A program made the position numbers and the translations under genes. The notes below the pieces were generated by a model. It saw only the letters and a list, made by a program, of their open reading frames with translations, did not search any database and was not told where the DNA came from. A stretch of DNA of 64,000 nucleotides, taken from the NCBI GenBank assembly GCA_021613535.1, contig CP075497.1, positions 3,658,001 through 3,722,000 on the forward strand, in the 5' to 3' direction. Numbering within the stretch: position 1 is the stretch's first letter; every line of letters begins with the position of its first letter. This document shows positions 1 through 64,000 of the stretch, piece by piece. The DNA is from Adineta vaga. Taxonomy: Eukaryota > Animalia > Rotifera.

Positions 1-2186
1 AATTGTTTTAGTTGATAACAAGTCTTTGGAAATAGGTTCTAACATCATCACCCAATACTCAACAACGTATCAATGAATGTAAACAGACAGTTTTAGCTGT
101 AGCAAAAAGACGAAAAGATTTTCTTGATGAAATCAAGTAAAGAATTAATTACCATTGAATTCAATTATAATTTATTATTTATTCGCTAGAGAAAATGCTC
201 GAGATGAACCATTGTATCCTCAACCAGCTTCAATTGAAAAAGCATTTCAAAATGTAAAAAAAAACCAACCATTGTTTTCAACTTGAAAACTATTTCAATT
301 TATTCTTTTTAGTTAACATTTCGAATATCTGATATAACATTAGCAAATTTTCTATTTCAATCTTCATTTCTTCTCACAAATTTTACTACGATATTCAATA
401 ACTATTTTGGTGATATTGATGATGATACAGTTGCATATCTTGATCGAAATCTTCATATTGGACAACAAGTGAAAGAAGTTTATGAACAATTATTAACAAC
501 TATCGATACAGATCATTGTTTTAAATTAGATATGGTAGGTAAAAATATGACGAATATCTTCCATACAGATTTGGTTGAGAACATATGCAACGATCGTAAA
601 CATTGAATAAATCGTAAAAACTATAGTTATCTGTTTTATGCAAATCTCACGAGGATTCTTTGGTTTTCTGAGCTGATTTATGTCACGACATTAGAAAGAG
701 AACCTGTGACCTCGTGTTTGATTGGAGGAAAAATGAATAATTGTAATAAAAACTATCGTTCTATTTATTTTGATCTAGGATAAATATGTTATCCAATGTC
801 CTGATCGTCTTGATTTACGATCTTCTCAAGCATCAACAACATTGACGAAACCTTTTATTCAACAGATTAATAATAGATCTCTTGCTAAACGTTATGAACC
901 ACCTTGGAAAGAATTCGATAATAATCGTCAACGTTGGATTCAAACACCTGATCCACGTCGTATCGAAGAGGAAGCGGAAGCAAAAAAGAAGCGTAATCTT
1001 AAAAATAGAAATAAAGGTTTACCTGAACCAACAGTAAACATGAGTCTTATACCTGATCCACAACTAATTACTTCATATAAACCTCGTAATCCTCGTCAAA
1101 CACGAGATTTTCAACTATGGAAAGATTATTGGTCACATGTTTATACAGAAAATGACTATTTGAAGTATTTATGTACGCAATCAACAGATTATCTTCATCA
1201 TGTATTTCATTTACATGATAAATTACCTGAAGATAATCGTCTTAGTGAAGAAGATCAAGCATTACTTGATGAACGTAATCGTGCCTTAAAAGAACGTGAA
1301 GAAAAGATTGCACAATTAAAAGAACGAAAAAATAAATTTGAACAAGGTATTTGGAATGCAGAAAGTGTTTTTCTCGGTGGTCTTGGATATGAACCGACAT
1401 TGAATCCTGTCGATGATCCAATTGTACGATTTGAACAAGATTTAGAAAATCGTAAACCAAAATCAAAACGTATTGATCTATTCGATCCGACTGCTCATGA
1501 AAAAGCTCTGTCTAACAAACGTTTATTAACAACAATTATGGATAATGTTAAAAATATCAATGCACAAAAACGTTTGGAACAAATTTGGAAATTAGTTAAA
1601 ATGACTGATCATGATCGTTTACATATGGCTGTTAAATATAGTACTCTTGAATATGAAACAAAAGTCGAAGCGGTATGAAGAAAATGAAAATGTTTTCTAT
1701 GAGAAAATTTTGTTTTAATTAGGCATTAGAAGCTTGGGAAGCAATTGCACAATTAATCCTTCGTCGAGAGAAGTTTATAGTTGATCTGGAAAATTTTGAA
1801 CGAACAGCGTCGGATGCCAATCGATTTTTCGAATCAGGTATGAGTATTTTTTTTTCTTGATAAAATCAGACAAAAGATTTTATTCATCTTCTATAGGTCC
1901 TATGGGTGGTTCGAAAATGCGTTTAAGCGAATCTCGTCGTCGAACTTATCTCTATAATCAATTGTCTATACTCGAAAAACAGATAACTGAACAGTTCAAT
2001 AAAATAAAAACGAATTTTGGTGATATAGTGACTTATAATGGTCGTAATTATCTTGATAAAATTCAATTTGATAAATTAGAAATGTTACATTATTTACAAG
2101 AAGAACGTCGTTTGAATTATTTACATTCCTTTACATCAGTGGGCAAACATAGTACACTTGATTCAACATTCAATCATGTTTTATAA
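1..2186 (+). CDS. CCDC87: Coiled-coil domain-containing protein 87-like, multi-exon, 5' end lies outside the window
   Basis: Exons separated by short GT-AG introns from position 1. The C-terminal region QKRLEQIWKLVKMTDHDRLHMAVKYST...ALEAWEAIAQLILRREKFIVDLENFERTASDANRFFE...FGDIVTYNGRNYLDKIQFDKLEMLHYLQEERR matches the remembered CCDC87/MAP65-like C-terminus. Stop at 2184-2186. Confidence 0.7.
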
Positions 2187-2279
2187 AATGATATTTTTTT
2201 TCTGTTTTGTTTTCTTTTCCTATTGAACGAAAGAATTATTTTTGACATATTTACAATTTCTCTCTTCTTTTTTTTCTAG

Positions 2280-4875
2280 ATGGCTTCGTCTTATTCCGAT
2301 ACGATCGATGATATAGAAATGAGTAGTAAAGGCATGCAATTTTTATTAAATAATGATCTCGATGCATGTCAATCTTTATTCGATCGATATCGATATTATT
2401 CTCCGTTAATGAATGGTGGATGGTCATTCGTTTCATTTATGGTAAGAATTAAAATTTAAGTTGATGAAAACTGATAAAACTTGTTTGTAACTAATTTGTA
2501 GAGAGCTGTGATATCTTTCGATGATCAACGTTTAGTTCAAGCTGGTCGTGATCTTGCCGAATCCGAAAAATTATGTGCAAATGAAACAACATCAAAATTT
2601 ACTCGTCCAAATCTTTCACCGGATCCAAAAGTAAACAAAAGAAAACACTTATCTTCATTTATTTTTATTTTTTATTTCATATTAAATTAGACGGTAACTT
2701 ATGAAGAAGATTTAACTCGTCGAATTGTCATTGCCGATTGTAAATTATATCAAGGTATAGAGAAACATATTTCAATCGATCTAAATATATGATCGATTAT
2801 TTTAGCTATATTGACATTGATTAAACAAGAATTATCGGGTTTAATTGGTGCTGGATTACTTTTACGTAAAGCATGGAAAGTATATGAAAAACTTCATAAT
2901 GAATTATTTGATCTATATCGAGAAAGAGATCCAAATGCTGAAAAAGATTACGGAGCAAAACCTGAAGATAATCCAGTAATAGAATTTGAAAAAGATCCTG
3001 AAATTAAAAATGATGGCGATGATGATGATGAATTGTCATTTAAAAGTTTTGATAGTACATCCAATGATTTAATGAATGAACTTCCTCTGTATACAGTAAA
3101 ACGTCTTCTTGGTTCTGTTTCATTTGGTTATGGACTTTTCCAAATAGCACTTTCATTTGTACCACCGAGAATTATGAAACTAATTAAATTTCTTGGTTTT
3201 GAAGGCGATCGGTAAGTTTTTCATTGAAAATATTCATCATTATCAAGGTTATTTTTTAGAAAAGCTGCATTGGCTGCTCTTCGTTTTTCTAGTCAAAGTA
3301 CGGATATGAAAGCTCCACTAGCCAATCTAACCCTCTTATGGTATCATTGCATTATTCAACCTTTTTTTGCTATTGATATTTCCAGTCCACCTGGTAATTC
3401 AAAATTTTCACATATCTATAAATGTTTTTTATTTATTTTTTATTTCAAGATGTTAGTGAAGCAAAAACAATATTGAAACGTAATATTGACAAATATGATA
3501 AATCAACTCTATTTATATACTTTCAAGGACGTCTGGAACGTCTTGAAGTAAGTTACATATATTTTAATAAAAAATATTAATCATTTAATATTTTAATAGA
3601 AAGATCTTCCAAAAGCTTTAGCAACATTTGTGAATGGTCTTAATCCTTCTAACTCACAATCACCAACTGCAACAACTACAAGATATAATGAATTAGATCA
3701 GATATTAGTTTACGATCTTGGATTTTGTTATATGATGATGTTACATTTTGAACATGCTCTAACGTGTTTTACAAGGTAAGATTGTTCTTGATATGTATCA
3801 GGTGTAACTGTTATTAAATGAAAACAGATTAAAAGACGAAAGTCGATGGTCCAAAGCATTCTATTGTTATACTTGTGCAAGTAAGTGAATATTTATAGTA
3901 TAGTTGATGTTCAGTTTTATACTTGATTTCTTTTAGTTTGTTCAGCAGCAATGAATAATGGAAATGCATCAGCAAATTTTGTTAAAGACGGAATTAAACT
4001 TCTTCAAAAACGATCAAATCCGGTGGAATTATTTGTACAAAAAAGAGTATAAGAATCTTTATTTACTTATATATTACTCTTATTTAAAATCGTCTTTTCT
4101 ATCTGATTTAGCTGGACTATTTAAAGAAATATCCACCTTCAGTATCTTCAGCTTATATACTTGTATTCGAAATGTTATATTTATGGATTCTTTTACCACT
4201 TTGTGAAGAACCAACATTACGTAAAATGTTACAAAGTAAATAATATTTTCATAGAATAAGTTGACATCTTTCTCAATGATTTTTGCGAAGTTAAAATTAT
4301 AAAAAGTTCCATATACATAGTTGTTTTTCTTCATATTTAGTAACCGAAAAGCATGGCCGAGATTCCAAAGATGATCTTAAACTCCGTCCCATTACGTGTT
4401 TCCTTGAAGGAGCAATCCATAATATTCTACTTCACTACGATGATGCTCAAAATGTAAGTTTATTTTCTTTTTAACTTCAGTATTTATATGATATTTTAGT
4501 GCTACGAAGAAGCTTTTGCTCGAGTTGATGATTCAAAATTAAATTTTACTCGATATATCTTACCATTTGCTTCATGCGAACTCGGTATTCTTGAATATCT
4601 TCATCGTCAAGTAGGCAAATTATGATTCAAGAAACCTATTTTACTATTTGTTATATATTTTCTATTACATAGGATACGGAACGAGCAAAAGAATTACTAA
4701 CAAGAGCTAAAGTAAATCATTTGTTTAATTATAATTCGAGAGAAGAAAACAAAAACAAAGAATTCTTTTCTAGGAAAAATATTCAGATTATGATTTTGAC
4801 AATCGTCTACAAATTCGAACAACGGCGACATTAAAAATAATATCTTCTCGAGAAGCATCTGCTACCAACAAGTAA
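2280..4875 (+). CDS. TTC39: Tetratricopeptide repeat protein 39 (TTC39/Iml2 family), many exons
   Basis: ATG at 2280 (MASSYSDTIDDIEM...FLLNND). Family motifs GLIGAGLLLRKAWKVYEK, SFGYGLFQIALSFVPPRIMKLIKFLGFEGDR, DMKAPLANLTLLWYH, ESRWSKAFY and YSDYDFDNRLQIR. TAA at 4873-4875. Confidence 0.85.
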
Positions 4876-6001
4876 ATACATACAGATTTCGTAATTTTCC
4901 ACCGGTGAACCATTTATCTTCATTCAACAATTTACTTTTCGTTTTTCAAAGACTAATCCATCATTTTTCATCTTCTTTCCATATATTTACGCAAATAATC
5001 ACGAGTTTTTTTCTTAATCTTATTTGACTATTGTATTTATTTATTGACTTGGGGACCATTTTTTAAGATCTGTTTTAAACGAAATTGTATCATTAGATGT
5101 ATATCATTCAATAAATTAATTTCAGCATTTTCTTCGATCAAATATTTCGACTTGTCCTCTTACGGGACAATTATTCTTCTATTGTCGTTATATTTATTTG
5201 AGAACAATTACAATCAACAAACAATTCTGAAAAAAAGTTTCTTATGTACTTTATGATAATTATACCCAGGACGATGAATACAAAATCCGTAAACATCTGT
5301 AAAGAGCGTCCGTTTTGCTTCACTTCGAAGACTGACTATGAATAGAAGAAATATATTTTATAGAAAGATTTAAAACGAACAGCCTGATGCTTACTTCGTA
5401 ATACTGATAATTGAATCATGTTCAACCATCGAAATATATATACCACTCGACAACTGAACACAAACATTTGACTATTCAATTATTCAAACAAGAAAGGTAA
5501 TCCAGGCAGTAGTGGTGTCAATTATAACATTTGAAGTTTCAAGATATCCATTGTATTGAATTTTCAATAACGTTTGCATATCAGCTTGCACGAACGTAAT
5601 GTGATGATGTTTTGACTGCATTGGCTTTCATTTTTCTCATGAACTAAATTTTTAGGAGTTCTGTTCGTTTATGGTGAGATAAATGTCAGTCTACTTTCAC
5701 TAATTTCTTGAAAATTTAATAGATGTTATTCACATGTTTTGTTTTCGGAGCCCAGAATCGATTGCAACCATTCTCTACTATAGTATATAAGCTTCCAATG
5801 ATAGTATTTAGATCTAAAATTTCAAATTCTTCACGTAAAGGTGACGTGCTACGCGGACAAGCTCATATACAATTGTAAAGTGACAATAAAATGATTGTGT
5901 ATCTTTCGACTCAATTGTGATTGACTTTGCGGAACGGTCAATCTAGATTTGAGAGGATAATTAACATGACATAGTCATTCATGTGTACTAATGATGTTTA
6001 G

Positions 6002-6021
6002 TATATATATATATATATATA
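6002..6021. repeat. (TA)n microsatellite
   Basis: tatatatatatatatatata seen directly. Confidence 0.9.
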
Positions 6022-6355
6022 GTTCAGTCTATTATATATTTCTACACCTTCATGTGCGACATATGATTGTCCTGTCATATATACTTATTGTATGTTTGTA
6101 GTTAGAGCACCGTTAAATTAGACATCTGTCCACTTAAATTCAATTCTTTGAATGGCTTCAATACTACTACTTTTGGATATGTCACATTCGTTTCATTCAT
6201 GGTGAATTGTATTATTACATTATACATCTATTCTTAGTAATTAAATTAGACGAAACAAAAATTCTGCAAGAACATGAATAATCTTTTTATTGTTACCCAA
6301 ACACATAACGGAATAACAAAAACAAATGAAAACATATTAGATGTAACATGATTAT

Positions 6356-8029
6356 TCATTGATCACTGACTGATTGGTTCTTCTTTTTTGATCCACCTTT
6401 TCCACGATGTTGTTTCTTTCGACGTTTCTTCGCAGCCTAAATCAAAATCATTCCAATTTAATTATCAAGTAAGTAATTCTTTTTTTTTCTTATTTACACC
6501 GTATTTTTCTAAAAGTTGATCGATTTCTTCTGGTCGAGTGGCACTTTTCTTCTTATGACTTAGTACACCCAAATCTTTTTGAAATTCTTGTAAAGTCTAG
6601 TTTTAAAAAACAAATATTCAAAAAAGAATTTGAATTCATCAAACAAAGATTTCAATACTTACATTCACATCAACTTCACAAGATAATTTATTTGATTCAA
6701 ATACTTCAGGTAAACGTTCATCCGATAATGGATAAATACCACGTGCAAGTGCTTCGAATCTAAATATGATTATTTTAGAGAATATACAATACAATTTTCT
6801 TTCTATTACTTTCGAGCTAATTCATATATTTGTTTACGATTTCTTTGCCGACAATTTTCGACTTTAGCTATTTTGATTAATTTTTCCGAAAGAAGTTTAT
6901 AATCAAACTAATAGAAAAGAATAAAATTAATTTCATTTAAAAAAAAGCGATTAACATACTTGTAAAGCAGTATCATCTTCTTGTTCATCACCATTGTTCA
7001 TTTCCATCTCTTCTTCAATAGCTTGTCGACCAAAGGCTTGAATTGTTTCCATTTCTTCTTCAGCACCTGGATCAATTCCAACATCAGAATATTGAATTAT
7101 CAATAAGAACAGATTTTTGTAAACATGTTTAACTAGTACTTCACTACAAATTTTCATACAGATGAATAACTTACAATAAACTATTAACAACTTACTATTC
7201 AGATGTTTTGATAATATTAAAAAATGGTGATAATAAACGAATCAATCTTTTTGGTTTTAAAGCTATGCCACCAACTTTAGCTAGTTCTTCAAGATAGATA
7301 TCAGTGATATGTAATTTTAAACCTAGATACAAAAAAAATGAATCAATCGAATGAAAAAATTCTTTCTAAGATACGAACCATCACAAGAACGATTGCCATT
7401 AGGACTGAGTACATTTTTAGTAAGCATTTTTGTAAATTTTAAAATATCACTTTTAAGCCATTTGAGGTTTTTCAGAAAAACAAATGATTCACGAAGAAAA
7501 TAACGAACAAACTATTGAAATAAATACATATTATAATATACTTAGGATGATAAGAAAAAAAAGTTCTGCTATAGTTATTTACCGTCATAAATTTACTTAG
7601 ACGCCAACGATCGATACCCCACCATTCTCGAGCAAATGTTGCAAAGCCAGCATCGATATACAATCGTGCTTGCTCATTATCACGAAATTCATGAATCCAA
7701 GATGATATTTGTGCTGCCAATTCATCCTTTATAAAAGAAAAAAAACACGCGAATCAATTAGAATATAGATAAATAAAAATTACTTGTAAAACAGGTTTAT
7801 CAGCCATCCACATATTATAATAAAGACCTTTCCAGATTTTAATTAAATCATCATATGAAAAGAAACTTGTTGGATTCAATGTTCGAGCATGAATCCATGC
7901 TTTCAATCGTTCAACTGCTTTACTTCGTTGAGCCTTACTTGAATCGACTAATTTATGAACAAGAATACGTTCTGGTTCAAGTTCACCTGTTTGTTGTTGT
8001 TCATAATTATCGTTCGATTTTCTTGGCAT
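6356..8029 (-). CDS. RRP1: Ribosomal RNA processing protein 1 (Nop52 domain), multi-exon
   Basis: Nop52 motifs DLIKIWKGLYYNMWMADKPVLQ, REWWGIDRWRLSKFM and GLKLHITDIYLEEL, followed by a basic C-terminal tail. ATG at 8029, TGA at 6358-6356. Confidence 0.9.
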
Positions 8030-8263
8030 TCTTATTCTTGTATTCAATTACACACGAGTATGTAAAGTAACAAAAATAATAAACACATGAAATTTTATAA
8101 ATCAAATCTGATTGGTTATCCGTTTTAACGAATGACTTTGTTGATATTTTTGCGTTCTTTATTCTTGTTTATTATTATCGATTGAACATAGGACCATTAT
8201 ATAAACCCCTCGATCGTGATCATCAACATTTTTGACACATTCTGATACATTTTATTTTAGATC

Positions 8264-11200
8264 ATGCCATTAGTTTCATTATTTGATCGAACTTTACCCA
8301 CATCATCTTCATTTAAACAATCATCTAATACTCATACTGAACAGGTAAATGAATACGTTGAACATGGATTTATGTTCGAGAAAATTTTTACCCTTTTTTT
8401 TTCTTTTCGTATGGCAGTATAATCTTATTTGCCGTTCGAAAAATGTCTTATTAAAAAATTGCTTTTCGTTGTAATCAGATCACTTCAGATATTGTATAAG
8501 ATGTCCTTCTGATATAAGACATCAATAAGACAGACAGTAAGCGAAGTCGTCTGTATGTTAGTTTTTATAGATGTGCAAATGAGGCATGAAAAATGAAGGT
8601 TATATCCTCCATCTTTCAGAGACTTGTCATCTAAAATGAGAATTTTTCTATTTCGGACGCCAGTTCTGTCCTTCGAGACAAATGTCTACCTTGATACAGA
8701 AAAGAGCATATCTAAAGACATACGTAACTATTGATTGCTTTTTCTCGTGAAGTCTATCTTTATTTAATGTGATTGAATAGTATAAGTTATACAAATCATT
8801 TGTACTTCACGTCAACATTCATCCTAATTATCCCACACGTTTTATCTCAAAAAAAAGTTTATTCTTTCTTTCTATCTTTCTTCTGTCTGTGTGTACAGAC
8901 AGATCTTCAGTCATTTGTCGAGGTCAGTAAGACTATCATTCTCATTATTGTCAATGCTGCTGCTGTCGCCGCAAAAAGACGATTTGAGCCGATATATACA
9001 TTCTATCTATACACACGAAAGCCATTGAATAAACTGTAGGCTACAAATGGCATATTAAATAAATATTCATTTGTGCATGTGCGTATACTAAAGTTGTGAC
9101 ATAATCGACGACAACGATGATGACGATGATGATGCGTGATTCGACTAACAATAATACCATCTTTGTAACATTAGTGATTGAATGAGAAAAAAGATTGAAT
9201 ACAATGTTGGCTTGTTTTGCAAGCAACATGAAAGAATACAAACGAACATTGGTGAATGCCTTTTTCCTTTTCACTGTATTACATTTCCCGATTGCAACTC
9301 TTTCTTTCTCTCTTCTTTTTTGTGTTTGAGATTAATACTTAGACTTCTTTTTTTGTTCTATTATAGCCTACTATTCACTCCTATTCAAATGGCAACAGTT
9401 CTGCCAAGGAAAATGGCTGTGATTCGTCTTTTCTCAAGCAGCAGCAGCAACAACAACTTAACCAACATCATCATCATCATCAATGTAAGTTACTTATCTC
9501 CAACAGAGCCTAATCATAACAATATCTCTCTCGAGTGAAATTAAACATGAGAAATAAATGGAAAAAAAAACGTGAAACAAAGAAACAGCTGCAGCTGTTC
9601 ACATGTTTGATGTATCCCGCTGTGTTCGAATATGGATATTCTCATCATTACCATATGAACAGAACAAAAAAATATAAAAAAATGCGAAGTTTTGTAATGA
9701 TAATACTGAATTCTTTTCTCTTCTATTCCCATCAAGGTCTCTTCTTTCAATTAGAACCTATCAATTGAGATAGAACGAATGAATGTTATAAGACTACTAT
9801 GTACATATTGGGTTGATCGACGCTCTCAATGTTTGTATGCGTGAATCGAGACGATTGCACCCATTTGTATTGACAATATATATATATATGTATACACATA
9901 TATGTATATAAATGTGCCATTAGACGATTGATGGTGTTTGTCGACTTGCCCTTTTGTTACTTATATGAGTATAATCATTTATTCTAATTTCACTATGCTT
10001 ATATATCATAAACTACATAGTACTGTACTCGAATAGTCTCTATGATTAGATGTCATCATTCACTTTAATCATCGGATATAGAGAACAAGAGAGAGAGAGC
10101 GAGAAAGAAAGGAAGAAAGAAAGAAAGAATGTAAAGTAAAGAACATTTTTTTTCTATATTGAAAACAGACAAAAGAAAAAGAAAATAATCGAAGTATGAT
10201 ATGAGAAGCTCACTGAACTAGGCGATCGTGGGGGCGGGTGATTGTACAGAACGTGTTAGATGCCTTTATATACGCGTGAGAGTTAAATAAAGAATTAGTC
10301 GGTTATTTGCCATTACACTTTTTCGCTCTTTCCCTCTCTGTTTCTCTCTTTTCTTCTCTTTCTCTGTGTCGCTCTGCGGATCAACAATTGAATCAATCGT
10401 CGTTAGTCTGTTCGCACAATTACGTAAGTAATAAAAAATGAAGAACATGATTGTCTCGCAGACAAGCACAACAAACTCATCACAAGAAAATGAGACAGAC
10501 AAAGCGGGAAATAATCAGCATACAGAATTACTTAGACTATTGTGGCAGTTAGTTCTTGACCTTATTCACCAACCGTTGTCCATCATTCTTTGCTAGAGAG
10601 GGAAAAAAGATAGACAGACTGTGTTCATTGAGAGACCATGCAATAGCATCGGTCATATGTATATATATATATACATATATCTCTCTTCTCTTCCTTCTCA
10701 TTTTTTTTCTGCGCCGTTGGATAATGAATGTTCGAGACACATTGAATGGATGGAATTCATCGTTTGTTCTGCTCAGCTGAGTTACTTTTTCTTGCAGCTG
10801 TTCACCTATTCATTTGACCAGCACACGTGTACATGTAGATATAGTTGGAAAAAAAAAAGAAAAGGTGTATGTCCTCCCGTCATAAACACTCGACCTGTCA
10901 TGTATGACTTATTATTTAAAACTACTTAGCTATATATCCAAGTGCCTCTTTAGATGCTATTGATCGTACTCTGACCGATTTTTCAAACAATACGAACAAT
11001 ACCAACAAGTCAACAATGAGTGCAGCTACAGCATCACGTTCACCATTTCAATCTCACACCGTTTCCGATGATTCTTATTGTTCACCATGGGATTTAAAAT
11101 CACAAGAAGAAAAATTTAAATTACTCAGTGAACAACGATCAACTTCATCATCAAATACAATTACAACATTAACTGATGCTCTACTTCATCCATCTAATAC

Positions 11201-12884
11201 TAATACTCGTACTACATCTTTATTATCATCAACATCATCATCATCTTCTTCTTTTAATAATCACAACAGCAATCCATTTCAACGCACTCGTTCTGCTCGC
11301 ACATCATCATCTACAAAAAAATCATTTACACTTCGTGAGCCTTCACCACCTTCACTTCCTCCATTACCACCGGGTGGTTTAATCCCAGTATCACCGAACA
11401 CTGCATGTCAATGTGGTAGCACTAGTGCAAATAATACTCGCAATCGTTCACTTAATAATACATATAACAATATCAATAACAATAATAATAATAACACTTC
11501 CATTGTTGAAAGTTTGGATCCATCATTAAAAAAAATTTCATATTGTCTAAATGCACATGCTGTTCGTTCGGGTACTGATACATCAAGAAGTTTCGTTTTT
11601 GCTTCTTCGTCACCTGTTAATGAACGTTCACAACGAATCAATACTGCACCGGCTAAAGTTGATCTTTCACATGTTGTTGACAACCGTCAAGAATCAACAA
11701 ATATAACTTCACAAAATAGTACTATATCTTCATTATCAACAACAACATCATCATCAACTGAATCACCATTGATAATAGATGATACTAAACCGATGTCATT
11801 TGAAGTAGGTTCTTTTTCTGTTAAGAGATTATTTACATAGAATCATAAATTGTCTTTCTTCTCTTCATAGGTTGCTTTACAACGCTTTAAACGTTTAAGT
11901 TCATCTACTCGATGTAGTACTAACAGTGTTTCAGCATCCTCATTGCCTAAAACACAATTAACTACAAATCAAGATTCATCAATTGCATATGAACGACCAT
12001 GGGATACATTACAAACATCTCTTATCAGTAGTCTTTCATCTCCGCCATCCGCTACATCGTATCGTAATGGAAGTTCATTACAAAAAATGCCAAGTGCTGA
12101 CGAATCAAAACAATTTTGTACACCACCCTTTCCTATGGTTTCTCCTACCATAAGTACCTGTCGACGTAGCACATGTTCACCAGATGAGAAAAATACTATT
12201 AACAATACAAATATTGGAGGAGGTAAATCAACAATTGATAAAAGATTTCTATGAAAAAGAATTTTTGTCTAAACATTACTGTTTTCTTTATTCAAATGAA
12301 TAGATATCAATAAAACAAATAATCGTAATCTTATTCCATTAACATCAGATATTGATACAATAATTCCAATTGATCGTTATTTGTAAGTGTTTATCTCAAA
12401 TTTCATGAAAAAGCTTTTTAGAAATTATGTCTGTCTATATGTATATATTTAGTTGGTATCATTATGCAATGTCACGACGAACAGCTGAAAGTATTTTACT
12501 ATCTCGTCCACTTGGTAGTTTTCTTGTTCGTCAAAGTGAAAGTGGAAATCAAAATGATTATTCACTTTCAATTCGGTAAGTTCATATTGATCTTTCACAA
12601 TAAACAATATTTCTGTCTTTTCCCTTTTATGAATAAATAGTACGGCTAAAAGTTGTATGCATATGCGTATTTGTTATTCATCAGGTGTTTATATACTTGG
12701 TGAATGTTCAAGACCATTTCCAAGTGTATCACGTATGATTGAATATTTTACTCAAACATGTGTACCCATACGTGGTGCACTACCAATTAAATTAGGCACA
12801 CCTGTATTTCGATGTGAAACACTTTCATCATCATCATCACCTAACAATCATCATTTCAATGAGGAAAACGAAGAACTTTTGTAA
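8264..12884 (+). CDS. SH2 domain-containing adaptor of the SHB/SHD/SHE/SHF family
   Basis: YxxPWD motifs (YCSPWD, YERPWD) and a C-terminal SH2 domain WYHYAMSRRTAESILLSRPLGSFLVRQSES...YSLSIR|TAKSCMHMRI...YILGECSRPFPSV. Upstream exons at 8264-8344 and ~9367-9484 (poly-Q/poly-H) join in phase to the exon at ~10930; the 5' model is less certain. Confidence 0.75.
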
Positions 12885-13302
12885 CTTATTTTTCATCTCT
12901 TCTAATCATTTGATTTTGTATATTTATATATGTATACATAGATAGAAAAAGCATCTCTTACTCTCGGATACATGACAGCAACAAAAAATACATTTAAATT
13001 CTTCTTTCTTTCTCTTTTTGACACAAGCAGATAGTTTGTTTCTCTTTTTTTTCCTGTTTCTGTTATACACAATATTTCTGGTGATTTTTTTTCTTCTTTT
13101 GTCTTTGACTTTCGTGCATTAGCCAATGACTAATTCAGGAATAAATAATATTATTATTTGATTCAATAAAATTTGACTTCTTCTTTTTTATTTAACATAA
13201 ATGAATTCAAAAAATGAACTTTGATTATAATTCTCTTCTTTCGTTCTCTCAAAAAAATTACACCGATAACTAACGACACACTTCTGATGCCAACCACTTT
13301 TG

Positions 13303-13346
13303 GTTGCTTTGACAATAACAATTATTTTCACATTGGTGATGGTAAC
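13303..13346. promoter_or_regulatory. Possible degenerate RFX X-box elements upstream of CFAP126
   Basis: GTTGCTTTGACAAT (13303-13316) and an ATGGTAAC half-site (13339-13346), 55-100 nt upstream of a ciliary gene ATG. Several mismatches to the consensus. Confidence 0.3.
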
Positions 13347-13400
13347 CACTATGTTTTCTCACTTGTTATTCTTGTTTCATTCCATCGTTGTAACAAAGAC

Positions 13401-13938
13401 ATGTCGCGCAACTATAGTGCTTCACAATATGAAAAATCATTTACACCTAAACGTTTACAGATGTATCAAGTTCCAAAAGATCCACAGCCTGGCACGGTTA
13501 GTAACCATAGATATTCTGTTCATTAATCTGTGTCATAGAACAAATAACTACCGAAGAATATTTTCCTCGAACAGAATGAATCTTTATTTTAGCGTGCAAG
13601 AGGATCAACATCGGTAAATGGCAATAGTTTCGTAGCTGATAATCAAGGTCATCTTCTAGCCGGTGTAGAAAGATCAAAACGATCGCCATTCGGTGAATTT
13701 GTTGGTACATGGGATTTACCAAAACGAATTCCTGGACCTTATCATGTTCATGCAATGGGACGAACTGAGAAAAATTTCAATTCACTTTGTTTACAACGTG
13801 ATGATACAATTCGAGAAATGGAACAAGCACGAGTTTATGAAGTATGTTAAGCAAAATTTTCTTTCATTGTCAATTGATTAATGGTTGTTTTTCTCTGAAT
13901 TTTAGAAAGAAAGTTCATCTGCTCATCAAACCTATTAA
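13401..13938 (+). CDS. CFAP126: Flattop / cilia- and flagella-associated protein 126, 3 exons
   Basis: MSRNYSASQYEKSFTPKRLQ...FVADNQGHLLAGVERSKRSPFGEFVGTWDLPKRIPG matches the Flattop motifs (NYSANQYE, RGHLL, GSFMGTW). Confidence 0.9.
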
Positions 13939-13992
13939 AGAAAATTTGAATATCTTATAAACTTTTATTTTTCATTTTTTTTCTTTCGTATT

Positions 13993-15237
13993 TTAATTGC
14001 CTTGACTTGTGTGAATTTTTGTACGATCCATATGTTCATTAAATTCACTTGTTTTTTGTAATGGACTACGTGGTCCAGCAAAAATCATTTGAACCATATC
14101 ATCTGCTCGAATATGTTTATGTGCCGCGATTGTTTGAAGTAAAATGAGAAAACCATCAAAATCAATATCACGTGTGCCTTGTGAATAAACACCATTTAAT
14201 GTAAAATCACCTAAGATTGAAATAAAATCTTTATCAAGTTCATTTATTGTATATTTATCATCAAATATTCGACATTCACGCATCCAATTACTTAATACGG
14301 AATTTGTTAAACGAGCTTCTAAATGTGAACTTTGACGACGATATGCAAATGTAGCAAATTCTTTATATAGTGAACGTAAACGTTTACGTTCATCATCAGT
14401 TAAATGTAATTTACGACTTTCTTCTACAACATCATGCATAAGATTAACAGCAGCTAGAACTTTCTTTACATCCCATGGACGATTTGTTTTCTTATTTGTT
14501 CCAACTTCTGGAATATGTTCAACTTCTATTCGCCATCGTTGAAAGGAATATTCATCGGCCATAAGCATTTTTTTAACACATTCATTCAATGATAGATGAA
14601 TCTCTTTTGCTAAGATTCGAATACAATTCATAAAACCAGTCCAATCAAATGTATCACCATCTATTTTGTATCTTCCAATATTCACATTCTGAGCCAATAC
14701 ATTTGATAGAATACTTTCTGTAAAAAAAACTAAAATGCAATCAGATATGAAGATATCAGAGAGATACCAATGAGATTTCCTGAATATATATCTGGAATAA
14801 TATGTGAAGCACGAAGCCATTGAATAAAGACATTTTGTCGAATTAATCCATGTTCAAATTGTTCGGAAGCTAATTGAAATAGATCAAATAATTTAGTGTT
14901 AAGATCTTTCTAAAAAAAGAAAATCTATTTTCAGTTCTTTAATGCAAATTGTCGATTGATTTTATTTTACTACATCAAGTTCATCGCGTTGAATCCATGT
15001 TTCAAACATATGTAATGTTTTCAATTTTGCTACATCCTTTGATAAACCCAATGATTGTCTTTCTTCCAATTTTGCTAGTTCTATATCATTTTGCGGTAGT
15101 ATTTTTACTGACTTATTCGTTTTTAACTTCCTAATTCGTTTTCGAATCTTTGACGATTTTGTTTTGGTTTTCTTCTTTGTTTTCTTTTTCTTTCGTTTTT
15201 TTCCTAATATTCGTCGATCATTCACTTTCATCTGCAT
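13993..15237 (-). CDS. Protein with Lys-rich N-terminus and two p25alpha/TPPP-like (EF-hand-like fold) repeats, 3 exons
   Basis: Exons at ~15237-14974, ~14910-14769 and ~14717-13993 splice in phase. The repeats LFDLFQLA...FIQWLRASHII...DTFDWTGFMNCIRILA and LRSLYKEFATFA...LSNWMRECRIFDDKYTINELDKDF...DIDFDGFLILLQTIAAHK resemble p25alpha. Confidence 0.55.
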
Positions 15238-15671
15238 CTATATACAATTCTAACTATAAACATATATTATCTGATAAAATGAAGTAAAGATATGGCGTGA
15301 TTGAAGAGATAATTGAAATTGTACGACTGAAAGGATTTTAATGAATCTCTTACATTATATCTTTCTACTTCATCACTTTCTAATTGGATTTCATTGATTA
15401 CAAATACAACGATAATAGACTGTACCAAGGTTGTCTACAATGTATATTTTCTATTACATATGCATCATTAATTCGTCTTCTTCTCTCAGACGATTGACAG
15501 TTGTTTATCATTACACAATACATATCACATCATTTCTTTTTGATGGTTCATTCAACTCGTCTATCATGGAACACATGTTTGTTGACATGACAAATGTAGT
15601 TATTACTCATAGAAGTATAGAATGAATGCTCAATCTCTAGAATATTATCTTAGTGATAGAATCATGACATA

Positions 15672-16400
15672 TTAGATTCTATTCACTAAATTTATCTCAA
15701 TATTTCTTACATCATTGTACTGATTAATTAGTGTTGTCATCGGTGGTAATAAGCCTAATTGAATTTTATCTTGAATTTCTTTCAATTTGATTACATCATT
15801 ATAAATTTGTGAGCTAATAATCTTCTGATAAATCTCATCTTTACTTTTACGTAATCGAACTTTAATAATATCAATCAATTGAATAAAACCACAAAAATCT
15901 AAATCTTTATTTCTACGTTCATAAATCTTCTTTTTAATCATTTGTTTACGTAAATAATTCCAATCACTGATAAACATCGACGATGTATATTGATTATCAA
16001 AGATGTCGGATTGTTCTAATAATTTCAACATTTGTTCACGAGAAATTCGTTTATTTCCATTAATATTTTCTGCATATTCATTGAATATTCTCAATAAACA
16101 ACCGATAATATCATCTTGGTCAAGAAATACTTCATTAAAACTAATATATGGTTTTTCAATTTGTATTTCATCAATAAGATCATGCATTACTTGTCGAGTA
16201 AGTTCATAATCATGTTCATCGAAAACATTGAAATTCGATACAATTGAACCAGTTTTTGGTGTTCGAATTGAACCAATGCTACTGGCAGCAGCACTACCAC
16301 GAGAGATGGAATGTTTCAGAAGAATCGTTGTTAAACGTCGTCCTGTACTTGTTGTACTTAGACGATCACGAGATAATGTTCGAGTTCTTGATACGAACAT
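15672..16400 (-). CDS. Intronless hypothetical protein with one p25alpha/EF-hand-like segment
   Basis: 242-aa ORF. LLRIFNEYAE...ISREQMLKLLEQSDIFDNQYTSSMF...KDLDFCGFIQLIDII parallels the repeat in the neighbouring gene. Confidence 0.55.
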   Translation of the reverse strand: MFVSRTRTLSRDRLSTTSTGRRLTTILLKHSISRGSAAASSIGSIRTPKTGSIVSNFNVFDEHDYELTRQVMHDLIDEIQIEKPYISFNEVFLDQDDIIGCLLRIFNEYAENINGNKRISREQMLKLLEQSDIFDNQYTSSMFISDWNYLRKQMIKKKIYERRNKDLDFCGFIQLIDIIKVRLRKSKDEIYQKIISSQIYNDVIKLKEIQDKIQLGLLPPMTTLINQYNDVRNIEINLVNRI

Positions 16401-16487
16401 TTTTGAAAATTTATTTCTTTGATTTACTTAATAAAAACTAAATGAAGAATGAAGAATTTTCGTTTTTTATTCTGTTTAGTAACATCT

Positions 16488-17255
16488 TTATTCATGATTA
16501 TGTTTATGATATTTAGATAAATGAGCTTTGAATGGCGTTTCGTGATTTAGTTTTTGTAAATCAGAATTGAGTTTTTTAAACGCAGACGAAACAGATTTGT
16601 GATATATTTGTTGACGACTAAGATGATCTTTTGATTGAATTGGAGGATTGTATTGTTTATCAGATGATACAAAAGATATTTTGGATGACTTTTTTAAATT
16701 TTCTATCGGCAGAGTTTTATCGATATGTAATTGCATCATATGAGTTTCTAACTGTTCACTAGCTTGGACTGAAGTATTGATCCGTTGATTTAATAGTAAA
16801 CGATTGAGTAAATGTTGTAATTCATAGAGCTCTGTAAATTGATCATCAAAAGTCCATTGTTCATTCAGTAGCGTTTCAGTAAGAAACTTGACACAAGATT
16901 TCATACAGAAAAGTCGATCTTGTTTTGATAAATATTTCTTTCGTTCAATTCTTTGTCGTAATTGTTTAGTAATGGGTTGTAATGTGTCTTGAATTTGATC
17001 AAGTATTTGATTAAAATTTGTTTGAAGAAAAAGTTTCTCAACAGTTTGTTTTGTATTTGGAATGAATACTTTCTCGAGACTATCAGTACTAGGTGAGTGA
17101 CATAAATGTCGATGGGAAATAAAGGAAGATGTCCGTGAATGAGATCGAGCTCGATTTTGGTTGAAATTATATTTTGATGTTGGTTCATGAGAATAATGGG
17201 AAGATATATCAATGATACTATTGCTAGGAGCATGTCGAAGTTTTGAATGGAACAT
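16488..17255 (-). CDS. Intronless hypothetical protein
   Basis: Long ORF (~255 aa from the ATG at 17255, MFHSKLRHAP...) in very AT-rich DNA. No family recognised. Confidence 0.55.
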   Translation of the reverse strand: MFHSKLRHAPSNSIIDISSHYSHEPTSKYNFNQNRARSHSRTSSFISHRHLCHSPSTDSLEKVFIPNTKQTVEKLFLQTNFNQILDQIQDTLQPITKQLRQRIERKKYLSKQDRLFCMKSCVKFLTETLLNEQWTFDDQFTELYELQHLLNRLLLNQRINTSVQASEQLETHMMQLHIDKTLPIENLKKSSKISFVSSDKQYNPPIQSKDHLSRQQIYHKSVSSAFKKLNSDLQKLNHETPFKAHLSKYHKHNHE

Positions 17256-17965
17256 TTGGTATTCCAATACATTACGTTTCAAGTAATATTTGCATTCATT
17301 GAATTTGATATTAGACACAGATTGATTAAAACAATAGAAAAAATTCAATTAATATCTGCGCTTTTTACTTTTTTTTGTTTAGTTAACGATATAGAAAAAG
17401 ATATTCGTTATTCCTACATAAAATCTGTTGGAAAATAATCAAATCTCAGATATTGAATTTGCAAAGATGTTCTTTGAAATAAATAGTCTTTATAGTCGCT
17501 AGATCTCCATACTTTTCGAGTATTGAAATACCAGACTGTGCTTGGTTTTTTTCTACTAATAACACTAAACACTTTGAAAAAATCGAATTGAAAATCTTCA
17601 CTTGCCATTGATAAATCAGTACATGAAAAATTTAGAAATGCGATTATAATTTAAACTGTGCTAGATGTCACTAGTGCCTCGAGTATTTAAATCATTTGTA
17701 AATCTATCCGCAATACAGTAAGATATATTCTTAAAAATGTCTTTCAATACAAATTAGTTGATTTAATAATCAACTACAGAATAGATAGATTCTATAAATG
17801 TTGATCCAATTGGTTTACTTTAGGGATGTTACTTTCTTGCGAACCAATGATATTTATGGTAAGGACGTTTTTTCAATTGCTTATATCATGTGAACTCTGA
17901 CTTCTCCGTATATGTACAAAACAAAACACCTCGATCATATTTTAGATAAACTACTCAACTAAATC

Positions 17966-19837
17966 ATGACATCATTGACACCGAAACCATCTCAAGTTGA
18001 ATCTTGGGAGCGTTTACCTTTGGATTGGCATAATGATGAACGTATGGATGCATTATTTGCTTTTTTTAAAGATCGTGAATTAAATCCTGTTCATTATGAT
18101 GCAAAAATGAAATTTTGGAGTGATACAATAGTTGCATATTGTGAAGATCATGGTCTTTTACAAATCGATATGCCTACTATTGTTTCACGTTTCCGTCGAA
18201 AAGGAAAAACTCCTAAATGTTTAGATAAAATATTTGATGAATTAATTAAACAAAATCGTTTAATCTCAACAAATGATTATGCAAATTCTCAACAAACATC
18301 ATGGGTATCATGGACATTTAATAAATTATCAAGTCCACTTACAGGTTGGATGTCTCCAGGGACACCAATTGATCAGGAAGTTTTCGTTGTTAAAGAAATT
18401 GTGAATGTAAGTATTTTCTTCTTTTTTCAATCAAAATAATTCGTTGTTTTTATTTTAATTAGAAAAAAGCTCAACAAGTCGTTGAAACTTTACAATCTGA
18501 GGTTTATGTTCCAACATTTGATTGTGTTGTTTCATTTACATCTTTTATCAATACATGTCGTCGATGTGCTTTAATTGATGAAAACTCAATTAATTTAGTT
18601 ATATCCGCATTAACACGTGACAAGAAAATTCTCATTGATTATATTGGAGATGCAAAAGATGTGAAAGTAGAAGAAACTTCGAATCGTTCTTTTATTCAGT
18701 TCTAATGAAATTCTTTTGTAGATTGTTAAATTTGTCGCACCTGGAACATCTGTAGTTCGACCATTGACTGAAATCGAGAATAGTGTACTTTTGTAAGAAA
18801 ACATCTTTTTCATTGTATTAAAAATTTTTATTTACGAAAATCTATCATTATAGATTACGTCATTCAAAAGAACGTTTAGAAGAACAATTGAAAAAATCTG
18901 ATCAACAGATCGAAGGGTAAACTTGATTGTTTTTCGTTGAATGATGATGAAATCTTTTTTTTCGTTCAGAGTACTCACGGATATTCGTCGTCATTTGAAG
19001 AATAGCAATCGTACGGCAGCGATGAAATTATTACGTAAGAAGAAATTACTCGAACGAGAACATGATAAAAAAGAAAGTACCATCGATCATCTCAATACTG
19101 TTTTGACACAAATTGAACAAACAGATTGTTCTTCATTGGTATTTACACGAATTCTATTGTGTTTTTTCTTCTTCTAAAAATATATGTATATATATATTAT
19201 TAAGGTTATCAATGCATATTCATCAGGTGTTCAAGCACATAAGGAACTATTACGTAAAAATGGTCTTACACCCGACGCTGTTGATGATATGATCGATGAA
19301 GTACATGAAGTAAGAATAATCACTTCTCTTTCAGTTTGTACTAGGTTTCACAGTCCTACATTCATAGTTAGCGCATAGTCACGTACAGTTTATTTAAACG
19401 AGATATGGGCTAAGAAAAACTGATAACATTCATCTAGAGAGGAATTAAATATCAAACTTAATATTCTCATTCAATTCTTAAAATTGTTTAGATGCTTGAA
19501 AAACAAACCGAAATGGATGATGCACTTAGTCGACCAATTACCAATGATACAACAGATATGACAGAATTAGAAGATGAATTAGAAGAACTATTAAAACAAC
19601 CTATACCACCAACACCTGCACCTAGTCTTCCAATTCAAAAAGAAATCATTAGTACACCTGTTACTGATGAATATGTTAAACCACCAGAACAAGATCCATT
19701 TGCTGATCTAGAATTGCGTTTACAAAAATTGGGCGTACAAGAATGTAAGTGAAGACATTCATTTGATTTCTTATCTTTTATTGTTCTCTCTAGCAACATC
19801 TAATAAAGTACCAGAAATAGCATCAACTACTCATTAA
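17966..19837 (+). CDS. CHMP7: Charged multivesicular body protein 7 (ESCRT-II/III hybrid)
   Basis: N-terminal winged-helix motifs WHNDERMDALFAFFKDRELNPVHYDAKMKFWSDTI and SWVSWTF, then a Snf7 domain (NRTAAMKLLRKKK...VINAYSSG...ELEDELEELL). Confidence 0.9.
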
Positions 19838-20273
19838 TTTTGTATGTAAACTTTTACGTTTGTATCTATACGTTTGGTGCTTTTTGTTCTCCACTATATT
19901 AAAAGAAAAGAAAAATCGATCTTCTCTAATTGTAAAAATGTACATTTTGTATTTCGCTTCGGGTTTTTTTTATCGTACTCATTTATTTGTGTATTTATTG
20001 TAATATGATCCTTGATGAAGAATGTATCATTGAGAGTGTGAAATACTTCTTAGCAACGGCATTTATCCCACCTCGTGCCAATGCACATGATAATGTTATT
20101 CTTCATCGGACGAAGTAGTCGCATAAAAATAGAATCTATAAACCTTTAGTTGAATCTATGACCTTCGCCATTGATATAAAAAGATAAAGAAAAAAAACTA
20201 ATTGTTGTAGTACAACTAATCTTTTTTCTCCCTTCTTTGTGTATCTTGTTTACTGTTTTTTTTATTCATATAC

Positions 20274-21626
20274 ATGATTCATATAACGAATATGCTTATA
20301 TTCTTCTTGTTTTTCTTCAATTTTTTACAAGCTGAACATGTTTGGTTTGTCAAATTTCCTTCCAAAGATAATCATTTATTACATATTGAAAAAACATTTC
20401 CGTTGATTGATCTATTGGAACATGATCATAATCAAACATCCTATATTTTTCTATTACCAAATGATTATCGAACTGAATTTATTCGATTCATTCATCATGC
20501 CAATGGTTTCTATCAAATTTTATCTGATAATTCAAGAAATACATGGAAAGTACCTCCAAATCGATCGAAACGATCTGTTCCATCTGATAATCCTCTAGAT
20601 GAAACTTATTATCAACGGTTTCCCTCGTATGATGAACAACAAGAATGGCAACAACTCCTTCAAACTTCTCCCTTAACACAAAACCTCATTCGTTTACATT
20701 CGATTGGTCAAACGTATGAAAATCGTTCGCTCACTGTCATTCAAATTCATACAAATTCTCCACGTCGATATCGAGGACGACGACGTCGTAAACAAGCAAT
20801 ATTTATCGATGGAGGTATGCATGCACGAGAATGGTTATCAATTGGTGTTGCCAATTATATTCTCATACAATTTCTTCTTTTACGTGAAACTGACCTTAGA
20901 GTTCATGAAATTCTACGACATTTCGATATCTATATATTACCAATAATGAATCCCGATGGTTACGAATATTCTCGAACTACGAATCGTCTTTGGAGAAAAA
21001 ATCGTTCTCCCACAACTCATTCAGATTTTTGGAATGGTGACGAAAATTGTTATGGAGTTGATCTAAATCGAAATTTTCCCTATCAATGGAATAGCACATA
21101 TGGTTCATCAACACATCCATGTTCACATTCATATCGTGGAGAAAGTCCAGCATCAGAAAATGAAGTTGAAAGTGTTGTGAATTTTTTTCGACGACAAAAA
21201 AATTCTCATCCGAAATTTTATGCCTATTTTAATCTACACGCTTATGGAAGATTTTGGTTATTACCATGGACATATACAGTATTCGAACAAATAACAAATT
21301 ATGATGAATTACTCGAAAGAAGTACTCGTGTAGCAGCGAATGTCATGAATCAAACATATCGTGTTGGTCAAGCATCATTTCTATTATATCCATGTAGTGG
21401 AACGAGCATTGATTTTGCTTCGACATTTTTGTCTCATGCAATGACATTTGAATTATCACCAATGTTTAAAGGTTTACCAATGTGTTTTGATCAAAATAAA
21501 ACAGTTGATGATGGTTGCACCATGGGTTTTGTAAGTAGTCCTGAATCAATTCAAATGGATGGAAAAGAAATTTTTGAAGCAATTGTTGAATATTTATATT
21601 CACTTGTACAAGATCATTTTGTTTAA
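20274..21626 (+). CDS. Secreted M14A zinc carboxypeptidase (CPA-type), intronless
   Basis: Hydrophobic signal peptide, prodomain ending in RSKR, DGGMHAREW (Zn ligands H and E), NPDGY, LWRKNR, GVDLNRNF, LHAYG (Zn ligand H), GTSIDF (Ile at the specificity position, as in CPA) and TFEL (catalytic Glu). Confidence 0.9.
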   Translation: MIHITNMLIFFLFFFNFLQAEHVWFVKFPSKDNHLLHIEKTFPLIDLLEHDHNQTSYIFLLPNDYRTEFIRFIHHANGFYQILSDNSRNTWKVPPNRSKRSVPSDNPLDETYYQRFPSYDEQQEWQQLLQTSPLTQNLIRLHSIGQTYENRSLTVIQIHTNSPRRYRGRRRRKQAIFIDGGMHAREWLSIGVANYILIQFLLLRETDLRVHEILRHFDIYILPIMNPDGYEYSRTTNRLWRKNRSPTTHSDFWNGDENCYGVDLNRNFPYQWNSTYGSSTHPCSHSYRGESPASENEVESVVNFFRRQKNSHPKFYAYFNLHAYGRFWLLPWTYTVFEQITNYDELLERSTRVAANVMNQTYRVGQASFLLYPCSGTSIDFASTFLSHAMTFELSPMFKGLPMCFDQNKTVDDGCTMGFVSSPESIQMDGKEIFEAIVEYLYSLVQDHFV

Positions 21627-21731
21627 TTTAATAAAAAAAAAACAGAATCTATTCTTCTATTATTTCAAATAAAAGAGCACTTGTTTTTTCTAATTATTTT
21701 CATTTTTCAGACTAGAGAAATTGTTTAGAAT

Positions 21732-22506
21732 ATGCGTCTCGAACCTTGTTATTATTGTTCATCGACGATATGGCCCGGTCATGGTATTCAATTTGTACGA
21801 AATGATTGCAAAGTAAACAGTAGTAGTTTTTCCGATCTCAGTTGAAAAAAAAAGAGAATGTTTTCTAGATCTTTCGATTTTGTCGATCACGTTGTCATCG
21901 TGCATTTAAAAAGAAATGGAATCCACGAAAATCACGTTGGACAAAAGCACATCGAAAATTTACAGGCAAAGATTTAACTACAGATTCAACATTCGAATTT
22001 GAAAAACGTCGAAATGAACCAGTGAAATATAGCCGTGAATTATGGCAAGATACTGGTAGGAGAAGAAACTTTTCTATGAAATAGAAAGATAAAATTTGAT
22101 TTTTCTCATTGTATTTAGTCAAAGCTATGGAAAAAATTGGAGAAATTCGAACGAAACGTGAACGACATCATATTATGAAACGGTAAAAATCTTGTTTGTA
22201 TTTAAAGAATAATTTCAAAGGATTGATTTTGCTAGTCTTCGACAAGGTACACTCGATCGAAAAGCAGCTGATTTACGTGAAGTACGTGATTATATTCATC
22301 TTGTTCGTGCACCCAATGCTACAAAACCAATGGAAGAAATCGAAATGGTTCAAAAAGCAATGGCTAAACGTGATGAAGCTGGTGAACTTTTGACAAAAAT
22401 TGGTACAACTGTATCGACAACGAAGAAACTCAGTGCATTACGTCGTCGTGCACCTAAAATCGAAGTGACAATGGAAACATCAGATGCGGAACAAGCAATG
22501 GAATAA
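21732..22506 (+). CDS. RSL24D1: Ribosome biogenesis protein RLP24 (L24e-like), 4 exons
   Basis: [27 protein letters not shown]|[30 protein letters not shown]...[21 protein letters not shown] at 22504-22506. Confidence 0.93.
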
Positions 22507-22697
22507 TTTCATTCTTTTTTCATTTGTTTTGTTAATTTGTTTGTTATTCTTTATGTAAAATAAAGATGAATAAAATTTCCGTGTAACGATGTTCATAGAA
22601 AAACAAAAAAACTCCTTCCACCATCTCTTTCGATGTGATCTGTTTTGATTTTGTTTGTTTAATTTTTTCTTTCTAATTATTCTATTAAAGATGATCT

Positions 22698-22946
22698 ATG
22701 CCTGCTGGTCGTTCTAAACTTGTACAAGACGTTCTCCGTCTATATGCTGAATATATGCGTTTAAGTCGACAAGTACAAGGTTTAAAAGATATTGCACGTT
22801 CTGAATTTAAACAAAATAAAAATTTAAAAACCAAAGATAATTTAATTTATATTGAATATCTTATTCGTCGAGGAAAATCTCAATTAAATACATTAAAAGG
22901 TCAAGGTGTTAAAGCGATTAGTTTCTCAACTAAACAATCGCAATAA
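22698..22946 (+). CDS. SDHAF1: Succinate dehydrogenase assembly factor 1 (LYR-motif protein), intronless
   Basis: RSKLVQDVLRLYAEYMR...ARSEFKQN...IEYLIRRGKSQL aligns with SDHAF1 (SRLQRQVLSLYR...RAEFRQH...IEYLYRRGRRQL). Confidence 0.85.
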   Translation: MPAGRSKLVQDVLRLYAEYMRLSRQVQGLKDIARSEFKQNKNLKTKDNLIYIEYLIRRGKSQLNTLKGQGVKAISFSTKQSQ

Positions 22947-24026
22947 TGTCCGAATTTTCATCTGAATTATTAAACAATTTCCCTACAACTTATACAACAA
23001 ATGGTATCGGTGAACAAGCACAGATTTCATTTGCATTTGGTTATGGTTCAGGTGTTTTAAAACAACAACAAGACATAAAGAAAACAGCGAATCAAAATCA
23101 AGTTGATCTGATCTTAACTGTAAATAATTCATTTAGATTTCATGAAGAAAATCTAAAATTAAATCCACTTCATTATTCATTTTTACGACATTTCGGTCCA
23201 TCAACTATTACACGTGTACAAGAAACCAAAGGCGCAAGAATTTATTTTAATCCTTATATTAAATTTAATAATGATAATAATACATTATATAAATATGGAA
23301 TTATTTCACGAAAACATTTAATTCGAGATTTACTCGATTGGGAAACATTGTATGTTGCTGGTCGTTTGCAGGTAATTGAGTTTACAATACATAGTTGTTC
23401 AAATAAATTTGATTGTGTTTTAGAAACCTGTTCGTGTTATTCATATTGATGAAAATGATCAAGATTTAATCTATGCACTTCGAACAAATCTAAGTAGTGC
23501 ATTACATGTTGCTCTTCTTCTTTTACCTGAAGAATTTACATTAAAAGATTTATTTTTAAAAATAACTTCACTTTCCTATCAAGGTGATTTTCGAATGATT
23601 ATTGGTGAAAATAAAAACAAGATTTCCAACATTGTTCTACCACAAATCGATCTTTTCATTGAACAATATTCAAATTTAATAACAACTGATTCATATTTAC
23701 ATTGGAATAAGATTCGAACAGCAGATACAATTGTTAAACAAGATGTAACACCAACAGCTATTTTCAAACGTTTACTTGGCTTACCCAAATATGTTATTTA
23801 TAATATTATGGAATCAACAAAATTCAAAACACGACAATATCAAGATACAGAAGAAGTTATTCGAAAGTTGTGTGTAAGCACACAACGAACTGAGAAGATT
23901 GAAAGTGCTGTTCGATCTATTGTAAAAAGATCGAGTTTAACACAAACATGTAAAGGTTTAGTAACAGCCGGTTTTCTACGTAGTACACGTTATGCTTTAG
24001 AAAAATTAAAGAAAATGATTCGATAG
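22946..24026 (+). CDS. TAMM41: Mitochondrial phosphatidate cytidylyltransferase Tam41, 2 exons (intron 23372-23423)
   Basis: FAFGYGSGV, NPLHYSFL, GARIYFNPYI, KYGII, DLLDWETLYVAGRLQ|KPV, LSYQGDFRMIIGENKNKISNIV and SSLTQTCKGLVTAG. Confidence 0.95.
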
Positions 24027-24103
24027 ATTTGTCTTTCCTTTTTTCATATTTTTTGCGTTTGATTTTCAAAAACAAAATACAAAAGAAATCTTCTATATTC
24101 TAG

Positions 24104-25222
24104 ATGAAGATTGCTGTTGTCGGTTTAGGTGGAACAGGTAGTGCTGCTCTTCGTTTTCTTGCTCAAGCTGGTCATCAAGCAATTGGCTATGAACAATTTC
24201 ATATTGGTCATGAGAATGGAAGTTCACATGGTGAATCACGAATCATTCGATATACGTATCCCGATCTATTATTTACTCAAATGATGGCTGATTCTTATGC
24301 ATTATGGTTTGATCTTGAAAAAGAAGCAGGTGAAGAATTATTCGTTAAATGTGGTGGACTCTATTTCGGTGATAAAGATGATCCAGAAATTGCAAAAACA
24401 GAACAAGCTTTAATTGATACTAATCTACCGTATGAACGACTAACTGCTGAACAAACTCGCGAAAAATATCCGGCATTTCATCTGCGATCTAATGAAGTAG
24501 CTATTTATCAAAAAGACAGTGGATTTTTACGTGCATCTCGATGTGTACAAGCAAATATTCGTCTAGCTAAAAAACATGGTGCTATTGTTCATGAAAATAC
24601 AAAAATTCTCGAAGTTTTGACAAAAGATAATCAAACATTTGTTCGATCATCGCTTGGTGAAGAAGAATTTGATCGTGTTATTGTAACTGCTGGTCCTTGG
24701 ATGGGTACATTAATGAAACATTTGAATTTACCATTGAGACCAACTCGACAACAGATTACCTATTTAAATATCAATAATCATCCAGAGTATTTTCAACCTA
24801 ATGGAATTTTTCCTGTTTGGATTGATTCAACCGAAAATCTTTATGGTTTTCCAAGTGATGGACAAATAACTGGCGTTAAACTAGCGTATCATCATCCAGG
24901 AGAATTGATCACTGATTTAGATGCTGAACGTGCTCCCGTTGATGAAAATTATATTGAAGAAATTCGAGCTTATGCAAGAAAACGTTTTCCAAATTTAGAT
25001 TCCCAAGTGACTTATAGTCAAACATGTGTGTATACAAATACACAGAATGGAGATTTTATTATTGATCGTGTATCAAATGAATCGAATGCATTTTTAGTTA
25101 GTGGTTGTTCTGGTCATGGATTTAAGTTTACAATTTTATTGGGAAAAATAATTTCAATGATGTCGACTGACGATCATGGATATAAACGAGACCTTACACG
25201 ATTTAAAATTAGTAGTTTTTGA
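24104..25222 (+). CDS. Monomeric sarcosine oxidase / N-methyl-L-tryptophan oxidase (SolA/MSOX/PIPOX family) flavoprotein, intronless, bacterial-like
   Basis: GLGGTG Rossmann motif, GSSHGESRIIRYTY, VIVTAGPW, the covalent-FAD cysteine in TCVYTNT, and SGCSGHGFKF. Confidence 0.9.
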   Translation: MKIAVVGLGGTGSAALRFLAQAGHQAIGYEQFHIGHENGSSHGESRIIRYTYPDLLFTQMMADSYALWFDLEKEAGEELFVKCGGLYFGDKDDPEIAKTEQALIDTNLPYERLTAEQTREKYPAFHLRSNEVAIYQKDSGFLRASRCVQANIRLAKKHGAIVHENTKILEVLTKDNQTFVRSSLGEEEFDRVIVTAGPWMGTLMKHLNLPLRPTRQQITYLNINNHPEYFQPNGIFPVWIDSTENLYGFPSDGQITGVKLAYHHPGELITDLDAERAPVDENYIEEIRAYARKRFPNLDSQVTYSQTCVYTNTQNGDFIIDRVSNESNAFLVSGCSGHGFKFTILLGKIISMMSTDDHGYKRDLTRFKISSF

Positions 25223-25336
25223 AATGCTTTCATTAAAAAGAAATATGTGATGATTTAATTTTTTAGTACTTTTTTTTTAATTTATTAATTTAATAAAGAT
25301 AACTAATGTAATTTGGTTTGTTTTAGATTTTTATCA

Positions 25337-27730
25337 ATGTCAAGTCCAATTAGTGCAAATTTTCGGTAGGATTGATTGGATTTTTTTTACAAATAATTTC
25401 AGTTGAATTTTAGCGGTTCTGAGCGCAATCAATTAGATCTTCAATCGTTATTTGTTTTGGTTTGTTTTGTTTTTATTTGGCTTTTTATTTATTTACAAAC
25501 GAATGGTAATGGCAACACTCATTTCTTTTCATATTTTAAATAAATTAATGAATTTCTTCTGATTTTTTTCTTCTTCAATTAGATGAACTTTCAAAAGCAA
25601 TATTTATTCAAAATAGTCTTATATCAACATGGACTGTAGCTTATTCACTACGAGTATTCGCACCAGCTTCTTATTTAAAATTTCCTTTTACTTTTCTAAT
25701 ATTTCGATGTACAGTAACAATACTCAATGCTTCATCATTGTTAATGATGGTTTATTATGAAGGTAGATCCAATACGAAAGCTAATTGAGATGATCTTTGT
25801 TGTATCATTTGAATTTAGATTTTGGATTATGTTTACTCTTAGTTTTATCATTACTTTTGAGTAAATCAATATTGCTTGCTGGTCCTGCACTATGTCCAAA
25901 AACATTGCTCATTTATTGAATGGCTATTGATATCGATGGGTTGTAGTGGATTCTTTCTAGCAATAAATCTTCATTGGTGGTCAAATTTTGATGTAAACCT
26001 GAATTTAAAATTCTATTTTATTGTCAATTAGTTGATTTGTTTTGTTTTAGAATATTATTAATCGACCGATTTATACTGATGATTATGTTGTTGTTTGTGA
26101 AGTAAGAATAAGTTGATTTCGATAAAGATCCTATTCTATCTCTCTTTTAGTGTTTACTTCTATTCGGTTTAATTGTATCGATTTTACAAATCATTCCATG
26201 GTCAAGAATGATTCAATCGTCAACACAATTTTATATGTCATTAATAACAGTATTTGTTTGCGTATTTCTTCCTCAAGCTTATTTTTTCGTTCAAGAAAAT
26301 CCATTTCTATGGTTATTTAATTACATTTTGAACAAATCACATAGAGTGAGTGAGTATTTTTTTATAGGGATAGAAAATTCCTTCTTATTTTTTTTTATAT
26401 TCATTTTTAGATTCAATTGCTTTTACTTTGGTTTATTGTGTCACTATGTTCATTGTTAATTGTGAATCTTCATTTGAGATTTACAAAAAATTTGGATATG
26501 AAACGTGAAAGAACGATTATAAGAAAATATTTTCATTTCTTAGCTATTATTGTTTATTCAAGTGGAATTTTATGTGATACACAGTTGTTAACAATGTGTT
26601 CGGTGGCATTTATTGTTTTACTTTTATTATTAGAAGTAAAGTTCTTTCTTTTCTTATACTTTCGATTGATGCAGGGGATGATTTTGAGAATAGTTTTAAC
26701 TGTGTATAGCCGAGCTGATTTGTAGCAACAGAATTCAATAACTGAAAGATTTTAATTATCTTATTCTTTGGATTTTATCGATATTTCATTTTATTTCAGT
26801 GTATGAAAGTGAAAAATGTAGCTCCATTCGGTGATCTTATTCGTAATGCATGGAATATGTATGAAAATGAAAAAGATACTGGACCATTAATGGTTTCACA
26901 TTTATTTCTTATCATTGGTTTATCCTATCCTATATGGTTAGCTGATGATAGTATGTTTGATATTAAAATATAAATCCGATTGAAACTGAAGAATTTTAGA
27001 AAGACGATTAGCACAATTCAGTGGAATACTAAGTGTTGGAATTGGTGATTCTGCTGCATCGATTGTTGGATCAAAAATTGGCATTCGAAAATGGCCAGGA
27101 TCAAAACGAACTTTAGAAGGATCATTAGCTGGTTTAGTTGCTCAGTTTTCATTTACTGCTTGCCTGTGGTATTTAGGTACGTACGATGATTCAATCAGTC
27201 ACGCGTTTCATCTGATTGATGTGATACGTCACGCATAGTATTACTGCATTCAAACCTGAATAACGATAATTAATCACAACATGACCGGATTCGTCTACTA
27301 AAATACATATCCTCCTATTCGATAGAAAATTATCATTCACTATATCACGAAAGAGAGAGAGAGAGAGAGATAAAATTGTCAATAAACAAAGATAGTTAGA
27401 TGCAAGTGAATATATTGTACACTTGTTTTTAGAAAAGATGAGAATAACATACATTTAATTATCTTATAGGATACATAATGCATGTTTTTATTGTCTTTGA
27501 GATAGTGAAAATACTTTTTCAAGGACAAAACATCACTTAACTTGTCGAAAGGAAGTCTTGTTTTTTTATTTTTCTATTTAGATATTATTCCATATTCTCA
27601 ATATAATTTGTTATTTGTTTCATTGGGTCTACTATTTACAACACAACTCGAAGCTTTCTCTCATGATATCGATAATTTAACATTACCTATTTGTCTTTTT
27701 CCTTTTTTATATGCATGTAAAACATATTAA
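25337..27730 (+). CDS. DOLK: Dolichol kinase, many exons
   Basis: RKYFHFLA, EKDTGPLMVSHLFLIIG, GILSVGIGDSAASIVGSKIGIRKWPGSKRTLEGS and LEAFSHDIDNLTLP. The ATG at 25337 and the N-terminal exons are less certain. Confidence 0.88.
27351..27371. repeat. (GA)n microsatellite in a DOLK intron
   Basis: agagagagagagagagaga seen directly. Confidence 0.85.
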
Positions 27731-28186
27731 TACGACCATGATATCATATGATCTAATGTGTTTTTGATCTTCTTGTTTTGTTCGATTGAGTTCAATGTCG
27801 TTTTTTTTTATCATAACATATGACGAAGACACAAACTAGGAAAGTCAATAGAAGAAATATGTTGTTTTCAACAAAATGACATTGATTTTAAATGAGTATC
27901 ATTATATAGATAGGAAGATAAACAGATACAGTCATTATCAGCTAATTGTCGTAATAACTATGTATTTTGTAAAATATATTGTTATGTTCAATTCGAAATG
28001 AGTATTTTATTGGAATATATTTTCAATTCTTAAAAAAATGTCACAATACTGAAGCATCAATGATTAAGCGAGGAAAAAACTAAATAAATAACTACAGACA
28101 ATGAAAAACATAATGATATTTAAATTTTTCAATGGATTTAGACTATAACCGGGCAAGGTATAGGTGACATTTTTTAGAATATGTAT

Positions 28187-29991
28187 TTATAAACCTTGTT
28201 GGTAGAATCGAGCAAATTCGGTACGATCAATACGTCCATCTTGATTAGCATCAGCATTGCGGAAAGCAGCACCAATAACATCAAATCCACCGGCACCACC
28301 AGCGGCAGCACCACCACTACCGAATGAACTCGATTCATATGATGATGATGATGATTGGAATCCACCAGCACCACCAGCAGCGAATCCAGCTTCACCACCA
28401 AATCCACCAGCAGCAAATCCTGCTTCACCACCAAATCCACCAGCAGCAAATCCGGCTTCACCTCCAAATCCACCAGTGCTTGATGAAAAGTTTGATGATT
28501 CATAGGATGAAGATCCAGCAGCACCCTGAAAACCACCAGCAGCAAAACCGGCATTACCAGCACCAGCACTGAAGCCGTTGCTTTCGAAGCTTGATGATGA
28601 TGCATTGAGGCCACTTGATTCTTGACCGTAGGATGCGGCACCGAAACCAACAGCAGCACCACCACCGACAGATGGAGGTGACTAAATAGTTTTTAAGAAA
28701 AATCAGTTAGTTTTCAGTAATTTGAAAGATAAATAGACACTTACGATATCTTCGACAACACCAGCAGCACGAGCTTGTTGAAGAAGTGTGGCAGCATCAA
28801 GAAGTTGAGCACCATATTGTTGAAGATAAGCTTGTGGGTTTTGTTGAGTAACACCAAGTCGTTGAAATTGACGAACAATACGAACTTGTGTGGGTTCGTA
28901 TTGAATGATAACATTACGTGGACGAGCATATTGTTGAGCAGCAGCAGCACGTTGAACGATTGTTTTTCGTTTAGCTTGTGCTCCATATGGAACCCATCGC
29001 TCGATGATGATATCACCTAGAAAGAACGTAAATGATTGTGTATTAATCGAGAAATAATTTCAGTAAAAAAACTACATACGAGGACGAGGTGGAAGAGGTG
29101 GTAAACGTTCAATGACAACTGATCGTGGTGGAACAGGTAAAGCTGCTAAACGACGAATAACAGTTTGAGAAGCAATGGACGCAGGTGGTTGTGGTGGACG
29201 TTCACGAAGAACAAGTGGAGGTGGTTGAGGAAGAGCAGGAGCTTGTTGACGAATGCGAAGTGGAGCTGGAGCGGGTGGTTGAGGTGGGCGCACTTCTTTG
29301 ATGATGAGTGGCTACATAAAATGAAGATCAATGAAATTTTATTCCAATACTGATGAAAAAACTAATATAGACTGCTTACGCCTGGTGGTGGGATTGGTGG
29401 TGGTTGAAGGAATCGAACTTTAATGTTTTGTGTGTATGTTTGTACACCACCAATAGCTGGACGACGAATGATTTGTGGGTTTGGATCTTTGAAGAGACCT
29501 TGAGCATCGGTTGCATATGTTTGAACATTAGTTTGTGAATTAAATGATGATGAGGAACTATCAAATCCATTGCTTCCGAAACCAGCAGCACCAACACCAA
29601 CACCAGCACCAGCACCGAAACCATTTGATGATTGAAAGTTTGATGCTTCGTATGATGATGAAGAACCACCGAATCCAGAACTGACACCAGCAGCACCAGC
29701 TCCGAATCCACCGTTACCGAAGCCTGATGACGACTCATAACTTGATGAGCTACCATAGTTTCCACCGGCTACACCAGCACCTGCACCGTATCCAGCGCTG
29801 CCAAATGATGATGATGATTCGTAGGCTGATGAGCCACCGAAACCTCCAGCAGCACCACCAAAACCTCCAGCAGCACCACCGAAACCTCCGGCAGCACCAC
29901 CAGCCCAGTTATTGAATTCATTTCGATCGATGTTTCCATCGCGATTGGTATCAGCTTGATTGAAAATTGCTCGAGCAGCGTCGAAACTCAT
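28187..29991 (-). CDS. Gly/Ser-rich, Pro-rich protein with an EF-hand loop at each terminus, 4 exons
   Basis: N-terminal DTNRDGNIDRNE and C-terminal DANQDGRIDRTE EF-hand loops; GGAAGGF and GGEAGFAA repeats; SSYESSS repeats; central core PLIIKEVRPPQPPAPAPLRIRQQ...ERLPPLPPRPR|DIIIERWVPYG. Introns at ~29380-29314, ~29079-29017 and ~28744-28682. Confidence 0.85.
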
Positions 29992-30082
29992 GATTATACT
30001 TAATTAATAGTTATATCTAGCAGATGAGTGTCTAATCAAAACGATAACGATGAATGTAATTCTTATCTATCTTCCAACGCAC

Positions 30083-30089
30083 TTATATA
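30083..30089 (-). promoter_or_regulatory. TATA box of the Gly-rich EF-hand gene
   Basis: TATATAA on the minus strand ~95 nt upstream of the ATG at 29991, with a pyrimidine-CA Inr-like sequence (TTACATTC) ~25-30 nt downstream. Confidence 0.55.
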
Positions 30090-31659
30090 CCCGAGCAAGA
30101 ATAGTTTAATGATCATAACCCCTGAAACCACTGGAGCGTATACCATATAAATATTTATTTTTCTATAGGTTTACGATAAAAAATATTTTTTCTCTTTTTA
30201 CTTCTCCCTGTATCTTGTTGATACCGCTCGTTTATTACCAACAAATAAACACCAATCAGTCCATATATTTGGTTAATTATACCTTCTCCTTGTGGTTAAT
30301 TTCTACCACACCGGCAACCTACGGCTAACAAAAAATGCATTATTTTTCTTTCTCTCTCTACCTCCGATCTCTCTCAGCTAGTAAAATATTCTATAGACGA
30401 GCACGACAGAAAAAGCTATTGACACAAATACGACTGATGTACAAAATATCATTACCTGATTTCATAACAATAGTCCAAGGTTTTTACACACACGCACATA
30501 GTCAATACCTGATTTTTTCATTATACTATCGTATAGCTATTTATCTGTTTTTGCTTGTATTATGATTGTACATAGATATAATCATTATTTATATCAATAG
30601 AAAAACTAGGTATTATTGTTGTTTTTTCTTTTCGAAGTTCGCCATCGCCTTACGTCACCACGTTACATACTTAGTAATATAATATTTTGTATCTAAAAAA
30701 CCTCACATACTTTAGTTATCCAGTAATGTGATGATTGGGTTGTGTATGTATGACATTTCACCGTTATATTCAAATGAAATAACGAGAACCGAAGAGATGT
30801 ACTATTGAGATAACATCAGATTTGTAATGAACGATTTATAAGAAAAATAAATAAATTATGAATACAAAATCTGATTTAAAATTATCTTCTAACTAATAGA
30901 ATCAAACTAAAACCAAAAGATTCCAAATTTGATATATATTTCAAATACGATGCTAACATGTTCATTATTCTCGAGATATCAATGGGAATAATATCATTAG
31001 AATATGTTCTATAATTAATATCCTATTTTTGATTATGATTAGATAAGGATAAATCAATATTACAATATACAGTAATGATTTGTCTCACCCTAACTACTCG
31101 AAAACAGGTTTTCGGTGTCACTACATTAATATTAATCGCACGATTCATTTATCAAATGTCATTATTCTTTATACTGATGATTGTCAATCTATTCTAATGA
31201 TATCCGAAAATACAGTCTACTATGACAAATTATTGAAAGAAAACCATATTACGTTTTCTAAAAACTCAAATTGTAAATGAATTCATTGTAGTTTATTCTA
31301 TATAAATGTAAAAGAAACTTTCCTCTCGATATGTACAACATGCATTGTAAAAACATATCTAAATTCTGTAGCTTTTAACACGTATGAGTAGAAATGACTG
31401 CTTTACATTCTAAAAAAGATAACAATGCAATTTTTTCTATTATCAAAATTCATCTGTGTACGTGCGATGCCTATCTGTAACAGTATACAAAAGAATATAG
31501 TAATGAAAATATTTTCTCAAGTAATACAGATCATTTTTTGAAAAAATTTTCCTTTTCGCAAAGTATTTCCGACGATATAAATATAGATCATCTGGCTAGA
31601 TGTTCTCTGGTCCATACGCGAACATTATTGGGCGAAAAGGAAAAGAAAAAAAGACGTGC

Positions 31660-31678
31660 AGAGAGAGAGAGAGAGAGA
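31660..31678. repeat. (GA)n microsatellite
   Basis: agagagagagagagagaga seen directly. Confidence 0.85.
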
Positions 31679-31888
31679 AAAGAATTATAAGATTATAGCA
31701 CGTGTCTGTCCATTTTCATCCTTCTTCTTCACAATTATGGTTGTATCATACATTTCCATTTTTGAACAATTAAAAGTAAGAAAATTTGTGTTTTTTCCCT
31801 CCATTGATAATATTCAATGAATATTCTTCATTGTTCAGAAAAATACCCAATTTTTTTGAATGATTATGAACTCAATGAATTTCGATAA

Positions 31889-32553
31889 TTAAGAAAAATA
31901 TCGATGAAAAAGTTGCTGTTGACGTAGAATAATGCATAATATCGATTGTTTTTGTTTAAAAGATAAATGTTGGTTGAGAAGATCATCATTGAAAGAAATT
32001 TCCATTAAATGACAGGAACAATTTTGATGATATTTGATAGTTTCTAATAAATCATCGATAGATGGTTTTCGACCAAGTTCATTTTCATTTCTAAAATTGA
32101 GATAGATTTTATTCGAGAGATTTTGCGATTGACATGGAAAGATGGCTTCATTTATAGATGATAAGGATGTGTTTGTCGTACTGTCAGATGATGAAAGTTT
32201 TAAAGAATTAAGAATGCGTTGAATTAGAAAACTTTTTGTTGTTTCTGTACTTTTTCTAATCGATGATAAGGTTGAAATACTTGATGACGTTGGAAGAAGA
32301 TTCAGATCATTTCGAAATTCTTTTGAAAGGATAGAAGACTAAAGAGATTAGTTTCTTCTTTTATGTAATTTATTATTGTCGAAATACCGATGAGATTTCT
32401 TCGATTAGATTTTCTTTAGGAGTTTGTACTGAAAGATTCGATGGAGAATTCAATGGAAGTAACTTTTCATATTCGTCAGTGTTGTCTAAGAATAGATATA
32501 TATATATAATAAATTAAATCATTTGATTCGGAAAGATAATTATCATTACACAT
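31889..32553 (-). CDS. Hypothetical Ser-rich protein, absent from the ORF track
   Basis: An open ~150-codon terminal exon at 32338-31889 (SSILSKEFRNDLNLLPTSSSISTLSS...TIKYHQNCSCHLMEI...RYFS*) follows a GT-AG intron and an in-phase exon at ~32485-32388. The start (ATG 32553) is uncertain. Confidence 0.5.
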
Positions 32554-32790
32554 GATTTTATCAGATATTTACAAGATTATAATCGTAGAACAATGAAAGG
32601 GAGATGAAGAAGAAAGAGTTTGTTTGTGTTAAAAGTATGGCGCTTAGTTCATGGCGCAAATAAAGTTTTAAATACGATACCTATCTGTTCTAAGCATGTA
32701 ACTTTGACAAGTGTCCACTCTTTAGATAGTTAATGTTCGATGATAAGAATCAGATATTGAAAGAATAAATTTTTAGATTGAATGTAAATA

Positions 32791-35700
32791 ATGGCTGGTG
32801 ATGAAAAAAAGTTAGCTGCATCTTCATTGATACCATTGGAAGTCGATCCTGGTAAAGTTTTACATTTGATTTTGTAATGAAAATGATTTATTTTCTTATT
32901 TATTCTAGCAAGTATATTAAGTTTATCAAAGGGTGTTATATTTGATACAATTGTACACAATATTGAATATACATTAAATAATCGACGAATTGATCCATTA
33001 CCATGGAAACTTACTGGCATGTCTCTTATTTGCGATCCAAGTCGGAACAAAAAATATATGCAAAAACTTCAAAAAATGCAGGTATACAGACGTAGTTTCA
33101 TGTTTCGAATGTGAACTTATTTTGAATAATGTATCGCTTTAATTCTTTTGTTTGATAGATGTACTTATGAATTAGATCATTTTTGATTTAACTGTTTGTT
33201 GTTAATTGCAGATGAGATGAGGTGCATAGAAATCAAAGAGGAAAATTGATCTTATTTTTTGATCCCTCCTCACCGTAATATCTATAAAAAAAAGTCGGTA
33301 TCAGACATCAAAGGTTTTGTTAATCATTAAATATTGTGAATAGGTGTTTGATTTCTCTTCCACTTGAAATATTACATTAGACAGACGTATTCTGTGACTC
33401 AGTGTCAAAAACAGAAAATATCCGATTTATGTAACATATGGAAATGAAACAATCAAGTTGCATGTAATTCATAAAATGACAGGATAAAATTTAGTGTGAA
33501 AGATTGTTCTCCTTCACACAAGCTAATTGTATTCTTTTGATATCGTTATGCCGACGTCTTGTTGTTACTACGAGTTCATTAGAGAAAAGATCAAACATGA
33601 AAATTGATTCAATAGACTTTCTCATTTTGTTGTATTTTATTTAGTGTGTTCCATCAGTTATTTGTACACAAATCTATCATTCCAAACTGGTGAAAACCGA
33701 AACTGGTACTTTAACAACACCAGGTAGAAAGATTCTCCTTCGATCTTCATCAATTAGACGATTAACTGGTATTTATGTTTGTCGATCGATCGATGAATTA
33801 TTATTTATGGAGCCATCCAATACCGAAAATGTTCATTATATCCAATACAAAGTAAGAAAGATTTGCTTTTGAAAAAGAGAACTGTTAACTTTTACATATT
33901 TTCAGTTATTATCTTACGAACGTCTTGCTACGCGTGAGCTTGTAAATGGACCAAAGTTAACAGCAGTTGGAGATCGAGTTATTGTAAGCAGACGCTAAAA
34001 TTATGTCAAAGAAAAATATTTTGAATCTTTTGAATTTAGAAAACAGTTTTTGATTTTGAATTAACACAAAACACTAATTTTCCACGACAATTATTACCTG
34101 TTGCAATCATATCATTTTCTCGAGAAACAGGTTGTGATTTATGTGGATCGATACGACATTTTCTAAACCTAGATGATCATAAAGTATTTGACAAGTAAGA
34201 AAGAAAGACTCAAATTTGTGAGTAAGTATTATAATAAACGACTTATTAGATCCTATCTTGTCACATCTACCAATGTTGAATTTGATCGTTTACGTGAAGA
34301 ACAAGAAAGAAGAGAAGATGCTGAAGCTGAACAAGAATATCCTAATGAAAACATCCAACGACGACAACCATTGGCGGATCTGTCGAAGAAAAGCACTGGT
34401 ATGACCCTATTGACGTATACTGTTGATAGAATAAAAATTTATCGCTATTGATGTTTAGATACTGGAAATGCACGACCAGCAGTTGTACCGATACCGTCAT
34501 CGCGTGTACCTCCACTAAAAATAAAACTGCCTCCACCAGAAAAATCAACAAAATTATCTGCTCCTATTGCACCACTCGACCGAAAATATCATTGTTCATT
34601 AAAATTAGACAAAATTAATTTATCCCTCTATGAAATCAGTAATTTAGAAAGTATTTCAAAAATGAAAACTCAAAACTCTACTGAATCAACAGCATCTTCG
34701 TCATCATCAGATTCAACGAATCATAAAACAAAATCGTTTACAATTACGAAACCACGTGAACATCACAAATCTTTGAAACGTTTAAATACTTTAGAAACAA
34801 AGAAACAATCATCTACTCTTTCCGAAATATCTAAAGAAAAACGTCCAGATGAATCAGTATCAATTCGTTCATCAACAAGTGATGTAACAGTCTTATCAAC
34901 AAAAGAGAAGAATAAAGAAAGATCAATATCTTCATCTTCATTGTCATCAATATACAGATCAAAACCCGCTGTTGTAAAACAAATAGGTGTGTTGAAAGTT
35001 AAATTTTGATTTGAATTGAAGAATTTTATCTTTAATACAATTATATTTTTATTCTTAGAAAAATCAGTGACGAAAAAGAAAGTAAAACGACCTATATTAC
35101 CACCAGAATATCGTTGTTCACTTTCTTTACTACGAATTGATTTATCTATGTATGATCTTGATTTACCGCCACCTGTTACTACTTCCATGAATCTGGAATC
35201 AGTCATTACAAGTAAATTGTTTCATATATCTTTCAATATATAGTAAGATCTTTGAGTTTTTAGCTTCACCATCTAATTCATCGTTCTTGTCGTCATTATC
35301 ATCATCATCTGAACATCGAACAGATTCTTCAAATATACAAGTCAATTCAGAGAATGTTCGAGGTAAGAACTGTACAATTTGAAAGTCATATCAAATGATC
35401 TTTTGATGTATGATTTAGATGTCATTCAATCAACTCTTTCGTTGGAACAAGACAGTAATCAAGAACTTGACGAACCAAATATATTTGATGCTCAAACATT
35501 CGATGATATCAACACTAATGTATCTCTACCAAATATTATGGACGAATTTCTAACACCAGATCTTAATGATGCACTACTCACTACCGATATTGACAATGAT
35601 CTATCACCAACAAATGAAATTACATTACAACCAACTGATCTATCTAATCATATTACGTCTTCTCTCATATATGAAACCGTACCAGAAACTACCGAAGAAC

Positions 35701-37047
35701 TTTTTTCAACGATTTCTAACGTACATCCAACAGAAACTATGACAGAAGTAACAATATCTACAACGAATAAAATTCCAATGGAAACTACTAGTGAAAGTTC
35801 AATACCTACAACGAATAATGAAATTTCATCAGAAACTATACCTACAACGACAACGACAATTGAAGATGAAATGGAAACTACTGATGTTCAGTTACCATCT
35901 TCAAATGTTACTGAAACAGAAATAACTAATAATGTTTCAGCAAGTAGTTCAAAAGAAAGTGTATCAGCCATTGGAAATGAAGAAAATAATAAATCAAACT
36001 CGCCTGTTTCATGTAATAATTTTTCACCAACATTACCACCACTTGATGATGATCCTGTATTATTCGCGATTGAAAGTCCACAAGTTCCAATTGCTGATGT
36101 ATCTAATCCGAGTCAACAAGAATATCTTATTATTGTCCCATGTTCCGATGATGAAGATGATGAAGATGACGACGATATATCTATTAACAAAATAAATTCA
36201 TCGACATATGTTACCGAAAAGAAACCTGTTAACATAAAAGTTGATTTAGAAAAAAATGAAAAATCTCCTGTTTTATCTAATCCACTAATAACACGAGGTG
36301 AAATAAAATGTTTTTTCTTTATTCAATTATATTATTTTTCATTTAATCTGTTCAAAGTTCTTACGAATATCAATCGTTTGAATTCTGATCGTTTATCCAT
36401 ATCATCCTCATCATCATGTTCATCAATATCCGTAAGAAAAAAAAGTTCATTAAAACTTTCATCTATATTTCTTCGCACATTTTTTTCAGACATTTTTCCT
36501 TCATAATCAAAGTATTCAACCATCACTACAACTGACTGAATATTTGTTACCACAAAAGATTCTCAATAAAAAACAACGTCTACTGAATTCATCTAATCCA
36601 GTAATATTTTCTCGATTCAATATTTCTATTCCATTACTTGCTCATGAACCATTAATTGATCCACGTTTAATCTATCGTTTACAAGCGATAACAACAGACC
36701 TTCGTTGGTCAACTCCTTGTAATCAATGTTCAATTGAACCCATATCTTCAGATCGAAAATGTGTATCTGATCATACAGATCCACGTCGTGAATCATTAAA
36801 AAATGCGATCTTAAATAATGTCTATCAACGTTTGAAAACTCTCATACCGAATATATTCATAACGAATTCAAATGAGTTTCAAAAACATTTATTTGAACAA
36901 ACAATCTTTCAAACAAACTGTTCGTTACATCTCGAATATCTTTTACAAAAAATCAAACAAATCGATGATATGAATTTTTTTCAATTAATCAAAACGAATG
37001 AAGAATTTCATTTATCACCTCATCTCTTGCAACTCATTTTTAATTAA
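32791..37047 (+). CDS. Large multi-exon protein with a divergent N-terminal TASOR/TEX15-like pseudo-PARP (DUF3715-like) domain and a long Ser/Thr/acidic disordered region
   Basis: The spliced N-terminus FDTIVHNIEYTL...WKLTGMSLICDPSRNKKYMQKLQKMQ|...TGIYVCRSIDELL...YIQYK|...FDFELTQNTNFPRQLLPVAIISF follows the motif order of TASOR (FEDVVNIL..., GVYLSRYADLL, RPRHVCPYAVVSF). The gene is clear; the family call is tentative. Confidence 0.55.
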
Positions 37048-37171
37048 AACATATTCAATATAGCCTTTTTTGCTATGTACAAATACTTTAGTTATTTCTC
37101 GACAAAACATTACTTGCGCTTTTTCTTGCTATGTTTGCTTCGACAGTTAACCTGTATTATATACAATATAG

Positions 37172-37179
37172 ATATACAT

Positions 37180-37215
<36 letters not shown>
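37172..37215. repeat. Compound (CA)n(TA)n microsatellite in a 3' UTR/intergenic region
   Basis: atatacatacacacacacacacatatatatatatatatatat seen directly. Confidence 0.85.
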
Positions 37216-37573
37216 GAAAAGATTTTGTTATTGCCTTTTTCTTGTTTTCTCCTATTTTTTTGGTGTTATTTGTTCATGATATACTGAAAGTCTTTCCATT
37301 CTTTTGTTCTTTTTGTTTAGTTTAGTTATGAAGAAAACAGTACTGGTTAATAAAACATCATTTCTCAAGAAGAAAATATAACATTGTTTTCTTTTCAAAT
37401 AAAAATGAGATAATAATATTTTGACTATCGTATGGATATGATTCATTTCAAGAATTAACTTTTTTTCTTCTCTTTCTTAACTAGAAACTACAAACGTAAC
37501 TGATAACATTCCTTTCGAATTGGTTACGTATTTTTCTTTGTAATCTAATTTTTTTTTTCTGTAAAATTGACGA

Positions 37574-38698
37574 ATGATGACATATGAATATATAAATACT
37601 TCACGTTTAATTCAAACAACTGTTAAACAAGCTCATCTTGAAGAAATTAGTCATTATATATATGCGATCGTTTATCCCGTCGTGTTTTTACTTGGAATTA
37701 TTGGTAATGTACTTTCATCATTACTTTTTTCCATAACAAAACTTAAGCGAACTTCTTGTGGAGTTTATTTTCTTCTTCTTGCAATTGCTGATTCAATTGC
37801 ATTGATTGGTGGTCTTCATCATTGTCTTACAATTGGTTTTAATATAAAAGTAGCTAATGCTTCCTATTGTCGGGCTCGAAATTTTCTTCTCTATACAGCT
37901 ATGGATATGGCATCATGGATGGTCGTTGCCATATCAGTTGATCGATTTTTAAAAATGAAATATCCGATTAAAGCACGAAAATATGCTACACAAAAATTAG
38001 CAATTATTATATCATGTATTATAACAATGATTTTTATTTTGAAAAATTTTCATTTAGCAACAGTTTTTATTGGAGATTTTAGTGATGATGCTGCTGATCA
38101 TTGTGATCCAAATCCAGATTATCCAAAATATATGATTTTCTTTAAAAATATATGGCCATGGATTGATGTTGCAACATTTGCATTATTTCCTTTCGTAATT
38201 GTTGCTGTATGTAATGCATTTATCATTCATGATCAATATAAACGACGTTTAAAACTTCGTAAACGTAATCTTGATCATTCATTAATCACATTACTATTAG
38301 TTAGTTCGATATCATTAATTATTTGTAATCTTCCCATAACAATTTTAGCAGCTGTTTATCCATATGTATCTTTATCTTATGATACAAATGATACTTATGA
38401 TGAAGTTGCATTTGCTTTTGATATTTTACGTTTACCATCATATGGTTCATTAGCATTGAATTTTTATTTATATTATTATAATTCGATTGTTTTTCGACAA
38501 CAAGCAGTATTTTTATTCAAACGCATGTTTTGTATTTCAATCGAAAGAAATGATGATATTGAAATGACGAATCGAACACCTACAGATTATAATCGATATG
38601 ACTCTCGATTATATTCAATCGAAGAATCTGATGAGTATCAACAAACGTCAATACCAACATTAAATGATAGTAATTTTATTTCGAATTATTATCACTAA
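37574..38698 (+). CDS. Class A (rhodopsin-like) GPCR, peptide-receptor-like, intronless
   Basis: Seven hydrophobic segments with GIIGN, LAIAD, SVDRF, P in TM5 (ALFPF), CNLP and NFYLY. Confidence 0.9.
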   Translation: MMTYEYINTSRLIQTTVKQAHLEEISHYIYAIVYPVVFLLGIIGNVLSSLLFSITKLKRTSCGVYFLLLAIADSIALIGGLHHCLTIGFNIKVANASYCRARNFLLYTAMDMASWMVVAISVDRFLKMKYPIKARKYATQKLAIIISCIITMIFILKNFHLATVFIGDFSDDAADHCDPNPDYPKYMIFFKNIWPWIDVATFALFPFVIVAVCNAFIIHDQYKRRLKLRKRNLDHSLITLLLVSSISLIICNLPITILAAVYPYVSLSYDTNDTYDEVAFAFDILRLPSYGSLALNFYLYYYNSIVFRQQAVFLFKRMFCISIERNDDIEMTNRTPTDYNRYDSRLYSIEESDEYQQTSIPTLNDSNFISNYYH

Positions 38699-39175
38699 GA
38701 TTAATAAATTGATAATATTTTTTTTGCAAAATGTATAGTTAAGTTTGCGAGATTGTAATAAATTATCAAAGTAAAAATAGAAATCATGTGACAGAAAAAC
38801 GTAGGTTTATGAAAGTATCCAAAATATCATCAGACTATGAGAATACATTAAAATAAGTCGGTACACAAAGCTTATAGTGTTGTAGAAAAGAATCATTGAA
38901 TACGTTTGCTTCAAGTTTATTCTAACACAGATCATTATGTTCTCGTCAAATCTTATTTGTTAATTCCAATGAAAGTGATTTAAATCATTTCACTATATTT
39001 CCATAAATGTATGTGTACGGTAATCGATCAAAATCTTATCACACACAAATGTATACTCTATTCTTAATCTATAATCGTGACACTCTTTTCCACCATTTGT
39101 TTCTATTCACATACATTTTACCTTTCTTTTAGTAAAAGATTGATTATCAATTATTCTATTTTTAAGAAACTAGAA

Positions 39176-40230
39176 ATGAATATAACATACATTGATAATC
39201 AACAGCCACTTACTACACTTGCTTTATCTGTTCATAATGAATTTGAAGACATAATTCAATATCTCTATATGATTATCTATCCTATTATTTTTACTATTGG
39301 TCTAATTGGTAATTTACTTTCATCATTACTTTTCTCAATTACTGAATTGAATCAAACATCTTGTGGAATCTATTTTCTTCTTCTTTCTATTGCTGATTCA
39401 CTTGCATTAATCGGTGGTCTTCATCATTGTTTCACAATTGGTTATCATGTAATCGTACAACATGTTTGGTATTGTCGTGCACGAAATTTCATTTCCTATA
39501 CATCAATGGATATAGCTTCATGGATGATCGTTGCCATATCAGTTGATCGTTTTATGAAAGTTAAATTTCCTGTTAAATCACGTATTTATTGTACACAGAA
39601 ATTGTCTCTGATTGTTTCGTGTGTATTAACTTTTTTTCTTATCTTGAAAAATATTCATCTTTCAACAAAATTTATTGGAAATTTTTCTGCTGATGCTGTT
39701 GAACGTTGCGGTCCGAATCCTAAATATCCAACTTATATGTCATTTTTTCGAAATATATGGCCATGGATTGATTTAACAGTATTTGCACTTTTACCTTTTG
39801 TTATCGTTACTTCGTGCAATATTTTTATTATTTATAATCGATATAAAAGTGGTTTGAAATTTGGACGTCGTAATCTTGATCGTTCATTGATAAAATTTCT
39901 TCTTATCAGTTCATTTTCATTGATTATTTGTAATTTTCCTGTATCAATTACTATTGTTCTTTATCCATATCTTTCAAGTAATTATGGAAAAAATGAATCT
40001 TATGATGAAGTTGCATTTGCATTCGATATTTTACGTTTACCATCATATGCATCATTAGCATTGAACTTTTATTTATATTATTATTCATCGAGTTTATTTC
40101 GCAACATGCAATTCTTTTATTTAAACGTATATTTCATATTAAATCAAAACAAAATCAAGAACAAATGCCGGCAATTCGAAGACTTTGTCAAGGACAATTG
40201 AATTCTGTTGAAGATTCGGATGAAAAATAA
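39176..40230 (+). CDS. Class A GPCR, tandem paralog of the upstream gene, with an apparent 1-nt frameshift near 40100
   Basis: Shares long blocks with the upstream paralog (ALIGGLHHC, NIWPWID, YDEVAFAFDILRLPSY). The homologous tail (QHAILLFKRIF...LNSVEDSDEK*) continues in another frame to TAA at 40228-40230, whereas the in-frame ORF ends at 40201. Confidence 0.85.
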
Positions 40231-40581
40231 CTTTTTCTTTACAATAAATTTTCATCAAATGAGAAAACAAGTCGTATAATTTTAGTATTGTCTACTAGGT
40301 ACACTAAAAGAAAGAATATGTTTCTATATTTTTGTATATATATATTTCAATTCGACAGAATACGACCTCTATCGAACGTTTGTTATTATTTGTCAACAAT
40401 AAAAAACGAAAATAAATGATGAAGAGAGAGTTGAGACAACATTTTTTCTTCTTCTCATTTATCAACAGACCTTCTATTCTATTCTTTTTCTATTTCGAAA
40501 GGTAGTTGTTGGTCTATATTCTCAGTTATTTCTTGTTTCGCTTGAGTAAACATACGTCTGTTTTTCTTCTCCTTTTTAGAC

Positions 40582-41766
40582 ATGAATTTTGTTCTGGCAA
40601 TTGCTCTTATTTCATCAGTAATCTGTATGTTTAATTTTGATTAATTTCATTATTTACGAAGTTTAGTTTTCATTTAGATTCAATTCATGCCGGTGAATGT
40701 CAAGTACATCATCTACCGGATTATTTATCATTAACATCGAATAAAAATGATGAATTAACAGTATCTGATTTTACGAATAATTTAGCAACACTTTTAGGTT
40801 TATCAACAGATCAGGTAAAATATATTTATGAAAGGACTTTTCTTTGTGATGAACATTTAAATAGTCTTCAAAATCATTCTTTTACTCAACAAATCCATTG
40901 GAAATTCCAAAGTCAACATGGTTGTTCCACATTGAAGGATTAGATCGATTATCTGATAATGGCGTTGCATTAATTGATGTAATTAAGAATTTTTTATAAT
41001 TTCGTTTTCAAATGAAATCTTTTAGGATAATGGATTTGATATCGATTCAATTTATTCAAAATTGCGAAATGTTGCGAATGGTGAAAGTTTAAATATGGGA
41101 TCTATTGTTATTGTAAGTATTAATTTATGTACATAGATCGAATTTCTATATTGAAATTATCTTTGAAGACATCATCTGCGGATATGAACAATTTTGAAGA
41201 TACACTCAAAAAACAAATTGCACAAATGGATAAAAATGTAAAAGAATTCGATAATAAGTCAATGTAAACTTTGTTTCTCTTTTCAACAGACTGCACTTAA
41301 ATATCTCGTCATTGTTTGTGATGATTGTCAGAAAGATAAATTACAAGAATATTTAAAAACTGCTGTCGATCAAGTAATATTTTTCTTTTGCGGAATGAAA
41401 TCAAGATTTATTGAAATATTGATTATCGTAGATTACTGTCAATGAACCACAAGCATTAACAATAACATTAGTAACCAAAGAAACTGCACGTGTTCGTCGC
41501 GCACGACAAGTTGAAGGAATTGTAAGTCATTATTATCTTTGTTGCTACATCATCATCATACAATGAAAACTTATCTTTAGAGTCGAAATGTTACAATTGC
41601 AACAATGTATTCAGATGAATATCCAACAATGTTTAATTTATTCTTTTGGACATCATTAGTCTTTGCATTAATTCTTATTAGTATTGTCTACGTATTTTTA
41701 ACATTAGATCCAGGATCGGATACAATCATTTATCGTATGACAACACCACGAGCAAAAGTTGATTAA
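40582..41766 (+). CDS. ATP6AP2: (Pro)renin receptor / V-ATPase accessory protein 2, multi-exon
   Basis: Signal peptide MNFVLAIALISSVI, furin-like RVRR, and C-terminal YSDEYPTMFNLFFWTSLVFALILISIVYVFLTLDPGSDTIIYRMTTPRAKVD* matching the ATP6AP2 DPGxDxIIYRMT motif. Confidence 0.9.
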
Positions 41767-42368
41767 ACATATCTTCATTTCATGGCATTTTAATTCTCTT
41801 CGTTCTTTATTTATCTACCTAACTCTATAAATTTCGATGTGCACTTTAAACTATTTTTCTTTTCATTTAATTTGTCTCTACATATATATTTTTTTGTGTT
41901 CGTTCGTTTGTCTGGATGTTGTTCGGTCGGTTTTTTTTCTTCGTGATATTTGTTTGTTTGATTAGAGAACCATTGGGTCATTCCATACTTATTTACTTGA
42001 CTTATACGAACTAAAATCCTTTTATTTACATAAAAGAGAAAAACAAAACAATCATAAAATAGCTTTTGGTAGAATTGATTGACCAAAAGATTGATCGAAA
42101 GATTGAATATATTCAGCAAATGAAATACGTAGATCGAGCAAAGCTAAATAGAATGAAAGAACAAATAGGATAATAGTTAACATAGTAAAACTATCTCTAT
42201 CTTTTAATGAATACTCGTGCTACGAATAATCTATTGATATTCTCTTTATAATTGTACTACTTGATGTGCCACGAATCTTTCTCTACTATTTTATATTTTG
42301 CTTCAGGCTCAATTACCTTTTAACTACTAGGTACGATACTCAATATAACAGTTAGATCTAATTTCTCA

Positions 42369-45300
42369 TCAATGCAAGATGGTTAGGTAAAGATTCAGAT
42401 ACCACTCCACACCCACCAGTATTTCATAGTCATGGCTCGAGATGGCTAAATTTATCAATCTGAAAGCTTTTTTTCAAACTTACTTGGTCGATGCATAATC
42501 AACATTTGAAACAAATACAAGATACGTTCGTTATGTTCTGATGATATACGATGTAATGCTTTAGCAACAAGAATTGTCATCTTCTATAGGATAAATGACA
42601 ATTTATATTATACAGAAAAGATCAATTTGAACGAACGTCATCGATTGTTGAAAAATTTGACTGACAAATGCCTTCAATCATTTGTAATACGCCAGATTGA
42701 TTACCAGTTTGAAGACGTGCGATCAATGCCATGATCCATGTCCATGTTAACCATGGGTATTTATGAGCGGCATTCATACTATAACTATATACTTCGCGAA
42801 TTTTATTCTAAAATCACATGAGAAATAAAAATCAATCATTGATTATCGATAATTTACAGTGAGAAACATTGATAAACATGTTAATAAATGAATATTCATT
42901 GTATAATTTGCATCAGTTAGTTTGGGCATTTCTTTTAAAGCTGCTGATGATATTCGAGCATCTGATATCATCATTCCCATTGCACAAAGTGATGTTATCG
43001 CACTTGAGCAAACAGGTTTTGTTTTATAACTAAATAGATGTACTAATAAGAAACATAAATTTGATTATTAGAGAAAAGCACCTTTTAAACAGATGTTGAA
43101 CTGCAGCTTGTGGATCAATTTCACGTTGATAAAGTCCAAGAAAGGTTAATAAAATGGATCGATCTGTATCTGTGGTTGATGGATCTTCACTAATTCGTTT
43201 CAAAACTAGAAATTTCAATATATTTTCTTGAATCATCTCTAAATTCTTCAAACATACTTTCAATCGCATCTGTTTTTTTCTTCATTTTTCCATAAGCAAT
43301 TGATACCCATAGGATATCAAGCAATGTAATCTTTACACCTTGTAAGACAAATGCATCGATTTGAACATCACCAGCTCGACTGAAATGTAAAACAATATTT
43401 CATCATTATAATCTCTATTTTCATACCATTTGGCACGTGCATAATCATTTCGAATCATTTTCGATATTTCATCTTGTTGATTCATATTAATAAATGAACT
43501 AAAATGAAAATAATTATCAAATATTTAAATGAACTTCAACAAACTTACCGTTGATAAGCATGAGCAGCTTGAACAAAACGTCGATTAAATTCATGTAGAA
43601 TACCCAAACATTGTAAAGCATTTGCATCTTTTGGATTGCGTTCTAGAAAAATATTTTTGAAATGAATAAGTTTCAAGACTCAAAGATTACATACGAATAT
43701 ATTTTGTCAAGGCATCTGCTGCTCGTTGATTTCCATGTAAATAATCAATCGAATAACGATATATATCAATTGATTTATTCGAAGGTTTCGTAAGAAGATG
43801 AGCGATAACTTTGCCGTAACCATATAAGCCTTGAGACTAAAAAGAAAAACAAGATGGTTTTTTTTGCGATTGAAGTTAATCTATTCGTGAAGTTTTACAT
43901 GATTGGAAAGATCAACACAATGACGATAGAGATCAATACATTCATTGTAATCAATTTTTTCTGCGATAAGTGCCTGAAAGATGTTATTTTAATTGAAATA
44001 AATTTCGATATAAAATGATTCACTTGTCCTGTCCAAGCTAATGAATACATTGGATCTGTTTGTTGAGCATTAGAAAATGCTTTATTTGCTAATTCAATAT
44101 TTTCATGTTGATAATAGAGAAAACCAAGATTTGTATATGCAATAGCGGATCGTTGTAGTTGAATAGATTTGAAAAAACAATGTTGAGCAAAACCAGATTC
44201 CTTAATAACTAAAATATCAATTATTAAACTCAATAGTGATAGACAATAAAATTTCGAAATCAATGTCAACTGTATACTATAGATGATTCTATTACGATCT
44301 TCTATTTTCATTCTACCTGGATGTGCTGCAATAACTCCAAGTGAATTCCAAAGAAGATAATCATTTGGTTTTAATGAAAGTGCTACTTTCATATATTCGA
44401 ATGCTAATGTAAATAACTGTTGATCATTTGAACGATATCGAGCCTGAATATAAATGCATTGTGCAAGTGAAGACCAATACACGGGTGAACGTGATTTTAA
44501 TCGAATAGCTTGCATAAAACATCTATTTAAAAACACGAAATGAAATAAATGATCTTAGAAAATTGTTTTCTCTTTTTTACTTTTGTGCACGTTGAAGAAG
44601 ATCAATTTTATTTAAATGAATATAACCATTGACATCTTTTATTTTATTTCCATCTAATTTCTCTGATAATAATGGTAATTTTATATCAATTAAATCATCA
44701 TTAATTGAATGAAGAAGCATACATGCATCTCCATATTTTTTCCATAAACATCCATAAGTTGATTGTAAACATAGAGCATCATGAATAGCCTATGAAAAAG
44801 TTATAAACAGATAAGGATTAACTAAATTTCAATAGTTACAATGAGTGATTGTTGAACTTGTGTAACCGCAAGTTGATCGTTATATCGTCCGATTAATTGA
44901 ACTGCAAGATAATAATGAGCTTCACCTTTACCTGAAAGACAGAATATTATCAGTCGTTGAAAATATTGATTGAAGAATTCGCAAACCTTTTCTTGCTAAG
45001 ATATATTTTGGTGATTGATCAATAACTTTATCAAATAAAGTAATCGCTTCATTATAACGGCCAAGTAATGTCATAGTAAATCCTTGTCGAGTCAATGAAT
45101 AAAGTGTTTCAGATTCTAATGATCTCGCTTTATTATAACAGTTAAATGCTGTCTTCAAATTATTTGTATGGAAATGTGCATCACCTAATGCTGACCAACT
45201 CGCTCTAAATTATCAATGAATGATATAAACATATAAAAAAATCTATTAATTGCTTTACCCAGATGCACCTGGACGTCGAGAAACAATCTGTAATGATTTA

Positions 45301-47841
45301 ATAGCATTCTGTACATTATTCAATCGAAGAGATACTAGTCCAAGACGAAATTGTGCCCATGTTTTAGTATTATCAATAGATAAGATACGTTCCAAAACAT
45401 CCAATGCATCCGCCTAGCAATCGGAGATAAAAATCCGAAAATATCGAACATAAAAATTGATTTTGCTATTCTACTTACAATTTGTTCAGCTTGAAGGAGA
45501 TTATCAATATAATTGATTTGTACACTTTCAATATTTTCATTCAATTCAAACGCACGTTTGGAATATGCTAAAGCTTCTAGTAAAGATTGTTCAATTTCAT
45601 TATAGTATCGACTTAGACATGCATAACTTTCCCAAAGATATTCATCGAGTTCAATTGCCTAGAAAAACGAATTTCTCATAAATTTTCACAGAAAATAATT
45701 CGTCGATATTTACTTTTTCTAATGCATATTTACATTGATCTTTATCAAACATGTCATTAGAACGTTGAATGGCTAAATAAGCACGACCCACCGTTAACCA
45801 ACCTTGAACTGTTAATTCAAATAATTCTTCATTATTATTAGCTTCCTGCAATGCAGCTTGTATTCTAAAAGATTTCAAATTGAAAGAAATTATTTCAAAA
45901 AAAATCTTATTTTAAAGATGAAATACATTTTAAGAAGATCAATAGGATGATCTTCGATAAGAATTAATTGAAGACGACAAGATAATTCGTCTTTGGAATC
46001 TAATCGATCTTTCATTGTTTCATAACATGTTCTTGCTTCGAGTGGCTTATTGGAATTCAAATAAGCATTAAATTGACCATTTAGAGCTCGATCATGATAT
46101 TTATTTGGTGTATTTTGAATCTATTTAAAATCAAATTTTATGAACAAAATAAACGTGATCTGTTATTCATTTCTAGAAATAATACTTTATCAAATAATTG
46201 AATTGATTTTTCATATCGACCAAGATCATAAGTTATCATAGCTAAACATAGATCTACTAAAGATTCAACTGTTGATACTACATCTTTTACAATAAAATTT
46301 GTCAATTTTGTTCGTACTAAATGATTACATAAAGATAATTTTATTCGTACTACAAATGAACTTACCAATAGTTGTTATATCTGTTGTTTCTTTTATCAAA
46401 TGTAGATTAGCATAGCAAACCATTCTAAGTGTTAATACCAGATGCGAAGAATCTATTTGAAAATAAAAATTCTAATAATGATCCATCAGATTGTAACATA
46501 CCATCTTGTTCATCAGTATTCAAAAGAGATTCCAATGCTACTGAATATTTTCCATTTCGAATCGAAAAATATGCTTTACCACAAATTGATGGTATAGAAA
46601 CTCGATCATTTTCTCCTGATCGTACACGACTCATTGCATCTGTTAGTTTCCCGACCGATGCCAATGGATCATCTATTACAAAGATCAAATATAAAGAAAA
46701 ACATGAACGAAATTTCAGATTGATTCTTACATATTTGTGGTAGTAATGTTTCCAATACAATAATGATCAATGTATTCTGCGCAATGGTAGAATCAGGAAA
46801 TAGAGTAAGACATTCATTACAATAATCCGCAATGTCTGAACTTGAACGACCCATCTATCAAAAAGATTCGAAATACAATAAATTTCAACGATGTAACAAT
46901 TTTCATTTACTTGACAAATAGAACGAATATATTTTTCATAATACTTTAAACGTTCAGTATTATCTGCACTACTTTGTGAAAGCCAAAAATAAGTACTACT
47001 TACCTAAAATATATTTAAAAAGAAAAGAATATAAACTATTCTTTCTCGTTCTAAAAACTAACAAATTCATTTAAATTCGTTGCAATGGTTTTCACAGGTG
47101 AAAGTGTATCAATTAGTAATAATCGATAGATTCGTTCATCGTCTTGACTTATTTGTAAACGTTTGTCTTCGATAATATCTTTACAAAGTTGAGCTAATTG
47201 AATTCGATAAGGATTATTTTGTTCATTGGTCGTTATCGATGGAATGTCAATTTGTTTCTTCAAATATTCAATATATTTTTTTGCGTGATCAAAGAATTTG
47301 TTCGAATCACTGACAATCGAAAAGAAGAAAGTAAGCAAAGATATAGTAGTGTTTATAAACATACGTCGAATGAGTTAATGAGCATAATTTTCGATATGCA
47401 CTAGCAATATCACTTTCGCTAAGAAAACCTGGTGAACGTTCACCTAATTGTATAATACCCTATTAGATTAGATATATGAATTGAGTTTTAGAAGTTCAAA
47501 TTAGATGATACTTGATAGGCAAGTGATTGATTTTCATCAACTTCAATTGCTTTATTCAATGCATATTGAGCTTGATTAAATTGTTTTAATTCTTGTGCAG
47601 AAGCAGCGATCATTACCCATGCTATATAGCACGTTTTGTCCTTTTTAACAATAGCCTAGATTATCAAAATATGCAAATAGATTCACAATTACGTGCTTTT
47701 TTGTCAAAGACGGTATCTTACTTCACATAGTTTTAGCGCTCCACTATGATCTTTTTGATTAATCAAATCTCGTGCCTGTTTCAATTGTCCTTTTATTTCT
47801 TTTGCTAAAGCAGTTGCATCTCCGCTCGCTGCTGCTGCCAT
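42369..47841 (-). CDS. TTC37: SKI3 / tetratricopeptide repeat protein 37 (Ski complex subunit), many exons
   Basis: N-terminus KEIKGQLKQARDLINQKD...YIAWVMIAA...AYQG and TPR arrays; WAQFRLG, LWNSLGV, AQHCFFKSIQL, AYTNLGFLY, ANKAFSNAQQTDPMYSLAWTGQA and DLYRH. The exact 3' end is uncertain. Confidence 0.85.
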
Positions 47842-47944
47842 TTAAACTGATAGAAAAAAAATAATCTATAAAAAAAATAAATAATTCTATATTTATTGTG
47901 TTAACAAATCTATTATATAAGAGACACAAAAAAAGCAAAAACTG

Positions 47945-49192
47945 TTATCGGACTTGATTATCTCGATGTCTAATTTTATATTGCGAAGAATTATTCATAT
48001 GAATTTTTAAACATTGAACAAACCATTGTCGTTCAAGCCAAAATTTGGATTGAAATGTTTGTAATTCTAGATTAAAATTATCTGAATCAAGAGCTATGTC
48101 TAGATCAAGTGTATGAAGGTTCGGTATTTGAATAAGTAAATCTGCCCATTGTTCACCGTTTGCGTATGCTTTCGACACGGTTCGAACACATAAATGACGT
48201 ACTTGTGGAAAACGTTGAATTAAATCAAACGCTGCTTTACATGGTCCAACAAGAACATCGATTTTAAAGTAAATAAAATTTGAAATAAGACGAGAAAGAC
48301 CATCGTATTTAATTGGTATTAATGCTTGAGGATAAAAGTATAGGACACAATGAATATTCAATTGGATAAAATCAAATGAGAATTTATTGAGCAAATATTT
48401 TTGAAGAAGATTGAGGATATTAAATGGAGGATTTGTATCGATAGAGAGATATTTGAGATCAGCACTCTTCTTATTTATTGCATAAGGTCGATGATTGGCA
48501 AGAGTCAATTTACAAACAGTTTGATTTTGTGAATTGCAATCATTATCCTCAAAAAGACGAAGTGAACGGAGTGATGAAAGATTGGGTATCATGAAAAACA
48601 ATGATTCTAGTTGTTCATTCGTTGGTGATATAAGTGAAAGACAACGAAGTTGAGAAAATTCAGTAAAATTATATAATTGAGTAAACAAATCAATGACAAT
48701 TTTCGAACTAAATGATGCAGGAAAGCAATGATCAACAGTTGAAGATCTTCCTAAATCTAATGCCATGATTTGTGGAGTCAATTTAGGCACAATACGTTTT
48801 AATGTACGTATATATTTCATTTTATTTGATGTATCAAATTTTAATTTCATTGGAATATCTTTAATAACTTGATTTAAACGATAATTTAGTTCCGAAAATG
48901 AATGGATGATATCCCATGGACATAAGTAATCAAATATGTCACGATATATTTCATTTGGTAAATTCTCAAAACAAGTTCGATCCATTGTTTGATCTAATCA
49001 TTCGATAGATAGAAATATATATTTCTTATTTCGATGAATAATCATACTTCGATATTCTTTTTCGTATGCAACTTTAAATCGTTTAACAAGTTCAAATTTC
49101 TTTCCACTTGAGTTCAATTGACGTTTTCTTAATTGACTTTGTATTTGACGATAAGATAATTGTTCAATGAAATTTATTTGAGAAGAAAACAT
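47945..49192 (-). CDS. SAP-domain + F-box-like/LRR-like protein, 2 exons (intron 49047-48994)
   Basis: Exon 1 LSYRQIQSQLRKRQLNSSGKKFELVKRF is a SAP motif. A 54-nt GTATGA...TTAG intron joins it in frame (EYR-N-QT-MDRTC) to FENLPNEIYRDIFDYL...FSELNYRLN (F-box-like) and a C-terminal FQSKFWLERQWFV. Confidence 0.75.
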
Positions 49193-49670
49193 AGCTACAA
49201 AAGAAAATATACAATCACCAATAGATTCAGTTTTATGATTAATTCATTTTCAATCTTTTCTTTTCCTTGAGAAATCCAAATGAGAGTTTATCTTTTTGCA
49301 AACAAAACAAAATTTGCATCTTTAGAACATGTATTCAGAAAAAAAACAAATCTGTGTTAAGTCAACAATAAACATAAAATGTAGTTGTTTATGAAATATA
49401 TATCATTTAGCATAAATAAAAAGCAACTAATAAACAGTTAGTCGGTTGTTTTTTTTGTTAAATAAGATGGAAAAATCAAAAAAAAAATGCACTCACACCC
49501 ATGGACACTCTACTACAAGTATAAATAACAGAGCAACAGATGGAATGAAAGAAAGAGAAGAAAAATATGAGTAGAATGATAACAAAGCGAGACTAAAGAA
49601 GTAAAAATGGTCAACAAATTATTCATCGCGAAATGAATGTCAAATTCTAGAAAGAAAGTTTCTTATTTAT

Positions 49671-51792
49671 TTAGAGTTCATCATCAGCAGCCTTTTTGCT
49701 CTTCTTCTTTCCATTACGATCATAATTTGTAAGAGGTTCACTTGATTCTTTGGCTAAATATTTGATAAAATCATCGACTTCTCGACCACCCTGCAAAAAT
49801 AAGTCATTCAATTTACGAAAACAAATCAAAAGAAAAACAAACTTCATATTTGCGTGGATTCTTCTTGTTATTTTTAGGAGCAAAATAGATGGTTGGAAAG
49901 CCTTGAACTTCATAGCCACTTGGAACATCATTTTCAGTTGCGTCCATTTTAGCACTAAGAAGAGAATTTTCTCTCAAAAACAACTTCACAGAAAAACATG
50001 CGATCTTACATGACGATGCTTGATTCTTTTTTCAATTTCTTAGCTAATTCATCATATTTAGGAGCAAGTGATTTACTAAAAACAAACAAAAACGAAATTC
50101 TCAATCGATAAAACTTCTCCTGTTGATCTTACCAATGACCACACCTAGAAAAGAAAAGAAAAGAGAAGAGAAGAATTAATACAAAATCAAACGAATAAAA
50201 AGCAAATGTTTTTTTTTACCATGGTGCATAAAATTCAATTAAAACATCTTTTGTTTCATCATTAACAATATCATTGAAGTTCTTGGCAACAATAACTTTA
50301 ACATCTTCAGTTTGTTCTGGAACAGGTTGTGATTTCAAATATTGTTCGAGATCACCTTTAACTAACTTGCGGGCGAAATCTTCTAATGCTTCATAACTAA
50401 AATCTCCTGTCATTTTATATTTTTCATCATTTGGTCCACGAGCAAGAACATATTTGCCATCTTTTTTCGCATCATCAATTCCGAATTCGGTCAATTCTTG
50501 ACGGAAGTCATCTAAATTGCTAACAGCAAAACGAGCTTTAACACTTTCATCGGCTAATTTCTTTGCAACTTTCAAGATACGATTGCGAACATAATTTGTG
50601 CCCTTTGTATCACGAACATAATCAACATTGTAATAGACAACAACATTTGGTTTGACGTAATCAGCAGCATTCGATGAAACACGATGACCAACAAGACCAT
50701 GACTTGAACGTAATGAACATTGATAGTTTTAGGGTAGGATAATGAAAAGAGATATACATACATTTTATCTTGAATGAATGATTTAACTTTATCACCAACA
50801 CCTTCAATGACTGAAAAAGCGTCTTCGAATTTGGAATGTAATCGTTTTGGTTGATGAATAAGAATTTTGCTAGAAAAGAAATTGATATAATTATACATTC
50901 ATAGGAATGAATAGAAAGAGATTTCATACTTGGTTTGACCAGCTTTTTCAAGAACTTCTTTAGCTGTTGTATAAGCAAAACGGAATTTTTCAGATAATTG
51001 ATCAGCAGCTCGAACAAGATCATTCTTCAATGAATGTGAATCACTATCGAAGTAACCTATTGAAAACTCAAATAGAAATATTTCTGATTTTAATTTTTAT
51101 CGACATATACCAATGATGCTATGATCGTTGTGTTCTAAGAATTTTTCATAATCAGCTAATGATTCAAGGACACGGTATGATGGACCAGCTTTTGATCGCA
51201 TTGTTGAAACAATTCCATCTAACAAAATATTAAGTCTTATCATAGAAATCAATATTTTCTTTCGATTTCAAACATACCAGCTTCTCGTGGACCATTATAA
51301 TCTTCAGAGACTTCACCGTTTTTAAAGATTTTCAATGCTAATCAATGACAGAAATCATTAGTTAATCTTTATGACTAGAGACAATAACCTACTTGGGTAA
51401 CCACTAACACCGTATTTAGCGCAGATTTTTGTTTCAACGGTACAATCGACCTTTGATGACAAAAGCACGTTATATTAAATCGAATCGAACCAAATGTACC
51501 TACTTTAGCTAAGGCAACAGGTGGATCATTCTTAATTAAAGCTGTTGCAGCTGTTTCATACTCTGGAGCAAGTCGTTTACCTGTTTGACAGAGAGAATAA
51601 TTACATATGTCCTTCTACATTGTCATAAAACAACTTACAATGACCACACCATGGTGCATAGAATTCAGCAAGTAAGATGTCATATTGTTTTACTTTTGTT
51701 TCAAAATCACTATCCGTAAGAACAAGTACATCACTTGCAGATGCATATGTCGCGCAAGCGATAAAGAGAGCAATACAGAGAACAGAACGCAT
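49671..51792 (-). CDS. PDIA3: Protein disulfide-isomerase A3 (ERp57)-like, many exons
   Basis: Signal peptide, two [10 protein letters not shown] motifs, [55 protein letters not shown] and C-terminal ER retention signal DDEL. Confidence 0.92.
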
Positions 51793-52274
51793 AATTTGTT
51801 CGTTCGATAGGCAATCTGATCTGAAAAAATGTTAGTAAAACTGTACAAAAATGTAAAATAAAAAAGGAAAGTGAGTGACGAGGTAATATGATCATTCCTT
51901 TCATGCTTAAATTTTCTATCAATAGAAATGCAGCAGCTGGCTATCGAATACACATAACGAAAGAAGAGAGAAGATTTGTAGACTTGGAGATGTTTCATTG
52001 GATCGATTATATTTTCTAATTCTTTCAAGTGAAAATCAAATGTTTAATTATGAATTTTTATTTCAATAGAATTTTTATAATTATTTACTAGATCAGATTC
52101 ATTTTTTGTCATGAAAGCTATTATAGAGGGCATCTGAATCTATCTTATTGGTAGTTTCGATAACCATATATCGATCAAGCCGAACTAGGTAAGGTAAGAG
52201 AGCGAGAGCGAGAGAGAAAGAGAAAGAGAAAGAGAGATAAAACACCTATCCAATACAAGAGTTATTCATTAAAA

Positions 52275-53936
52275 ATGTTTCCTGAATTTCGTAATCAACT
52301 CTTCGAATTACCACTGATTTCAAGTACATGGATATGGATTGAACATCGATATCAACAAGGAAAAGAAAATGTTCTGTTTCCAATACGATTAATGTTAACA
52401 ATATTTGAACAAATGATTCTAATAGTATATCAAAATATCATTCGACCTTTGCCCCAACCACGTCATCCTCTTTGTGAGTGTTGTTTGAATTGTGCTTGTG
52501 TTTGAATAACAAGATTGTATTGGTTTTTTAGTAAATAGTTTGGATAATTTTCTCTGTTCACATATCACTTCTATTCAATATTTTTGTCCAATCGTCGATG
52601 AAACTTTCGATGAAATAATTACTCGTTACGGTGATATATTTTTCTTTTCAAACTTTAATAAAAATTCCACATCAACATCTGCCAATAGTAATTCAAATGT
52701 CATGATAAACACTCGTCGAGAGAAAAAATCGTTTAAATTTATAGAGAAATATATTCAATTCTTAACAAATATTTTAATGACAACTGAAATCTATTCTAAA
52801 TCGATTGAAAATGAATTGAATGATTACATTGATACCAGTCGAAATCTTTGGAAAAACTTAAACATGGAAGATGGAAGATCATTAGATGAAGTTGAAGTAA
52901 GACTTTTGTCTTTATCACTTTGTCTCGTATTGTCAAATCTGCCTTCTCTATTTTGATAATATTAGTCATTTTCAGAAAAGTTGCTTGTTCTTGGTCGTCG
53001 AATGACTGGAAATTATCGTCAATTTGTATATCTAATGCGTTATCAATTGAAGCGATGTCGATATATTCTCTCTTCATTTTTATATGTTCATAAACGTTTC
53101 CGATCAACTGCATGGCGTATCACACAAAAGGTATATCATGATTTGAATAGCATTGATTATTTACTTTTTCTTAAATAGATACATATACGTCGAATCAATC
53201 AAATATTAAATGATCGTGCAAGATTGGGTTTAATAACATCAAGAGAACGTGTTCATTATTATTTAGAAATGATGATGTTACATGCAGCTAAACATCCATG
53301 GATGCGATGGATAACAGTAAGATTTCAATTGTTAATACTATTTTCATATGTTTGTATTTTAGCCACAAGCCAACGAGTCATTTCAACCAGAAGTTCGTAT
53401 TTTATTCTCATGAATTTTCACATTTACTTTCTTTTTCTTTAGCCTTTAAAACCATTGAAATGTATTCGTCCAATATTTTTTGTTTCGTCGAATAATACTT
53501 CTGACTGTAGTGGATCTGAAGATAATCTTCGTGATCATCATCCCAAACTTTTCGAATCAACACCCTATCGAAGATATTGTCAACAACCCGATGTAATTCA
53601 AACTAAAGCACAAATTGAAGATGTTTTATCGAATATTCCATCCTCTTCTTCTTCTTCAAAAGCATCGGAACAAAGTTTCGATGTTAAAGATATCCTTCAA
53701 CAAGTAAAATGATTAGAAACAAATATCAATGAATTGTATTCTATCGGTTTTTCTTTTCGAAAAAGGTTGGTTCACAATCTCGTCAAATATTAGATACAAG
53801 CAGTTCAGTCGACGAAATCAATGAAAATCAAATCATTGAACAAGCATTCAATGATGAGCATGAACAACAACAGCAACAACAATCAGTTTCAGTGTTTGAT
53901 CTTTCTCCAATGCTTGCCAGTGGTTGTGCTGTTTAA
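52275..53936 (+). CDS. Perilipin (PAT-domain)-like protein, multi-exon
   Basis: ELPLISSTWIWIEHRYQQGKE...|LNSLDNFLCSHITSIQYFCPIVDET resembles the PAT N-terminus (LPLVSST...Y.STK...N.YAC.GLD.IE..LPIL). The last exon ends at TAA 53934-53936. Confidence 0.5.
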
Positions 53937-54404
53937 AATAAAAAGACAGTTTATTCGAAATAAAATTGTTGAAAGCGTTCATCTTCTGATAAATGAGGAA
54001 ACTTTCATTGACAACTGTCTTGCTTTTATGTTTTTTGTTTATATACTTCAATCAATATAGCTTGTAGGGACATCATATAAACAACAATTTGAAAATGTCG
54101 ATAAGAAATGATAAGACGCAACTGCTGCTTTTACATCGATCATTCTAAAGTTTGTCAGGCAAAACAGATTGTTTTTCATTTTGTCTATTCCTATGAAATC
54201 GATTGTAAGGTAAGCAACTTTAGTGAAGTATTTTTCGATCTACGAAGAAAAACGAACAATAGAAAAAAAAGCAAAAATTTAAGAGTATTCTTTTGTTTTT
54301 CTTTCTTGTTGTATGAGTTTGAAATTGAAGTTGTTTATTGTGTTCACTGATCGTTATATTAGACAGCTTTTTCTTGTAAATATAACGATTGAAAAACTTT
54401 AATC

Positions 54405-55067
54405 ATGCGCGAGCCAATGTCCTTATCTGAATTATCAAATCGACAACGATTACGTACTAATCAAACTAAACAATTTTCAATACCTGATCCAATTGTTAAA
54501 GATATAAAACCGAAACGTCGAACATTCTATGATGAATCTCTTCAAGATATGATGGCAAAAGGAAAATCTATGTTTTCTTATTCAGGAGGCGATTATATTG
54601 TCGATCTTGCTTTATGTAAAAGTGATGGAGATATAAATTATGATTCAAAACCTACTAAACGTAAAAGAAAACGACCATATTATCGTCAATCAATCTATCA
54701 TTCACTTCTATCAAGTCCAATTCCAATTGAATTAACTCAATTAACTGCTCGTGGAGTAAAACCTGAACTTCAGATGACAATACCACCAATTAAAACTCAT
54801 AATAATGAACCAACGAATATCTATCGACATAATGCACCACCACCAACTCCACAATATGACGAAACTGAACAATTAACATCTCGTCAATCACAAGAAAAAT
54901 CTCGTATTTATCCATCAACACAAAAACTCAACAAAGGAAAAGAAAGATATTCACAATTTCATTTACCATCCCTTAATCTGTCTGTTTTGTCACGACAGGT
55001 ACCAAAAAAATTATCGGCAAAAGAAGTTCGTTCAACTTTATCGAATTATTTACAAAACTATTACTAA
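54405..55067 (+). CDS. Intronless basic hypothetical protein
   Basis: 220-aa ORF with host-like codon usage and an NLS-like KRKRKR. No family recognised. Confidence 0.6.
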   Translation: MREPMSLSELSNRQRLRTNQTKQFSIPDPIVKDIKPKRRTFYDESLQDMMAKGKSMFSYSGGDYIVDLALCKSDGDINYDSKPTKRKRKRPYYRQSIYHSLLSSPIPIELTQLTARGVKPELQMTIPPIKTHNNEPTNIYRHNAPPPTPQYDETEQLTSRQSQEKSRIYPSTQKLNKGKERYSQFHLPSLNLSVLSRQVPKKLSAKEVRSTLSNYLQNYY

Positions 55068-55320
55068 TCAATGAAATTACTGTGTATAAAAATTCTGTTA
55101 TTATTTATCGTATTTAAACCACATCATATTGCAGTTAATATAATTGATTATTTGGCGTATAATATGAAATATTTTATTGAAATCACAAAGTCATATTGAT
55201 CACTAAAAACATATTGATCTGTTTTTACAAAGAAAAACAATCACTTTATTGTTTTTTTTTTAATATTTTCTTTATGTTTGCTAAATAATTCAATTTATCA
55301 ATCGAGAGGAATGTTCTCCC

Positions 55321-57471
<2,151 letters not shown>

Positions 57472-58608
57472 ATTCTGAAAATAAATTTCATAGGTTTCTT
57501 TTTATTAAAGATTTCTACTTTGACAGAACTCCCTACAAGTGATATAATAAAATAACATTCTCGATCGTAGAGAGTATTTGTTGCCTTCAAATACATCGAA
57601 AAAATAGGACTATGTATTACCTTGTACTCCTCTATATATGTAATGAAGGAAAATATTTCTTGTCATATTGAATGATTACGTCTACAAAATACAGTATACA
57701 TGCGTCTTACTTCGAACTACTAGGAATAAGCGTTATTGAGAATACAGCTTTTTTCATTTGCACATCCGACGGTTTCTTGCTTTTCTATGCAATGATTACA
57801 TCGCGATAGGTAAAGAATGAGAAAAAAGAAAGAAGGAGAAAGAAATGAACGAAAAATCGCTTTACATTGAGAAGAATCATTAGAGCGTGGATTAGTAAAA
57901 TCATGACTTTTTCTTCATCATTGATTCCATCGAACGTCAAAAAGAAATAAAGAAACTTACGCTATGTATCTGAAATCAATTGTCGTCCATCAAAACACAT
58001 CTCGAATCATTTTCGCTTACTTTGGTCGACACTCTTACCAGCTAAGTTTACCATGATCTTGTGATCGAACTAATAATTAATCTTATTTCATGTCGATACT
58101 ACTGACATTGTTTAGTTACAAAAAAGAACATTTTCTATGCAAAATTTTAGAATATTCTAGCAATGGAAAAGAAATGCATCGTGTCATACGCGTTCCTATC
58201 AACTAAATGAAGAAAAAATGTGGACGAAGAGAGAAAAGATGACGGTAGCAGCAAAGTTTAGTTTTCTCTTGTTTCCTCTCTCTCACACACAATTCTTTGC
58301 GCCTTCAAATACAAAGTGGTTCTATACAACCGGAACTGAGTATAAGAAGATTTTTTTTTTATTCTTCCTCTCACTGTTGAACTGTCATCGAAGAGAAAAA
58401 AAACTGTTACATAGGATAGTAATCACGCATGTGTTTGAGCATGAAAGAAAAAGTATAGAATGAGTAAATGTAAATAGCGCTCATTGAATTCTTTTCTATT
58501 TTGAATCAATCGATTTCTGTTTTCGTTTATTTATTTCTCTTAATAAAAATCATGTGATGTTTGTTTGGTTTTTACGCACTAATTTCAGGACCTTTTTACA
58601 GATAAGCA

Positions 58609-58874
58609 TGCGATTATTACAGAATCGTGATCGAGTGGTTCTTCTTTGGATACGATCTATCTCATTAATAACATTCATTCTTCAAATTCAAACACTTATT
58701 TCAATAAGTGCTTATGCTAAAATATTATATAAACGTCGACAGTTACTACAGAATGAATTACATACAATTGGTATTCAATTTTTTTCGATGATGCAACGTC
58801 GTAAAAATTATCGAAAAACTTTACAAAGATTAAAGACTACTGAAAAACGAACACGAACAATTTCGCTTAATTGA
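58609..58874 (+). CDS. Possible short ORF or terminal exon with one hydrophobic segment
   Basis: Open frame after an acceptor (TTTCAG at 58589), with coding-like cgt/cga/caa codon use. Upstream exons were not resolved. Confidence 0.3.
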
Positions 58875-59452
58875 TGGAAGTTTAGTGATTTCTGAAGAAG
58901 GAGATGATTCATGACGAGTTTGAAATAATTGACTTAGACGTCTTTCTTCATATTCTTGTTCATGACGTCGATGACGTATGCATGGCAAATGTTGTTTTAT
59001 ATGACGTGCATCACTTAAACAACGAAAGTATTGGCCCATCGAACTATAGCTGCTACTTGACGAACCATTTATATGACTATCTTCACGAAAACGAATTGGC
59101 ATACCATAATGAATATCAAATATTGTAAGACGTCGATGTGTGCGTTCTTTTTCTTGTTTTTTCCATCTTTGAATTATATTTCGAAGAGAAGCTTGATGAA
59201 TTATATTTGATTCAGCTAAATAAGTTCGAATATTTTCATTCACAAGTAATGATTCATCAGTCCATTGTTTTTCATGTGATACAGGCATTAAGACATTATT
59301 TAAAGTTGATATTACTTGACTCTAAATTTGAAAACTGTCGGTATGTTTATTTATAACAAGAATAAGACATAAACCTTTGTATCATGAACTGAACTTGTTG
59401 GCATATCTTCAGGTGATGCAGTATAAATCCATCCATCCCCGATTCTTGCCAT
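58830..59452 (-). CDS. Hypothetical protein, 2 exons
   Basis: ATG at 59452 (MARIGDGWIYTASPEDMPTSSVHDTK) splices via a GT-AG intron (~59374-59322) in frame to SQVISTLNNVLMPVSHEKQW...TKLPSIKRNCSCSFFSSL*. Confidence 0.65.
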
Positions 59453-62400
59453 TGAAAACTATATTTGTTTCTTTTTTAGTGTTTGATCGAGATTTATATC
59501 TAGACATTTTTTTGTTCTATTTTCAATGGAATTATATCAAGTAAACAATCAATATTCTGCTGTGACAGATTGTCTTCAATTGGATCAGAGTTTATAAGTG
59601 TGTCGAAATAAAATTTTTCAACATCACGTGCACTTCTTCAAATTGAATTAATATCTGTAACATTTTTGAGAGACCAAAAGTCGAGTAAGTGTATGGAAAA
59701 ATGATTTTTTATGGCTATAATTTCTCTATTGAAGAAACATCTACTTCCAAAAATAACAGTAAACTTTTATAGTTAATTATGTAAAAAATCATAGATAGAA
59801 ATGATCTGTTCAGTTACATAAAGTTCATGAAGTCTTACAATTCGCTTTCAATACGTAAGAGTACTCAATACATATTGCATAAAAAATTTCCTTGTCAAAT
59901 CATGAATAAATTGCTTCATTTTAAGTACAATAGTACTCGATTTTGAATATGTATTTCATAACCAGTATATTTGTTACTTTGAATTCACTTACATTATTAT
60001 GTATTGATCAGTATTTGATTAATATTGAAAATTGTCAAATCCATATATTCAATATCAAGCACCTATAACGTTTCGATCATGACGTAATTATGTCTTTTAA
60101 TCGAAATTGAAATATATGTTTGGAAAATCAAGGTAAACAGAAACGCAGAGATGAAAAAGTCTCATTGAAACTTTATCAGACGACGAAGACTTATTTCGAA
60201 CTACAGAAATGGCTTGAAATTATTTTGAAGAGACCATAAAAAAGACAAAAAATTTCCAATTAAATATACTACTTCTATAAAATTACAAGAATACAATAAA
60301 ACCGAACTTTTCTTCGCCGAAGTCTTCGATATGAGTGAAGAATGATCCTTTTGTCTATAATAATTTTCTTCAGAGAAATCTCTTCTAAATAATGTGAAAA
60401 TAGTAAAAGAAAGTTTTTTCACAAGTTTCTAGTTAGTTAAGTTACAATGGAACTTAGAATTATATACAAGATTTCCTGATAGAAGCTAACACAAATAAAA
60501 TGAAGACAAAGAAAATAATTAAGAACGTCTGGTATTCATATCACATGAATTATCGATGTTAATATCAGATAGATATTTGAACAAATATTCTTATGCAAGT
60601 GTTCAATGTGTATAGATAGTATTACACACAAGCTATGGGGATAGCGATCGTAAGGATTTTTATCACTAATAGTTTTTCTTATGTTCATATAGGATGTTGA
60701 AGCTCAAGAAGTTATCAAGTATTTCGGTGCCAAAGGCATTTCTTTCGAAAATGAACAAGAAGCAATTTGTTGAAAAAATCTGTCACGCAAGTACTCATTA
60801 TTAGTCTTACAGTATCACATTGACATCGATCTTTTTACAATAGAACATAGAGTTCAAACGTACAATTATTTCGACATATGTCAATATGAATTTGCATCAA
60901 TAATTAGCTCATGGAGTATATGGCATAAATGCTTTTCTTCATTTTTTAACTGTATCTTATTATTGAATATTATTTTCTTTGAACATAACGGGATCTGTTT
61001 AAATGTTTATATATACAAATACTAGACATGGTAGTTATTGATTTCCGTAAATTAAATCAATTGAAACTGACAATCTTAATACTTCACTAGAATACTAATG
61101 TTTGTTGTTGTCATTTATAATTATCTATGATTAGACGAAGATTAAATCAGTTCAATGGCTTAAGTTATTTTGAAAAAGATTCAAAAATATCTGAACATTG
61201 TCAATAGATGTTGAAACCGTCTAATTTCATATATCCTACATGCGACTCTTTCTACCACTGTATGTGTCCGAGGGTATAACAGAATATTCCGATTTGTTAT
61301 CATTACACGCCTGTGTGAATCCTCTTTTGCTATAAATTATGTATAAAAATAATAAATTACTATGTTTCATCCAATAGATCGGCTAATCTTAAGTAGAAAC
61401 AAAAATATAATAAAAAAATACAAAAATAATTATAGAAAAACGATTTATTTTTAAATCGACATATTTAGATGACCTCTTGTTCTAATTTTTTCCAATTGTG
61501 TTTTTCAAAAACAGATATGACCTAGTTTGTTTTTTAAATTTAATAAACATGAGATGAACTGATTTTTTTATTCGATGTAACTCTTTTATTTCATGATATG
61601 ATCTAAATCAGAATCAATTTGAAAACTCTCAACACTTTATATTCAGTTTTGGTCAAAAGATTATCTCATGTCTTTCAACTGCATATTTATGGTTGATTAT
61701 TTCCTTTAATTATCATGACATCAAATGTTTCTTTTTCTTTTAAATATAAAGTATCTGGATTTTAATATTATCCTTTGTGTAAGTTTGAAAAACCTATGCT
61801 AGTCAGTACTTAAAGCTCATTAGACATTAGTTTTGACATGGAATAAAAATTTCATTCATCATAATGAGAGAAAAAGAGGATTCTTGACGTCAGATAGGTA
61901 CAAGAGTACAGGTATTCGTCAACAGGAGTTACTAGCAATGTTAAAGTAAAAGAAAATGTTTGTATTGAAGAGAATGATTCGAATTAGTCATTGAATAATT
62001 GTAGTTTGTCATCGTTTGTTCTCTGGGTGTGTTTTTCTTTCATCGCTATGATAATACGAAAAATACTTTTGGGTAATATTGTGATAAAATCATTTGAGAA
62101 TGACAAGTAGAAATTGGCAAATAGTGTTGATAGGCTCGTTTGCTGCCTTCTATAATCATATCTTTTCTTTCCCTCGATTATCTAACTTTGATAGAACAAT
62201 GGAAAGCAAATGAGTTTGGATTAAAGACGGTACTATTATGAAAGAGATCGATTTGTGTTGATTTGTCGAAAGAAGGTCGAAATGATACAAACGGAATAGA
62301 ATGTAATCAATCATGCCAAGAGAAATCGTTGACATTAGATTCTTTTGTATAGTAGGTAAGAGATTTATTGTCTTGAAAATCATGTCTACAAAACATAAGG

Positions 62401-62471
62401 CAATGAAAGGAAAAGTTCGAGTAATAATCATATATAATGATGATTGATGAAGAACCATTTCTGATCATACT

Positions 62472-64000
62472 ATGACTTCTAATATTCGGTAATGAAGAGA
62501 CATGTTTTAACGTTCTAATCTTTTCCTCATATTCTTCGATTTATTCTCGACATTTTATGAAAACTATCTGTAACAATAGTCGAATAACAGATCTTTAAGA
62601 CTGCGTACCCGATAGACAAATGATCTTGGGTGGCTCTTTTATTTTCTGGATAAAATCTTTCTTGATCTATATTATTAGTAAGTTCTCTAATTAACTATAT
62701 TCATTGTTTAGTGTGACTTTGCACGATATAATAAAGAGATATATTTAGAAGATATGAGCATCTGGTAAATATCTTTTCGACGAAGAAGTACAATTATTTT
62801 TCTCTATCAGACATGAGTTGTTGTTTCCGAATAAGATAAAATAAAAAAAGTAAGAGCTCTTGTTTTTGTCAAGTTTGTATTAAGAAAATTGATAAAATGA
62901 ACTTGTTCTCTTTCTATCGCTCTATCACAAGACGACGATGAGCTCTTTGATGCAAATAGTTCGAATAGAAAGAGAGAGAGAGGAGGAAGAAGAAGAAGAA
63001 GAAGAAGAAGAAGAAGAAGAGAAAAGAAAAGGAGAATGAGAAATAGAAAAGAACCGTTTCTCAATGTGGACGATACGCATAGATGAGGAAAACCATCTGA
63101 AATGTCAAAAACATCAAGCTCATCGGAGAGATCTGTCGAAAGTTTCATCTTTCTTTTTATTATCGATTCAAATTATCTAGATAGACATTATCATTATTAA
63201 TCAGATCATAAATAAAAAAGGGCAATAAAACAAATGTTTTTTTTCCCTTTATAGAATTCATTCGATTACGTTTCACGAAAATATGACAATTTTCTATCGA
63301 GTAATAACATTATTACTTTTTCTTTCTGTCTATATTATTGGTCTTATTGGTAATGGTCTATTAATTTGTAAGTTTTAATTCATTATTGTTTATGACAATA
63401 TTTTTCTTTTCATTTTAGTTATTGTATTTCGACAAAAAAATCTTCGTACAGTTCCCAATTTACTTGTAGTTAGTTTAGCACTTGGCGATTTCTTATTTGT
63501 CTTATTTTGTGTACCATTTGGAGCTGTCGCTTATTCTTTAGAATATTATCCATTTTCAACATTTTATTGTCGTTTTGAAAATTTCATTATTAATCTTTCA
63601 TTAGGTGTTTCTGTCTTTTCATTATTAGCATTAAGTGCTGATCGATATAAAATCATTGTTAAACCATTCTCTAGTCATGCAAATGATCCATCAATTAAAC
63701 TAAAAACAGTTGTTATATCGATTTGGCTTTTATCAATGATTCTTGCTATACCCGAAACAATTTATAGTGGTAAGTTTTCTTTTTTTGTATATGCGTGTGT
63801 AAAGACAAAGGATTGGTCAAGTATATGTCATACACTTGAGTTTAATTGGAAAAAAGAATTGAATATATTGTTGTCGATTTGTATTTTTGAGGTCTTATAA
63901 CAGAAACATTTCTTCAAGCAAATAACAAAACAATTGAATTAAGTTATTGTTGGAGTCCAAATCAAAGTGATTTACTTTCTAATCGTACATTTATGATTGG
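62472..64000 (+). CDS. Class A neuropeptide GPCR of the bombesin/CCHamide receptor type, runs off the window end
   Basis: IIGLIGNGLLI|FIVFRQKNLRTVPNLLVVSLALGDFLFVLFCVP...LSLGVSVFSLLALSADRYKIIVKP...IWLLSMILAIPE. The RTVPN, SLALGD and GVSVFxLxALSADRY motifs are typical of GRP/bombesin/CCHamide receptors. The first mini-exon at 62472-62488 (MTSNIR) is phase-compatible but tentative; an alternative ATG is at 63283. Confidence 0.8.
62986..63018. repeat. (GAA)n trinucleotide microsatellite
   Basis: About 11 tandem gaa units seen directly. Confidence 0.9.

What the first reader, a model, noticed from the sequence alone, without database searches (positions are those of the whole stretch)
22698..24026. 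SDHAF1 and TAMM41 joined by a TAATG stop/start overlap: prokaryote-style coupling in a nuclear animal gene
Seen in the sequence: ...CAA TCG CAA TAA TG TCC..., where the last A of the SDHAF1 stop (22946) is the A of the TAMM41 ATG. Both ORFs look full length. There is no intergenic space for a promoter or polyA site, and the nearest AG (ATTAG near 22921) lacks a pyrimidine tract. Other ATGs lie upstream (22691 out of frame, 22698, and two inside SDHAF1), which makes plain leaky scanning less attractive. Established: UAAUG overlaps drive termination-reinitiation in some viruses and translational coupling in bacteria; both products are mitochondrial (complex II assembly; CDP-DAG supply for cardiolipin). 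Inference: a true bicistronic mRNA using termination-reinitiation, or a -1 frameshift producing an SDHAF1-TAMM41 fusion in which the basic SDHAF1 acts as the import signal. The TAMM41 start MSEFSSELL is acidic and does not look like a presequence.
Basis: partly seen in the sequence, partly recalled or inferred. Interest (0 to 1): 0.85.

Follow-up and report, generated by a model that had tools for sequence, protein, structure and literature searches.

The report
Rotifer mRNA encoding SDHAF1 and TAMM41
In the bdelloid rotifer Adineta vaga and all its relatives examined, one mature, spliced-leader-capped mRNA carries two full mitochondrial genes (SDHAF1, then TAMM41) whose stop and start codons touch or overlap, so the second protein must be made by an unusual translation route; this is real and conserved, but two-gene mRNAs are already known in other animals.

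Summary
In Adineta vaga, the SDHAF1 ORF (82 aa, 22698-22946) ends in TAA whose last A starts the TAMM41 ATG (22946). DNA and RNA contigs show no indel.

RNA contigs from three studies start at the spliced-leader acceptor (AG 22689-90), cross the TAATG and have the TAMM41 intron removed. In two other bdelloid lineages, single 1.1-1.4 kb transcript contigs hold leader, SDHAF1, junction and spliced TAMM41. This is a true bicistronic mature mRNA.

The junction stays tight across 13 bdelloid lineages, including Didymodactylos: UAAUG, AUGA, or a 2-3 nt spacer.

A new feature is a conserved 5-13 codon uORF. It begins at the first base after the leader and overlaps the poorly placed SDHAF1 AUG out of frame. 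The TAMM41 AUG has A at -3 in 12 of the 13.

Best reading: ribosomes reach TAMM41 by skipping SDHAF1 (uORF reinitiation, leaky scanning), with termination-reinitiation at the junction adding to this. The split between routes is untested.

The frameshift-fusion idea is rejected: the TAMM41 frame is closed 1-12 codons upstream of its AUG in 11 of 12 lineages.

A second pair, SDHAF3-GK5, has the same build in this genome; the scan had noted it on another contig.

This is a new variant of a known kind.

The parts
22689..22690 (+). Spliced-leader trans-splice acceptor AG (pyrimidine-rich tract, then ...ttctattaaAG); the mature mRNA begins at 22691
   Evidence: RNA contigs of X1, X13 and X14 start at 22689. 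X13 shows the loose letters CTTACCAAG before it. Together with AG this is the 3' end of the rotifer leader GGCTTATTACAACTTACCAAGAG (PMC3795323). The genome holds 59 copies of that leader sequence.
22691..22717 (+). uORF of 8 codons (MIYACWSF, stop TAA 22715-17) that starts at the first base after the leader and overlaps the SDHAF1 AUG out of frame
   Evidence: The AG|ATGAT... start is conserved in all 13 lineages. The uORF is always 5-13 codons long and always overlaps the SDHAF1 AUG. It is present in transcript contigs L027, L030, L032 and L013.
22698..22946 (+). SDHAF1 ORF (82 aa, LYR family); its AUG has a poor context (U at -3, C at +4)
   Evidence: Pfam Complex1_LYR 24.6 bits. The nearest named Atlas clusters are SDHAF1. 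It is the only copy in the genome. dN/dS against relatives is 0.13-0.54.
22744..22757 (+). Two internal AUGs of SDHAF1: 22744 (frame +1, 6-codon ORF) and 22755 (in-frame Met20), both with U at -3
22931..22933 (+). TAA in the TAMM41 reading frame, 4 codons upstream of its AUG; this closes the frame to any fusion
22944..22948 (+). TAATG stop-start overlap (SDHAF1 TAA, TAMM41 ATG)
   Evidence: The sequence is unchanged in the DNA and RNA runs. Relatives have UAAUG, AUGA, UAA+2 nt+AUG or UAA+3 nt+AUG.
22946..23371 (+). TAMM41 exon 1 (142 codons); its AUG has A at -3
   Evidence: Pfam Tam41_Mmp37 5e-44; AUG context.
23372..23423 (+). 52-nt GT..AG intron of TAMM41
   Evidence: The joint 23369/23422 (cut +2) is present in all three RNA runs and absent from the DNA run X11 (table 5).
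23424..24026 (+). TAMM41 exon 2 (200 codons plus stop)
   Evidence: Pfam Tam41_Mmp37 6e-50. 100% identical to the A. vaga protein I4U23_028405.
24027..24088 (+). 3' UTR. RNA contigs end at about 24086-24088, some 15 nt before the next gene's acceptor AG (24102-03) and its ATG (24104)
   Evidence: table 8. Contig ends are only an approximate guide to the RNA end.

Best explanation
Shown: the locus makes one mature mRNA. It receives the 23-nt rotifer spliced leader at the AG of 22689-90, has the TAMM41 intron removed, and carries three ORFs in a row. These are an 8-codon uORF starting at the first base after the leader, SDHAF1 (82 aa), and TAMM41 (342 aa), whose AUG shares one base with the SDHAF1 stop. 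Both proteins are single-copy genes, so both must be translated from this RNA. Inferred: most ribosomes that translate TAMM41 have skipped SDHAF1. The uAUG sits where ordinary leader-adjacent start codons sit (GAG AUG A, purine at -3), and its short ORF runs over the SDHAF1 AUG. Ribosomes that use it cannot start SDHAF1. They terminate 20 nt further on, resume scanning, and are ready to start again about 230 nt later at the TAMM41 AUG (A at -3). Ribosomes that leak past the uAUG meet the SDHAF1 AUG and two internal AUGs, all with U at -3. A minority therefore make SDHAF1 and the rest scan on to TAMM41. Ribosomes that did translate SDHAF1 end on UAAUG, and some probably restart there (termination-reinitiation). 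That would explain why stop and start have been held within -4 to +3 nt across the whole class. The share of each route is not known.
For: Bicistronic mRNA:
- in X1, X13 and X14 (three studies), one contig runs from 22839 to 24018-24088 across the TAATG with the intron spliced out. The 5' contigs begin at 22689 with leader letters. There is no contig break or indel at the junction.
- seven contigs were shown, of nine samples in one RNA-seq series from another bdelloid. Each 1.1-1.27 kb contig joins the uORF, SDHAF1 (84 aa), an AUGA overlap and at least 284 (up to 332) open codons of spliced TAMM41; three of them (L027, L030, L032) also keep a recognisable part of the leader.
- L013 is a full-length 1361-nt transcript contig with the same content.
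- leader identity and leader genes.

Both ORFs are functional and unique.

Bypass design:
- The uAUG, always out of frame with SDHAF1, is conserved in 13 of 13 lineages, and the uORF is 5-13 codons long.
- The SDHAF1 AUG has U at -3 in all lineages.
- The TAMM41 AUG has A at -3 in 12 of 13.
- Every other upstream AUG opens an ORF of at most 11 codons that ends well before the TAMM41 AUG.
- The same uORF-over-first-AUG build recurs at SDHAF3-GK5 in A. vaga and in L040.

Junction constraint: four different junction forms exist, none with a spacer over 3 nt. This holds despite dS of 0.3-1.1 and a freely varying SDHAF1 tail of 82-85 aa.

Precedent: Drosophila sloth1/sloth2 have a 5-nt spacer and a weak first Kozak, and leaky scanning was shown by reporters (PMC9681215).
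Against: There are no translation data of any kind (ribosome profiling, reporters or proteomics). All RNA evidence is from de Bruijn contigs. These drop rare isoforms and cannot show molecule ends, so a minor monocistronic TAMM41 mRNA is not excluded. In A. vaga itself a heterozygous bubble (22745-22868) breaks the contigs, so leader-to-TAMM41 continuity rests on overlapping pieces. Out-of-frame AUGs in SDHAF1 are not clearly depleted against synonymous shuffles (20 observed, 23.4 expected, P about 0.05). In some lineages an extra AUG at +31 has a purine at -3. Context strength is judged by the general eukaryotic rule, not by a rotifer-specific measurement. If bypass alone fed TAMM41, nothing would require the stop to stay next to the start. 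Conversely, SDHAF3-GK5 tolerates a 17-nt spacer in one relative.
Confidence: 0.5

Rival explanations
1. Same bicistronic mRNA, but TAMM41 is made mainly by termination-reinitiation. Ribosomes finish SDHAF1 at UAA, the 40S subunit stays on the RNA, and it restarts on the overlapping or adjacent AUG, as on UAAUG/AUGA junctions of caliciviruses, influenza B segment 7, hypovirus CHV1 and the SART1 retrotransposon.
For: Stop and start stay within -4 to +3 nt in all 13 lineages through four different junction forms, while the SDHAF1 tail varies in sequence and length. UAAUG and AUGA are the classical junctions of this mechanism (PMC10275272; PMC2699510). The restart AUG has a good context.
Against: There is no UGGGA/TURBS-like motif within 120 nt upstream in any lineage, and no structure beyond shuffled controls (z = -0.2). 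SDHAF1 has a poor AUG placed behind a well-placed uAUG, so few ribosomes should finish it. Viral restart efficiencies are only 3-20% even with a TURBS. The sister pair SDHAF3-GK5 has a 17-nt spacer in one relative. Drosophila sloth1/2 keep a 5-nt spacer yet use leaky scanning.
Confidence: 0.3
2. The bicistronic RNA exists, but most TAMM41 protein comes from a separate monocistronic mRNA. That mRNA would be made by leader trans-splicing at, or transcription from, a site inside the SDHAF1 ORF, and contig data would miss it.
For: Bdelloids trans-splice. Logan contigs clip low-coverage tips, so a minor leader branch could be lost (limits stated). AG dinucleotides lie 24-46 nt upstream of the AUG in A. 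vaga.
Against: There is no contig break between 22839 and the 3' end in three RNA studies, whereas the branch at 22689 does break the contigs of X1. All nine contigs carrying SDHAF1 in the second species continue into TAMM41. No AG is positionally conserved: Didymodactylos has none within 54 nt and Rotaria socialis none within 39 nt. None follows a pyrimidine tract. Contig depths are similar over both ORFs (weak evidence).
Confidence: 0.1
3. Cap-independent internal entry: an IRES-like element within the SDHAF1 coding region recruits ribosomes directly to the TAMM41 AUG.
For: FlyBase curators suggest IRES use may be common among Drosophila dicistronic pairs (PMC4528330). The region is A/U-rich and unstructured.
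Against: There is no stable or conserved structure, and no sequence conservation beyond the coding constraint in the last 90 nt. This route would not explain the conserved uORF or the stop-start proximity.
Confidence: 0.05
4. A -1 frameshift (or stop readthrough) makes an SDHAF1-TAMM41 fusion in which SDHAF1 serves as the import signal.
For: TAMM41 is in the -1 frame relative to SDHAF1 in 11 of 13 lineages. Its first 24 residues hold three acidic and no basic residues.
Against: The TAMM41 frame is closed by a stop 1-12 codons upstream of the AUG in 11 of 12 lineages, and by only 1 codon in Rotaria socialis, L012 and L010. There is no slippery heptamer in that window. The frame relation is 0 in L010/L014. 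No LYR-TAMM41 fusion occurs among the best 150 TAMM41 representatives. A short N-terminus is the commonest state in the family: 67 of 121.
Confidence: 0.02
5. Assembly or annotation artefact: an indel at the junction hides a spacer or an in-frame fusion.
For: None found.
Against: One DNA run and three RNA runs from four studies show the same letters with no insertions or deletions (tables 3 and 4). The same arrangement appears in independent assemblies of A. ricciae, five Rotaria socialis genomes, Didymodactylos carnosus and metagenome contigs.
Confidence: 0.01

Closest known systems
Drosophila dicistronic mRNAs, in particular sloth1/sloth2 (PMC9681215; FlyBase lists 159 dicistronic pairs, PMC4528330)
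   Same: A mature animal mRNA carries two conserved ORFs for mitochondrial proteins. The first ORF is about 80 aa with a poor start context and the second has a good one. Only a few nucleotides separate stop and start (5 nt in sloth).
   Different: Here the mRNA is leader-trans-spliced, the second ORF is a 342-aa enzyme rather than a paralogous peptide, and the ORFs overlap (UAAUG/AUGA). A conserved uORF also overlaps the first AUG. No reporter test has been done.
Termination-reinitiation after long ORFs: calicivirus VP1/VP2, influenza B M1/BM2, hypovirus CHV1 ORF A/B, SART1 retrotransposon (PMC10275272; PMC2793014; PMC2699510)
   Same: The same junctions (UAAUG, AUGA), out-of-frame ORFs, a restart AUG within a few nucleotides of the stop, and two functional products at a fixed ratio.
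   Different: This is a cellular housekeeping mRNA. No TURBS motif or upstream structure was found, and the upstream ORF looks weakly translated. The mechanism was not tested.
Delayed reinitiation after short uORFs, with a uORF overlapping a main AUG (GCN4/ATF4 type; general knowledge, reviewed in PMC5972666)
   Same: A short uORF overlaps a downstream AUG out of frame and diverts ribosomes past it to a more distal AUG.
   Different: In ATF4 the overlapped ORF is the regulated product and the uORF is inhibitory. Here the overlapped ORF is one of two wanted products, and the uORF would set their ratio. Stress control is unknown.
Leader-resolved operons of nematodes, tunicates and chaetognaths (PMC1657053; PMC12460157)
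   Same: A co-directional, tightly packed gene cluster with leader acceptors directly before start codons. The neighbours RPL24 and the DAO oxidase appear to be separate, leader-capped mRNAs.
   Different: The SDHAF1-TAMM41 pair is not resolved: there is no polyadenylation or trans-splicing between the two ORFs. As of 2021 a methods paper stated that operons and polycistronic mRNAs had not been reported in rotifers (PMC7986045).
MIEF1 upstream-ORF microprotein, an LYR-family protein encoded ahead of MIEF1 in vertebrates (PMC5703645 appeared in the search but was not read; the details are from my own knowledge)
   Same: A small LYR-motif mitochondrial protein is encoded as the upstream cistron of a larger mitochondrial protein's mRNA.
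   Different: A different LYR member and a different partner, no stop-start overlap, and a different phylum.
Polycistronic mRNAs of green algae (PMC7896298; only the abstract was seen. That the upstream ORFs have weak start contexts consistent with leaky scanning is from my own knowledge)
   Same: Conserved multi-ORF mature nuclear mRNAs.
   Different: Algae rather than animals, no spliced leader, and usually longer inter-ORF spacers.

Membership tests
Dicistronic mature mRNA of an animal nuclear gene pair | Both ORFs lie on one processed RNA molecule (cis-spliced, with its own 5' end upstream of ORF1 and no processing between the ORFs) | tested here: met
   contigs with the intron removed cross the junction, and the leader sits at 22689. 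and 69/70: single transcript contigs in two other lineages carry uORF, SDHAF1, junction and spliced TAMM41, and several also carry part of the leader. This is contig-level evidence, not single-molecule evidence.
Dicistronic mature mRNA of an animal nuclear gene pair | Both ORFs encode conserved, functional proteins | tested here: met
   Pfam and Atlas assignments. Both genes are single-copy in the genome. SDHAF1 dN/dS is 0.13-0.54. TAMM41 is 69-87% identical across named bdelloid species.
Dicistronic mature mRNA of an animal nuclear gene pair | Both proteins are actually translated from that mRNA | not testable with these tools
   No ribosome profiling or proteomics data were available. Translation is inferred because no other copy or transcript of either gene was found.
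Termination-reinitiation after a long ORF (scenario 2 of PMC10275272) | Stop of ORF1 and start of ORF2 lie within about 20 nt, often sharing bases (UAAUG, AUGA) | tested here: met
   The distance is -4 to +3 nt in 13 lineages.
Termination-reinitiation after a long ORF (scenario 2 of PMC10275272) | An upstream element that tethers the 40S subunit (TURBS with an 18S-complementary UGGGA, or a defined structure) | tested here: not met
   There is no TGGGA within 120 nt upstream in any lineage. The fold of 22850-22990 has z = -0.2. Other, unknown tethers are not excluded.
Termination-reinitiation after a long ORF (scenario 2 of PMC10275272) | ORF2 expression depends on translation and termination of ORF1 at that place | not testable with these tools
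   This needs reporters with the stop moved or the ORF1 AUG removed.
Leader-resolved operon (C. elegans type) | The downstream gene receives its own spliced leader, and the upstream gene is polyadenylated between the two | tested here: not met
   There is no room between the ORFs, no conserved acceptor, no contig break, and the transcript contigs are continuous.
Programmed -1 ribosomal frameshift fusion | A slippery heptamer plus an open -1 frame spanning the shift site | tested here: not met
   The TAMM41 frame is open for only 1-12 codons before the AUG in 11 of 12 lineages, and there is no slippery site.
SDHAF1 (LYRM8) family | An LYR-motif three-helix domain of about 80-115 aa with an SDHAF1-type IEYLxRRG block | tested here: met
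   Pfam Complex1_LYR over residues 10-64 at 24.6 bits, just under the 24.8 cut-off; relatives pass it. The top two named Atlas clusters are SDHAF1 at 0.90. The LYAEYMR and IEYLIRRG blocks are conserved in all lineages. No solved structure matched by sequence. Function was not tested.
TAMM41 / Tam41_Mmp37 (mitochondrial CDP-diacylglycerol synthase) | A full-length match to PF09139 | tested here: met
   The two exons cover profile positions 10-123 and 124-322 of 322.

The most novel reading that the evidence does not exclude
Bdelloid rotifers may use a reusable three-ORF cassette for small LYR assembly factors. A leader-adjacent uORF overlaps the first cistron's AUG and gates how many ribosomes make the small factor. 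The rest are passed to a second, larger cistron that starts at or next to the first one's stop. Genuine termination-reinitiation would occur at UAAUG/AUGA without any viral-type TURBS element. The cassette is found at two independent pairs (SDHAF1-TAMM41 and SDHAF3-GK5). If confirmed, it would be the first conserved cellular case in which stop-start coupling yields two essential proteins, and the first polycistronic mature mRNAs described in Rotifera.
Probability: 0.25. Interest if true: 0.8.

Novelty: new variant of a known kind. Interest (0 to 1): 0.6.

Why it matters
Animal mRNAs that make two full proteins are known, mainly from Drosophila. Natural cellular cases with overlapping stop and start codons, and with both products clearly needed, are scarce. 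A recent review states that the biological role of such cellular reinitiation products is undetermined and that the distance rules on eukaryotic mRNAs are unknown (PMC10275272).

This locus offers a compact natural test system:
- two single-copy housekeeping genes;
- a 23-nt leader;
- a conserved uORF;
- four natural junction variants (UAAUG, AUGA, +2 nt, +3 nt) across the class.

It also shows that within a leader-processed gene cluster, one pair is deliberately left unresolved. A 2021 methods paper stated that operons and polycistronic mRNAs had not been reported in rotifers.

There is a practical point as well. The SDHAF1 ORF is missing from the public annotation of A. ricciae, D. carnosus and four of five Rotaria socialis assemblies. 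Standard gene callers therefore lose such upstream cistrons and understate the mitochondrial assembly toolkit.

Tried and rejected
- **Homeologous copy.** DNA and protein searches of the whole assembly found only this locus, so no within-genome comparison was possible.
- **Frameshift fusion.** Rejected from the closed TAMM41 frame and the variable frame relation.
- **Natural LYR-TAMM41 fusions elsewhere.** An HMM built from 31 rotifer SDHAF1 proteins found nothing in the best 150 of 1465 TAMM41 representatives.
- **Linkage outside bdelloids.** The nearest non-rotifer TAMM41 loci (L016, L017, L022-24) have no LYR ORF upstream. Monogonont rotifers could not be identified in the collections, so the age of the arrangement beyond Bdelloidea is unknown.
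- **TURBS motif and RNA structure upstream of the junction.** None found.
- **AUG depletion in SDHAF1.** Tested as a mark of leaky scanning and not significant.
- **Solved-structure search for SDHAF1.** No true hit.
- **Exact leader plus GT in the genome.** No match, because the genomic copies start with T rather than G. With up to two mismatches allowed, 59 copies were found.
- **RNA contigs for Rotaria socialis TAMM41.** Only genome assemblies were returned.
- **Literature search for SDHAF1/TAMM41 bicistrons or bdelloid polycistrons.** Nothing specific.
- **Joined TAMM41 protein.** TAMM41 was searched exon by exon, by reference.
- **Other caps.** Read laying and the look-up of sequencing runs were used once each (their caps).
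Full report
**What is in the sequence**

The window comes from the 100.8-Mb, six-contig assembly of the bdelloid rotifer Adineta vaga. GC content is about 30%. The translation of TAMM41 exon 2 is 100% identical to the annotated 342-aa A. vaga protein I4U23_028405, and the two exons together give 342 aa.

- ORF1 (22698-22946, 82 aa) is an LYR-family protein. It scores 24.6 bits on Pfam Complex1_LYR against a 24.8 cut-off.
- Its nearest named clusters in the ESM Atlas are 'succinate dehydrogenase assembly factor 1'. Its LYAEYMR and IEYLIRRG blocks are conserved in all relatives.
- ORF2 is TAMM41, in two exons (22946-23371 and 23424-24026) separated by a 52-nt GT..AG intron. The two halves cover Pfam Tam41_Mmp37 positions 10-322.
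- The SDHAF1 stop TAA (22944-46) shares its last A with the TAMM41 ATG (22946-48).
- Neither gene has a second copy in the assembly, so there is no homeolog to compare.
- TAMM41 was searched exon by exon, by reference. The joined protein was not submitted to any tool.

**RNA evidence in A. vaga**

Contigs of four public runs from four studies were laid on 21900-24500.

- X11 keeps the intron and is therefore DNA. X1, X13 and X14 have the 52 nt removed and are therefore RNA.
- In each RNA run, one contig of 1.13-1.20 kb runs from 22839, inside SDHAF1, across the TAATG and the splice joint to 24018-24088.
- No run shows an inserted or deleted letter.
- The 5' pieces of all three RNA runs begin at 22689. 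In X13 the letters CTTACCAAG precede that position.
- Together with the AG of 22689-90, those letters are the 3' end of the rotifer spliced leader GGCTTATTACAACTTACCAAGAG (PMC3795323). The genome holds 59 copies of that leader sequence against 0 for the reversed control.
- The mature mRNA therefore starts with the leader joined to 22691.
- A heterozygous bubble (four SNPs, 22775-22838, both alleles in RNA) breaks the contigs. Leader-to-TAMM41 continuity in A. vaga thus rests on overlapping pieces.
- Where a branch exists, at 22689 in X1, the contigs do break. None breaks near the TAMM41 AUG.

**RNA evidence in other lineages**

An SDHAF1 relative (P0012) lies on nine Logan contigs from one RNA-seq series of another bdelloid. 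Seven were shown. Each is a single contig of 1.1-1.27 kb. Each consists of ATGATCT, the SDHAF1 ATG (84 aa), an AUGA overlap, and a TAMM41 ORF open for at least 284 (up to 332) codons that reads straight through ...YVAGRLQKPVRII..., so the intron is removed. Three of them (L027, L030, L032) also begin with a recognisable part of the leader, in L032 preceded by sequencing adapter.

L013, a 1361-nt JGI contig, is a full-length transcript. It has the leader part, uORF, SDHAF1 (84 aa), AUGA, a complete 343-codon spliced TAMM41 and a 3' UTR.

A processed bicistronic mRNA is therefore shown in three lineages.

**Conservation of the junction**

Loci were collected through SDHAF1 and TAMM41 relatives. 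They represent 13 lineages, among them A. ricciae, Rotaria socialis and Didymodactylos carnosus. My own knowledge, not a tool result, is that Didymodactylos branches deep within bdelloids.

Synteny is kept: M14 peptidase, RPL24, SDHAF1, TAMM41, DAO-type oxidase, DOLK.

| Junction form | Where found |
|---|---|
| UAAUG | 7 lineages |
| AUGA | 4 lineages |
| UAA + 2 nt + AUG | Didymodactylos |
| UAA AAC AUG (in frame) | L010/L014 |

- No lineage has a spacer above 3 nt or an overlap above 4 nt.
- This holds although synonymous divergence from A. vaga is 0.29-1.14.
- It also holds although the last 8-12 residues of SDHAF1 vary freely in sequence and length.
- The exact TAATG is therefore not conserved, but the proximity is.

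**The frameshift-fusion idea**

- In the TAMM41 frame a stop lies 4 codons upstream of the AUG in A. vaga.
- It lies 1 codon upstream in Rotaria socialis, L012 and L010, and 1-12 codons upstream in 11 of 12 lineages.
- No slippery heptamer lies in that window.
- The frame relation is not constant.
- None of the best 150 of 1465 TAMM41 representatives has an LYR domain.
- The acidic, short N-terminus is not unusual. Of 121 full-length-like representatives, 67 have N-termini no longer than the rotifer protein.
- The fusion reading is rejected.

The out-of-frame ATG at 22691 is the very first base after the leader.

- In the mRNA its context is ...AAGAG AUG A. This is the context of ordinary rotifer genes whose start codon directly follows the acceptor, such as the next gene at 24102-24106.
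- It opens an 8-codon ORF that runs over the SDHAF1 AUG and stops 20 nt past it.
- AG|ATGAT is invariant in all 13 lineages.
- The uORF is always out of frame with SDHAF1, always overlaps its AUG, and is always 5-13 codons long.
- The SDHAF1 AUG has U at -3 in every lineage, as do the internal AUGs at +46 and +57.
- The TAMM41 AUG has A at -3 in 12 of 13.
- Every other upstream AUG opens an ORF of at most 11 codons that ends long before the TAMM41 AUG.

By the general scanning rules (established knowledge), this is the layout expected if ribosomes are meant to pass SDHAF1. Those that take the uAUG cannot start SDHAF1. After a very short ORF they can resume scanning and restart about 230 nt later. 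Those that leak past the uAUG mostly leak past the weak AUGs too.

Drosophila sloth1/sloth2 is a tested precedent for the leaky-scanning part. It has a 5-nt spacer, a weak first Kozak, and reporters that confirm leaky scanning (PMC9681215).

**Termination-reinitiation**

UAAUG and AUGA are its classical junctions (PMC10275272). It is the one mechanism that predicts an upper bound on the spacer, which fits the conserved proximity.

Against it as the main route:
- There is no UGGGA/TURBS-like motif within 120 nt in any lineage.
- There is no structure above shuffled controls.
- The upstream ORF looks weakly initiated.

I therefore rank it as a contributor (0.3 as the main route) behind scanning-based bypass (0.5). 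A hidden monocistronic TAMM41 mRNA gets 0.1, internal entry 0.05, fusion 0.02 and artefact 0.01. None of the translation steps is shown. All are inferred from sequence layout and conservation.

**A second pair with the same build**

- I located it with Pfam PF13233.
- The two-exon SDHAF3 gene ends ...ACA AAA TAATG CCT..., where the ATG opens a glycerol kinase 5 / FGGY_N ORF.
- A short uORF again overlaps the SDHAF3 AUG out of frame.
- In a relative (L040), the same pair and the same kind of uORF are present, but stop and start are 17 nt apart.
- The build (uORF over the first AUG, small LYR factor, abutting larger gene) therefore recurs. In that pair, strict overlap is dispensable.

**Comparison with what is known**

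- Dicistronic mature mRNAs are well documented in Drosophila: 159 pairs, some with overlapping coding regions (PMC4528330). They are also documented in green algae (PMC7896298).
- In vertebrates, a small LYR protein is encoded by the MIEF1 upstream ORF. This detail is from my own knowledge; the papers found were not read.
- For rotifers, a 2021 paper states that operons and polycistronic mRNAs had not been reported (PMC7986045). My searches found no report of this pair or of bdelloid bicistrons.
- I file it as a new variant of a known kind: a leader-capped, unresolved dicistron with a conserved gating uORF and a stop-start junction held tight across a whole class.

**Limits**

- All RNA evidence is from assembled contigs. 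These cannot show molecule ends or rare isoforms.
- No translation data exist.
- Start-context strength is judged by the general eukaryotic rule.
- Monogonont and other non-bdelloid rotifers could not be examined.

Noticed in passing
L033 1446-2011 (G000 contig 2, about 6754926-6755491); relative L040 840-1503: SDHAF3 (LYR family, two exons) ends in a TAA that overlaps the ATG of a glycerol kinase 5 / FGGY gene (TAATG). A short uORF overlaps the SDHAF3 AUG out of frame. In relative L040 the pair and the uORF are kept, but stop and start are 17 nt apart.
   Followed up: partly
window 22235-22689: In RNA run X1, one contig runs from the last exon of the upstream RPL24 gene, through its AATAAA signals and the whole intergenic stretch, up to the SDHAF1 leader acceptor. 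This may be an unprocessed polycistronic precursor of an operon-like cluster (M14 peptidase, RPL24, SDHAF1-TAMM41, DAO oxidase, DOLK, all on the + strand).
   Followed up: no
window 24086-24106: TAMM41 RNA contigs end at about 24086-24088. The next gene's acceptor AG (24102-03) sits directly before its ATG (24104). That leaves only about 15 nt between one mRNA's end and the next mRNA's trans-splice site.
   Followed up: no
L025 2253-2501; L020 2241-2498; L046-L049 about 1253-1501: The SDHAF1 ORF is not annotated in the public records of Adineta ricciae, Didymodactylos carnosus and four of five Rotaria socialis assemblies, although it is intact there.
   Followed up: partly
L007 3001-3260: A low-coverage contig of another bdelloid carries a decayed copy. 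SDHAF1 has an internal deletion (72 aa), and only a short TAMM41 remnant follows the ATGA junction. It is probably a dying duplicate.
   Followed up: no
window 22775, 22800, 22810, 22838: Four heterozygous SNPs cluster inside SDHAF1. Two are synonymous; the others give S35A and K38R. Both alleles are present in the DNA run and in all three RNA runs.
   Followed up: partly
G000, e.g. contig 5 9884356-9925969; loci L050-L055: There are 59 copies of the spliced-leader sequence, with T instead of G at the first base. Many sit in divergent pairs about 154 bp apart and in clusters.
   Followed up: no
window 28001-30000: GC content jumps to 0.43 against a background of about 0.30.
   Followed up: no
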